Positions 1 to 64,000 of a DNA stretch of 64,000 nucleotides are shown here, in pieces. This DNA is from Blastocladiella emersonii ATCC 22665 (taxonomy: Eukaryota; Fungi; Blastocladiomycota), in contig JANHCV010000001.1 in NCBI GenBank assembly GCA_025594325.1, forward strand, positions 2,542,001 to 2,606,000, written 5' to 3'. Made by a program: the position numbers and the translations under genes. The notes beneath the pieces were generated by a model. It ran no database searches. It saw nothing but the letters and a program-made list of their open reading frames with translations, and was not told where the DNA came from. Each line of letters opens with the position of its first letter. Position 1 is the stretch's first letter.

Positions 1-338
1 GGCGCGGCCAGCAGGCGCGGACGGAAGGGTGCGAATGGACCACCGTCATGCGATCGTACCAAAGACGGCAGCGCCGATGAGGCCGAAGAACATGAGCAGC
101 TTGTCGGTGGTGTCGGCAAAGCTACGCGAGCGAGCGAGAGTGTCAGTGTGGGATGAGGCACGACACCACGGAGATCCGCGCACCGGAAGAGCTTGTGGAA
201 GGGGACGGGCGGCAGCGTCGGCGGCGTGACGGGCGCGTAGTCGACGCCCTTGTCAGCACCGTCAACGGCGGCGGACTCGGTCATCTCGACGTCGTCGCCG
301 TGCTTGCCTTCGGGGTCGGCCGTGGTCGTGGCGGCCAT
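1..338 (-). CDS. ABCB (MDR/P-glycoprotein-type) ABC transporter, 5' end only; runs off the left edge
   Basis: Not in the ORF track. Exons 338-184 and 121-60; introns GTGCGC..CGTAG (183-122) and GTACGA (from 59). Spliced translation MAATTTADPEGKHGDDVEMTESAAVDGADKGVDYAPVTPPTLPPVPFHKLFR-FADTTDKLLMFFGLIGAAVFG matches the ABCB N-terminal V.F..LFRFA...D..LM..G.IGA pattern. Confidence 0.85.
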   Translation of the reverse strand, partial: MAATTTADPEGKHGDDVEMTESAAVDGADKGVDYAPVTPPTLPPVPFHKLFRCADLRGVVPHPTLTLSLARVALPTPPTSCSCSSASSALPSLVRSHDGGPFAPFRPRLLAA

Positions 339-1054
339 GGCGGTGTAGGTTGCAGTTGAGCGGGACGGCTCGGAGCGGGAGAGAGAGCTCTCCGAGGGGG
401 ACGAGGTCGCCGCCATGTTGGTGCTTGCCTTGGCAATCCAGTGGCAGGGCGGGCGAAAGTGGGAGACAGCGAGGGGAGGGCCGTCGGGCCGAGATCGAGG
501 CCAGGAAGTCGAGGCCGCGGGTCGGTGGCCGAGGGTTATTCAGAAACCGCTGCGGGCAGAGTGCGATGATGCAAGAGGGCCTCGGGCGAGAACTGGAGGC
601 GTTGCTCGGCGATTGCGTAGAGTGCGGACGATGGCCGCGGTCCGTGTGCGGGGGCCTTGGCCTTTATGAAGAGAAAGAGAGAGGCGTCAACAGGGTGTGG
701 CCGGCCCTGCCACCAACTGAGCTCGGTGGCCAGGGAACCAGGGTCCCAGGGAACCTTCCTTGAAGATCGGACGTCCGCCGGATCAACACTCGACACCGCT
801 TTCGGCGGCCGCAGGGAATGAATCATTCTTCCGACCCGCCGCGGCCCCGCGCGAGCCGCCGGCTGGGAAGTCGCTTCACGTGTGGGCTGACGCCATAACG
901 TTTGCGCCACGTTGAACGCGGCCGGAGTGATTGTCTCGCGTGCGAGACATTTCCAGCGCCACTGCCCGCGTGACCTGACGCGTGATCACTTACACGCGTC
1001 GCGAAATTCCGCACCGGTCTATGACCACAACCAGTGCCGACACCACTACGCTGG

Positions 1055-1825
1055 CTCGGACTCCTGCTGCGCTGGTACGACGTGGGCTCGGGTCGGGTCG
1101 AGGTGGACGCGCTCGACGTGCGGCAGTGGAACCTGCCCAACGTGCGGTCGCACATGGCGCTGGTCGGGCAGGAGCCGCAGCTCTTCTCCATGTCGATCGC
1201 CGACAACATCCGGTACTCGAAGCCCGACGCGACCATGGCCGAGGTGCACGCGGCGGCCGAGGTGTCCAACATCCACAAGTTCATCACGTCGCTGCCCGAC
1301 GGCTACGACACGCTGATCACGGGCGCGCAGGTTTCGGGTGGCCAGAAGCAGCGCATCGCCATTGGTACGGCTTTGCGCTCACGCCCGCGCCCGCGCCCTC
1401 GCGAGTTCGACCGCTAACTGACGCCTTCCCTCGCTCCCTTCCGCTCCCCGACCCTGTAGCTCGGGCCATTCTCAAGTCGCCCAAGATCCTGCTGCTCGAC
1501 GAAAGTACTGCGGCGCTGGACTCCGCGTCCGAGAAGGTTGTGCAGGAGGCGCTCGACCGCGTGTCGGCGGGCCGCACGACCATCACGATTGCGCACCGGT
1601 ACGTCTTTTTTTGAGCTCGTCCGCCTCGTGTCGACGACCCAGTTGCTGACCCTCCCTCCCCTTTTGCGTCCGAAACGTAGTCTCTCGACGATCCAGGACG
1701 CCGACCTCATCCTGTGCATGCGCGACGGCGTGGTCGCCGAGCAGGGCACGCACGACGAGCTGTACGCCATGAACGGGCTGTACACGTCGCTCGTCAACAG
1801 CCAGAAGCTCGGCGGCGGGCACTAG
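1055..1825 (+). pseudogene. 5'-truncated ABCB transporter fragment (C-terminal NBD without Walker A)
   Basis: Exons ~1055-1364, 1460-1598 and 1681-1825, with canonical introns (95 and 82 nt). Encodes [10 protein letters not shown]-loop VGQEP, signature [14 protein letters not shown], Walker B ILLLDE, H-loop [12 protein letters not shown] and a normal C-terminus. No GxxxxGKS/T and no TMD-coding sequence upstream. Confidence 0.8.
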
Positions 1826-1932
1826 GTGCTCTGCGTTCTTGTTCTGTATCCGTTATCTTGTGCGCGTTTTGTGACCGTTTTGGAATCAACACTAGCTCTT
1901 TCTCGGTAACGTCTTCGTGTTTGTTCCTCGGC

Positions 1933-2920
1933 GAGTCTTGACTTTGCTCGACTTGCACAGTCCGACAAGCGACGCGACGCGACGCACCGTGCTCTTCTTG
2001 ATGGGAAAGTTGATCGCGCCCACCGCGACACACGGCTGCTCAAGAGCAAACGGTAGGTAGAGGCAGCACGACCTGGACCGCGAGCACTGCTCCCAAGCAA
2101 CGAGGTTCCAAGCCTCGCACGTTGGTGGTGCGCGGCCACGCTGAAAACGCGTCCCTGTCCAACGACAGTGGACCCGAATCAGTCCCAACGCTTGCGACAG
2201 ACTCTTTGTATTGGTTTAAATCTGAGCGATCGTTCACTGCTTAGAAGCGTGCATTTAGCCCGCGCAGATGCTCTCGGAGCCGCGAGAAGCGACGGAACGC
2301 AGCCTGCGTCGCGACGCTTTTGATCGAAACCTTGATCGCGGGGTTCCCTCGAGGCTTGTCGTCGCTATCGCAAGCCTTCGTCACCTACGTGTTTGCAACC
2401 GCACTGCCCTCCGTCGGGGAGATAGTCGCACGGCCAACACACTCCCTTCGTGCCGCATCGATTGGAGAGTTACACATGTGCGAGACCCAAGAAAGCAGCA
2501 AGCTTGATACGTCGGCAATGACTACCGATGTGCAACACCACGGCGACGTCGCGCTCGAAACAAAGTCCTGTTGCAGCCAACCACTACCACGAGTGATGCG
2601 GATCATGTCTCTCGTGCGCTCGCTGGCCACGGGGCCGAACTGAAGCGTCATTGACCATGGACGCCAATCCCGCATCGATCACGACGCGACCGCGCACGCT
2701 GGATCGTTGTGCCGATCACAACCCGAGAGTTGACTCCCTGCTCGACAACCAGTTTTCAGCCCGTGAAGTCGCGCACGGAGTTTAGAAAAGTGACGCGACG
2801 CGTTTTGATTGGGAAGTTGATCGCGACGTTCATCCCTCGAGACGCGTCGCGCTCGACGACCACTCCCGCCCGAGGTTCCAGCGCTTGCACGGAAAAACCT
2901 GATCATAGGGTCAACGCTTT
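1933..2920. repeat. Three degenerate direct-repeat copies sharing a TTGAT-N7-TTGATCGCG core
   Basis: Cores at 1998-2018, 2320-2340 and 2805-2825, each with a (G)ACGC-containing GC motif shortly upstream. Flanking blocks are also shared (CGAGGTTCCA at 2101 and 2871; CCCTCGAG at ~2346 and ~2834). Confidence 0.6.
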
Positions 2921-4690
2921 AGCATTATCTGCATTACTAGAAGTCTCTCGCCTGCATGCAAGACCCGCCTTGCGAGTCGAGCAAGCTTGCTTACCGCGTC
3001 GCCAAAAGCCGCCGTTGCCGCGGCTGTTGAGCGAGATCGTGACGCGACTCCTCACTCTAGTCCAAAGCCAGCCTCATTCTCAATGACGAAAAGTGATCCA
3101 ATTCCATCGCTTGCGCGTATACATGACACGGCCGAGCTCGTAGCGCGCCCAACTTCAGCGAACGCGGGGCCGCAACCAGTGGCGGCACGACGCGCTTCGG
3201 CGCCGCAACTTTGGACCCTCGTCGTCAAGTTGAGCAAGGATCCCGAAGCGTCACCGCCGTCGCAACGCGGATCGCCGTCTCGCCGCGCGAAACCACAACA
3301 GCAACGACTCGGTCAGACGCGTGTCGCGCTTCCGCGTCGCCAACTCGTCCCGTTAAACGTTCCCCGCTGCCGAGGTTCCATCTCGAGGGCAACGCGCCGC
3401 GAAGGAGCGCGAGGGAGAGAGAGGGCGACGGACCTTCGCGACGGCGGCGGCGCTCCAACCTCACCGGTCATCGGTTGATCCCATCGTTTGCACTGCGGAG
3501 AGCGGAGAGCGAACGCTTCTGGTCGTGGTCACGACGGCCGTTTGCTGCACGACGCCAGCTTCTCGACGCCAGCTGCGCCAGCGCCACACACGCTCTGTCG
3601 GCTCGTTGGTCGTGTGGTTGGTTGGTGGTGCCTCACGCGGGCAGTCCGTGTGTGCGCCAACTTCTGGACTGGCGGTGCTTCGACGACGCCAGCTGGCGTC
3701 TGGCGTCGAGCACAGTGCGACGCCAGGCGCTTGTGTTTGCTCTCATGCAAGCTCGCGGCCGTGTCATGCGAGCGAGCGCGAGGGCGAGGGCGAGGGCGGC
3801 GGTGCTTCCTCACCGCACGACGAGCAGCGGCGACGGGCGACCAACCGAGAACCTGGACCGCTCCACCTTCGAACGCTGGGCGAAGCGCGTCCATATCGCT
3901 GAGGGTGTCTAGCCCGAGGCTCCCTCAACTGGATCCGAGCGCGAGCAGCGGCGGCCATGTGAGAGTGAGATCGTCGCCATTGTCGCCGACGCGATGGAAC
4001 GATGAGATGGCGAACTGGGATGCCGCCGCCACTGACACTGAAAGAGCAGTGTGCTGGAAGGATTCTGCCGGCGCGTCTCGAATCACGCGGTGCAAGCGAG
4101 CGGCGTCGTGGCGGCGGCAGCGGCGGTTTGCGGGGGTGTGTGGTGTTGCGGCGCCGCCGCATGACAACGCCACAGCCAGCCCACGTACCCCCGGCAATAT
4201 GGGAGTGAGCGAGCGCGCGTGAGGGTGACGGCGACCGCTGATGGCAATTCTGATCCGACATCGCAGAGAGAGCCCGCACGCGCGCGCGCGTGTGTGTGGC
4301 GCCGGGCGTCCGTGACCTCTCTTCTGGCAGTCTCTGGCGGCGGCGCCTGACCGTGCTTGCTCGCCGGCCCACACGCTCACACCCGCGTGAGGGACCACAG
4401 CGGCCCATATGGAGGTACCCCGCCGGAATATGGGCGGGGATGCCTGCCCTCGTGCGTACGACGACGATCGCGCCCGCGTCCCTCGCTCGCCGCCCGTTCA
4501 AATACTCGTCGATCCCCCCGACCACCTCCTGGTTTCTGTTCCCTCGTAGAGAGTGTTCAGCTGCGCTGTTTCCCCCTTTCGACCGACCAACGAACCACCC
4601 AACCTCATAGACGACGGACCCCGATCCTGCCCACCGCGCACATCCTCGCTCCGTCACCCACGCCACCACCAACCAACAACCATCACCACC

Positions 4691-7185
4691 ATGACGGCTG
4701 ACGAGAAGCACGTCAACGAGAAGGCCGCCGAGGTCGAGGGCGGCGAGTCGAGTCTCGTCATGGACGCCGACTTCGAGGAGATGATCTCCAAGGTCGTGCC
4801 CACCACCGACGACACGTCGCTGCCGTCGTTCACGCTGCGTGTGTGGATCATCGGCACCTTTTTCTGCTTCATTCTCGGCGGTACGATCACCTTTTGTTTC
4901 TTTCTCGGCGCGGACTCGTTCCGCGTCGTTGCTCGTTCCGCGGCCGCATCATGACCGCGATCACGACGACGCGCGACCACGACGACCACCGCCTCGATCA
5001 CAAACCAACGAACAGCACCACTCACGTACCCCAAACCAAAACCATATAGCCATCAACACGCTCTTCCTGTTCCGCTCGGTCGCGTTCGGCGTGTCCAGCT
5101 ACGTCGCCATCCTGCTCGCGTACCCCATGGGCGTGTTCATGGCCAAGACGATGCCGTCGGTCAAGTTCAACCTGTTCGGCATCGAGGTCGACACCAACCC
5201 GGGCCCCTTCTCGGTCAAGGAGCACGTGCTCATCAACATCTTCGCGTCGACGGGCGCCTCGTCCATCTACGGCATCGACAACCTCGGCGTGCAGGAGATC
5301 TTCTACGACCTCGACATTGGCCACTTCTGGGGCATCGCGTTCCTGTTCTGCTCGGCCACGCTCGGTTTCGGTATCGCCGGCATGTGCCGCTCGTTCATCA
5401 TCCGGCCCAAGGCCATGATCTGGCCGTCGATCCTGCCGTCGGTCGCCATGTTCATGGCGTTCCACCAGGGCGACCTGCACTCGGCCATCGAGGAGGAGGT
5501 CAAGGCCGAGTCGGAGGGCAAGCACTCGTGGTCGCAGCTCAAGATGTTCGGCGTCGGCACGCTGGCCATGGCCATCTACACCTTCTTCCCGTCGTTCATT
5601 GCGCCCATGCTGCGCTTCATCCCGCTGCTGTGCTTCTTCTCGCCGTCGGACTCGGTCATGCAGAAGCTCGGCTCGCCGACGTGGGGTCCCGGCATCGCGT
5701 CGCTGTCGCTCGACTGGACGATTATTGGGTCGGGCCCCATGTCGGTCCCCTTCTGGGTCGCCGTCAACCAGCTCATCTCGTCCATCATCTTCCTGTGGAT
5801 CGTGACCCCGCTCGCGTGGCAGGGCAACTGGTTCAACCAGCCCGCGACGGCCCTGCCGCTCAACACGACGGGCCTGTTCAAGAAGGACGGCAAGTCGTTC
5901 AAGGGCGCCATGATTGTCGACAAGAACACGAAGCGCGTCGTCGACTCGCTGTACGAGAAGGTCAAGCCGATCCACATGTCGAGCCTGTTTGCGTTCGCGT
6001 ACATGGGCCATTTCGCGTCGCTCACCTCGTCGGTCACCAACACCATCGTGTGGCACGGCAAGGACATTGCCCGCCAGTGGCGCGCGGGCGGCAAGGCCGA
6101 CAAGAACGACATCCACTGCCAGCTCATCGACAAGTACGACGAGGTTCCCAACACGTGGTACTACGGCTTCTTCATCGTGACGGGCATCCTGACGACCATC
6201 GTCGGCCAGTTCTCGGGCCTCAACACGCCGTGGTGGGCCACCTTCTTCGCCGTCGCCCTGTCGGCGTTCGGCACGGTCCCGATCGCCATTGTGCTCGCCA
6301 CCTCGGGCATCTCGCTCTACATGAACGTGGTCTCGCAGTTCCTCATCGGCCTCATCCTGCCCGGCCAGCCCATTGTCATGATGGCCTTCAAGTGCCTCGG
6401 CGTCACGGTGTCGCTCCAGTGCCTGACCCTTCTCTCCGACCTGAAGCTGGGTCACTACATGAAGGTATGTGGCAGCTTGCTCGCGCAGCTTGCGCAGCTT
6501 GTGCGACGAAGCCAGGCACACTGACCGCGATCTCGTTCATATTTAGGTCCCGCCTCGCCACGTGTTCCTGTCGCAGCTGCTGTCGCAGATCATGGCCGTC
6601 TTCTTCTGCTACATCACGTACAAGTTCTGGATGCAGAACCCCGCGCACCGCGAGTGGGTCACGCTGTTCGGGTCCAAGGCCGCGACCAGCAACCAGTGGA
6701 CGTCGCAGACGCTCAACACGTACTACTCGGCCTCGCTCATCTGGGGCGCCGTCGGGCCCAAGCGCTTCTTCTTCGAGTCGTCGTACGCGCCCGTCATCTA
6801 CGTCGGCGTCGCCCTCGGCATCTCCCTCCCGATCGTGCTGCGCCTGTGCTACCTGTTCGTCGGCGGCCCGATCCCGTGGCAGCTCATCTACGCGCCCATT
6901 CTGCTCCAGCCCCAGGGTCCCTCGGGCAACCAGGCCTACCACTTTACGGGTTTCCTCGTCTCGGCCTTTTTCCAGTTCTACGTGTACCGCTACCGCTCGG
7001 CGTGGTGGAAAAAGTACAACTACGTCCTCGCCACGGCGTTCGACGTCGGCTCGGCCCTCACCTCGCTCTTCATCACGCTCGTCATCGAGGACCAGGGCAT
7101 CGCCTTCCCCGCCTGGTTCCTCAACTGCGTCGACACGGACGAGCAAAAGTACTGCGGCTACGGTGACTGGTGCCACATCGAGTAA
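4691..7185 (+). CDS. OPT-family oligopeptide transporter (747 aa)
   Basis: join(4691..4880,5050..6464,6547..7185) = 2244 nt. Carries OPT motifs NPGPFSVKEH and KLGHYMKVPPR, the N-terminal VPTTDD..LPSFTLRVW and C-terminal WWKKYNYVLATAFD, and many TM segments. Confidence 0.95.
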
Positions 7186-7652
7186 GATCGTTGTGACGTG
7201 GAGGGAGTCTTGTTTTGTGTGTTCGTTCGAGCACGAAAAAAAATATAGATGCAAGCTCGCTTTCTCATCGTAATTATCTTCGTGTGTTGTGAGCGCCGAC
7301 GTGTCGCTCGCTCGCGACGCCGAGTCTCCCTTCTATCACTCCTTCGAGCCGAGCTGTCATCTTCGGAAGTTTGACAGTCTTTCAGGATTGGTTTCCTGGC
7401 CGCCCACTGCGAGTGAATATGTAGGTGGTGGTGGTGCGCTGATCCGATCAAGGATTCGACGCGTCCTTCATCCGCGCGTGACGCTGAAACGGCCACGCGG
7501 CACGGCGGACCCGAGCCGACGACTCCCTTGTTTGCGCGCGTCACCGAGCTCTTCTCTTCCACACACCATGCTGCTCCCACGTTGGAACTCGGGCATCAAA
7601 CACGAACGAGGAAGAAACGAGACCATGTATACTATGAGTGGCCGAGTGAGGA

Positions 7653-8032
7653 TCACATCCGCGCAGCGGGCATCGTCGGCGCCCACCGCCCGACCCACTC
7701 GCGGATCAAGATGCCCGCGATGCTGCTGGCCGGCGGCACAAACGTCGCACCAGCACCCGCGCCCGCAGTTCCCGCTCCCATGAACCGCGCGTCCGACGCC
7801 GCGACCATCCCGCGCACCTCGTCAGCCGTGAACCAGCGCGCCTCCTCAAGCTCGTCATCATGCAGCACCACGCGCTCGCTCTGCGCCTGGGCCATGCACC
7901 CGAGCATGAGCGAGTTGGGCATGGGCCACGGCTGCGACATGACGTACTCGACCTCGCGCACCTCGACGCCCGTCTCCTCGTACACCTCGCGGCGCGCCGC
8001 GGCCTCGAGCGACTCGCCGGGCTCCACGAACC
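7653..8032 (-). pseudogene. NudC/NPY1-type NADH pyrophosphatase, terminal exon only
   Basis: Begins at acceptor GACAG|GG TTC GTG. Nudix box GFVEPGESLEAAARREVYEETG and NudC motif SQPWPMP.SLMLG are present. No upstream NudC-like sequence was seen in the ~400 bp before the next gene. Confidence 0.7.
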
Positions 8033-8434
8033 CTGTCGTTCACGACCCCGCCGGGTTGCGAGCGACATAAGTGGTCGGTGTTCGGGTGGCGGCGCGGTTG
8101 GGGAGAGGCACCAGCGCGTGGCAATCATCGATCAGTGCTCTCATCAACTCCCGCTTGCCCGCGTGATGCGTGATGCGCGACGCGCGGCCTTCCTGCACGT
8201 GCGGACTGTGGCCCGCGTGGGTCCGCTTGTGGCTGTGGCGCATGATACGATCTGCGGGGGCTATGAACCGTGCGTCACCGCGCCGGCGATTGGGCGCGGC
8301 GCTCGTGTGGCGGAGGCAGCTAGCCTCCTCCGAGGTTCCGCACTGCTCGAGCCCTGCTTTCTCTCTCTCCCCACCAAGAAACGCATCGTTCATCTCAGAC
8401 CCACGAAGCACTCTCTCATCCGAAGAACTAAGCA

Positions 8435-10438
8435 ATGACCGCTCCTCCGCCGCGTGGCGGCTCGCCGAGCCTTGCCATGCACCAGGCGCCGAGCCGGAGC
8501 GCGAGCGCGCACAGCATGCTGGACGCCGTGACGCTGCACGGCGACCTCGCCGACGTGCGGAACCAGGTGTCGGTGCTGCAGTCGCGGCTGCAGAAGGCCA
8601 ACGAGACGGCGCGGCACCTGCAGGACGAGAACCAGTTCTTCCGCGACGTACGTCCACGACCCCCGTGCACTCGACCCGCACCGCGTCCACCAGGCTCACC
8701 GAACCGGACCGGAACACGGCATGTACTGTAGCGGTATGCGCTCATCAAGAACGAGCTCGTGTCGGTGCAGCGCAACACCATCCACCTGCAGCAGCAGCTC
8801 AACTCGACGTCCGTGGCGCTCGAGGACACGCAGTCGAAGCTGTCGCAGTACGAGGTGCTGAACCTGATGCTCGAGGACAAGCTGCACAAGGCCCTCGCCG
8901 CCTTCGAGGAGCTGTCGGGCGAGTACGCGCGCGTGCAGATTGCGCTCGACGAGCGCGACGCCTACTGCCGCGCCCACCACGCCGCGCTGGGCTCGCCGCC
9001 CGCCATCAACCCGGCCGACGTGCCGCTCCCGCCGCCCACGCCCATGTCCATGTCCATGTCGATGGGCAGCCCGACCGCGCCCGCCGTCCCGCTCGACGAC
9101 GCCGAGGCCGCGCGCCGGTCCCGCGTCCAGGCGCTCGTCCACCGCTTCTCGCAGATCTCGGTCCGCGAGCCCGTGTCGCCCGCCATCGCGGCGGCTGCCG
9201 AGGGCGACGACCAGGCGTTTGCGGGCAAGGACTCGGCGTACTACTCGCGCGCGCCGCTCATCGAGGAGCCCGAGCACGACGACGCCGCCGCTGCTGAGCC
9301 CGCGTACAGCGACTCGGTGCCGTCGTCCACGGCAGCCAACCTGTCCGCGCCCGCGGCGCCCGAGCGCACGCGGTCGCCGCGGCCGAACCTGCGCGTGCAG
9401 ATCCCGGCGAACCCGGACGCGCAGCCGATCCAGCAGGTCGCCCCGCCCGCCTCTGCCCCCGCCGCCGGCGGTGGCGCGGCGACGAGCCGGTCGACCATCG
9501 ACTTCATGTCGCTCAGCATGGACGAGCAGTTTGCCGCGCTGCAGTCGGAGCTCAACACGTTCACGCCGGGCAAGCCCGACAAGGTGGGTCCGCGGCAGTC
9601 GATCCACGAGCTCGCGGCTGTCTCGCCGTCGACGCCGACGCGCGACCTGTTCACGAGCCGCCCGACGCCCGTCGCGGCGGCCGCCGCCGTCAACGCGCGC
9701 AAGATCCGCGAGGAGGGCGTGCGGCAGTCGTTCGATATCCTCAAGGCGCTCGGGTCGCTCGAGCGGCAGCTCGACATGATTACGCTCGCGCAGCCCGACG
9801 CGCGGCTCCCGCAGGCCCCGCCGCGGCCCGGGAGTCCGAGTTCGGGCAACGGTAGCAGCCCGCATGTGATCCCGTCGCGGTCGTCGTCGCGCGGCCCGCC
9901 CGGGTCGCCGCAGCTCGGCGCCGCGGTCCCGTCGTCGCCCTCGACGACGCGCCGGCGCAGCTCGCTCGGCGGCGTGCCCATGTACTTTGCCGCGGACGAG
10001 GACCGGTACCGCGAGTCGGTGGGCGGCGTGTCGGACGTGGCGAGCCGGTCGAGCCGCGGGTGGCCCACGTCGGCGCGCACGTCGAGCGACGACTCGTACG
10101 CGAGCGAGATGCAGGCGCAGCAGCATCAGCAGCAGTCCCAGACGGGCTCGTGGAACGGCAGCAGCAGCCTCCCACCGCCGGTCCCCGCAATCCCCGCGAC
10201 GGCGTCGTCGACGTCGCCGTCGACCCCGCACGGGTCCGGGTTCCTCGACGCGCCGTCGTGGGGCTCGGTGCGGTCGCACAGCAGCGACGCGGCGAGCATC
10301 ACGTCCCAGGACTCGACGGGCGCGCGGAGCGCGGGCGCCGCGCCGCCGTCGCCCAACGGGTCCGAAAAGAGGAAGAAGAAGGTCAAGCGGCCGCCCATGG
10401 TGACGGGCGGGCTCAACCTGATGCACGGCGGGTTTTAG
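8435..10438 (+). CDS. Hypothetical protein: N-terminal coiled coil plus long Ser/Pro-rich disordered region
   Basis: join(8435..8647,8732..10438); intron GTACGT..TGTAG keeps the frame. Heptad-like LADVRNQVSVLQSRLQKANE..LQQQLNSTSVALEDTQSKL. Codon usage is GC3-rich. Confidence 0.8.
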
Positions 10439-10892
10439 GAGGAGAGCGCCGTGGACGATGATGGCGGCAGATGGACGCGGGATGATGCGATGCGCGATGG
10501 GCGCGATCTCGCTCAAGATCCCGAGGGAGGAATGTGGAAAACGCAAACGCAACACAATCGCAGTACATTTACATGATAACCTATCATGTCGCTGGGTTTC
10601 AAGGGAGAGGGTGCGGAGAGTGAGTCGGTGGCTGTTTGATAGAGCGGAGAGGAGAGGAGGGAGGTGGAGGAGTCGCCGGAAATAAATAAATCGGCACGTT
10701 TTGAATTTTCATCAGGCCGGTTGGCCGTTCGGTCGCAGCTTCGGGCGGTCCTCGCTCTCCCTCTCCCTCTCCTCCACCCGTCATCGACGACGAGACTAAA
10801 TCTTGCACACACCCAGCAGGGCCACCCGCACCACGACTGCGCTCCCCTCTGCTCCATCCAGCTCGTCCCCGCCGCCGTTCCCCGTCTCGGTG

Positions 10893-11809
10893 ATGCAGTC
10901 GATGATGATGATGATGACGCCGGACGGTTCCCCGAGCGACAAGGGCGACGGCGACAAGCCGGCGCCGCACACGCTCGCCTCGTGGTCGGTGGTCGACCCG
11001 GAACTCGACGTGCCCGTCGGCCGCGCGCCGCCCACGCCGCCGGCCGAGCTGACGCTGCAGCCCACCAGCGAGGCGGTCCCGCCGCACTCGTCGCCGGCGC
11101 TCCCGCCCGCGGCCCTGACGTCGTCGGCCTCGTTCACGAGCCTGGCGCGGCCCTCGGTTTCGCTCGCCCCGCGCCGGCCCTCGCTCACGTCAACGGGCCC
11201 GGGCATGCGGTCCAGCATGCTGCGGCCGTCGGGCGGCAGCACCACGTCGCTCAGCGCGTACAGCGACCCGTACGGCCCGTCGCTGCTGCCGCACTCGGCG
11301 GCCGCCGCCACGAGCCTCGCGGGCCGGTCGGCGTCGTCGCTGTCGCTCGGCGGCATGCTCGGGTCGGCCGCGACGAACCTGGGGCCGTCGGCCGTGGCGT
11401 CGCCGCCGCTCGCGCCCGGGCTCATGATGAAGTCGGCGTCGATGCTGCACCTGCCGTCGGCCGCGCAGCACCAGCTGTACGGCTCGCACTACCCGTCGCC
11501 GGCGCAGCACCAGGGGTATCCCGGCGGCACCGGCCGCGCCGCGCTCACGTCGTCGCTGTCGTCGTCGGCGCTCTCCGCGTCCCGCCACTCGTTCGACATG
11601 GCGGCCGCTGACCCGTACCGCCGCTCCGCCACTGGGGCGTACGACTACGCGGGCTCGTCCGACGTGGCGCTCGAGCGGTCGCTCAGCAGCCTCTCCCTGG
11701 TACGCTTCCTGCCGTGTTGCGCCACGACGCCTCGCAACCCCCTCTCTTCCGGCCACCCGCACTCCCGAGATGCGTGCAGGTGGCGCCTCCGCGGCCGCCG
11801 GTGATGTGA
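10893..11809 (+). CDS. Hypothetical Ser/Pro/Ala-rich low-complexity protein
   Basis: Probable join(10893..11699,11780..11809); intron GTACGC..TGCAG. GC3-rich frame with no recognisable domain. Start codon uncertain. Confidence 0.55.
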
Positions 11810-12057
11810 TCGGCTTGCGGGCCACTTTCACATGGGCGTCTCCCATGGGCGCGGAAGGAGACGCGCTTGTCCCCGCCGACTCGGCGCGTCGCGTAACTCA
11901 TCGCGCCTCGCCGCTGCCTATCCCTGGCCGGTGCTGCTGCCTTACCGCGGCCGCGGGTCTCTCTCTTCCTCTCCCTCCCATCATCACACTCCAACGTCGC
12001 TCACTTGCCCATCCGCTGATGCTAACCTCGCGCCCGCCCGCTCCTGCTCCTACCACC

Positions 12058-14028
12058 ATGGTCTCCGTCGTCTCCGCCTGGCCCGCTCGCTCGCTGCACC
12101 CGGCGCCGCCATCGCTGCTCGCCCTCCGCCCGCCATCGTCAACCTCGCTTTGGTCCACCAACTCGCAGAGCGGCCATTACCAGCAACAGCAGCAGGCCTT
12201 CAACGCCGCGCCCGCGGCCCCTGCCAGTAACCCCGAGCTCTCGGCCATTCTGTGGGACACGGACTCGCTGGTACGCCCATTTCCTCTCTCAAACCCCGCC
12301 AGTACAGATCCTCACCCGCTCCGTCGACAGAACGACTCGGTCGCCTTCGCCGGCACGGTGCTGACGGGCGCCGACCTGCTGGTGCGGCAGTACCACGGCG
12401 TGCTGGCGCTTTACCAGTCGACGCCCGCCGCCACCACGGTGCTGGCCGTGGCCACGCCCAACCCGGCCATCCTGCGCCAGTGCAACCTGGTCCTGCCCGC
12501 CGCCGCCGCCGTCATCGACGCCTCGGACGCGGCCCTCGTCACCGAGCTCCTGCGCCTCACCCTGCGCGGCGCCACCTGCATCACGGTCGTCTCCGACAAC
12601 CCGGCCCTGCACGCCCCGCTGCGCCACCTCGCCGACGCCGGGCATATCCGCGTCGCGTGGATCACGGCGCTCCCGCCTAACCTCGTCGCGGGGCTCGCCG
12701 GCGTCAGCGTCTCGCCCATGGAGGACCTCCTGTGGTCCGGCCTCCCGCGCACCGCCTCGGCTACGCACCTCGCTGCCCTCGGACACGGCCACGGCCATGG
12801 TCACCAGCACCAGCAGCACCACCACCTCAAGTCGTCGCTCTCGGCCACCAACCTGCACGCTGCCGCGGCCACCAATGCCGCGTACGGCCACCTGTACAAC
12901 CAGCAACAGCAGCAGCCGTCGGGCCCCTCGGTCGCGTCGCCGCTGCGCTACAACACGTCGGCGTCGCAGCTCGCCCCGCCGTCGCCGTCGCTCCACGCCC
13001 CGCCGCAGCAGCAGCAGTCGTACGCGCCGCTGCCCTCCGCCTCCGCCACCATCACCTCGAGCACCTCCCTCAACCCGGCGAAACGGCCGAAGCTGGTCCC
13101 GCTGGGCCCGCCGCCCGACGCCGAGTACATCAACCTGCGGCACGTGAGCTTCGGCCCGCTGTACCACGCGCTGCACCACGAGGCGATCCGCGACCGGCTC
13201 GGCCCGACCTACGCCCACGCCATTGACCTGAGCCTGCTCGGCGGCATCCTCAAGTCGACCATGGACCCGTTCGCCTCGCTCAAGCTGTACCTCCAGGCCG
13301 CCCAGGAGTGCGGCCTCCTCCGCCTCTACCACCAGGGGTCGCGGTGCCTCCTCCGCGTCGTCAACCCGCCCGCGCTCGCCGCCTGGGAGCGGTACTCGCC
13401 CGACTCGGTCCTCGTTTCGGGCGGTGGGGGTGGCGGGCTGAACCGGTCCGCGTCCGCCGTCAGCCTGACGGGTTCCGGCTCCGGCTCGGGGTCCGGCGGG
13501 AGCGCCAACGGCATCCCCTCCAGCGGCGACTACTCGACGCCGCCGGCGCCCATGCCGCCGCTGTCCAAGACGGACCTGGCCCCGTTCCTCGCGCTGCTGC
13601 ACGCCTTCTGCATGGCGCGCATGCGGTACCCGCCGCCGATCCGCACGCCCGCCATTGGCCCGCTGCTCAAGCCCATGTTCGCGCGCGGCGACCTCGCGCC
13701 GTGGCGCAAGCTGTCCGAGTACCTGGCCGACGCGGAGCGCCGCGGCGTCGTGCGGCTCACGCGGTTGGGCGTGAACGGCGACGTCGAGGTCGCGGTCCGC
13801 ACCGACGTGTGCAACGCCGCGTGGCCCGAGATTCGGAGTCGGTACGGCCCGTTCCGCGAGGTCGCGCCCGAGACGACGGGCGCGGTCGATGGTGAGGAGG
13901 AGTACTACGAGCAGGCCGAGCAGCAGCAGCAGGCGCAAGCGCAGCAGTCCACTTCGAGCGACGACGAGGACGACGACGACGCCTTCACGTTCACGGCGCG
14001 CCCGGCCACGTCGATGCGCAACCACTAG
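12058..14028 (+). CDS. NYN-like domain plus two LOTUS/OST-HTH-like domains (MARF1/limkain-b1-like architecture), degenerate
   Basis: join(12058..12270,12331..14028). NYN-like AILWDTDSL, IDASDAALVTELL and ITVVSDNPALHAPLRHL. Two winged-helix-like blocks: FGPLYHAL..FASLKLYLQAAQECGLLRL and LAPFLALL..WRKLSEYLADAERRGVVRL. Confidence 0.65.
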   Translation: MVSVVSAWPARSLHPAPPSLLALRPPSSTSLWSTNSQSGHYQQQQQAFNAAPAAPASNPELSAILWDTDSLVRPFPLSNPASTDPHPLRRQNDSVAFAGTVLTGADLLVRQYHGVLALYQSTPAATTVLAVATPNPAILRQCNLVLPAAAAVIDASDAALVTELLRLTLRGATCITVVSDNPALHAPLRHLADAGHIRVAWITALPPNLVAGLAGVSVSPMEDLLWSGLPRTASATHLAALGHGHGHGHQHQQHHHLKSSLSATNLHAAAATNAAYGHLYNQQQQQPSGPSVASPLRYNTSASQLAPPSPSLHAPPQQQQSYAPLPSASATITSSTSLNPAKRPKLVPLGPPPDAEYINLRHVSFGPLYHALHHEAIRDRLGPTYAHAIDLSLLGGILKSTMDPFASLKLYLQAAQECGLLRLYHQGSRCLLRVVNPPALAAWERYSPDSVLVSGGGGGGLNRSASAVSLTGSGSGSGSGGSANGIPSSGDYSTPPAPMPPLSKTDLAPFLALLHAFCMARMRYPPPIRTPAIGPLLKPMFARGDLAPWRKLSEYLADAERRGVVRLTRLGVNGDVEVAVRTDVCNAAWPEIRSRYGPFREVAPETTGAVDGEEEYYEQAEQQQQAQAQQSTSSDDEDDDDAFTFTARPATSMRNH

Positions 14029-14285
14029 ACGACTCTCGACTCGCGCATCTCTTCTTCGCCTTCATGTAATAGCCGTTCACGCTCGCGACGACGAGCGTAC
14101 CCCACCCACTCTTCCCCTTTTGTGTGTAACATCTCTGCACCGGCCCCGCCCGTCCGTGTTGGCGGAGGGGCCGAGCCTCTCTCCCTCTCGTATAATGTAT
14201 TAGTTCTCCTGTCACTCTCACAGACGCACGCGCAGAACTAGAAGAACACTTACTTTATACACGGGAGATAAGGGAGGAGAGCTAT

Positions 14286-15740
14286 TTAGACAGAGATGGT
14301 GGCGGCCTCACCGGCAACCTTCGCGATGGCGTCCGCGTACGGCGCGAGCTTAGCGTCGACGATCTTGGCGAACGCGTCGACCTGCTGGGGCGCGCGGCCG
14401 ACGAAGGTCGAAGGCTCGAGGAGCGAGTCGAGGTCGGGGTGGATGGGCGCAAAGTAAGCGTTAGCGCGGATGCGGTCGAGCAGGTCGTTGGGCTTGCCCT
14501 CGTTCTTGACGGCGGCCGCGGCCTGGTGCGAGAGCACGCGGATCTCCTCGTGGCACACCTGGCGGTCGCCACCGCGCTTGACCATGGCCATGATGATGTT
14601 CTCGGTGGCCATGAAGGGCAGCTCCGACTGGACGCGCGACTTGATCACGTTCGGGTACACGACGAGCCCCGCCGAGATGTTGAGCAGCAGCGACAGCACA
14701 ATGTCGGCGGTCAGGAACGCCTCGGGCAGGGCGATGCGGCGGTTGGCCGAGTCGTCGAGCGTGCGCTCGAGCCACTGCACCGCGGCCGTCTGGGTCCCGT
14801 TGCCCGCCAGCGTCATGAGGTGCCGCGACAGCGCGCACACGCGCTCGCTGCGCATCGGGTTGCGCTTGTACGCCATGGCCGACGACCCGATCTGGTCCGC
14901 CTCGAACGGCTCCTCGATCTCCTTGAGGTTGGCCAGCAGCCGCAGGTCCGTGGCCAGACGGTGCGCCGTCGCGCCAAACGACGCCAGCACGTGCAGAATG
15001 TCCGCGTCCACCTTGCGCGGGTACGTCTGGCCCGTGACCGCGTAGGTCGCGTCGAAGCCCGACAGCTCCGTGACGCGGCGGTCGAGGTCCTCGACCTTGG
15101 CGTGGTCGCCGTTGAACAGCGCCAGGAACGACGCCTGCGTGCCCGTGGTGCCCTTGACGCCGCGGAACGCCAGGTCGTCGCGCGCGCGCTGCAGGTTGCG
15201 CAGGTCCATGAGCAGGTCCTGGATCCACAGCGTGCACCGCTTGCCGACCGTCGTCAGCTGCGCGGGCTGGAAGTGCGTGAACCCGAGCGTCGGCAGGTCG
15301 CGGTACTTGATGGCGAAGTCCGTCAGCTGGCGCACCGTGCGCGCGAGCTTGGGCAGGAGGATGTCGAGCCCGTCGCGCAGCGCGATCAGGTCCGCGTTGT
15401 CCGTCACGTAGCACGACGTCGCGCCCAGGTGGATGATGGCCGCGGCCTTTGGCGCGGCCACGCCGAACGTGTGCACGTGCGCCATCACGTCGTGGCGACG
15501 GCGCTTCTCCTCGGCGGCGGCCATGGCAAAGTCGATGTTGTGCAGATTCGCCTCCATCTCCGCCAGCGCCTCCTCGGTCACCTCGGTCAGGCCGAGCTCG
15601 CGCTCGGCCTTGGCCAGGTTGAGCCACAGCTGGCGCCACGTCGAAAACTTCTTGTTGTCCGAGAAGTTGTACGCCATCTCCTTGCTCGCGTACCGCGACG
15701 TGAGCGGGGACTGGTAGCGGTCGCGCGCGAGGTCTAGCAT
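14286..15740 (-). CDS. ADE13: Adenylosuccinate lyase
   Basis: Intronless. [37 protein letters not shown] and the fumarate-lyase signature [15 protein letters not shown] are present. Start placed at the Met just before the conserved N-terminus. Confidence 0.97.
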
Positions 15741-16192
15741 GGGTTGATCGATCAGCGCTCGTTCTCCGCGGCAGCGTTCGTTGCTCCATGGCATACCGGC
15801 AGACATGGTGATGATAGCGTGTTCCGTAGCAGGTCTGAGCGAGCGGGAGCAAGAGAAGGGGCGACGGCGGCCACGACGAGGACGCTTTTATCCTGAGGTC
15901 GGCAGCGACCGTGAGCGACGACGCGGAGGTCGCAGGACCGACTCGGGTGCGGCCCCGTCCCGTCCCGTTCCGACCCGCTCCCGCTTCGGGATATCGCGGA
16001 ACCCACGCTGTGGCTTGGCTCGGCTCGCGAGCCCTATCGCTCCCCGCTCGCCACACACGTGTTTTCGCGGCGCGTCTCTCACCCTGTCTCGCACGCGCGG
16101 GGCCGGAAGGAGGCTAAATGGATCGATACTATTTGGGGAGGGGGGGGGGGGGGGAGAGAGAGGGAGGTGGAAGAGAGGGAGGAGAGAGGAGA

Positions 16193-19100
16193 TCAGTTGT
16201 ACGCCGACCACTCCCCGCCGCCACCGCTTGTCGAGTCGCCGCCGCCCGGCTGCCCTGAACTCGACGGCCTCGACTGCGGCTGCGCGTGCGGCTGTGGTGG
16301 CGGCGGCGCGTAGTACTGCTGCTGATGCAGCAAGTGCGGATGCGGCGGCGGCGGGTGGTGGTGCCCGTAATACGCGGCCGCCGCGACGTGCGGGTCGACG
16401 AGCCCTTGTGGCGGCGGAGCGGGCGCCGAATGAAGCCTTGGCCGACCGGCGGGACCGCGACCCTGGCCCTGGCCCTGGACGTGCACCTGGACGTGGTGGT
16501 AGTGGTGATGGTGGTGCTCTTGCGGCGGCGGCGACGGGCCGAGGGATCCTTGCGACGCGTACAGCGGCGGCGGCGGGGGCGGCGGCGGCATGAGCTGCTC
16601 GGTCGACGGCGCGCGGTAGATATTATGCGTCGGCGCGGCGGTGTGATTCGGGAAGAGCGGCTGCTGCTGCGGGTAGTACGCAGACGCGTGGTGGTGATGC
16701 GCAGGCGCGGGTACGGGCGCGGCGGCGTGCGTATCCATCGTCGAGACCCGCCGCTCGCCGTACACGATGTGCGCCGGTGCAATCGCGTGGCCCTGCTCGG
16801 CCGCCGCGTTGGGCGGCGGCGGGACCGACACCGGGTGCGCCGTCGCGTGCGCGGCGTACTGCTGAGGCGGCGAGAACGGCTGCGCGCCTTGCGCGGGCGG
16901 GTACGTGAACTCTGGCGCCGGTGCTGACATGGGAGCGGGCGGCGCGCGGTACTGCTGAGGCGCTGAGGGCCGGCGCTGTTTGACGGGCACCGCCGCGACG
17001 GCCGCGGGCGTTGCAGCGGGCGGCGGCGCCTGCAGCTGCGTCAGGAGCATCGCGACGTCCACGTCGTTCATGTGCCCGCGGCCGTTGCTCGACGGCGCCG
17101 CCGGCGGGAGCCCGCTCGACGCGGAGCCGGACGCGGCGCGCGAGCGAGATGCCGCGGGGTACGGCTGGTGGAACTGAGGGCCGACGACGGGGCTCGGGGC
17201 GCTGCTGGAGTGCGCGGGCGGGTGCTGCTGTTGCTGCTGCGGGCGCGGCGGGGACAGCGACGGCGAGCGGCCGCCCGAGCTCTCCGAGTCGTTGAGCAGG
17301 AACGAAATGGACATCTTGGGCGGCATGGGCGGCGGCGGGGCGGCGCGCGCGAGATGGACGGGGGCGGTTGCCGCAGCTCCGAGCAGCGAGACCTGGGACG
17401 CGGGAACCGCAACGGGAGCATAATGAGCGGGATGCGCCGTGTGACCGTGCGCGAGCAGCGGCGTGGGCGCGACGGATGACACGGCGGCAGCGGAGGGGGC
17501 CTGGTAAGCGTACTGCTGCTGCGGCTGGTAGGCCTGGTAGTACGACTGCTGCTGCTGCATTTCCACGGTCGCGTCAGGTACAGGCCGAATCGGCCGCGGC
17601 GCCGCCGACGCGCGGCGACTAAGCACCGGACCCACCGCCGGCGACCCCGCAACGACCGCGGGCGACGCGACCTGCGGCGACGGTGCAGCCGACGTGGCCG
17701 TGGACCCCGTCCCGTTGGACGCGAGCGCGTTCGCCGCCGACGACGCGGCGCGCGCCGAAAGCGTGGCGGCTGCGGCGCTCGAGAGCGCCCTGGCGCGGCT
17801 GGCTCGCCGGCCCTTTTTCTCGACGGCGGGCTCGAGGAGCGGGCCCGGGACCGGCGTCGTGGGCTCGGACGACGCGGCGGAGCCGGGGACCGAGGGCAGC
17901 GCGTCGTCGTCCGTCTTTCGGCGTTTGCGCGGTGCCTTGGGCTTCGCGGTGGCGGTCGTGGTCGTGGTGGATGATAGCGGGGCTGCAGCGGCGGACGCGG
18001 CGAGCTTGCGCTTCGGTTTTACCGCGGTCATCACGGGTTCGAGGGCCGAGGCCGGGACGTCGAGGCCCACGCCGACGGCAGGTGCAGGTGCTGTCGCGAG
18101 CGTCGCCGAGGATGATGTCGGCACGGCTGGTGCTGGAGCTGCGGGCGGAGCGACTGCAGGTGGAGGAGGACTTTGTGCGGGTGCAGCCGGCGGCGGTGCA
18201 GGGGCGGGCTCGACCGTCGCCGACTCTACTGCTGCAGGAGCAGGAGCACCAGATACGGGTGATGGTCCAGCGACAGTCGACGCCGGAACGGCGAGCGCTG
18301 AGGTAGGCGAGCCGGATGCGGCGGGCGACACCGCGGACGGCGCATCGGCTGCCGGTGCGACGGAGGCGCGGGGCGACGGCGGCGGTGGCGTCCTCGACGT
18401 CGCGCGTACGACTGGCGCTGTCGCAGCTGGAGAGTTTGGTACCTCCGAAAGCAGCGGCGACGAGGTACGCGGCGGCGGATCCGACCAGAGCGGCGAGGAT
18501 GTGCGCGGTGGCGAAAACAGCGGCGACGACGTGCGCGGTGGCGAACCGGCTCGCCCCGCAGGAGCAGGGAGCGGGGCAGGCGATGGTGGGGCGACCACGA
18601 CGATAGCCGGTACTGGCGTCGCGGACACGTCGAGCGGTCTTGTTGGCGCGTCGCGCTTGGGCGAGACAGCAGCAGCAGCATCGACGGTCGCCGCCGCGAG
18701 CGGTACAGGCGCGGCCGTCGCATCGACCGGCGGTTTCACGCGGATCGCTGTAGCGTCCGGACTCGACGACCCAGCGGCTCCGCTATCCACCGCGAGCTCG
18801 GCCGGCGGCGGCGCTGCAGCATCGGGCACGCTCGGCGGATCCACGTCCATGGCCTCGTCAACGGCCAGATCCGCGTCGACCGTCGCCGGACCCGGCTCCG
18901 TCCCCGCCGTTGGCCCACGGTCGGGCGATCCAGCCCGCGATATTGGCACCCGCGGCGAGATCGGACCCGGCGGCGGGGGCAACGGCGGGAGCGGGGGGAG
19001 CGGAAGCGCTTTGCGCAGCGGCGACGGGGACCGCACAACAGAGACGGGCGCGACAGCGGGTCCGGGCGACCCGTCGAGGTCCATGGGCTCCGACCCGCCC

Positions 19101-21942
19101 TCGGACTCGAGCCCGGGCTCGTCGACCGGGGAGAAGACGCGCTGGGCGACGCGAGCCGAGGGCGGGGTCGCGGCGGCCGATGAGGGCTCGGCGGACGGCC
19201 TGGACTCTGCCGCGCCGAGGCGGGCGAGGCGAGGTGATGGGGCCGATGGCTCGAAGCGCGGCCGCGGCGGGAGCGAGTGGACGGTGGTGTCGGTTGCCGC
19301 TGCTGGAACGGTGCGGGTTTGACGAGGCGGCGAGCGCGAGGCAGGGACGCGTGACGGTGCTGCGAGCGATTCCGCGCGGGGAGGACGGTCGCGGGAGCGC
19401 GAACGCTCGCTCGCCGCGTCTGCCGGTGCGACGGGTGAAGGAGCTGCTGCTGGCTCGGCGCCGTCGACACGCACTGTGGACGCGGTGCGCGGGGATGCAG
19501 ACCGCGGAGGCGATGTCCTGCGAGGCGCGCGAGCCGAAACAGCGGTCGTGCTGGAATCAGACGCGCTCCACGGCTGCGACGGCGCAGTTCGCGGTCCAGC
19601 CGTCGCAAGATCGGACGTGACAAGCGGCGCGAGCGGGCCCGCCGGATCCGCAGCACTCGGGCGGCGGCGTTTGACGATGCCCGAGTGCCCAGCGTGAGAC
19701 GCTGGTGGGGCACTGGTCGAGTCAGCGGCGCGCGGCGGGAGCTGCTCGGCGCGCGGCGGGAGCTGCTCGGCGGGATCCTCGGTGAGCGTCGCGAGAAGCG
19801 AGCCCGAGGACGACCCGGCCGAGTCGGGCCGCCGCGCAAACGGTGGCCGAGCCGCGGGCGCGTCCGTGGGCGATGTACCCGCGCGGGTCGGCGAGTGGGT
19901 CATTTCGGACGACGCGACGAGGCCCGGCGAGCGCATCGGGGCGGTCAGCAGGAGATGGTTCGCCGAACCGTTCCCGCGAACCAACTCGTGCGACGGCAGC
20001 TGCCCGGGTGACACGAGCAGCGAGTGGGATGACGACCGGCGACGGATCCCTGACGCCGGCGGCGGCCCAGCACTCGGCTCGTGCGGCGGGAGGTGGTCGG
20101 GGAACGGCCCGCTGTGCGAGGTACGGCGCGCGGCGGGGAGGTGCCCTGCGCTAGCCGACGGGCTGAGCAGGTTATCGCTGGACGCGGACCGCGCGACCTG
20201 GTGGTTGTCCTTGGCCGCCTCCTTGCGGGCTTTCCACGCAGTCCGGATCGCGTCGCCGCGCGCGCGCAGCTCGGACTCGCGGATCCCGTTGATGAGGAGG
20301 TACCGGCCCGCCTGCACGGACGCGGCCGACGACGGCACGCTCGCGTCGTCGCGCCAGCGGACGAAGCGCCACCCGCCGCGTCGGGGCTCGCTGCCCGGCG
20401 CATCGCTGCTGCTGCCCGGCGCATCGCTGCTGCTGCTGCGGCCGACGAGCTGCGTGCGGTGCCGCTCGTCCCATGCAAACTCGCCGACGCGGTCCTGCGG
20501 CGGGTCGGCTTCCCACGCGGCGGCCAGGTCGTCGGGCGGAGAGATGTCGTCGATCTCGTGCAGCTGCGGGTCGGTGGGCGCCGAGTCCTGCGCGACGAGG
20601 GCGACGTAGCGCGGCACGCCCGTGCCGGCGGCGCGCCGCGTGCGGATGAGGAGCAGCGCGGTGTAGAGTTCTGGCGGTCGCCACTTGAGCCTACGTGAGC
20701 GAAATAGCGCGTTAGCTCGGGAGCGTGGCAAAGAAAGCGGGAACCACGTACACTTTGGAGCACGGGCCTGAGACGTAAGGTGCGTGGACGGGCGTGAAGA
20801 CGAGGCCGTTGCACGGGTACCGCAGGTGCGGGATAATGGTGTCGAGGACCTTGGCGAAGCCGTAGGAGCGCTCGACGCGGCCGAGGTCGAGGACGAACTG
20901 CGGGACGAGGCCGGGCGTCGACTGCAGCTGTCGCGCATGCGGTTTGATGACCTCGGCGTTCATAAAGCCGAGGCGGCGGTCGAGCGACTTGGTCGCAATG
21001 TCGGTCTTGCCGTGCAGCGCGAGGAGATCAGTGCACAGGAAGCGATGTCTGCCCTGTAGGAACGGCGGGCGGGCGGGTGGGCGGGTACGGAGGAGGTGGC
21101 GAGAAGGAGAGTCGAGTGGTGAGCGAGCGGGTACGGGTACGCCGTGGTGCGGACGAGGACATACCGACCGGCCCGGGACACGCTCGAGGACGAGCTCGCC
21201 GTCGATGAGCGTCTCGTGGTGCGGGTCGCCCTGCGGCGTCGGGAAGGACATTTCGATCTTGAAGACAGAGGCCCGCCGGTCGATCTGGAGGGAGGAAACG
21301 GGTTAGTTGGCAGTCGTCGGCGACGCGGCGAGCGAGAAGCCGTACCATGTACACGGCCTTGCTCGGTCGGTCGAAGAGGAGCAGGGCGCGCAGGCCGTTG
21401 GGCTTCTCGCGCACGTAGTAGTCGTCCTGCTCGAGCAGGCCAATGTTGTTGGCCTCGAGGGCGGCGGGGCGAGTGCCCATGAACCTAGAGAAGAGGGATC
21501 AAGGGTGAGTCGCGGATGACGTGCTCGAAACTGCGGGCGCGCGCGCGTACTCGTTGGGCGTCGCGTGGCCGGCCAACTGCCGCGCCGTGTTGAGCACCGT
21601 GGCGAGGAGCGGGCCGTGGACGCGCTCGCCGATGGGCGCGGGCGGCGCGGTCCTTGGCGAGAGGGCGTGGTGGGTGGAGCCGCTCGAGCCGGGGCCGTGT
21701 GCGTGGTGGTGGCCGTGGCCGTGGCCATGAGCGTGATGGGTCTGCGGCGGCGGCGGATGATAGAACGCATGATGGCCGTGGTGCGCAGAGCGCGATGGTG
21801 GGCCGTCGGTGGATCCGCTCGTGGGTCCCGCGCTGCTGCTCCAGCTGGCGCTCGCAGGCGGGTGGTGATCCGCGGCGGCGGACGGTGGTGGGCCCGGCGG
21901 TGGCGGTGGCGGAAGCCCGGGCGCAGGCGGTCCGGGTGCCAT
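16193..21942 (-). CDS. Divergent mRNA guanylyltransferase (Ceg1)-like protein with a long disordered C-terminal tail (1816 aa)
   Basis: Exons 21942-21551, 21484-21346, 21284-21165, 21053-20752 and 20690-16193 (5451 nt, frame intact), four canonical introns. Motifs in the correct order: YYVREKPNGLR (I), LIDGELV (III), FLCTDLL (IIIa), NGLVFTP (IV), LKWRP (V), WRFVRWRDD (OB-fold/VI). Confidence 0.85.
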
Positions 21943-23020
21943 GGCGAGGGTACTGGAGGGCTAGGAGCCCCGTCGAGCGCGCCGACGGACTGGAGTAGGC
22001 CGGGGATACGAGGACGGGAGGAGCGGGGCGGAAACGGCGGTCGAGGGCGCGGTGGCGCAGCCGCGCGTCGTCGGTGCGCCCGTCACCTTGCCCTGGACGG
22101 CACAGGACGACGCGAATCCAGCACCTGGGTGCGGTGCGAGGGCGCGAGGACGCGTTGCCGGCACGCCTAGCGGCGGCGGCGAGCAGGGCGGGCGAGGAAA
22201 AATAGAAGCGAGCGGTCGCCGGGCGGGCAGCACTGCGTTGGCGCGCGGTGCGGAGCAGCGAGGCGGCTGACGGCCGCGGCGAGGGCGATCCTGCGAGCGA
22301 GGTGTCGGGACGGTGCCCGCGGAGCAAGTGCAGTAGGTCGCGGCGAGCGCAGGTCGGCGTTGGTGGCAGAGTCAAATTATTGCTGGATATCCGCCCGGCG
22401 GAGCGGCGCAGCTCGCGCTTCCGCTTTCGCTTTCACCTGGCCGACCAGCTGGCCGACCCGGCTCCCGCATGGACGGCCTTCTGCTTGTCCTCTCCCCTCC
22501 CTCGCACAGCGGTCACAGCGCCCCTTCTCGTACCAGGCGCTCGCCACCCGCAACGCCGCTCGCCTTCCGCGCCGAAGTCGAAGCGTGGCGACCAACCGCG
22601 CGTCGCGGTGGGAGACCGCCGCTCGGGCAAGCGATCCGCGGCGCGGATCATCCGTCATGGCCACTTGATCCTGCTCGAACGACCCATACTCGCGAGCTGT
22701 CGACCCTCGCGCAACCGAAGGGCAGTTCGAAGGGGCTCGCGAGCAGGCTGCGGTCGTTGACCCGGCGCGCGGTCGGTTCTGGCTTCGCGCACACCCTCCC
22801 GCCTCGAACGATCAGACGGCTCCGCCGCCCTCTCTCGACGCTTCGAAGCACCGCCTGCCTTGCTGGACGACGCGGCGACGTGAACGCCGCGCTTGTTGCC
22901 CATGTACGCGTGGCGCCACGTGATGCGTGGCGAGGCGGCTCGGCGCGTCCCTGCGCCACGCCGCCGCTGCTTGAGCGGAATCCGCTTCCTCTCTCCCTCC
23001 GCCTGCACGAGAACCCAACC

Positions 23021-26000
23021 ATGAAGCAAACCCGGAGAAGAGACAATGAAGCCGATGCATCCCCTCGCTCGCGCAAGACGCACGCCGCCAAGCTGCTGCT
23101 GCTCGGCGTCCTGTTCCACGCCATCTACGCCGTGAGCATCTTCGACATCTACTTCACCTCGCCCGTCGTCCGCGGCATGTCGCCCGCCGCCCCGACGCTC
23201 ACCCCACCCGCGCGCCGCGTCGTGCTCATGGTCGCCGACGGCCTGCGCGCCGACACGCTGTTCGCGAACGCCTCGCGCGCGCCCTTCCTGCACTCGATCG
23301 CGCGCGACCATGGCGTCTGGGGCGTCGCCCACACGCGTGTTCCGACCGAGTCGCGCCCCGGCCACGTCGCCCTCCTCGCCGGCATGTACGAGGACGTGTC
23401 CGCCGTCACCAAGGGGTGGAAGATGAATCCCGTCGAGTTCGACAGCATCGTCAACGCGTCATCCGCGGCGTGGACCATGGGCTCGCCCGATATCCTGCCC
23501 ATGTTCCGCCACGGTGCCGACCGCCCCGAGCGCATCCGCATGGACATGTACAGCGCCGAGGAGGAGGACTTTGCCGGGAAACACGACGCCAGCGCGCTCG
23601 ACGCGTGGGTCTTTGACCGCTTCGAGGGCCTGCTCCGCGCTGCCTCGGCTAAGCGCGCCGGGCTGCCCGAGCTGCCGCCGCCGCGAAACGAGGTCGTCGC
23701 CGCGTCCGAGGAAACCCACTCGACCGACGCGAACCTGATTGCCGACCTGCACCAAGACCGCGTCGTCATCTTCCTCCACCTGCTCGGCCTCGACACCAAC
23801 GGCCACGCGTTCCGCCCACACTCGGACCCGTATCGCAACAACTTGCACCTCGTTGACGACGGCATTCGCCGCACCACGCAGCTCATCGACGAGTATTTCG
23901 GCGACGGCCGCACCGCGTTCGTCTTCAGCGCCGACCACGGCATGCACGCGCGCGGCAACCACGGCGACGGCGACCCGCAGAACACGTTAACCCCGTTGAT
24001 CGCGTGGGGCGCGGGCGTTCGTGGACCACTCGCCGTCACCGACGGCGCGTTCCGTGTCGCGCCCGATGGTTCTCTGGAGTCCGAACCGGACACTTACCCC
24101 GGTGTCGAGCCGCCGCCTGCCGCGTGGCCGCTGCACCAGTCGGCTCTGCGGCGCGACGTGCTCCAGGCCGACGTCTCGCCGCTCCTCGCCTCGCTCGCCG
24201 GCACGCGCATCCCGAGCAACGGCGTCGGCGTGCTCCACACGGACCTGCTCGCCGATTCCAAGTACGCGTTCGACGCGCTGCGCGCCAATGCCCGCCAGAT
24301 CATGTTCCAGTACCTGACCAAGGCGCAGCAGCGCCGCGAGCGCGAGCCGTGGTACCGCCCGTACCCTCCGCTCGCTCAGCTCGAGGAGTCGGCGGACCCG
24401 GCGTCGTGGGTCCAGACGCACGGCGAGACGTCCGAGCAGCTTCGCGCTTTCATCCAGGAGTGTCTCGAGGGACTCTCGTACCTCCAAAAGTACGTGCGCC
24501 TCTTCAATCTGTCGCCGCAACCCGTCCTGATCCGGTACGCTCGTATTTAGGTACGATTGGCTCTTCCTCCGCGCCGTGGTCAGTCTCGGCTACGTCGCGT
24601 GGATGGCCTACTCGCTGAGCCACGTCACTGTCCCCGAGTCCCTGCCGCGTCGCCGGCCGTACGCTGCGACCGTGGCCGTGTGCGCGGTCGTCGCCGTCTA
24701 CCTCTGGGTCAAGCACGCGCCAGCGACCTACTACCTGTACTGCGGTTTCGCCGCGTACCTTGTCGACGCGACCGCCCGCCGTATCGCCGGCGCGCCTCGC
24801 GCTACCTCGCCGTCGTCGTCGACCGGCCGCCGCTCCTCTTCGCTCCCGGCGATCGCCGCCATGGTCGCATACGTGGTCGGCCTCGAATGCCTCGTCGCGT
24901 CGTACGAGCACCGCGGCATTCTGGCCGTGCTGGCGGCCGGTCTCGCGCTCTGGCCATTCGTGCCGGCGAGCTCGGCGTCCAAGTCGGCCCACGTCGTCCC
25001 CGAGTGCCGGTCCTGGCGCGCCGTGTGGTCGGGCAGCGTCGCAATGGCCGGCGCCGCTACGCTGCTCCCGCCCGTCGGCGGCGAGACGGATCCGTTCCAG
25101 CTGGGCGGCGGTGCGGCGCTCGTCCTCGCGCTGTCGTGGCTGTGGAGCCGCCGTCCGACGAGTAACGCGACATCGCGGTGGCATTGTCAGCTGCGCTTCG
25201 CTCTCGCCGTGGCCGCGACGGCCAACGTGGCGTGGATCGTGTGGTCGCTCGGCCAGCGCGAGGGTCTGCCGCCCGTCGCGCAGGCCATTTCGTGGTGCAT
25301 CCTGCTCGCGAGTCCCGCGACGCTGTTCCTCGGCGAGAGCAGCTCGGGCGCGACCAGCACGTCATCTTTGGACCCCGTCGAGCGCGTCGCCGACGTGGCG
25401 GCCGCCATGGCGCCGCTCTTCATCCTGCTGAGCACGGCGTACGAGCTGGCCTTCTTTGCGTGCTACGCGACGGCGTGCGTCGCGTGGGCGGGCATGGAGC
25501 GCGCGACGATCCGCACGACCTCGACCGCTACCACCACGAGTCTCGCGCCAGGCGACGTGCGCGCCGCGTTCACGTTCCTCACGCTGATCCACCTCGGTTT
25601 CTTTGGCACGGGCAACATCGCGTCGCTCGCCTCGTTCACCCTCGCGTCCGTGTACCGGCTCGTGACCGTGTTCGCGCCGTTCCTCATGGGCGCGCTGCTC
25701 ATCGTCAAGATCCTGATCCCGTTCGTCGTCGCGAGCGGCGCGTTCCGGGTCGTGGCGCATGTCCGCGCGCTGTCGCTGCGGCGGTTCCTCGCTACCTCCT
25801 CGTCGTCGTCCGGCAGCGCAATGGTCGACCCGTTCGCGCTGTTCCTCGTCGTCGTGAGCACCTGCGACGTGATGACGCTCCACTTTTTCTGGAAGGTGCG
25901 CGACGAGGGCAGCTGGCTCGAGATCGGCACGTCCATCTCGCACTTTGGCATTGCGTCCGGGTTCCTCGTGTTCCTCTTTGTCCTGTACCTCGCGTGCGGG

Positions 26001-26051
26001 CTGGTTCTGGGCAACTCGCTGGTCCACGTCCCGCAATCCAAGCTCGCTTAG
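23021..26051 (+). CDS. MCD4: GPI ethanolamine phosphate transferase 1 (PIG-N), 989 aa
   Basis: join(23021..24489,24551..26051). SIFDIYFTSP, VADGLRAD, RVPTESRPGHVALLAGMYED, FLHLLGLDTNGH, ADHGM..GNHGDG, YLQKYDWLFLR and FFGTGNIASL..F are all Mcd4 signatures. Confidence 0.96.
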
Positions 26052-26369
26052 ACTAATACACCTGTTCCATTTACCCGTTGAATCGAATGAGCGTTGTGTC
26101 AACGGGGTGCCGTGCGGCCGCCGGATGACGACTTGATTCTGGCGCATGATGCGTGCACTGATCGAATGCGGCCCAACCTCGTGCGAGCAAAATGTGCAAA
26201 GGACCGCGCATACAACGAGTGTGGGCCTGACCCGCGTACAAAAGCCGGCCCGCCGTCCTTACAGACTAGAGCTCCATCAACACGAGTACCTGTACGTTGC
26301 GCTGCGTCGAACTCGTGAAGCGGCAACACTGACTTCGCGCTGTTGTTGCTCAGCTGCTTCATTACAAGG

Positions 26370-26829
26370 AATGTCTCCCCAGGCCCGACCGCTGCGAGCA
26401 CTGAAAGCGGACCCAGGCCATCGCCGCGCCAGCCTTGCCCCGGACGAGGTTGTGACGCTCAAGTCCGGCCTGCAGCGCCGGCACAACGAACTTGTCCGTG
26501 ACCTCATCTTCCGTCTCCGAGTCTCAACCCAAGACTTGCGCACACTGGAACTCATTGACCAGCTCGAAAGCTACGAAGTAAAACCTGTGCAGAACACAGC
26601 GGACTCGTATTTGCTTGCTCACTCGGTGAGGACAAGACCCGCAAGTTTTACATCGACAGCTTCATCGCAAGCAGCGAGCACCAATGGGTCCAAGCAGGTC
26701 CGAAACGATGCATCTGCCACGCGTACTCGAGGACGGAAGCGGTTCGCGCCGGACATCGAACAGCTTCTCGCTGAGTACGCTCAGTACACATCGCAGCATA
26801 GCGCCTCGAGCTCTCGCCAGCCTGGTTAA
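26370..26829 (+). CDS. Possible small orphan ORF in a lower-GC interval
   Basis: Open frame from ATG ~26370 (MSPQARPLRALKAD..RHNELVRDLIFRL..). Codon usage is unlike its neighbours and no homology is recognised. Confidence 0.25.
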
Positions 26830-27492
26830 TGGTATAGCTGCAAGTTTGTCCGCCGCGAACATTTCATGCCCACCCGACCCGCTATCTCGCTCTACTCGAG
26901 CCTGCCCCAAGTTGAACCGCACCAATCGGTTGAGAAGAAGCATCTCGACGCCGGTGCCATGTTCGCCAGTTCGTCAAGCATATCTCAAAGCCCCTTGGCC
27001 TCCGAGAGTCGACAAATGCAAGCATATATTTTGTTCTGAAAGAGTTCGGGGACTCGAAAGCAAAAACGACGTTGGAAACCGGGTTGGGCAACCATGTTGT
27101 TGACTCGTAATACATGCAGTTTGTAAACGCATGAAGCTGGCTTGACCGAGAACATTGCAGTGAAGTGTCCGACGTGGCCATAGGTGAGCGAACGACGCGT
27201 CGGACAAGTCGCCGCGACGCGTCGCGAGGCGAGGCGCGAGACACGCGAGACACGCGAGACATCACGTGCGCGAGCTCGCCTCTCTTCTCCGTCGAGCTCT
27301 CCGCCCCCTCAGCGATCTTCCCTACCTACCCACTGTTGTCGCCGCTGCTTCACTCGAACCGCGCGGCCAACGGAACTCGCTGCATTGCTGCTGAATGGAT
27401 CATTGCGCGGCGGCCTCGGACTAGCGACTGCTGATCCCCGCCCCTTCTTGCCTTTTGATTTCTCATCAGCAACACAGTCTGCGTGATCCGCC

Positions 27493-30400
27493 ATGAATGC
27501 GCTCCAGCAGACGTTCGAGCAGGTCACCCTGGCGCTGCACGCCATGTACAGCGACCAGACGTCGGCCGACGCGCGGCGCCAGGCCCAGCAGTTCCTGCTC
27601 GAGGTGCAGCAGGATCCCGCTGCGTGGAGCCTCGGCTGGATGTGCTTGCAGCAGCCCAACCACGTACGCGGCTCGCTCTCAGCTGTCCAAACCGCTCCTC
27701 ATACTGACGGGAAGGTCGCGCGTAGCTCGAGCTCCAGTACTTTGGCGCGCAGACGGTGCACATCAAGGTGTCGCGCGACTTTGCCACGCTGCCGGAGGAG
27801 TCGTATGACGCGATCCGCGAAGAGCTGTTCGAGGGGTTGTTCCGCGCGTGCGCGCCGGGAACCCCGCCCGCCGTCATGCGTCGCCTATGCTTTGCTGTCC
27901 GTCCTTTGCCCATGCTCCCGCCACGATCGTACCCTGACGCTCCCCGCCCATGTAGCTCGTCGCATTTGCGCTCCATGCGGCTCCCGCGCACTGGCCCGAC
28001 ATGGTCGCGTCGACGCTGGAGCGGTTCCAGGCGCAGCACGCGCAGCTCGACCCGTCGTCGCCGCTGCAGCCGGCGCTCCTGCTCGGCCTGCTCGAGTTCC
28101 TGCGCGTGCTCCCCGAGGAGTTCACTTCGGCGACGCTGACGTCGCAGCACCGCGGGCCCATCCAGCAGGTGCTGACCGACTCGATCCCGTCGGTCCTGGC
28201 ACTGCTGTCGGATCTCATGGGCCACCCGGCGCCCTCTGTCACCGTGGCGGCGCTCGCGACGCTCGGGTCGTGGGTGCAGTTCGGGATCCCGATCGCGAGC
28301 CTCGGCCCGCTGCTCGACAAGGCCGTGGCGCTGGTGCGGCAGCCCGAGACGTTCGAGGGCGCGCTCAACGTGCTGATCGAGGTGGTGTCGCACCGGTCGA
28401 ACGCGCGGTTCGAGGACACGATCTGCCGCGGCCTGCTTCCGCTGGTCGTCGAGCTGGCGCCGCCGACGCACGCCGCGATCGGGAACGAGGACGAGGACCA
28501 CGTCGAGACGGTCGCGCGGTTCGTCGCGGCCCTCGTCGAGAGCTTCCCGACGTGGTTCGTCAAGCACCTCGACCAGCCCGCCGTCCTGCACGTCGCCATG
28601 CCGCTGCTCGTGCACATGGTCGCGTTCCCCGGGTTCCCCGGCGCCGACCAGGAGATTTCCGAGATCCCGCTCCAGTCATTCTTCCTCCTCCAGGAGACGC
28701 TCAGCTGCCCCGACCAGATCTCGTTCACGCCCTCGGCCACGTCGCCCAAGAGCGGTGCGGGCGGCGCGGGCGACGTGGCCATGTCGACCAACTCGTCGAC
28801 CGATTCTCTCGTCATGCCGGACCTCGCGCCCGGCGACTCGGGCGGGCCGTACGCCGGGCTACCGCCCTCGATTCTCGACGCCGCGAATACGGTGTTCACG
28901 GCGCTCCTCGAGCAGCTCGTCGCCAGGCTCGCGTGGCCGACGGACGCCGAGTGGGCGTCGTGGACCAAGGACCGGCGGAGCAAGTGGGCCGAGTTCCGGC
29001 GCAACTGCACCGACAACGTGCTGGTGTGCTACTACGTGCTGCGATCGCGCGCCGTGGACTGGCTGGTGCCGCAGCTCGCGACGGTATGCGCGGCCGGCGA
29101 TCCGCGCCGCCTCGAGGCGCTGCTGTTCGCGGTGCGCAGCCTGTCCGAGGCGCTGAACGCGACGGACCCGGCGGACCCCGTCACGTCAAACCTGCTGGGC
29201 GCCGTGTTCACGCCAGCGATCCTGGCGCCGCCCGTCCCGCACCACTTGCGCGTGCGCCAGACGCTGCTGTACGTGGTCGGCGAGTACGCGACGTGGTTCC
29301 ACGCGCACCCGCACCACGTCGGGTTCGCCGTGTCGATCCTGCTCGCGGGCCTGCGCGAGGTCACCACGGTCCGGTCCGCGTCTAAGCTGCTGCGCGAGTT
29401 TTGCGATATCTGCCGCGCCAACCTCGCCGCGCACCTCGGCGATATCATGGCGGCGTACCTCGACATGAAGGCCATTCTTCCGGTACGGCTTTCGTTTTGG
29501 AGTGCGGGGATGCTGCCGATGACTGACTCAACGCTCTGCAATGTAGCCGCCAGAAAAGCAAAAGGTCGCCGAGGCCATCTCGATGGTGATCCAGAAGCTG
29601 CCGCAGGCCGACATGATCCCGCCACTGGGCGTGATGCTCGAGGAGACGCTCGGCGAGCTCAACAAGTGCCTGGACGCACCGCCTTCGGTCGAGGTCCGCG
29701 AGCACCTGCTCCTGCAGCTGACGATGCTCCAGGCGTTCTGCAAGGGCCTGCAGGCGAGCGACATGGAGGCGCAGGTGATTGACCTGACCGACGACGAGCC
29801 GGGCGACGCGCCGCAGGCCCCCGCGACAGCAGGCGCGGACGCCGAACACCCGATGTTCGCCGAGCTCCGCGCGCACCTGGTCCGGATCATCGAGCGGGTG
29901 CACGCGCAGTACGCGGGCGACCTCGAGACGCTCGCCGCGGTGACGTCGCTCATGTCCGTGTGCGTGACGAGCGTGACGCGGCCCATGGTGTTCCCGGTCG
30001 ACGCGTGGGTCCCGACGCTCGCCGCCATGGTCCACTCGGGCGCGCTGTTCCTGTACCCGGCGACGCTCGAGGTGTTTGGCGACGTGGTGAACGCGGCGCG
30101 GCCCGTGATCCCCGCGCCGCTCGCGCCCGTGCTAGGCGCCACCGTGACCACGGTGCTCGCGGCGCTCACGGCGGGTGATGAGGGTGCGGCCCGCGCGAGG
30201 GATAACCCGGACCTCGTCGACTCGTTCGTCTCGCTCCTCCGCGTCTTCCTGCGCGCGAGTCCCGCGGCGCTGTACGCGTCGGGGCTCCTCCCGCCCGTGC
30301 TCGAGTTTGTCGTCCAGTGCCTCACGCTCAAGGAACGCATGTCGCTCAAGGCCGCGTCGCATTTCCTGGTGCGTTCGCGTGGGTTCCGGTCGTGTGCGCG

Positions 30401-30870
30401 AGGACTAACCGACTTTGGGAATTTGTAGTGCGAGTACATTACGCACGCCGTCGCGGCCGAGTACTCTGCGCAGATCGGCGAGATCAACGTGGCCGTGTTC
30501 CCGCGGCTGCTCGCGACGCTGATGCGGGTACGCTCTGCTGCCTTTCACCCACGCGCCGATCCCGCACTTACACCCACCCTTGTAGTCCCTCCTAAACGAC
30601 GCGCCGCGCAGCATCGTGCCCAACTTTGCCGAGATCCTGTTCCGCGCCATCTCGCTGGCGCCCAACCTGTGCCGCGAGTGCCTGACGGTGCTGCTGGTGA
30701 CGGGCGACCCGCAGCGCGGCGAGCTGGTCCCGTCGCTGCACCCGCTGACGCGCGACGAGCGCACCAAGCTGGTCCGGTACCTGATGGGTACGCGCCAGAT
30801 CAAGCGGTTCAAGGACCACGTCCGCGAGGCCCATGCCAAGGCGACGGGGATCGAGGGGAGCCGGTTTTGA
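27493..30870 (+). CDS. Importin-beta family karyopherin, importin-13/transportin-3-like
   Basis: Six exons: 27493-27663, 27726-~27897, 27956-29482, 29547-30368, 30429-30527, 30586-30870. IBN_N-like start (ARRQAQQFLLEVQ..PAAW..LELQYFGAQTVHIKVSRDF), LLEFLRVLPEE, HEAT-type helices, and C-terminal APRSIVPNFAEIL and QIKRFKDHVRE. Confidence 0.9.
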
Positions 30871-30935
30871 GCGAGTCAGGGAGCGGGGCAACTTTTGGTA
30901 TACACAATGGAATTTACAGGTAGCTTAGCGATTCC

Positions 30936-32428
30936 TCACCTTCTTGTCGACGTTGGCGGGACCGTCCCGCGCGCAACGACAAACTGCGCGCCGCCGAACT
31001 TCCACACCCACCACCAGACCCACCCTGCAGCGCGCCATTTCGCGCCGGCGGGCTCCGTGGTCAGGAACTCGGTGAGGCCCGGGAACACGGCGTGCGAGAT
31101 ATCGTGGATCGCGACATTCGTAAACCCCGCGGCGGTCAGCGCGGCCTCGTACTCGAGCACGCCGCCGAGGTTGGCGACCGGGATCCCCAGCACGCGGGCG
31201 ACCGCGCGGCCTTGCCAGGTCGCGGGCAGGATCAGGTCGGCGAGGACAATGCGCGGGTGCATCGATGCGGTCGAGGTCGAGGTGGTGGAAGTTGTGGAGG
31301 AGGAGAGGAGGGTGTACGCCTGCTCAAAGAAGGCCGAGCGCGGGTTGTAGTGGTCTGCGGCCGTATCGAGGTGAGTGCTCGATGCGACAGTGAGCGAGGA
31401 TGGAAAACGTACACGCCGAGTCAATGGACACGACCGCGTCGACAGTCGCGGGCGGTGGCGGGTGCAGGGCAGCAAAAGACGCGGCGATCTGGGTCGCGTC
31501 GCCCGTGTGCAAGCGGATGTGCGCGCCGAGGCCGAGCGCCTGGACGCGTTGCCGCGCGATGGCGGCCTGGAGGCTGGATTTCGTCTACCATCGCCGCGAG
31601 GGTGAGTGGAGAGCAGGTCGCACGCGTGCGGGTGCTGGGACGTACGAAACCGGTCACGGAACAGCGGTACTCCTGGTGCAGGAGCAGACACTGATCGCCG
31701 AGCCCGAACCCGCAGTCGACGACGTGGGCGCCGCGCAGCGCGCCGAGTTCCGCGGCGAGGCGGACCAGGTTCTGGCACGCGGTGACAAAGTCGACGTACG
31801 GCGGCGGGACCCGGCCGTACGGCATGCCGTTGCGCGACGACGATGACGGGTAGTACGCCGACGAGGCCGCGGGATCCGCACCGGGCAGAACACGCCAGTA
31901 CCCGATGTTCATGAAGCCGCTGAGCGGGCGGTGCGACAGCACGACGTGGTCGCACGCGTACATGCCGTCGGGCTCGAGCGCCGCGTCGAGCGGTGTCGGC
32001 AGCGCGGGTCCCCGCGACGGCTGTTGTTGTGGTGGCGCAGGCACGCGCGGGGCGACGGCGGACCCGCGCAGCTGACGCGTTGGTGGTGGCGGCGACGCAG
32101 ATGGCGGCAGCGTTGGTCGCGCGGGACTCGGTGATGTTGATGTAGCGGCGGTCGCAGCGCCGCGGTAGACGAGGGCGTCGGCGGCAAAGAGGGCAGTGAC
32201 GTGGCGAGCGCGCTCCTCCTCGGCGTCGCGTTTCTCGGGATCAGACTCGGGACCACCGTCGCCGTCGCCGTGCCCGGACGGCGACGAGGCGGCGGCGGCG
32301 TCGAGGTGGCGGGCAATGGCGCGCAGCAGCGAGCGGATCGCGAAGGTCGAGGTGACGCGGAGCAGCGCGCCGGCCGGGGTCCACCCGAGGACCATGCCGA
32401 CGGCGAGGCCGCAGAAGAACATAATCAT
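30936..32428 (-). CDS. Class I SAM-dependent methyltransferase with an N-terminal hydrophobic helix (457 aa)
   Basis: Exons 32428-31646, 31584-31413 and 31354-30936 (1374 nt). FMNIGYW, motif I VVDCGFGLGDQ, GDA, and VDAVVSIDSAYHY are reassembled across two introns. Confidence 0.85.
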
Positions 32429-32805
32429 AGGAGGCGGGCACGGGCGCGGCCGGGGTGCATCAGCTCATTCATGGAGTGTGAGAGGTAGGTTGCGATGTTG
32501 TTGGTGGTTGAGGGGAGGAGGGAAGGAGAAGCGGAGCGCGGTCCTCCGTCACGACCGTCGCCTTCCCTTCCCTTCCCTTTCCCCTTGACCTCATCGAACG
32601 CTCTGTCCGCGCTTCGGATTCTCACGGCCACCGCGCCCATCGAATCACTGAGACTTGCCTGTTGCGGCCGACGACGGCGGCGCGCCCGACTTGGCTCCAT
32701 TCTGGCCGGCCGAGGCGATGGCTCCTCGCCCGCGGGTCGGCCTTGGCTCTCCTCCTCCCGCGAGGTCGTCTTCATCAACTGACCGTCATCATCTACGCGA
32801 AGCTC

Positions 32806-35800
32806 ATGGATCTTCTCCGCCCGCCGAGCGCGCGCCGTCGCCGTCGCCGTCGCCATGGTTGGGGGGACGGCGAGAGTGGCTTGGACACGGCGGCCGCCGG
32901 CCGCCCGAGACTCCGTGGCCTGAGCGCTGCCGTCCTCGTCGCGACGCTGGCGGCGGCCGTCGCGCTCGCCCCGCACCAGGTCCACGCTCAACGTGCGTCC
33001 GCTTCTCCTTGACTGAGGTGTGTGCGCGTGTTCGCGGCAGCAGGGGCCGTCCCTGATCGACGTGAGCTGCAGCGAGTGGCGAGCGAGGCAAACCTTCTCT
33101 TTTTCCTCCTTGGCGGCGCGGGCCGCGAACCTTGCGTCCACCACGCTCTCGGTGAGCCAGGACGGCCGCGCTGCTGATGGTGGTGGGTGGTGGCGGCCGC
33201 TCAGCTGAACGAGAGCGATGCAGCACTCCTCTTCCCCTCCTCCATCGCCCCGTCTCCCCTCTTCTCTCGCCGACTTCCTGCATCCTTGCAGCGGACCCTG
33301 TGTCCCTCTTGCTCATCTTCCTCGGCCGGGATTCGAGAAGCGTCAGCGCACACAGCGTAGAGGGCCGGACCCAGCCCCGCTGCGCAACGCCACCTCACTC
33401 CGCCCTCTGCTTCCTCGCTCTCCTCCCGCCGCTCACCCTCATCCCGAATTCGCTACCACCGCGACCCGCAGCGTCTCGCAGTCGCCGCAACTTGAGCAGC
33501 TGCGCCGCGCCGAGCGTCTGAGACGTCTCTCCGCCGAGCCCGTCGTGGGCCACCATCATCATCATCATCCGCTCGCCCGCTCGCCCGCTCGCCTCGGACG
33601 GCATCAACACCAGCACCTCGCCGTCGTCCATCTGCCTGCCTGCCTGCCTGCTGCTGCCCGCGCACGCGCCTGCTCCGCTTTCCTAGTCCAGCAGCGAGCC
33701 TGACCCTCTGCTGCTGCATCTCGCCACCGACCACCGACGCCGGACGCCTCACGACCCACCTCCTCCCCACTTCTCCGCTCTCCTCTCCCCTCGGCCACCC
33801 CGCCCCGCCCCGCCCGCTCGCGCGCCCGTCCTCCGACCATGGACAATGCAGCGACCCCGGTGTCCTCCCCATCGCCGGCCGCCGCCGCTGCCGCGCCCGC
33901 CGCGTCCGAGACGGTGCCCGCCAAGGGCCCGCTCGTCAACGAGTTTGCCGCGTGCATGTCGGGCGGCGAGGTGAACACGCCGTACTGCCCGCACGTGCGC
34001 GGCAACGCCGAGGCGCCCGTCGCCGGCGCCACGTACCGCCTCGGCAGCTACATCCCGCTGTCGTGGAACTCGCGGTGGTCGCAGTTCGCCGCCGTCGGCA
34101 ACGTCGACCTCTACGTGTGCCCGTCCGATGCGCCCACGGCGTGCATCGCTCTCGGCACGCAGATCAGCAGCAGCTTCGAGACCGTCGACCGCAAGCTCGA
34201 TGCGGCCGTGCTCAAGCCCGGCGCTTACTACTTTGTCGCCGTGCCCTCGGGCGACTCGCCCGCTGTCCCCTTTGCCTCGCGCGGCGTCCGGTTCAACATT
34301 GCTGGTACGTTGCGCTTCTCTGTAGACTACGGCCCGCGCGTGCGCGCGAGTGGACTACTCGCCCTCTCGCCCTTGCGCGCGCGCGAGCGGAACCGTGCCC
34401 GTGTTTCATCGGCCGCGGCCCGCCGCCTCGGCCGCGCTCGCTCGCGGCGCTCGGTTGGTCCCGGCCCGACCCAGTTTGACCCGTGCGCGATGCTTACCCG
34501 TCCCGCCCTGTCCGCCCTTACGTGTAGAGCCCCTCCCCGTGTCCACGACCCGGACAGCCACCGCGTCGACGGCCACCGTGACGCTGGTGCGCACCGAGAC
34601 GGGCACGTCGACGCCCGCGCTCAACGCGCCGCTGCCGACGGCCGCCGTGACGCCGACGTCGGGCCGCGGGTCCAACAACTCGGTCGCCCTAATCGTCGGC
34701 CTCTCGGCCGTCGGCGTCGTCATGGTCGGCTTCTTCCTCATGGTCCTGCGCCGCCGCTCGCGCCGCAAGCAGCGCACCTCGACCATGCTGTCGCGCGGCC
34801 TCGCCGGCGCCGGCGGTGCCTCGGGCGCCGTCGGGCTCGGCGGAAGCACGTCCAAGCGCGGCGGCAGTGCTGGCGGCAGTGGCGGGAGCGGCGGCAGCAG
34901 TGCCGACCCGCCGTACAACATGCTGCGGCGCGCCGGGTCCATGCAGAAGCAGCGCGTCGGCGCCGCCAACAACGGCAGCTCGCCGCTCGACTCGACCGCG
35001 TCCATGTCCACGTCGTCGCCCGAGCCGCACCACCCGGCCCTCCACCACCACCACCACCATGATGATAACGAGGCCGCGCTGTACATCCCCGGCCCGTCCA
35101 ACGACTCGAACACGGGCCTGCCCATGGCCGCGCCCGCGGCGTCGAGCGACCTGGCCCCGCCCGCCGCCGTGGCGCTGTCGGCGGGCAACCACCTCGGCGC
35201 CGCGTCGTCGCCGAGCCGGTTCGTGGCGCCCGGGCTCGCGCCCGTGCAGACGCCCGCCGGCGCCATCTCCAACACGGACGCCATCATCATCGCCAACTCG
35301 TTCAAGCTCGCGCTCAAGAAGTCGATTGAGGCCAGCGACGACGACGACGAGGATATCAACACCATGATCAACAACCTCGGCATGCGCCCGCTCCCGGACT
35401 CGGCGTCGTCGCCCGCCCTCGCCGACGCCGCGCTGCTCGGTGGGCCGAGTTCCCTGCCCCGCATGAACAGCCACCCGCTCCCGCTCATCAACACGTCCAT
35501 TGCGGGGCCCTCGTCGCACACGCTCGTCCACTCGCCGTCGGCGCCGACGCTCGGGTTCACGTTGCCGAACGCGGCGGCCTCTTCGCCCACGCTCGCGGCC
35601 GCGATCGCCCAGCCGCTCCCGTCGCCATCGACCTCGTCCGTTTCCGGCAACGGCGTCGGCGTCAGCGGGTCCGTGGTCTCGGCCTCGTCGGCCGTCTCCG
35701 CGAGCCTGAACCGCAGCGGTCTCCCTGCGCCCATCGTGACGACGACGACGCCCGCGACCAACCCGCGCTCGCTCGTCGCGACGCGCGCGGCGCCGGGCGG

Positions 35801-36182
35801 CGGCAGCGCGAGCCCAGTAGCGAGCTTCACGAGCCTGGGCAGTTCGGCGACGACGCTGCCGCGCGTCGGGCCCGGGTTCGACGGTAGCCTGCCGCGGTCG
35901 GTCGCGGCCGATGTCGCGGCGGCGCACATGACGGTCGAGCGGGTGTCGCTGGACCACCGCGACCGCGAGTCGACGCTGCTGCAGCGCGCGCCCGTCAAGC
36001 AGGTCAAGAGCAACCCGTGCCTGCTGGTCGAGACGGCGGGCCACCCGTGGGCGACCACGTCGGCGGGTACCTCGGTCGAGGCGCTCGACGCGGTCATGTC
36101 GCCGACGCCCGGCGGGAGTAGTACCACGGGCCCGCCCGACGCGGACGCGCGGAGTGTTGCTAGTCTCGCGCCTGACTCGTAG
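32806..36182 (+). CDS. Type I single-pass membrane protein (signal peptide, Cys-containing ectodomain, Ser/Thr stalk, TM, long cytoplasmic tail)
   Basis: Proposed join(32806..32992,33852..34304,34528..36182) = 2295 nt. TM SVALIVGLSAVGVVMVGFFLMVL is followed by RRRSRRK. The signal-like LSAAVLVATLAAAVALAPHQVHA-Q lies in exon 1. Exons 2-3 are secure; the exon 1 link is inferred. Confidence 0.7.
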
Positions 36183-36442
36183 ATCTGCTGTTGTTCGTGA
36201 TCCTCATTGCACTCTCATCCCCCTCTTCTTCCTCCTGCACAAATCACTCTCCTCGTTGTTCTTGTTCGTTTCCTCCCTCTAGTGCCCTCGTCCTCCCTCC
36301 CTCTCCTCACGGTTTTGTCCTCCCGCCCTTTGCTTCCCTTGCTGACTCGCTCCCTCTCCTCCCTTGTGTACCTCTCCTCCCCGCCCTCCCTCTTCCCTGT
36401 TCGCAGGTGATACGATAAAGAAATGATTCTACCGGATCCTAC

Positions 36443-37573
36443 TTACTCGGCCTTCTTGCTCGCGCCGGTGAGCGGCGCCTTCTCGTGCTCGTCGTTCGCG
36501 TCCGCGGCAGCAGCAGCCGCGCGGGTACCGAACGGGATGGCGGGCATCTTGCGGGCCAGCGCGTCGAGCTCGAGGACGCGCCAGCCGATGATGCCGAACT
36601 ACATTTACGATGTCAGTCGGCGCGGACCCCTCGGGAGTGAAGCGACAACGGACCCAGGCAATGAGGTAGTAGATGAAATCCACGACCGGGTTATTCGCGG
36701 GCGCGTGGCACTTGCGCGCGACGCGGAGCAGCTCCGAGTTGAAGTTGGTCGTGATCTGGAACCGCCCGCTGTCGAGCCCGGCGAACATGATCTGCGCGCA
36801 CTTGGCGGGCGGCATGACCTCGTCGTCGGCCTCGACTCGGCGCGTCAGCTCGGGCTTGATCCGCTGCTCCTCGGCGAACCCAGGCGTGTCAATCGTCCCG
36901 GGCATAAACGTGTGGACCGCGATCCCCTTGCCGCGCCCGCCTAGCAGCTCGTGCCGCAGGCAGTCGGCGAGCGAGTTGATGGCGGCCTTGGTCGGCGCGT
37001 ACCCGGCGTACCCGGCGAACCCGATCATGGCGACCGCGCTCGACACGAACACCAGCTTGCCCTCGGCGACCGCGTCGGGCCCGCGCGCCTCCGCCGCGGC
37101 CACCATGGACCGCAGCGCCGCGTGCGCCGTGTACGACGCCGACAGGTAGTTGGTGCGCATCATGCCGTCGATCTCGCCGGGCGACAGGTCCAGGAAGTAC
37201 CGCGGCACCGACGTGCCCGCGTTGCACACGACCATGTACGGCGCCTGCCCTCTGAAGACCGAGGTTTGGGCGGATGCGATCGCGGCGGAGATGGCGGCCG
37301 CGTCGCTGCAGTCGCCTGTCGCGTGCCCGATCGACTGCGCCGCGGACACGGTGAGGGTGCGCAGGTGCGCGACGGCCGACTCGAGTGCCGCCGCGCGACG
37401 CGCGATGATGGCGACGTGCGCGCCGCGCCGCACGCACTCCTCGGCGATCGAGAGCCCGAGGCCGGCCGAGCCGCCGGTGACGATGACGGGCTATTCACGC
37501 GACGACGAGTGTCAGCTCGCGTGGTTCATGAGTTACATGTGCGCCAGCATACGCGGTTCTTGAGGTCCAGCAT
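36443..37573 (-). CDS. TSC10: 3-ketodihydrosphingosine reductase (SDR)
   Basis: Exons 37573-37553, 37490-36654 and 36598-36443. VIVTGGSAGLG, CNAG, YAGYAPTK (YxxxK), PGTIDTPGFAEEQRIKPELT, and C-terminal KKAE (dilysine ER-retrieval pattern). Confidence 0.9.
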
Positions 37574-37757
37574 GTTCGTTGGGATGGCGAGGGAAAGAGA
37601 GCGGGGACGCCGAGTGGCGCGTGGCGCCGCCTTTTTGCCCATGCCCCGCATGTTTTGAGCATACGGATACCCATGGCAATACGTCAGCTGACGCAGCGTG
37701 ACGGCGCGCCGATCCAAACGAAGGCGTTCTCTTGTCGCCGCGTCCTCCTCGCCAGAA

Positions 37758-39308
37758 ATGATCGCCAGCCTGATCAACGAAGCACACGCAAAACGGAACG
37801 GATCACCACGAAGACTCGGTGCAGCGGTGCCCGGCGACCCAACGATATACCAGCCCGCCCCCCATGACCCCGGCGGCCGCCGCGACCCGACGACCATGAT
37901 CCTCTTGATCCCGCCACGCTGGCTCGGACTGCCGCTCCCGCGATCCCGCGCCATGCACCTGCTCGCGGCCAACAACCCCGCGCCGGTGCCGCCAAGACAC
38001 GCCCTCGCGAAACCGCCACCACCACGGCCGCCACGACCGCCATTCCTCTTCGTACCGTGCTGCACGATGCGCACCAAGGCCGACGCCTCTCCGCCAAGGA
38101 AAGGCGGCGGCGACGCGACGACCGCATCTCGTAAACCCGCCGCGCTCTCGCGCCTCGCACGCCTGCACGCGCGCGACCACCGGCCAATACTCGCTTCGCC
38201 GCCGCCGCCCGCGCCGTCGCCCCCGCTCGTCCCGCCACAACCGCCGCCGCCCGCGCCTGCTCCACCGCCACCCGCGAAAGCACCAGTATCGGCGCGCTAC
38301 GTGCCTTGGGCGACGCTCGTGTGTACCACCCCGCGCGCGATGCCACAGCCCGCGCCGCGGAACGCCGCACACTTCCCGTCGCCCGCCGCCATCGACACGG
38401 GCGCGTACGACTCGACCACGTACTACCCCGCGACACGCGTGGTCGCCCCACCCGCGCCACCCCCGCCGCCCTCCCCGCCGTCACACCTCGCCCCGCCTCA
38501 TTTATCGGACTCGGACCCCGCGTCGCACGCCGAATGGCGCGCCGCAGTGCACCACCTGCGCGCGGTCCTGCACGCCGCGACCGAGCACGCGTCGCGCGAC
38601 CGGCGCCTGCGGCGCAACCGCCAGCGCGGTCCCGTCCCCCCACCCGCCCCGCTCCCCGGCACCCTGTCCCGCGCCGAAGCCGCCGCCATGCTCCCGCAGC
38701 TCCACGCCACCGCGCTCGCCCTCCTCGCCCTCCCGCGCGGCGACCCGAGGTGGTCCGCGTGCACCCCCGCGGACGCGGACGCCGTGATGCACGTTCTGGG
38801 GATGTGCGGGCGGTGGCGCGGCGTCGTGGCCGCGTTCCACGCGCACCCGGCGCCGAGCGTTGCGGCGCTGAATGCCGCCCTGCACGCGACGAGCCGCGCG
38901 GCGGGCAAGGCCGCGGATGTATTGCGGTTGGCGGACGCGTGGGTCGCGGACGGTGGGGCGATCGACCCGGCGACCGTCGCGATGCTCATGCGGTGTCTCG
39001 CGGACGAGGCCAAGTTCGCCGACGCGCTCGCGTTGTTCGACGCGCTGTGTGCGGGCGACACGCCGATGGTCGTGCCCGACGCGTACCTGGCCAAGTACGC
39101 GGCTGCGCTCAGGGAGCGCGTCGCGAGGCTCGAGGCCGAGATGGCCGCAGCCGAGGCCGAGGCCGCGGAGCTGGCGGCGGCGCTCGAGGGCGGCGACGCC
39201 GACGAGGAGGGGGAGGGCAGCCTGTCCGAGATCCAGCTCGATGTTGAGGGCGGCGACGAGGCCCGACTCGACGGTGTTCCCGATGTCGACGCAGGCGGCG
39301 AGAAATAG
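37758..39308 (+). CDS. Pentatricopeptide-repeat (PPR)-like protein
   Basis: The C-terminal half has about three PPR-like units (PSVAALNAALHATSRAAG..ADVLRL; DPATVAMLMRCLADEAKFADALALFDAL). The N-terminus is Pro-rich and the start is uncertain. Confidence 0.6.
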   Translation: MIASLINEAHAKRNGSPRRLGAAVPGDPTIYQPAPHDPGGRRDPTTMILLIPPRWLGLPLPRSRAMHLLAANNPAPVPPRHALAKPPPPRPPRPPFLFVPCCTMRTKADASPPRKGGGDATTASRKPAALSRLARLHARDHRPILASPPPPAPSPPLVPPQPPPPAPAPPPPAKAPVSARYVPWATLVCTTPRAMPQPAPRNAAHFPSPAAIDTGAYDSTTYYPATRVVAPPAPPPPPSPPSHLAPPHLSDSDPASHAEWRAAVHHLRAVLHAATEHASRDRRLRRNRQRGPVPPPAPLPGTLSRAEAAAMLPQLHATALALLALPRGDPRWSACTPADADAVMHVLGMCGRWRGVVAAFHAHPAPSVAALNAALHATSRAAGKAADVLRLADAWVADGGAIDPATVAMLMRCLADEAKFADALALFDALCAGDTPMVVPDAYLAKYAAALRERVARLEAEMAAAEAEAAELAAALEGGDADEEGEGSLSEIQLDVEGGDEARLDGVPDVDAGGEK

Positions 39309-39449
39309 ATGACCCTTCACGACCGTAGCAACCAATGCATGCAATGATTCCCATTTATTGAGCGCGGCAGCAGCAGATCGAGCGAGATGCAGTATACAAG
39401 GATGGATGGATACACTAGGTATAAGATAAGTCGACACCCCACCATACCC

Positions 39450-41982
39450 TCAGAACGCCTGCGCAATGACCTCGAGCGCCTTGGTGTACGTGTCGAGCAT
39501 GTCCTTGCACTCGTTCCGCGCGCGCGTCACCTCGGCGTCCTCCTGGAGCAGCTCGTCGAACAGCGCGTCGCGGTACAGCGCCTGCACCAGCCGGTTCTGC
39601 AGCGCCTCCTTGGTCTGGTTCACCAGCAGGTGCATCACGGCCTTGGGCACCGCGTCCGCGAGCGCCTTCTTGACGATCCCGAAGTACGAGCTGATCAGCG
39701 ACCGGATCAGCGCAATCGCGAAATCCTCGCGGTCGCGCGTCGCTCCACCGGGGGTGTCATATGACACGTTCCCGTTGGCCTGCGGCGCGGGCGCCTGCGA
39801 GACCGCCGATGGCGTCGCAGGCATCGCGGGCTCGCCGTCCTCGTCGAGCGCGAGCGGCGACGGGTTGCTGCCGATCCCGTTGACCGCGGACATGGTCGGC
39901 GAGACGGCGCTGTGCGACATGGGCGGCGGCGGGGGTGCGGCCAGCGACGTCGAGCTCGCATTCCCGAACCCGCCGGCGCTCGGACCGGGGCCGTAGATGC
40001 TCGGCGGCCGCTGCTGCGAGCCGAACAGGTACGTCAGGAACCCCTCGCGCTCGCGGTGCGGCGCGTTCCCGCCGGACGATGCGGCGGCAGCGGCGGCCGC
40101 GGCCGCGGCGTTGGCGCTGCCGATCCCGAGCGCGGACGCGGGACCGCGGTTGAGCGACATTTGCGAGAAGAGGTTGGCCGACGGTCTGCCGGCGCCGCCC
40201 ATGCTCGCGAGGTGGTGGTCAAACGACGGCGACACGCCGGCCGCGCCGGGCCCGCCGAGTGGGCTGCCCGCCGCACCGCCCGCGGAACCGATGGCGGCGT
40301 TGGCCGAGTACTGGTGGGTGAGGCGGCGCATGCGGTCGGCCGACTCCTTTTTGCGGCGCTCGCGCTCGTATTTCTTCTCGAGCTGGGCGACGGCGGCGGC
40401 TCCCCCGATAAAGTCGGGGTGCGAGGTGTTGATGTAGGCGCGCTGGATGGCGACGAGGGTCTGGACAAAGGCGCGGGTCGGGGCGAGGTGTTCCTTGAGC
40501 AGGTCGCTGACGCCGTCGAGGACGCGGGCGCGGAGGACCGGGTACCGTCGGAGTTCGGGGAAGCACGATTCGTGCGTGAGGCGGAGCAGCTCCTCGTAGA
40601 CGGTGTCGACGCACCGCAGCGCGGGCGCCTCGAGGCGCGCGATCTGCGGCTTGACGAGCAGGTCAAACGCGGCCTCGGGGATGAAGAGCGCGGGGCGCGA
40701 GCCCGTCGCGTTGCGCATCGCGGTGCGGATCTCGCGCACCGACAGCGACGCGACCGGGTCCATGGACTCGAGCGAGTGGCCGAACACCTGGTCGAAGATG
40801 TGGAACAGGCGCGCGCCGCCCGACAGCTCGGTGGTGGCGCTGCCCGGGTTGGTGCCCTCGACCGACGAGTTGAAGTCGGACGCGTACTTGGTGATGAGCC
40901 GCAGCACGAGCGAGTGCGGCGACTGGCCGGCCGCCGCGGCGTCGGGCGACGGCGCGTCGCCGTACGTCGCGAGCTCGGCCTGCTTGGCACCAATCAGCGC
41001 ATTCAGCTTGACCTTGAGCTCGGGCAGCCGCTCGCGGATGTGCGCGAGCAGGACCGCGTTCAGGGTGCGGGCGAGGTTCAGGGTGCCGCACTTGGCCGTG
41101 ATGCTCGAGTAGACGGGGTGCGCGCTAAAGTACTGGGCTTCGCGCTTGCGGGCGTACTCGAGCGACCGGCGCATCTCGATGTCGCGCTGCGACCGGTTGA
41201 CGACGCCGACAAACCCGAGGCGCAGTGGGTAGACGCGGCCGCTGAGGATCTCGAGGGCCGAGGTGCCGGCGTCCATGAGATCGAGCTTGGTGAGCAGGCC
41301 CAGAGTGCGGGCGCCGGCGGGGTCGACCTCGCGGGCGAGCTTGAGCGAGTCCGAGTTGGCGAGGTCGACGTTGGCGGGGGAGACGGCGAGGATGATGCAG
41401 TTGGGGCGCATGATGTAGCCCATGATGAGCTCGCGGATCTGCAGCTCGATGTCCGAGGGCTGGTCGCCGACGGGGATCTTGGTGAGGCCGGGCAGGTCGA
41501 CGAGGGTCAGGTCGACGACGTTGGGCGAGAAGACCTTGAGGTGGATGGGCTCGGACGAGATGCCCTTGTTGGCGCCGGCGATGCGGTGGGTCTCGGCCTC
41601 AATCTCCGACTTGACCTCCTCAAAGTCGGCATACTGGTGGCCCGGGTTGTGCAGGAACTCGGCCCAGTCCTGCGGCGCGCCCGAGGGCCCGACGGCCGAG
41701 TACTGCAGCTGCAGCACGAGCGGGCGGCGCGTCACGATGCCCGAGCCCTTGGGCAGAAAGTCCTTGCCGACGATGGCCTCGAGGACCGACGACTTGCCCG
41801 ACGACTGCGAGCTACACACGTATGCGAGTTGAGCATTCCGTGGCGGGATCGATGGGCAGGGACGGGAAGCAAACGCACCCGACGACGGCAATCTGCGGCA
41901 GGTCAATCGGCGAGTTGCCGACCTCGGACAGAATGTCCTGCAGCTTGTTGATCAGCGGGATGAGGTCGTTCATGGACGACAT
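39450..41982 (-). CDS. DNM1: Dynamin-related mitochondrial fission GTPase
   Basis: Exons 41982-41879 and 41811-39450. G1 GSQSSGKSS, G2 IVTRRP, G3 DLPG, G4 TKLD. Middle domain RPALFIPEAAFDLLVKPQI, insert-B-like EGFLTYLFG, and GED DAVPKAVMHLLVN. Confidence 0.9.
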
Positions 41983-42484
41983 GGTGGTGGTGGTGCTCGC
42001 GGCTCGCTCGCTGTAGTCGGGTCGGGTATCCAGTGTAGTTCGTCGTGGTGGTTGTTGATTCGTGCGAGTGCGCGGGATGGGTGCGGCTCGCAGCACTCTC
42101 CCGGGTGTCGATGCGTGTGCGTGTGAGTGTGCGCGGTCCAAGAAGACTGCAGCGAGTGCGCTCTCTCGCGCACTGAGTGATCCGTAGCAGAGTGGAGGGG
42201 ACGCGGAGAGGGCCGTGTTGATGTGCGGGGCGGCCGGAGAAGCAGGGGCGGCTGCAGGCAGCGAGTGGCGCCCGACCCGGTTTCGCGCGGTTTTCACGCC
42301 GGATCCGCCTCACGTGGCGCCGGTTTCGCGCCTGCGCCACAGGGAGTGCGCGATTCTTCCGCGCTCCCTGCAGCTTCGAATTTTAGCCGAGGCCGAGGCA
42401 GCCGACGCACCGTGCCCCTGTTGACGATCCCCAGAGTCCCTCGCTCTCCCGCATTGCACACCACCACAGCACCACGATAAACAG

Positions 42485-44149
42485 ATGCTATCAAGCCGCC
42501 TGTCCCTCGCGCTGCGATGCGCGCGCTGCTCGCGCCGCCCGCTCTCGGCGGCGCTGGCCCCGCTGCGCCCGTTGCCCGCCATGATCGCGCTGCAGCGGCA
42601 AGCGTTCCACTCGTCGCCGCTGGGCCTGCACCCGCCGCGGGTCCCGCGCGACGAGGACGCGCTCGCGCCGTCCAAACCCGCGCCCATCACTGCCGCCACC
42701 ACCGGCGCGCCATCAACACCCGACGCCGCCGCCGACGCGATCCCGGCGACCCTGCGCGAGACGATGCACGGGCGCCTGCGCGTGTACCAGGTGACGACGC
42801 CGACTGCATCGTCGTCGCTGTCGTGGTCGTGGCGCAGCGCCGAGGGCCACGCCGAGCGCGCGCGCTGGCTCAACCCGGGCCAGGCCATCCAGTTCCTGCG
42901 CTCCACGTTCCTGCCCGTCGGCTACCCGCACAGCGTCCACCCGTCGTACGCGCGCTTCCACGTCTGGAAGTTTGCCGAGACCACCATCGCGTGCGCCATC
43001 GGCGTCCTCGCGTCGCAGGCGCTGCTGACCGCGCTCGGTGTCGGTGCGGGCGCGAGCGCGGGCGCGCAGGCTGCGGGCGCGGCAGGGACCGCGGTCGCCG
43101 TACAGTGGATCCTCAAGGACGGGCTCGGCGAGGTCGGGAAACTGGTCCTGATCCAGCAGTTTGCCAGCCAGTTCGACTCGCGCCTGCGCACCTGGAAGCT
43201 CGCGGGCGAGGTCGCCTCGGTCCTCGGCGTCTTCACCTCGATGCTGACCGCCGTGGCGCCCTCTACCGCCTGGTTCCTCCCGCTCGCGAGTATCGGCGGT
43301 GCCCTCAAGTCGTTTTACTTCACCCTGTGGAGCACCGTGCACGCGTCGTTTGCGCGCCAGTGGGCCGCCCGCGCCAACCTCGCCGATATCCTCGCCAAAG
43401 ACGAGGCCCAGCTGTCGGTCGCGAGCATGCTGGGCGCGGGCGTCGGCGTCGCCCTGATTGCGCTCGTCCGCCACGACGCCCCGTTCCTGTTCGGCTGCCT
43501 CGCCGTCTTCGCCCCCGCCCAGCTCTTTTGTTCGGTCTCGATGCTGCGGTCCGCCCATTTCACCATGCTCAGCGACGTCAAGCTCGCCCTGATCGCGCGC
43601 CACTGGCTCGACGCGACCTCGACGGCCACCGCCACCGCCGACCACCACGCCGTGACCGAGATCCCACCGCCCATCGCGTCGTCGGCGGGCCTCACCGCGC
43701 TCCCCGAGCACGGGTTCATGGGCGAGTTCCTCGTCCCCTCGCCGCGCCTCCCCATGATCCGCCCGGGCGTCGCGCTCGTCGACGCCTTCACCGGCCCCAC
43801 GGCGACCACGGATCTCGCCGCCGCGCTGCGCCTCCTGCACCGCGAGCGGTACCTGATCCAGTTCCACCCTTCGGCGAGCGGTACCTCGTCGACGGCCATG
43901 ATCGCGCTGCGCGCCGACGCCCGCGCAAGGGATATTTCGGCCGCAGTCCTGCACTCGATCCTCGCGCACGAGCAGGGTGGAGACGTCGCGGGGACGTATG
44001 CGCGGGCGCGGGAGCTCGCGCCGCGGTTCTACTCGGACCTCGCGGCGTCGCCTGACTGGGACGCGAAGCGTGTGTACTTTGATGACCGCGGAGTGCGGTA
44101 CTCGTTGCCGGGCATCGGCGCGCACGAGGAGACGGGGGATGGCGAGTAG
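42485..44149 (+). CDS. RUS1/DUF647 family protein with a basic, presequence-like N-terminus
   Basis: FLPVGYPHSVHPSY, GVLASQALL.ALGVG, QWILKDGLGEVG, ASF ARQWA..NLADILAK.EAQ. Intronless. Confidence 0.85.
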   Translation: MLSSRLSLALRCARCSRRPLSAALAPLRPLPAMIALQRQAFHSSPLGLHPPRVPRDEDALAPSKPAPITAATTGAPSTPDAAADAIPATLRETMHGRLRVYQVTTPTASSSLSWSWRSAEGHAERARWLNPGQAIQFLRSTFLPVGYPHSVHPSYARFHVWKFAETTIACAIGVLASQALLTALGVGAGASAGAQAAGAAGTAVAVQWILKDGLGEVGKLVLIQQFASQFDSRLRTWKLAGEVASVLGVFTSMLTAVAPSTAWFLPLASIGGALKSFYFTLWSTVHASFARQWAARANLADILAKDEAQLSVASMLGAGVGVALIALVRHDAPFLFGCLAVFAPAQLFCSVSMLRSAHFTMLSDVKLALIARHWLDATSTATATADHHAVTEIPPPIASSAGLTALPEHGFMGEFLVPSPRLPMIRPGVALVDAFTGPTATTDLAAALRLLHRERYLIQFHPSASGTSSTAMIALRADARARDISAAVLHSILAHEQGGDVAGTYARARELAPRFYSDLAASPDWDAKRVYFDDRGVRYSLPGIGAHEETGDGE

Positions 44150-44223
44150 AGGGAATTGATTTCTTATATAATCACGATGGAGGGGGAGATATGTGCACGG
44201 CTAAGAGATTAAGGGAAGAACTT

Positions 44224-45264
44224 TTACAGGTCGCGGACGAGGTGCGACGCGGGCAACGCCTCGAACGCGATGCGGTAGATGGTGGTGAAGAGCGGGAAGT
44301 CCTTGGTGAGGCCGCGGATCGACAGGATCTCGTACACCTCCTTGGCGGTCAGCGTGCCCTGCAGCTTCTGCCCGTTGAGCATCTCGCGCTCGAGCACCTC
44401 GAACGACTTGCCCGTGACGACCATGGCCTCGGCGACGCGACGGTTGCGCCCGCCGTAGCACGTCGTGATCAGGTCCGCCACGCCGCACGACTCGAGGAAC
44501 GTCTCGTCCTTGACGCCCGAGTAGAAGGTCTGCGCAAACTTCTTCATCTCCAGCAGGCCCAGCCGGATGATCGCCGCCTTGGTGTTGTCGCCGTACTTGA
44601 GCCCGTCGACGAAGCCCGCGCCGAGCGCCACCACGTTCTTGAGGGCGCCGCAGATCTCGACGCCCGCCACGTCGCCGACGCACGACACGCGGAAGTACGG
44701 CGAGTGGAAGATCTTGTGCATGACCTCGGCGTTGTCCGGGTCGCTGTACCCGACGGTCGTCTCGCAGAAGTTCTCCTCGGCCACCTCGTTGGCGATGTTG
44801 GCGCCCATGAGCACCGACACGTCGACGCCGAGCTGCGCCTTGATCAAGTCCGAGATCAGGGTGAGCCCCGTGGCCGACACGTCGACGCCCTTGATGAGCG
44901 AGATGGCCTTGGCGTCGGGGCGGATGCGGCCGAGCAGGTCCTGGCAGACGCCCTTGACGAACTGGTGCGGGACGACGAAGACGAGGACCGTGGCGTCGAA
45001 GCACGTCTCGACGAGGTCGGGCACGGCGCGCACGTTTGGTGGCAGCTTGATGTTGGGCAGGTACTTGACGTTCTCGTGCTTGGCGTTGATGATGTCCGTC
45101 AGCTTCTCGCCGTTGACCAGCTCCTCGAACACCCACATCTTCACCTCCTTGTCGAACTCGGCGTGCTGCTGCACGTTGCGGCCCACGATCTTGGCAATCG
45201 CCGAGCCCCAGTTGCCCGACCCGATCAGGCACACCTTCTCCTTGGCGACGGCCTTGGTGGTCAT
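44224..45264 (-). CDS. GPD1: NAD-dependent glycerol-3-phosphate dehydrogenase
   Basis: [61 protein letters not shown]. Intronless. Confidence 0.97.
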
Positions 45265-46868
45265 GGTGCGGTTGTGGATGGTGGTTGCGGTTGCGGGTAG
45301 CGGCAGCGACGAGGCGAGCCGGTCGTTGACGTTGAGGTTGGTAATGGACACGGTCGAGCGGGTCCGGGTGCAGGCGGCAAAGACAGCAGCGTAGCAAGAA
45401 GAACGGTTTCTAGCAGCGGCAGAGAGCTAGATGCACACGGTGCGGCGGCAACAGGTCAGTCGCTGTCGACGGTCGCGGAAGCTAGGGGGAAGGGGAGGGG
45501 AGGGAGGCAGCGAGGTCCCGGCGGCGGATGAGGTGGCTCGCGGCCACCACCAAATCCTGGGGGACAGCAGCAGCGGCGGCGCGGACCATGGCGCGAACGC
45601 GGACAGCAGCAGCAGCAGCTCTCCCCGAATCCGGAACTGGATGGACGGAGAGAGAACCGATAACAGCTGCACGGTCAGCGATGGCGACCAGCAACAACAA
45701 CAGAGCAAGCCGCACTCGAGGTCGCGGCCGCCGGTGCCGTGCGCTCAGCCGGCCATGGTCGAACGGGCGGTTCAGGGGTGTCGATGCATGCATAGGTGTC
45801 GATTCATGGTGCACTGGGTGCCGGGGCCGTCCATGGCCGCGCCGCTGGCCGCAGATCCGAGGGTCAAGGGCGAGGGGTAGAGGGTGATGGGTGGGTCGGA
45901 GGGGCGGGTCCGACGTACAGGTCGAGGGTGGACACGCTCAGTCAGGAGGGGTTGAGGGAGCGGGGGCGGCCGCGGGTTTTGTAGTCCGCGGCGGGTCCCG
46001 TTGTCTCCCTCCTCGCTATCGTTTGTGCATCCGCGATAAGTGCATCACCGCGGCCAGCACCAGCACCGCCGCCGCCCAAGTCGCTGTCTCGGCTTGTGCA
46101 TGATGTCACTTTTAAGCAATCTCGTCATCGGAGGAGAGAACCCCCCAACGGCGCACCATGCTTTTGGATGCAAGGGACACGACGCGTCGCGTTTCTTCTC
46201 TCCGCCGCCACCATGGCGTCACCTGCGTGCATGAACGACCCGCGGAGGGCAGGCGCCACCGCTGGGTCCTCTCGGCTAAACCGCAACGTGTTGTTCCTGC
46301 GGGGAGGAACGTTTCCGCCGACGCTGAGATTCGACGCCGACGCGACGTCCACCTCGCAGCGACCAGCCGGCCGCGGCGGTGGTGATGCCATGGCCATGGC
46401 CGCGGCGATCCCGCCGTCGTGGACGTCGTCGGGTGACCGAGTGGGCGTCGCGGTGACGAGCGACGCGTTCGATCACGGTGGGCGTCGTCGACGGCTCCTC
46501 GCCAGCCGCCGCGGCGACGATGACGACGGCGGTGGTGGCCCCACAGCCTTCGCCCATGCCGATGGGGACATCTCGGCTCGACGCGCGTTGGCCGCCACCG
46601 TCGACGCAGGGCTGGGATCCCCTGCAGCTGGCCGTGCAGGTGGCGCTTCAGCGAGGAAGGCCGTGGTCGCTGCTGAGGGCGGGCTGCGGAGACGCGCGAA
46701 GCGGGTGGTGCTGCGCCACACCTGTCGGATCCATCGCTTGTCAGCTGACGGGCGCAACCGCGGCGCGTTCCTCTTGCGCCCGCGTGGTCGCCGCCGCCAC
46801 ACGGCCCTTCGCGCGCGCTCTCCTCGACCTCCCCGCTTCACGCAACGCAACGCAACGCATCAACCACC

Positions 46869-47533
46869 ATGACTTCCGGCACCGCGGCACCCAGCATCTC
46901 GCCCGCGGCGTACTTTGCCGCGCTGCTGCACGCGTTCAAGTATGTCGCCAAGCCCGTGATCGGCGTCCTGGTCGCCGACGCGGCGCGCCCGCTCGCCATC
47001 ACGCGCGCCATCCCCGTCGCCCACGCCACGCTCCCGTCCGCCGTTGCCACCCTCGACCTCGCCACCACCATGCTCGCCAGTTACCTGCGCGACGCCAACC
47101 TCGTCGCCGCGGGTGTCTACGTCGCCCCCGCCCACGTCGACGTGTCGGGCGCCAGCAGCAAGGATCCTGTCGACGGGAACGTGATCAATATCGGCGTCCA
47201 GATCCTCGCGGCGCTCGGGAACCCCAAGGGGTTTGTCGCCGTGGTTCGTTTCCCTCCGTCCACGACGCGTGTCGCCCGGCTCACCCTCCTTGGTGTGTGT
47301 AGCTCGACACGGCCCGCCTCGCCAACCACGACAAGATCGTGCTGCGGCCACTCACCAACGGGACCCCATCCATCACCGGCCCGGCCAAGTCGACGCTCGC
47401 GGTGCTGCCCACGGCGCTCCCGCTGAGCAGCGACCTGTTTGACCTCGAGGACCACCTCGAGGACGTGTCGCGCGACTGGATCGCTAACCCGGCCCTGTAC
47501 ACGCTGCTCGACGCGCTCGTGAGCAAAGCTTGA
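46869..47533 (+). CDS. ER membrane complex subunit 8/9 family (UPF0172)
   Basis: join(46869..47243,47303..47533). AY...LLHAFKY..PVIGVL, AIPVAH and the C-terminal FDLEDHLEDVSRDWIAN. Confidence 0.85.
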
Positions 47534-47622
47534 GATGTGATGCGATAAACCACCTTTTTTTGTACTGCAAAATCACGAAATCACACACAACACGCTCGCG
47601 GCGCGCGCGGGGAACCCGCTCG

Positions 47623-49901
47623 CTACTCGTCGTCGTCGGTTTCGCCCGTGCTCGGCGGGCCCCAGCGCAGGATCACGGGCTCGTGCATGTCGGCGAACGC
47701 GATCTCGACAGGCTCGTCGCTGCCCACCTCCCCGTCCTCCTCGGCAATCGCAAACTTGGCGAGCCCGCGCGCCTTGCGGCGGCGACCCGACGCGGCGCCC
47801 TCCGCCTCCTCGTCGTCGTCGTACGCGAGCTCCCACGCCGCGCCGTCGACCTCGGGGAGCGGCTTGACCTTGCCGTTGGCGGGCTTGGGCGTGACCTCGC
47901 CCATCTCGTCGTCCTCCTCCCACTCGTCCTCGCCCGCGGGCTCGGCGGCGGCGGCGAACACGACCTTGAACGCGGTCGGCGGACCGACCTGCGCGACCAC
48001 GGTCGCCTCGCGGTACTCGGACAGCTCGGGCGTGCATTCGGCGCTGAGCTCGAGCTGCTTGAACGCCAGCACCGTGCCCGCGGGAACCGCCGTCGCCATG
48101 TCGGCCGTCAGCTTGGCGCACGCCGTGTAGTCGACCGCAGCGGGCGACTCGCTCTCGTCATCCTCCTCCTCCTCGGGCTCCTCCTCCGCCTCGCTCTCGT
48201 TGGGCGCGGCGGCCGAGTTGGGCAGGGCAGCCGTCTTGCGCGTGCCGGCGGCCGCAGCGTTGCGGACCTTCTTGGTGGCCGCGGCGACGGCGGCGGCGGG
48301 AGCGGCGATGGCCACGCCGTACGTCTTGGCGTCGAGCTTGCCCGTCGGCGACGCCCGGCGCGCCTGCTCGGCGGCGGCAGCGGCGGCCGCGGCGAGCTTC
48401 TTGGCGGCAGCCACGGCCTTCTTGGCAAGCTTGCGGTCGCCGTTGGCCTGCGCAGCGAGCGTGACGCGCGCGTCGGTCGGCTTGCGCGGGCCCGCCGGGT
48501 ACTTGGTGCAGTCGACAGCCGAGATGGAGAGCACCTTGGGCGGGCCGTCATCGTCGTCGCTGTCCGACTCGGACGACTCGGATTCGGACGACTCCGACTC
48601 CGACTCGGACTCCGACTCGGACTCGGACGAGCTGGAGGTGATCTTGGGCGAGGCGGCAGCGTCTTCGTCTTCGTCGTCAGAGTCGCTCGACGCGGACTCG
48701 GACTCGGACTCCTTGACCTGGCCCGTGTAGTCCTCGTCGTCAGAGTCAGACTCGGACTCGGACTCGGACTCGGACTCGGACTCGGACGAGTCCTCGGTGG
48801 CGGCATTGGCTACGAATCGTGCAAGCGGAGTGTGAGCGAGTTGCACGCTGAGCAAAACACAAGGAAATCACGTACCGGCCTGGAACGACTTGAGCAGGCG
48901 GTCGTAGCTGTTCTCGATGGCCTTGGCGTCCTCGTCACTGAGGTCAGCGTCAGCGTCGGCGCCGCCGTGGTGCGACGACGACGAGGGCTCGAACGGGTCC
49001 TCCTCGTACTCCTCGGCGTCGTCGATCTCGGGCTCGAACTGCGGCTCGTCATCCTCATCCTCCTCGTCGTCCTCCTCAATGACGTGGTCGTGCTCGGCGA
49101 GATCGCGCTCGACCTGGTCCGGGTGCGGGACAAACTCGCCGTCGGCATAGTCGGCGTAGTCCTCCTCGTCCCACTCGTCGTCCATGACGGCATCCTCCTC
49201 GTCGTCGCCGCGGTGGTGGTGGCGCGGCGCCACGCCGGCGCGGACGAGCGCGTCGTCGACGATCTCCGAGATCTTGGCCGCGAGGTGGTCCGCGACCGCG
49301 TCGATCACGCCGGGCTCGGCGAGACGCGCGCGCTTGCGGCCGCGCGTGCGCGACGACACCGACGACGGCTTGTTGTAGAGCGAGCTGGCTGGGACAAACT
49401 CGGTATCGTGCTCGGCCGACTCGTCGGCCTGCTCCTCGTCGTCGTCGTACGACTCGCTGGCGTTGACGGACTCCTCCTCATCATCTTCCTCCTCGTCGTC
49501 GTCGTCGCTGCGGTAGACGCGCTTGGTCCCGCGGGTCGGGTACGCGTCGTCGTCGTCCTCGCTCGAGTCGCTGCTCGAGTCGACGGCCTCGTCGTCGTAG
49601 ATCGGGCACACGCTACACGACCGGGGGAGCGTGAGAACGAGTGCATACACCCAGCCAGCATCGCATCCGCGTACGTGACATGGTCACCCTCGTGCAGGGC
49701 CGCCGCGACCATGTCGGCGGGCGACAGGCGGAAGTTGTCGCGCAGGTACAGGGCGACCGGGTGGCCGCCGAAGTGGACGCGCGAGATCTCGCTGGCGAGC
49801 GCGCGCACGCTCTTGCCGCGCACCCGCGAGTACACGAACACGACGCGCTCGCCGCCGAACTGCGTGTCCGGGTTGAGCGTCAGGAACAGCCGCGACGTCA
49901 T
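47623..49901 (-). CDS. Coilin-like protein
   Basis: Exons 49901-49675, 49612-48876 and 48809-47623. N-terminal beta-grasp-like domain (RLFLTL..SVRALASEI..LYLRDNFRL..LHEGDHVTV), acidic Ser/Glu/Asp tracts, and C-terminal DYTAC.KL..PAGTVLAFKQLELSAECTPELSEYREATVV matching the coilin Tudor-like domain. Confidence 0.75.
48565..48787. repeat. Coding hexamer microsatellites (GACTCG/GACTCC)n encoding Ser-Glu/Ser-Asp runs
   Basis: Two tracts (~48565-48628 and ~48741-48787) inside the coilin-like CDS. Confidence 0.85.
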
Positions 49902-50141
49902 GGTCGCTGGCGCGGATGTGAACATGGTGGGTGGTGTGTGTGTGGTTGTGCGCGGTGCGCGGCTTCATGCGACGCTGCAATGGGAGAGAGCGAGAGCGAG
50001 AGCGAAACGTTCGTCCGCCGACGAGGCAGTGGGAGCGCGCTGACTCGAAACGCGCGTTTGGCGCGTCACGCGTCGCCGCGTCGCCATTGCTGAGCAGGTT
50101 GCTGAGGGCCGCCGGCTCTTGCTGTGCCACCACCCCTGCGA

Positions 50142-52624
50142 ATGAAGCAAAACCGTATAGATCAGAAACACCACTACATGCATCTGAACCTGTTCAATCG
50201 GCCGTCGCGATCCTTGGCTTTCGCGCTCGTGGTCCTGCAGCTCGCCGCGGTCGCCATCTTCGCAATAGGCTTCTTCCCCGCAAAGCGGTCGCTCGCCGGC
50301 TTTGCCACGCACAAATCGAGTTTTGATGGGCTACCGGAACGCTGCCTTCAACACCCTTCCGCAGCGCCCGAGCCGACGACGCCGGCCTACGACAACCTCG
50401 TCGTCGTGCTCGTGGACGCGCTCCGCTCCGACTTTGTGTTCGATCCGCAGTCGGGGTTCGAGTTCACGCGCAAGTCCGTATCCTTGGACTTCTCTATGCC
50501 AAACCAGACTCGCTGATCTCTTCCCACCAGGCTCATTCGCGACGGACACGCGCTTCCCACCGTGGCGCGCGCCGTCGCGCCGTCCGTGACCAAACCGCGG
50601 ATCAAGGCCATCACGTCGGGCAGCGTGCCGAGCTTCCTCGATACGTGGCAGTTTTCCGGACAAGAGTCCATGGAGGAGACCGACAACTGGCTTTTGCAGC
50701 TCAAGCGCGCGGGGAAGCGGCTCGCGTTCTACGGAGGTACGGCCCTTGCTGCAATCCGGTCTTCCAAGCTGACGGGACCCGTGTAGATGATACGTGGCTC
50801 TCGCTCTTCCCGAACACGTTTGCCGAGTCCGAGGGCGTCTCGAGCTTCTTTGCCGCGGACACGGTTATTGTCGACCGCAACGTCTCGCGCCATGTGGACG
50901 CCGTGACCGCCAAGCTCGGTACCAGTGTCAACGCCGTGATCCTGCACTACCTCGGCCTCGACCACATCGGCCACACGTACGGGCCGCACAGGTACACCAT
51001 CGAATTCGCCCATCCGTGTCAACAAACTGACTTTGTCAACCGAGCGTAGCACCCTGATGCACCCGAAGCAGCGCGAAATGGACCTCGTCATTGAGCGCAT
51101 CTACTCCAAACTCTCGAGCCGCGACCTCCTCGCCCTTCTCGGCGACCACGGCATGACGGCGCAGGGCAACCACGGCGGCGCGTCGGACCAGGAGCTCTCG
51201 ACCGCCCTCGTCCTGACCTCGCCCGGCATTTCTCGTGCGACGGCGTCGGGCCTGATCCACGTCAACCAGGTCGACCTCGTCCCCACGCTCTCGGCCCTCC
51301 TCGGACTCCCGATTCCGCTCAACAACGTCGGTGCTCTCATCCCCGACTTTGTCACGGACCCAACCGCGCGGCACCCGTGGCTTCTGCGTAACGCCGCCCA
51401 GCTCCTGCGGTACGCTGCGATCGCGCTTCCCGACTCGGCGACCAGCGCGCACCGAAACGCCGTTGCTGCTTCATGCTCCGACCCCGACCAGCTCGAGCCC
51501 GTCATTCGCGAGCTCGCGCGCGATCTCGCTGCGGCCATGTCCGGGTACGACCTGACCTGGCTCGCGGCGGGACTCGTCGCCTCGGTTGCCGTCTCGCTCG
51601 CCGCCCTCGCTGTGCTACCCAACTCAATGCGCGCGTACTTTCTCGTCTGGGCCGTGGTCCCTTTCGCCTCGAGTCTTGTCGAGTATGAGCATCTCGTGCA
51701 CTACACCCTCGCGATCGCCATCGCGCTCGTCTCCGCGCTCTCGGCCTCGCCAAGGAGCGGTTGCGCATGGAGCCTCTTCCTCGTCGCGCTCGGGCTCCGC
51801 GCCATGTGGTCGTGGAACACGATCACCATCGACAGTCCGGACCCGCTGCCCTCGGTGCGCCACTGGCTGGCCGCGCTGCCGGCCGAGACGGCATGGCTCA
51901 AGGCCGCCGCGGTCTTGGTCGGGTATTGGCGCGTCGTTGATACTCTTCGCGTGTCGAGGCGGCGGTGGGTGCGGGGGCCGATGGTCGCTCTGGTCGCGGT
52001 TCACGCAGTCGCTTTCGTTGCTGGAGACAGCGAGCACGGTCCAGCGCAGGTTTTGCACGTCGTCCACGGCATGATGCTGGCCATCGCCATCGCTTTTGGT
52101 CGCAAACTGCTTGGTCCCGCGTTCACGCTGCTCGCGATCCATGTTACGCGTCCCGAAAACGTGCGTATCTGGACCGACTGGATGCAGGCGAAACGCATTG
52201 ACACTCCCGTCCGATTCTGTAGACCTTCCTCTTCGCTCTGTACACGCTCGTCCACCTCAACGAGCCGCCGCGCGGCCTCGCCCCGCTTCTCCCTACGCTG
52301 GCGTGGGCGTTCGCCGGGAACCACGCCTCGCTCGCGTCCATCGACCTGTCGCGCGCGTACCTCGGCCTCACCGACTTCCACCTCGTCGGGACTGGGCTGC
52401 TCACGTTTCTCACGACGTACGCCGGCCCGCTTTGGTGGATGATCCACAGCGGCCCGCAAGCCGCGTCGCAGTCTGCGATCCTCCGCGTCGCCGTCACGGC
52501 GCCTGTGCTGGCCGCGGTCGCGCACTTCCGCGACCACCTCTTCGTGTGGTCCGTTTTCGCGCCGAAGCTCGTGTTCGACGCGGCGTGGCTCGTGGTTGTA
52601 CTCGTTGGGCTTCTCGTGAGCTAG
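50142..52624 (+). CDS. GPI7: GPI ethanolamine phosphate transferase 2 (PIG-G), 751 aa
   Basis: join(50142..50473,50531..50736,50787..50991,51050..52160,52223..52624). VDALRSDF, PSVTKPRIKAITSGSVPSFLD, FYGDDTW, LHYLGLDHIGH, GDHGMTAQGNHGG, SIDLSRAYLG, RDHLFVWSVFAPK. Confidence 0.93.
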
Positions 52625-52956
52625 AATTTTGCTGATACATGACACTTCTGAATCAGTTGCTTGCAGAGTGAATTGGAAGGATGGGGAGACGTCAACACGG
52701 GCTGCGGTGACGCAAGTGGCTTAGCAGCGCGTTGATCAAGTGCACGTGCGCAACATGATTGGAAATGGGCTCGCTGCGCCAGGCACGCGACCTTCATAGC
52801 ATGCACACGGTTCTTCCTTGCATGCATCGCGCACTCGCAACCGTCCGCTATAAAGACCGTTGGACCGCCCCGCTCCTCCTCATCTCGCTCACCAAACCAA
52901 ACCAAGTTGTTGTCGTATAAGAAAATCGTATCACCTTGTCGACCTCCTCGATTGCC

Positions 52957-54144
52957 ATGTATCCCTTCGTCGCCGCGACCCCAATCGCGACCTCGTTCGC
53001 TGTTGCTCTCACGTCCCTCGAGATGCCGGCTGTGACCATGGCCGTGATGCCCGCGCACAGCCACGACCACGACCACTCGCTCGCGCTCAGCTGTTGCTCA
53101 ACGGCGGATGAGCCGGCCACGGTCACGGTCACCACCCTCGCCAAGCAGCTCGACGACCTCGCCGACGCCCAATCTCGCGACGCCGCCGTCCACCTCCTCA
53201 CCGGCACGACGCCGAAGCAGGGCACCAGTCGACGGGTCTCGTTCTCGCACGAGGACCTCGTGTACGAGTTTGAGATTGAGGACGAGTACGAGTGCGACGA
53301 GTCCGAATCCGACGAGTGCGACGAGTGTGACGAGTTGGCCGACGTCGTGCCCGAGCTCAAGTCCACTTCCAAGTACCACCCGGCGCTGCCCATGTCGATG
53401 TCCGCGGGCGTGTATGCACGCCGCTGCGAAACGTTCGGCACCATGTGGAACGAGCTCGCGTCCACTAACCCCGCCGCGCGGGCCGAGGCGGTCCGCCTGA
53501 TGCGCGCCGTCTTTGCCGACTTGGGCGCCCACAAGTCGCAGCAGCAGCAGCTCAAGAAGCAGCAGCTCATGGCCGTCGCCGTCAACCCGAAGCACATGCA
53601 GTGGTCGCAGTGGCAACAGCTCGAGGCGCGCGCGTGGCAGTCCGCGCCTCAGCAGCATGTGTTCGGCTCGACGACTAAGTACCAGCATTTCCAGCAGCAG
53701 CCGCAGACGTTCTACGACCCGGTCCAGACTTACGCCTCGACCAAGCAGCCGTGGCGGCAGCACGACCAGGCGTTCGAGTGGCACAACATGCCCACCGTTG
53801 CCTCAGTCGCATCATCGTCTTCACATTCCACATTCCACGGTCCCGACACAGCTGCAGTGGCAGCAGCAGTTGCAGGACCATCTCTCGACTACCGTCCCCG
53901 CCCCGCCCGTGATCCCAAACCAGCTGCCGTGGCAGCAGTTGCAGGATCACCAACCGGCGGCGACACCCGTCGTCGTCCCTCAGCTGCAGTGGCAGCAACT
54001 TCAGGACGATCGACCGTCTCCCCCTGCTCAATAACAAGACCAAGGCCGGGATGGCGCTCGCGCTCGCGCCGATCGCCAAGCGCTGGGTCCGCTACCACTG
54101 CAAGAGTGGTAGTATTCCGGCCGCAGTTGAACCCAGTGCGCTGA
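52957..54144 (+). CDS. Hypothetical protein with an RVxF motif, acidic patch and Gln/Trp-rich C-terminal part; the C-terminal frame is ambiguous
   Basis: GC3-rich frame up to ~53820 containing RRVSF. After a 7-bp duplication at 53822-53835 the more natural frame is +1 and stops at 54034. Confidence 0.65.
   Translation: MYPFVAATPIATSFAVALTSLEMPAVTMAVMPAHSHDHDHSLALSCCSTADEPATVTVTTLAKQLDDLADAQSRDAAVHLLTGTTPKQGTSRRVSFSHEDLVYEFEIEDEYECDESESDECDECDELADVVPELKSTSKYHPALPMSMSAGVYARRCETFGTMWNELASTNPAARAEAVRLMRAVFADLGAHKSQQQQLKKQQLMAVAVNPKHMQWSQWQQLEARAWQSAPQQHVFGSTTKYQHFQQQPQTFYDPVQTYASTKQPWRQHDQAFEWHNMPTVASVASSSSHSTFHGPDTAAVAAAVAGPSLDYRPRPARDPKPAAVAAVAGSPTGGDTRRRPSAAVAATSGRSTVSPCSITRPRPGWRSRSRRSPSAGSATTARVVVFRPQLNPVR
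53849..54010 (+). repeat. Three-copy coding repeat CAGCTG(C)(A/C)GTGGCAGCA..T(T/G)CAGGA
   Basis: Copies start at 53849, 53921 and 53981; they encode QL(Q/P)WQQ(Q)LQD in the +1 frame. Confidence 0.9.
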
Positions 54145-54520
54145 AAGCAAGCAAGGGCAGCGAGCTCGACTAAGACCGGACACTTGTTGGCACCGAGTGC
54201 CCGGCCTCCAAGGCCAAGCTTCTCTCATCGTCCCGAAGCTCGCCCAGCTCATCCGAGTGTAGCATGCTCAAGGGCCGCTCGTCTTCCGTGCGGCATCGGT
54301 GGCCATCCGAGTGTTTTAGTGATCACTTTGAACTAATAGTATACCCTATTTCGTTCTTTCTACCTTTCCGCCGTGCAAATGGATCGAGGGAGTGTGTTCG
54401 TGGGCTGATCCGATGAGCGAACGCGTCCCGTTTCACCTCAAACGTGACGCTCCTGACCGCTCAGGCCCGACTCACTTTGTAAAGCATCAACACATCGATG
54501 CAGAACACCAAGCAAATCTA

Positions 54521-55810
54521 TCAAGGAGCCAGCTGCGACGCCTGCCGGCTCCTCGCTCCCGTCCCACCACCACCACTCGCCCCACTGAACAGACCCGGCA
54601 CCGCCGCGGGCGAACCGCTGCCGCCGTCGTCAGGTTGGTGCTTGATGAGGAACTGCGCCGTCTCGTTGAGCTGCTCCTCAAGCTCGTCGTTCTCCGCGCG
54701 CAGCGCCTCGAGCAGCGCCTCGAGCTCGCCGCGCTTGCGCTGCGTCGCCTCAATCTTCTTGTTGACCGTCTCGACCTCGCGCTCGGCCCGCTGCCGCGTC
54801 GCCTCTGCATCACGCCGTGCCGACTCGGTGTGCTCGAGCTCGGTCAGCGCCGCCTGCGCCGCGGCCTGGAGCGAGTGCAGCTCGGTCCGCGCCGCGTGCG
54901 CGCGGTCGGCGAGCGTCGGCGCGACTGTCGCGATGCGCGAATGGTGCACGGGAGCAGCGGCGACGGACCCGTTGCCCGAGTGCGACAGCGGATCGTGCGA
55001 CAGCGAGTCGGACGACGCGATCGAGGCCGTGTCGCCGTCACCAGCGAGGATGCTCGAGGTCAGGACCGCGCTCGCGATACTGGTCGTCGTCGGCTGGCGC
55101 GAGCGGGACTTTGAGCCGAGCAGCGGAGCACCGGGAAACAGGACGGCAGCGGTGGTACCCATCGGCCGCTGCGCAGCGTGTGCGTCGCTCGCCGCCACCG
55201 ACTCGCTGGACGAGACGGTTGAGCCGTCGCGGTGGCCCGTCGTTGCAGCGGCGACCACCGCCGCGGTCCATGCACTCGATTCCGGCGCGTTGTGCCGCGT
55301 CGACAGGGACCCCGGACCAGGGCTCTTGCCACGAGCGAGTCGTGCACCCGTCCGACCCGCCGCCACTCCCACCGCGACACCACCACCGACAGCGTGCCCC
55401 GTCGCCGCTCGAGTCGGTGGTCCTGCGGGCGGGCGTGGGACTGGTGCCGCCTCAGCGACATCCTCCTCCTCGAGCGGCGGCGGAAAGCGTGAATCGTCGT
55501 CGAGGATCGAGTCAGATCCGGGCGTCGTCGCGTCCTCGCCGGGAAGTTGGAACATGGCGTGGTGCCCACCGGCACCGCCGCCGCCAGTCCCGTTGGTCGA
55601 CGCGGTGGACCCGACGCGTTGCCGAGGCGGGTGCTTGCGCGGCGGCGTCGCAGCTCCGGACAGGTCAGCGGCATGGCCGTGACTTCCATGCGCGGGCGAG
55701 AGAGCACGCTCGACCTCGTCAGCGCTGATGCCGAGCGCCCCGTTGATGGCGTCGTTGAGCTTCAGACCGCTTGCGGGCGTGGCTGAGCGGGATGATGCAT
55801 GAGCTGACAT
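54521..55810 (-). CDS. Hypothetical protein: disordered N-terminus with a C-terminal coiled coil
   Basis: 429-aa ORF with GC3-rich codons and a heptad region ELHSLQAAAQAALTELEH..ELEALLEALRAENDELEEQL. Confidence 0.75.
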   Translation of the reverse strand: MSAHASSRSATPASGLKLNDAINGALGISADEVERALSPAHGSHGHAADLSGAATPPRKHPPRQRVGSTASTNGTGGGGAGGHHAMFQLPGEDATTPGSDSILDDDSRFPPPLEEEDVAEAAPVPRPPAGPPTRAATGHAVGGGVAVGVAAGRTGARLARGKSPGPGSLSTRHNAPESSAWTAAVVAAATTGHRDGSTVSSSESVAASDAHAAQRPMGTTAAVLFPGAPLLGSKSRSRQPTTTSIASAVLTSSILAGDGDTASIASSDSLSHDPLSHSGNGSVAAAPVHHSRIATVAPTLADRAHAARTELHSLQAAAQAALTELEHTESARRDAEATRQRAEREVETVNKKIEATQRKRGELEALLEALRAENDELEEQLNETAQFLIKHQPDDGGSGSPAAVPGLFSGASGGGGTGARSRQASQLAP

Positions 55811-56421
55811 GATGATCGCGTTGGTGAGAGCGCTTTAGGAGAGCGGAAGACTGAAAGGCGTCAAGGCGCGTCGGCACCGACGCGTTGTGCCACTCACGTG
55901 ACCGTCTCGCATCCAAGTTCGAGCTTGTGAGACGCAGGGGATCTGGTGAGACGACCCCTTGGTTGCTCGGCACTATCCGCTCGGTTGGATCAAAGCCAGT
56001 CATCATCTGTGCAGGATATAGTGTATTGCGGGACGGCTGGCACACCAGCTCAGATCAGCGAGGGGGAAACAACGAGGCACATTGCCGCCACCTCCCAGAA
56101 GTGCAGGTCGGACATGGACATCCCAGCCTGAGCTTGGCAAAAGGCAGCGATGGTCGCTTCAATGTCGTGGTGAGCGGCCTCAAAGAGATCGGCGAGGCCT
56201 GCGGCACCCGAACGGTCAAGTCGGGTGGTTGGGATGCGTTTCTCGACAGAAGCAAACGCGCCAATGTAGCCCTCAATGATTCCCGTCGACCAGTCGCGGC
56301 CAGCAACGGATTGAATGATGAGCGGCGCGACACGTGTCGTAGAGTCGCGACCCGCCCACTGGTATACCTTGGCGATCGTGACCAGGGTCGGAATTGAGAT
56401 GATTGGGTGCGGACACGGATG

Positions 56422-57669
56422 CTAATCATTGAAGCTCGCTGACGAGCTTGGAGGCCTGCTCGAGGCGACAGCGGTGCGCGAAGGCTTGGTTGGCAGTAAA
56501 GCGGGAAGCTGCTCGTCACCCGGAACTGCGACAGGCCGGGGTCGTTTTGGCAGATTCTCGCACAGCTCGTCATCGTTGTTGAGAGGCCGTTTGGAGCGAG
56601 GAGGAGCAGCGGAAACCACGGCTTCGTCGTCACCCGGAGGCGAGCAATCAGGTGGCGAAATCACTCGAGAAAGCTGCAGAAAAGCGGGCGGGATACCAAC
56701 CTTGGCTGCATCGAGAACAACCTTTGTTGTCGCGGTCGCAGCCGCAGCCGCTGACTTGTGCTGAGAAGCCGGAGCAATCAACGGGCTGTCGTGTGAGGTG
56801 AAATTCGGCTCGATATGAGAGCTGCTTTCGGCGGCTCGAGCAAGAGCGGGAGACAAAAGAGAGCCGTTCGAATCCGCGTCGCGAGCAGGTGCTGTAGCCA
56901 GTGAACCAAGCTGCATAACGTCTCGAGGCAAACCATTGGGAGGAACGTCCGCTGGTGAAGGCGAGGCCAGGGAAGGCGGAACGCTTGAAGTGTCCCCGCT
57001 TGCAGGTCCAGATACTTTTTGAGCAGGTGAGAGCGAAATTGACTCTGGAGTGAGAACCGGTGACAGCAGATACTTGCCTGTCGAGAAACGCGCCACCTTA
57101 AGTGCGGCGCTTGCAAAGTAGCACCGTGTACCAAAAGTGACGTGATTGACGGGTTGAAGGGAACCAAACCCTTGAGCTCCAGCGAGCGTTTCGGCGAGAT
57201 AGCGCATGAAAAAGTCGCGCACAAGCTGGGAGCGCAGTCTTCGTTGCGCAGGTCTTGGTGCGTCGAGAAGTAAACAATCATGGACCGGGTCCGCCGCAGC
57301 AAGGGAACACCGGAAGACGTGGTGAGGCGGCTTCTAAACGCCAACTACGCACGTTGAGCCATACATGGTGTTTGCGTGGTCGGGGTTCGAGAAAGTGCCC
57401 TCGTCCGGAGCGAGTACATTCGCAAGACCAACGTTGATTTCTGGCTTGCTGAGTGCAAGTGCCACGTCCATGAGAGAATGAGGGTCCAGCTTGCTCGCCC
57501 AGCTGCTCATGTCGACGATCGAGTTGGTTCTGAAGTATTCGGCCGGGTCGACTCCGGGTGGAACGGCCATGAGTTGCTCGAAACCCAGCTGGAGGGCTGC
57601 GGGGACAAGGTGTGTCCGCAGGGGTTTCGCCGCGGCGACATTGTGCGGATCAGGGCCGGTAGAGCTCAT
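56422..57669 (-). CDS. Orphan-family paralog B (either spliced around, or interrupted by, an in-frame TAG)
   Basis: ORFs 57705-57334 and 57222-56422 are in the same frame, separated by one TAG (57336-57334). Candidate 99-nt intron 57352-57254 (GTGCGT..CCAAG). Similar to the 57948-59754 protein over two blocks. Confidence 0.6.
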
Positions 57670-57947
57670 TGCATAAAGTTTTTCATTCGTTTGACATTGG
57701 CGCAAAGACTAGAGAGGAGCAGAGGCGGCGCGGACGACCGCGGGAAACGCGCCTCGCGTCGCTTCGCGAGCTTCAAATCATCCGTCAGGTGTCGAGCGCG
57801 TGCCCATGACCATCGCGTCCCCAGGCGCGTTTCACAGCTCAATGAACCAGAGTAACGATTCCGGATCCAGCAGAATCAGATATGTTATTTTCAAGTCGTG
57901 TGTGTGCGCTAGTTTGTCAAAGTCAAGGGTTCGAACGGCTCATTAGG

Positions 57948-59754
57948 TCACGGTGAGGGCAGCATCGCCGTGCACATTGCCACGACGTTCCAGAAGCTAG
58001 CGTCCTGCATGGTGAGATGACCGAGAACCTCGTCGACCGCCACCTTGCAGCGCTCGACACTGAATCCGGACAGGTCGTACACGTCGGCGAGCTCCGTGGC
58101 CATGGCCTGGTCGAGCGGAGTCCGCTGGTCGATGGCCGCGTACAGCTGGATAAAGTCTTTGAGCTTTGACAGCTCCCAGTCGCGGCCGTGAACGGCAGAA
58201 GCAATGTGCTTTGCGGCCGCAATCTGCTTCTGGCGGTCGTTTGCAGCGTACGCGGAGGCGATGCAGGTAAGCGCTGTGAAGGGAAGCGGGAGGCGAGTCG
58301 CAGTCGGATCCGAGCTCGAAGCATGTGAAGCAGAAGGCGCGATGACCGCCGGGCGAGAGGACACCGTCGGCGAAGCGGCCACCATCGGCTCGAGCTTGAT
58401 CTTGATCTTGCTGGGCGACTTGTCGGGAAGCAAAACATTCGAGGCACTGGAACTACCAGCCAGGGCATTGCACGCGCCAGCGAGAGAGTCCTGCGGTTCG
58501 ACGTTGCTGGTCGAAGCACTGGGTTGAGGCAGAGCGGGAACGGCGGCAAGATCCGTCAGTGGTGCAACGTTCGCTGCGGCCTGCACCGTCGTAGCGGCCG
58601 AGTTCGAAGAAGTAGGCATGAGAGCAGCTGGCAGGAGATCGCGAGGCGCACAAGGAGCGATGAGAGGGGAAGCGTCCTCCGCGTCGACCATGACGATTTC
58701 CACCTTGCGGCGCTTGGTCGACGGTTCGGTGCGTTTCGTTGGCGAAAGGCGTGGCGGCGGGTCGCTCCACTCGACGAGAGTAATCTTGGGTCTCTTTGTA
58801 TCCGCGGTCCGAGCTGGCGTCGGTGGAGTGACTGAGCAGGAGGTCGTCAGCGCGTGTAGAAGCAGTAGGTCGAGGAGAGGAGCACGTACCTGACGGGCGC
58901 TGGTCTTGGACGAGAGCTGTAGCCGATGGCGCGGACGTTGCAGATCGAGTCGTCGGCACGGTCCGAGAGGAAGCAGTCGAGGAACCCGGTGGGTGAACTG
59001 TCGACTGTGTCGGAATGCTTGATTGCTGGACAAGCTGCTGCAGCAAAGCCGGCGGTAATGCAGCGGATATCGGGGCGCGACGAGCACGTTCGAGTTCGAG
59101 CGGTTTGAACTCGACATGGAACTTATCGCTGCGACCGTTGTAAGTGATCATGAGCCCCACGGGAAAGAAGTAGCGGGCCGTGCCGCGAGACGCGTGGTGG
59201 ATTGGAATGTCAACGCCGAAACCTCGGGCCCCGGAGCAGCATTGGCGAAGATACCAAGCAATCAAGTCGTCGAGCAGCTGAGCAAGCGTGCGACCACTCG
59301 AGAGTGCATCGGCAGTAAGTGCTGAGCGGATGGAGTGCCGATCAGAGTAATTGGTATCGGTGAACTCGCGGCGACGGTCGAGGAGCTCGTTATTCGGCGA
59401 TGTAACGATTGCATTGGACACGAGCGAACCCAGATAGTCTAGCGAGTCAAAGGTTGCGGTAGGCCGGCACACGAGGAGCTTCAGACCGTCCGTGATGAGA
59501 GCAAGCATCTCCATACGGAGGGCACGCGACCGGAACGTGGTCGCGCCCTTGGACACGGACCGGATGTTGTGGCGATCATAGTATGTGTCCTCTTGGCCAG
59601 ATGGTACAGCAAGAAGTGGATGGTCGTCGACGAGCAACGCTTCGGGGAACGCCGCAGTCGCGCCCAGGACGCGGGGACGCGGACGCCCAGTGGCGAGTGG
59701 GGTTCCGCGCAGTTTTTGCAACGGCTGCGACGGCGGTGAGTTGCTCGATAACAT
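57948..59754 (-). CDS. Orphan-family paralog A (582 aa)
   Basis: Exons 59754-58890 and 58831-57948 joined by a canonical 58-nt intron (GTACGT..GCTGAC..CTCAG) that links two overlapping long ORFs in the correct phase (1749 nt). Globular N- and C-terminal parts flank an S/P/A-rich linker with KRRK. Confidence 0.75.
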
Positions 59755-60023
59755 GGCAAGTTACATGCAATTTAGGGTCGTGAGAGGAGGAGACGAGGCG
59801 GAGCGGTCTCGAGCAACGAGGTCGCGTCCGACGTGCGAGGCGCGACGCGTCGCGACTCGCCGTCACGTTCCATCACGCCATTTCAAGTCGCGTCTCCCGC
59901 TTGCTTCGGTGGGCTGTGGTGGACTTGCCATAAGCGATCGAGCGGTGAATCAAAATACAGGTCTCTCTATTTCGTCGTCGTCGTCGTCGTGATGCGTTCT
60001 CCCACAGCCCCCGCGGCCATCCC

Positions 60024-63000
60024 TCAGTACGGGATGCCGTTAGTCTGCTTCTGGAACTGGTCGTAGAGCACTGTCCTGCGGTTCTCGTACGACTCGGCGA
60101 TGCGGTCCATCATGAACCGGGCCGCGTCGCGCTCCGACTTCTCGAGGACGAAGCGGGCGCGCAGCTTGCGCAGCGTGGGCTCGCCGCGGAAGCACGGCAG
60201 GCCCGACTCGGCCATGAGCTGGACCAGCGCGATGATCGCGTCGGCGTACGGCCGCACCGCGAGGAACGCCTGCACGACACACCGCGCAAAGTCGCGGAAC
60301 GTGTCGGACCCGACGGGCCCGATGATCTGCAGCATCTCGGTGGTCAGCTTGAAGGGTGCCGACTCGAAGTTGATGCCGCCGGGCGAGATGTCGAGGATGA
60401 ACCCGAAATCGATGTGCACCATGTGGCCCTGCTCGTCGAGCATGATGTTGCCGTTGTGCCGGTCCTTGATCTGCAGCAGGAACAGGATGACCGAGTACCC
60501 GGCGACCGACGTAATGAAGTTGCGCTGCGCCTTGCGGAACGCGGGCGTGTGCGGGCCGCCAAACTTGGCGACAAAGTAGTCGAACAGCGAGTTGATCTTC
60601 TCGCGGCCCATCATGTCGCGCGAGATGGAGTTGGGGATCACCTCGATGACGCCGCACCCGGGCGCCGTGGCCACGACGCGGTACGGGAACAGGTACAGGT
60701 CGAGGTGCGCCGCCGCGAACACGGACTTGAACATCGCGATCAGCTGCAGTGCGAGCACGTCCTGCCGGCAGTCGTCGCCGACCTTGAAGATGGCCGACTG
60801 CCACACGCGCTCGATGCGGTGCGGCGGGACGGGGGACTGGCGCTCGATCTTGAACGTGGCGAGGAACGGCGCCTTGGCGTGCGACTGCAGCGGCCGGCCC
60901 GAGTTGTAGTCGATGTCAATGACTGTCGACTCGGGGTTACTGGGCAGGTAGCACCCGACGTCGACCTTGATGAGCGCCATCTCCTCGTCGATCTTCTTCT
61001 TCTTCTCGGGCTTGCTCTTCTTGATGTACGGCTTGAGCTTGCCCGAGATGGACGTGATCTTGTTGAAGAAGTCGAACTCGCGCTGGTAAAAGGACTGGTC
61101 CTCGGGCGTGAACGACTTGATGATGAGGTCGATGAGCTCGTCGAACAGCGGCTGCAGGCTGTCGGGTACATTGCCCGCCTACGATGCGCAATTTCGTTGT
61201 TAGTGCTCCGTCCCGAAACGCTCCTACAACCCCGGCAAACGCACCTCGTCGCGGTACATGTTGGCCTTCATGTTCCAGATGATCTGGTGCGCGAACACAG
61301 ACGACGTGCGGGCGGCGCGCAGGATGAACTCCTGCACGTACCCTAGCGGGTCGTGGCGGAGCGCCTGGACGATCTGCGGCACGAAGAAGAAGACGGCCTC
61401 GATCGGGTACGCGAACAGCGACCGCATCGCGTACTGGAGGACGAGCGGGTGGTACTGGTACACCTCCTGGAACAGCGTGATGGCCTTGACGGGCGGCATG
61501 GGCGTCCAGTACCCGAGGTACCGCAGCGCCGCGTGGTCCTGCGACAGGTTGGCCGGCGTGAGCAGGTACCGGACCGCGTCGACGCACGCGTGGAGCCGCG
61601 GCGAGTGCGCGCGCGACATGGTCAGCTGTTCGAGCTCGAGCTCCAGCGGCGCCGGCAGGTGGAACCGCGCCGACAGGTGGAACGCGATGGCCGGGTCCGT
61701 CCGCCACGCCGCGCGCGCAAACACGCGCCACACGGCCGCCGTGTACCCGGCGGCGCCCGCGAGCACCGCCGCCACGTCCTCGGGCGCCGGCATCGGGTTC
61801 TCGGGCGCACCCCACGTCAGCACGTTCTCGAGCTCGTTGGCGAGCAGGAGCTCGAGCAGCTTGATGTCGTGGTTGGTCGCTGGCGCCGCGGCCGTTCCGC
61901 GAGCACCACCGCGCACCTGCTGCGCGTACGTGGCGCGGGCCGCCGCGAGGAACGCGCGGAGCCGGCTCGCGCTGGGCTCGGGGCGGCGCGCCCACGCAGG
62001 TGGAAGTGCGAACCACATGAGCGCTGCGGCCATGACCTGGCTGCGGAGCAGGTCGCGGATCTCGTCGGGGCACGCCGGGTGGCTGGCCGCGCGCAGGGCG
62101 AGCGTCAGCAGCGCGAACCGGACGGCGCGCGACTCGGGGTGCTTGGTGAGCTGGTCGTGCGCGCGGGTGCTGGCGAGGAGCAGGCGGAGCAGCGGCGCGG
62201 GGACTGTGGCGAGGTTGGTAGTGAGGCGGTCCGTCAAAAAGTCGATGACCATGAGGCACGCGTCAAACTCGAGCTCGACGGGGGTCTCGGCGACGTCAAA
62301 CTTGTCGCCCGTGTAGTGGATCTTGTCGGCGAGCGGGTTGTGCACGGGCGCGCGCGCCGCGAACAGGCCGCGGCGGCGGCCGACGACGTCGAGCAGCCAC
62401 GCGCGCTCGAGGACGAGCAGCAGGCTGGCCTCGAGGTCCGAGAAGTGCAGCAGGACCGTGTGCCACGCGGCCACGGCGGCGCGCACCGCGCTGCGCGTGA
62501 AGGCGGCCGTCGCGAGGTGCACCATGGCGCTGAGCAGGAGCATGTCCGGGTCGCCGCCGCCGGGCCGGCACAGGAACGCGGCCGCCTCGAACAGGAGCTC
62601 GGTGATGTGGTCGTCCTCGGGGACACCAACCGACGACACGGGCTCGCCGTGGGCGGTGGTCTCGGCCGCGGTCTTCTTGACGTCACTAGCCGCATGCTCT
62701 GCGGCAATCGCCTCGTGGCACCGCTTGAGTACGTCGTCGAGGGTGGCCGACTTGGCCTTGGCCGTCGCGGCGGCCCAGTGCGCAACGTTCCACGTGAACG
62801 CGTCGACCCAGGTCGCGGGGAGGCGGCCGAGGACGGCGGCGAGCGAGCGGGTCGGGCACCCGACGACCGAGTCGGCGAGGAGGGCAACGACGAGCGCCTG
62901 GCGGGACCCGGCGGTCCCTGCGGCCGTGAACTGGGTGCGGACGAGGTCACGGGCCGCGGTGCCGTCACGGGCAGCGAGCGCCGCAAGGGCGACCTCGCGC

Positions 63001-64000
63001 GCGAACATGAGTGGCTCGTACGCGTCGACGAGGCGGGCGAGGAACGACTGACACGTGGACGCGATCTGGGCGTGTGCGTGGGTCGCGCCGCGGAGGAGCT
63101 GCAGCGTCAGGGCGATGAGAGCGGGAACGTCGCGGACGGGTTTCGTGCCGCTGCTCGCGGTGCCGTTCGCCGAAGACGCGGGCTTCTTCTTGAAGAAGAA
63201 CTGGACCATGACCGTGTCGAGCAGCTGGAGGAAGACGGGGAGCAGGATGGGCTTCGGGTCGTCAACCATGCGCTGCAGGAGTCCGAGGACATTGAGCCGC
63301 GACTCGCTGGCGCAGCAGCACATGATGTGGTACAGGGTGAGGAGGTACAGCGCCTGCTCCGGGGTGAGCGCCGACGCAAGCGACGGCGTGGCGATGAGTT
63401 GCGACACGCGCGTCACGTACGCCGGCGACAGGAAGTAGCTCTCGATGACGGGCGCGTACGTGACTGGCGGCGTCGTGCACGCAATCTCGACGACCGAGTC
63501 CTGCGTCGCCTCGTTGGACACGAGGTCGAGCACCACGATGCAGTACCACGCGGTCCGGAACAGCGCCGTGATGGACGCGTCCGTGATCCCGTCGGCCGAC
63601 GGCGCAGCGGCGTTGGCAGCGGCAGCCGGGGTCGGGACAGACCCGTCGGCGTTGAGCGCGAGCCCGAGCTCGGCGTGCGTGGCGCGGCACATCTTGGCGA
63701 CGAGCGAGAGCAGGCGGCCAAACTCGGCGCGGGCGCGCTCGCGGTCTGTGGTGCCCATGCTCGACCACGCCTTGGCCGAGGTGGGCGCGGACGTGATGAG
63801 CCAGACGGCCTTGTTGGTGAAGTAGGTGAGCAGCGTGTGCAGAACGATGCGGCGCTGCTCGGGCGACGCCTCCTCGGCCATGGCGTCGACGCTGGCCATG
63901 ACGGCGCGCGTGACGCGGTCGTCCGAGATGTTGTCGCGCGCGTACTGCGAGAGGTACCGCGCGACCTCGGCGAACGTGTCGAGCGGGGCCACGAGAGCGA
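60024..64000 (-). CDS. STT4: Phosphatidylinositol 4-kinase type III alpha, C-terminal part; the 5' end is outside the window
   Basis: Intron 61244-61179. PIK helical domain (VFFFVPQIVQALRHD, FAHQIIWNMKAN) and kinase motifs FKVGDDCRQD, KDRHNGN, HIDFGF, ending TNGIPY*. Confidence 0.96.

What the first reader, a model, noticed from the sequence alone, without database searches (positions are those of the whole stretch)
20170..21942. Capping-enzyme paralog that keeps the catalytic Lys but has five of six nucleotidyltransferase motifs rewritten
Seen after splicing: motif I KPNG (canonical KxDG), III DGE intact, IIIa FLCTD (canonical aromatic-FD), IV NGLVFTP (canonical DGLIF), V KWRP (canonical KWKP), and VI RWRDDASVP (canonical RxDK..PN). 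The N-terminal FPGSQPV-type segment reads FMGTRPA. Known: these positions contact GTP, metal and pyrophosphate in Ceg1-family enzymes, and capping is essential. Inferred: this is unlikely to be the housekeeping enzyme. It is either a pseudoenzyme that retains RNA or Pol II CTD binding, or a neofunctionalised nucleotidyltransferase with another NTP or acceptor (KxNG also occurs in fungal tRNA ligase motif I). The four introns and 5.4-kb frame are intact, implying selection. This is the strongest candidate for undescribed biology in the window.
Basis: partly seen in the sequence, partly recalled or inferred. Interest (0 to 1): 0.8.

Follow-up and report, generated by a model that had tools for sequence, protein, structure and literature searches.

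The report
Degenerate second capping-enzyme paralog, Blastocladiella
This gene of the water mould-like fungus Blastocladiella emersonii is a second, long-tailed copy of the mRNA capping enzyme. It has lost residues the enzyme needs to bind GTP but keeps the surface that docks on RNA polymerase II. It belongs to an old, apparently undescribed paralog family of early-diverging fungi that has lost its catalytic site many times.

Summary
A five-exon gene on the minus strand (21942..16193) encodes NCBI hypothetical protein H9P43_000944 (1813 aa) of Blastocladiella emersonii ATCC 22665. Its N-terminal 400 aa is a capping guanylyltransferase fold: Pfam PF01331 at 125.7 bits, AF2 pLDDT 92, Foldseek best match S. 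pombe Pce1.

The genome also holds a fully canonical CEG1, H9P43_006081, on another contig, so this gene is not the only capping enzyme.

The gene is not a recent copy of CEG1 (AU p 0.0018). It groups (96/91) with an ancient clade B of long-tailed Ceg1 paralogs found in chytrids, Zoopagomycota and Mucoromycota. It shares their OB-hairpin insert and GGW signature.

Twelve catalytic or nucleotide-contact columns are invariant in 49 intact sequences. This protein differs at six of them (D69N, F144T, K195G, D219N, K242R, motif VI K→A), plus C65R and Q45R. It keeps family-typical residues at the Pce1 Pol II CTD-docking positions. Clade B lost catalytic residues at least nine separate times; canonical Ceg1 never did.

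Best reading: a GTP-inactive pseudoenzyme that still docks on Ser5-P CTD and presents a 1330-aa disordered tail. No biochemistry or RNA evidence was available. An earlier scan note had flagged the canonical copy.

The parts
21551..21942 (-). Exon 1: start codon and a P/H/G-rich low-complexity N-terminus, then the N-terminal helix of the guanylyltransferase (GTase) domain
   Evidence: Gene model; identical to NCBI protein P0001
21485..21550 (-). Intron 1 (66 nt, GTACGC..CTAG)
   Evidence: It is needed to join the frame to FMGTRPA. The NCBI model agrees.
21346..21484 (-). Exon 2: FMGTRPA segment (21483-21463; Pce1 Q45 becomes R) and motif I VREKPNGLR (KPNG at 21405-21394; Lys kept, C65R, D69N)
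   Evidence: Pfam PF01331 positions 2-42; column table
21285..21345 (-). Intron 2 (61 nt, GTACGG..CCAG)
21165..21284 (-). Exon 3: motif III DGELV (21203-21189), intact. The NCBI model ends this exon at 21169.
   Evidence: Pfam positions 43-85
21054..21164 (-). Intron 3. My boundaries are GTATGT..ACAG (111 nt). NCBI uses 21049-21168 (GTCGGT..GCAG, 120 nt). The two differ by 3 aa in a variable loop and are unresolved without RNA data.
   Evidence: no RNA run was listed
20752..21053 (-). Exon 4. It carries motif IIIa FLCTD (21041-21027; the guanine-stacking Phe becomes Thr) and the CTD-dock loop TKSLDRRLG (20993-20967). It also carries LGRVERSY (20885-20862; the guanine-O6 Lys becomes Gly, dock Tyr kept) and motif IV NGLVFTP (20810-20790; Asp becomes Asn).
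   Evidence: Pfam positions 90-188; alignment to Pce1 4pz6; column table; Pce1 residue roles from PMC4066402
20691..20751 (-). Intron 4 (61 nt, GTACGT..GTAG)
20200..20690 (-). Exon 5, first part. It carries motif V LKWRP (20689-20675) and the OB domain. The OB domain holds a 36-aa hairpin insert (20473-20372) that includes a SSSDAPG x2 micro-duplication (20434-20393). [quoted passage not shown]
   Evidence: AF2 model pLDDT 91.9 with an OB fold; Foldseek match to Pce1 over about 390 columns; insert statistics; no PF03919 hit
16193..20199 (-). Exon 5, remainder: a disordered tail of about 1330 aa rich in P, A and S, ending at the stop codon. The only loose match to the clade-B tail motif is KMSISFLLNDSE at 17317-17282.
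   Evidence: Composition and pattern test (31 of 5000 shuffles match). HMMs of the clade-B tail motifs score no better than shuffles.

Best explanation
The gene encodes a diverged member of an ancient second lineage of fungal capping-enzyme homologs. I call this lineage clade B: a guanylyltransferase (GTase) NTase+OB core followed by a long disordered tail.

B. emersonii caps its mRNA with the canonical paralog H9P43_006081. This copy has lost residues needed to bind and activate GTP. These are the guanine-stacking Phe, both guanine-O6 contacts, the motif I and IV aspartates, one motif V lysine and the motif VI lysine. It is therefore most likely inactive as a guanylyltransferase.

It still folds as a capping enzyme. 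At the positions that in S. pombe Pce1 hold the two Ser5 phosphates and Tyr1 of the Pol II CTD, it keeps residues typical of the family.

The proposed mechanism is that it docks on Ser5-phosphorylated Pol II early in transcription and uses its 1330-aa tail to bring or exclude other factors. It would act as a scaffold or competitor rather than an enzyme.

Shown: the gene structure, the fold, the paralogy, the residue changes and the family pattern. Inferred: loss of activity, CTD binding and the scaffold role.
For: - Canonical paralog in the same assembly with all motifs intact, plus a PF03919 hit.
- Careful IQ-TREE: canonical clade A has 100/98 support and contains P0217. The group {clade B + P0001} has 96/91 support.
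- A recent Blastocladiella-specific duplication is rejected (delta lnL 39.6, p-AU 0.0018).
- P0001 scores 262.8 bits against a clade-B HMM and 188.8 against a clade-A HMM.
- Shared derived characters. The OB hairpin insert is 24 aa in 33 of 34 clade-B sequences, against a median of 10 in clade A; P0001 has 36. GG precedes the motif VI Trp in 34 of 34 clade-B sequences and in P0001.
- Twelve catalytic or nucleotide columns are invariant in 26 clade-A plus 23 intact clade-B sequences. P0001 differs at six of them, plus C65R and Q45R. Residue roles are taken from the Pce1-GMP structure paper.
- CTD-dock columns in P0001 are K157, D160, L163, G164, L194, Y201, R364 and K368. Most match residues that are common in the family, and the main dock positions also hold in all 11 other degenerate clade-B members (residue roles).
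- Clade B needs at least 9 independent losses of the catalytic set and clade A needs none. Degenerate members have longer branches.
- AF2 gives pLDDT 91.9 and pTM 0.88. The top Foldseek hits are Pce1, Cgt1, human RNGTT and Ceg1.
Against: - No enzyme assay, binding assay or RNA evidence exists; no RNA run was listed.
- The Lys nucleophile, motif III Glu, motif IIIa Asp, both Gly residues, the first motif V Lys and the motif VI Arg and Asp are retained. Residual or altered nucleotidyl transfer is therefore not excluded.
- KxNG is an accepted GTase motif I variant.
- The AU test does not reject placing P0001 beside clade A (p 0.165). P0001 is a long, compositionally deviant branch.
- The clade-B C-terminal LDFILN-type motif could not be demonstrated in this tail.
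- The CTD-dock inference is transferred from one yeast structure, and R157K is a substitution.
- No close ortholog was found, so selection could not be measured with dN/dS.
Confidence: 0.6

Rival explanations
1. It is a neofunctionalised covalent nucleotidyltransferase. The retained Lys nucleophile works with a rebuilt base pocket (C65R, F144T, K195G) to use another NTP or another acceptor. It might for example make a non-guanosine 5' cap or modify a protein.
For: Lys67, motif III Glu, motif IIIa Asp, Gly70, Gly220, Lys240 and the motif VI Arg and Asp are retained. The changes are concentrated on guanine-specific contacts. The fold is intact.
Against: Motif IV Asp becomes Asn and the motif VI Lys becomes Ala. 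Both positions are invariant in all 49 intact sequences and serve phosphate or metal chemistry common to the superfamily, not base choice (established knowledge of covalent nucleotidyltransferases, recalled from memory). Half of the other degenerate clade-B members have lost the Lys itself. The family's conserved function therefore does not need catalysis.
Confidence: 0.13
2. It is still an active, if sluggish, GTP-dependent capping enzyme. It would be a second capping activity, for instance stage-specific or cytoplasmic.
For: Kx(D/N)G is accepted for GTases. K242R is conservative. Most clade-B members keep a complete catalytic set, so the clade's ancestral function may be enzymatic.
Against: Six positions that never vary in 49 intact sequences are changed together. 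These include the guanine-stacking Phe and a guanine-O6 Lys. The branch is the longest in the tree.
Confidence: 0.1
3. It is a gene in decay, a relaxed or non-functional duplicate that has not yet been broken.
For: The end branch is the longest in the tree, 2.17 against a median of 0.62. There are in-frame micro-duplications. There is no Pfam OB hit, no expression data and no demonstrable clade-B tail motif.
Against: The duplication is ancient, yet 1813 codons and four introns remain intact. The core folds with pLDDT 92. Structural and CTD-dock columns keep family-typical residues.
Confidence: 0.08
4. It is a recent Blastocladiella-specific duplicate of CEG1 that diverged fast. On this view it would not be a member of an old paralog family.
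For: Both B. emersonii proteins have unusually long tails. P0001 is a long branch, which can be misplaced.
Against: The AU test rejects P0001+P0217+P0228 as a clade (p 0.0018). P0001 carries the clade-B insert, GGW and EF characters, which P0217 lacks. HMM scores favour clade B by 74 bits.
Confidence: 0.04

Closest known systems
S. pombe Pce1, C. albicans Cgt1 and S. cerevisiae Ceg1 (canonical fungal mRNA guanylyltransferases; PDB 4pz6, 1p16, 3kyh)
   Same: It has the same NTase+OB two-domain fold with a C-terminal crossover helix (Foldseek E 1e-30, TM 0.76). The motif order is I-III-IIIa-IV-V-VI. The Lys nucleophile is present, and the CTD-dock positions carry family-typical residues.
   Different: It differs at six otherwise invariant catalytic or nucleotide-contact columns, plus C65R and Q45R. 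It has a 36-aa OB hairpin insert and a 1330-aa disordered tail. It lies outside the canonical clade.
B. emersonii H9P43_006081 (P0217), the canonical CEG1 of the same genome
   Same: It is in the same genome and the same superfamily, and it is also unusually long (1609 aa).
   Different: Identity is only 27-32%. P0217 has every canonical motif and a PF03919 hit, and it sits in clade A with B. britannica P0228. Its tail carries DDDFQVR-type repeats that are absent here.
Clade-B long-tailed Ceg1 paralogs of early-diverging fungi. Examples are Spizellomyces SpCBS45565_g05002, Batrachochytrium dendrobatidis BATDEDRAFT_89511, Rhizopus delemar RO3G_08194 and Gongronella butleri P0002. They are annotated only automatically.
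   Same: These give the best sequence identity (38%), and the tree groups them with P0001 at 96/91. They share the OB insert, GGW, EF and the AWKAR helix. They have a long disordered tail and coexist with a short canonical Ceg1 in the same species. Several have also lost catalytic residues.
   Different: Most members keep a full catalytic set and end in a conserved basic-KLDFILN motif (36 of 50). That motif is not demonstrable here. P0001 has its own combination of substitutions and the longest branch.
Fungal tRNA ligase Trl1 (motif I KxNG; recalled from memory)
   Same: It belongs to the covalent nucleotidyltransferase superfamily and has Asn in motif I.
   Different: P0001 has no ligase, kinase or CPD architecture and no Pfam hit other than PF01331. 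All its nearest sequences and structures are capping enzymes.

Membership tests
Ceg1/Pce1-type mRNA guanylyltransferase (EC 2.7.7.50) | NTase domain plus OB domain fold | tested here: met
   PF01331 at 125.7 bits. AF2 pLDDT 91.9. Foldseek best hits are 4pz6 and 1p16 at E 1e-30 over about 390 columns. Pfam PF03919 (OB domain) is not detected.
Ceg1/Pce1-type mRNA guanylyltransferase (EC 2.7.7.50) | Motif I Kx(D/N)G with the Lys nucleophile | tested here: met
   KPNG is present. The Asn variant is allowed according to PMC5027499. Asp is nevertheless invariant in the 49 intact fungal sequences.
Ceg1/Pce1-type mRNA guanylyltransferase (EC 2.7.7.50) | Invariant catalytic residues of motifs IIIa, IV, V and VI | tested here: not met
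   The changes are F144T, D219N, K242R and motif VI Lys to Ala. Each of these columns is invariant in 26 clade-A plus 23 intact clade-B sequences.
Ceg1/Pce1-type mRNA guanylyltransferase (EC 2.7.7.50) | Guanine-specific contacts (Pce1 Cys65 and Lys195 to O6) | tested here: not met
   C65R and K195G. Residue roles are from PMC4066402.
Ceg1/Pce1-type mRNA guanylyltransferase (EC 2.7.7.50) | Formation of an enzyme-GMP adduct and capping of ppRNA; essential function | not testable with these tools
   This needs biochemistry and genetics.
Ceg1/Pce1-type mRNA guanylyltransferase (EC 2.7.7.50) | Orthology to canonical fungal Ceg1 (clade A) | tested here: inconclusive
   The tree places P0001 outside clade A, on the clade-B side, with 96/91 support. 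A clade with P0217 is rejected. A sister position to clade A is not rejected by the AU test (p 0.165).
Clade-B long-tailed Ceg1 paralogs (defined here) | OB hairpin insert of about 24 aa with GG before the motif VI Trp, and EF on the preceding strand | tested here: met
   P0001 has a 36-aa insert, GGW and EF. Clade B has 24 aa in 33 of 34 sequences and GG in 34 of 34. Clade A has a median of 10 aa and no GG.
Clade-B long-tailed Ceg1 paralogs (defined here) | Groups with clade B in phylogeny and profile scoring | tested here: met
   Support of 96/91. A 74-bit advantage for the clade-B HMM over the clade-A HMM.
Clade-B long-tailed Ceg1 paralogs (defined here) | Long disordered tail after the AWKAREK helix | tested here: met
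   The tail is 1333 aa, of which 51% is P, A or S.
Clade-B long-tailed Ceg1 paralogs (defined here) | C-terminal basic-x-LDFILN-type motif | tested here: inconclusive
   The protein ends in EWSAYN. Motif HMMs score no better than shuffles. One internal loose-pattern match, ISFLLN, occurs (31 of 5000 shuffles match, a post-hoc test).

The most novel reading that the evidence does not exclude
The retained Lys nucleophile and a rebuilt base pocket could make this a nucleotidyltransferase with a new substrate. That substrate might be a non-GTP nucleotide or a non-mRNA acceptor, and the enzyme would be delivered to Ser5-P Pol II by the conserved CTD dock. If so, some fungi would place a non-canonical 5' modification on nascent transcripts.
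Probability: 0.08. Interest if true: 0.9.

Novelty: new variant of a known kind. Interest (0 to 1): 0.62.

Why it matters
Capping enzyme is treated as a single essential gene in fungi. The data here point to an ancient second lineage in Chytridiomycota, Blastocladiomycota, Zoopagomycota and Mucoromycota. It was not seen in Dikarya among the hits examined.

This lineage keeps the capping-enzyme fold and the Pol II CTD-docking residues, and it carries long disordered tails. It has discarded its catalytic residues at least nine separate times.

That pattern is what one expects of a protein whose main job is to read the Ser5-P CTD rather than to cap RNA. If confirmed, it would be a new class of CTD reader or scaffold derived from an enzyme. 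It would also give a natural series of active and inactive forms for studying how capping-enzyme recruitment is coupled to early elongation.

The B. emersonii gene is the most diverged member found.

Tried and rejected
- **RNA evidence.** The look-up of sequencing runs listed no RNA run. Expression and the intron 3 boundary therefore stay open, and read laying was not used.
- **Close orthologs.** The word search on the OB part found only the protein itself and Gongronella. The exhaustive representative search found nothing above 38% identity. A metagenome scan found nothing. No dN/dS could be computed, and there is no evidence that the exact variant set is conserved.
- **FastTree on 201 sequences.** It placed P0001 with other long, unnamed branches outside both fungal clades. 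I treated this as long-branch attraction and replaced it with the C20 mixture-model tree.
- **Recent duplication from CEG1.** Rejected by the AU test.
- **Tail-motif homology.** HMMs of the C-terminal LDFILN block and of the Mucoromycotina SSIHxLLT block find nothing in the P0001 tail above shuffles. Look-alikes at aa 533-541 (SSSHSLLVS), 1443-1448 (ISFLLN) and 1524-1533 (VDVAMLLTQL) remain anecdotal.
- **Full-length AF2 of a short clade-B protein (P0004).** The C-terminal motif forms a helix with pLDDT 63-69 in an otherwise disordered tail.
- **Literature.** Searches for a second fungal capping-enzyme paralog or a guanylyltransferase pseudoenzyme found nothing relevant. The primary Ceg1 mutagenesis papers were not held. 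Statements on the essentiality of motif IV and VI residues therefore rest on the invariance measured here and on memory.
Full report
**Observation and gene model**

The window is about 70% G+C. On the minus strand, five exons join through four GT..AG introns of 66, 61, 111 and 61 nt. The exons are 21942-21551, 21484-21346, 21284-21165, 21053-20752 and 20690-16193. Together they give an open 5451-nt CDS.

A word search with the last exon returned a 100% identical 1813-aa protein. It is hypothetical protein H9P43_000944 of Blastocladiella emersonii ATCC 22665 (P0001). It lies on contig JANHCV010000001.1 of assembly GCA_025594325.1, among ordinary housekeeping genes.

The NCBI model differs from mine only in intron 3. 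NCBI uses 21049-21168 and I use 21054-21164, a difference of 3 aa in a variable loop. Using NCBI's boundaries reproduces P0001 exactly.

Exons 2, 3 and 4 match Pfam PF01331 colinearly, and the spliced domain scores 125.7 bits.

"Rewritten" overstates it, because each motif keeps its framework and carries point substitutions.

**Fold**

An AlphaFold2 model of aa 96-480, built on a 40-sequence alignment, has mean pLDDT 91.9 and pTM 0.88. Confidence is low only in the OB hairpin insert.

Foldseek ranks S. pombe Pce1 first (4pz6, E 1.4e-30, TM 0.76). C. albicans Cgt1, human RNGTT, S. cerevisiae Ceg1 and the Chlorella virus enzyme follow, and DNA ligases come far behind.

Pfam does not detect the OB domain (PF03919) in this protein. 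It does detect it in the canonical paralog and in other clade-B members.

**A canonical CEG1 exists in the same genome**

An earlier scan note (s1-276426) mentioned a capping enzyme with a long tail on another piece of the genome. I found it independently.

The exhaustive representative search with the domain returned P0217. The cluster look-up names it as H9P43_006081 of B. emersonii ATCC 22665. It lies on JANHCV010000007.1 of the same assembly.

Its motifs are all canonical: FPGAQPVSF, KTDGIR, DGELIL, FLVFDCL, DGLIFTS, KWKP and RFRTDKNTAN. It hits both PF01331 and PF03919.

The refuting condition "it is the only CEG1" is therefore not met.

**An old paralog family, not a recent copy**

Word searches with relatives showed many 560-2100-aa proteins with a capping-enzyme domain in Mucoromycota, Zoopagomycota and Chytridiomycota.

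Cluster names showed that the same species or genera also have a short canonical enzyme of 350-470 aa:
- Geranomyces: P0146 beside P0030 and P0033
- Phycomyces: P0151 beside P0008 and P0010
- Geosiphon: P0155 beside P0028
- Blastocladiella: P0217 beside P0001

I built an IQ-TREE LG+C20 tree of 69 domains rooted on non-fungal sequences. It gives these groups:
- Clade A, canonical Ceg1, at 100/98. It holds Dikarya, the short proteins of early-diverging fungi, P0217 and B. britannica P0228.
- The group {clade B + P0001} at 96/91.
- A and B together against the outgroup at 98/96.

P0001 sits at the base of clade B on the longest end branch in the tree (2.17 against a median of 0.62).

The AU test rejects a Blastocladiella-specific duplication (delta lnL 39.6, p 0.0018). 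It does not reject a position beside clade A (p 0.165).

Independent characters favour clade B:
- A clade-B HMM scores P0001 at 262.8 bits and a clade-A HMM scores it at 188.8. The control P0217 behaves the opposite way.
- The OB hairpin between the GRIxEF strand and motif VI is 24 aa in 33 of 34 clade-B proteins, against a median of 10 in clade A. It is 36 aa in P0001, including a SSSDAPG tandem duplication.
- GG precedes the motif VI Trp in 34 of 34 clade-B proteins and in P0001, but in no clade-A protein.

**What changed and what did not**

[quoted passage not shown] With these I tabulated 18 nucleotide or catalytic columns and 11 CTD-dock columns.

Twelve catalytic columns are invariant in all 26 clade-A and all 23 intact clade-B sequences. 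In Pce1 numbering they are K67, D69, G70, motif III E, F144, D145, K195, D219, G220, K240 and K242, together with the motif VI R, D and K positions.

P0001 differs as follows:
- D69N, in motif I
- F144T; in Pce1 this Phe stacks on guanine
- K195G; in Pce1 this Lys bonds guanine O6
- D219N, in motif IV
- K242R, in motif V
- Motif VI Lys to Ala
- C65R, the other guanine O6 contact
- Q45R, a ribose contact

The CTD-dock columns behave differently. K157 (R in Pce1; K occurs in 8 of 26 clade-A sequences), L163, G164, L194, Y201, R364 and K368 all carry residues that are common in the family. D160 matches Pce1 itself.

The main dock positions also hold in all 11 other degenerate clade-B proteins (R or K at 157, G164, Y201, R364, K368).

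**Family pattern**

Clade-B members with a broken catalytic set include the following:
- Batrachochytrium dendrobatidis and Polyrhizophydium, which have no Lys
- Basidiobolus and Tieghemiomyces, with Lys replaced by Gln
- Gongronella and Hesseltinella, with CDRNLAAR in place of motif I
- Mortierellaceae, with KVAG and EGL
- Dimargaris verticillata
- One of two Absidia glauca copies, with KSNG
- Mycotypha, with NGI in motif IV

On the tree this requires at least nine independent changes in clade B and none in clade A. Degenerate members lie 1.4-2.2 substitutions per site from the clade-B root, against a median of 1.18 for intact ones. That comparison is not corrected for phylogeny.

Thirty-six of 50 clade-B proteins carry a basic stretch followed by an LDFILN-type motif at or within about 30 residues of the C-terminus. 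In chytrids the motif reads WLDxVxN. Catalytically dead members carry it too.

In a full-length AF2 model of a 563-aa member, this motif is a short helix of intermediate confidence in an otherwise disordered tail.

In P0001 the motif cannot be demonstrated. One internal loose match exists.

**Mechanism**

The most economical reading has three parts:
- Clade B's conserved function depends on the capping-enzyme fold, its Pol II CTD dock and the tail, not on nucleotidyl transfer.
- The B. emersonii copy is an inactive form.
- It docks on Ser5-P CTD and presents a long disordered tail as a scaffold, or as a competitor of the true capping enzyme.

Loss of activity and CTD binding are inferences from sequence and from one yeast structure. 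They are not shown.

The rivals are a retargeted nucleotidyltransferase, a weak but real GTase, and a decaying gene. They are listed with their tests in the Rival explanations section.

**Comparison with known systems and literature**

The nearest characterised proteins are Pce1, Cgt1 and Ceg1. The protein fails membership as a functional guanylyltransferase on the catalytic and guanine-contact columns, and it is not the canonical ortholog.

KxNG alone is not disqualifying, since a review writes the GTase motif as Kx(D/N)G (PMC5027499).

Full-text searches found no paper on a second Ceg1-like lineage in fungi or on a guanylyltransferase pseudoenzyme. The library is incomplete, so this is absence in what was searched.

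Public records name these proteins only automatically. Many are misnamed 'Dcp1p-Dcp2p decapping enzyme complex alpha subunit'.

**Limits**

- There are no RNA data.
- No close ortholog was found.
- No model coordinates were available for contact analysis.
- P0001 is a long, compositionally biased branch.
- The absence of clade B from Dikarya rests only on the hit lists examined.

Noticed in passing
L002:1119-2765 (JANHCV010000007.1), next to the canonical CEG1 at L002:3001-9539: A Vps5-family gene lies directly beside the canonical capping-enzyme gene. Sordariales records (P0050-P0061, P0065) are about 1000-aa 'capping enzyme alpha subunit-like' proteins carrying PX and Vps5 Pfam domains. This suggests either conserved CEG1-VPS5 adjacency with fused gene models, or a real fusion.
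   Followed up: no
P0217 aa 449-560 (L002): The tail of the canonical B. emersonii capping enzyme carries five acidic-Phe-x-Val-Arg repeats: DDDFQVR three times, plus DNFEVH and DGFEVRR. B. britannica's ortholog is only 545 aa long.
   Followed up: partly
window 20393-20434 (-) and elsewhere in exon 5: An in-frame tandem micro-duplication, SSSDAPG x2, sits inside the OB hairpin insert. The tail also shows AEQLPPR x2 and PPRTSSPL x3.
   Followed up: partly
window 21049-21168 versus 21054-21164 (-): There are two alternative in-frame GT..AG solutions for intron 3. The NCBI model uses a weak GTCGGT donor, and a GTATGT donor lies 4 nt downstream. The proteins differ by the 3 aa 'SGR'.
   Followed up: partly
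Public annotations of P0007, P0013, P0030, P0037, P0127, P0131, P0135, P0146 and others: Many capping-enzyme homologs of early-diverging fungi are named 'Dcp1p-Dcp2p decapping enzyme complex alpha subunit' in NCBI records. This looks like a propagated misannotation.
   Followed up: no
P0132 versus P0025 (Calcarisporiella thermophila); P0014 versus P0015 (Absidia glauca): There are lineage-specific duplications within clade B. Calcarisporiella has a tail-less 442-aa copy beside the 1320-aa one. Absidia glauca has one intact and one degenerate copy (KSNG, LLEWKP, FCDDK).
   Followed up: partly
window 17694-19322 (+) and other long ORFs overlapping exon 5: ORFs of 200-540 aa lie on the opposite strand and in other frames of the tail region. 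They are expected by-products of about 73% G+C and are not evidence of genes.
   Followed up: no
Tails of Mucoromycotina clade-B proteins (alignment A3): Two further conserved tail motifs are restricted to Mucorales and Umbelopsis: SSIHxLLTTSVEP and VQFINFHAE. The first is a short helix in the AF2 model of P0004.
   Followed up: partly
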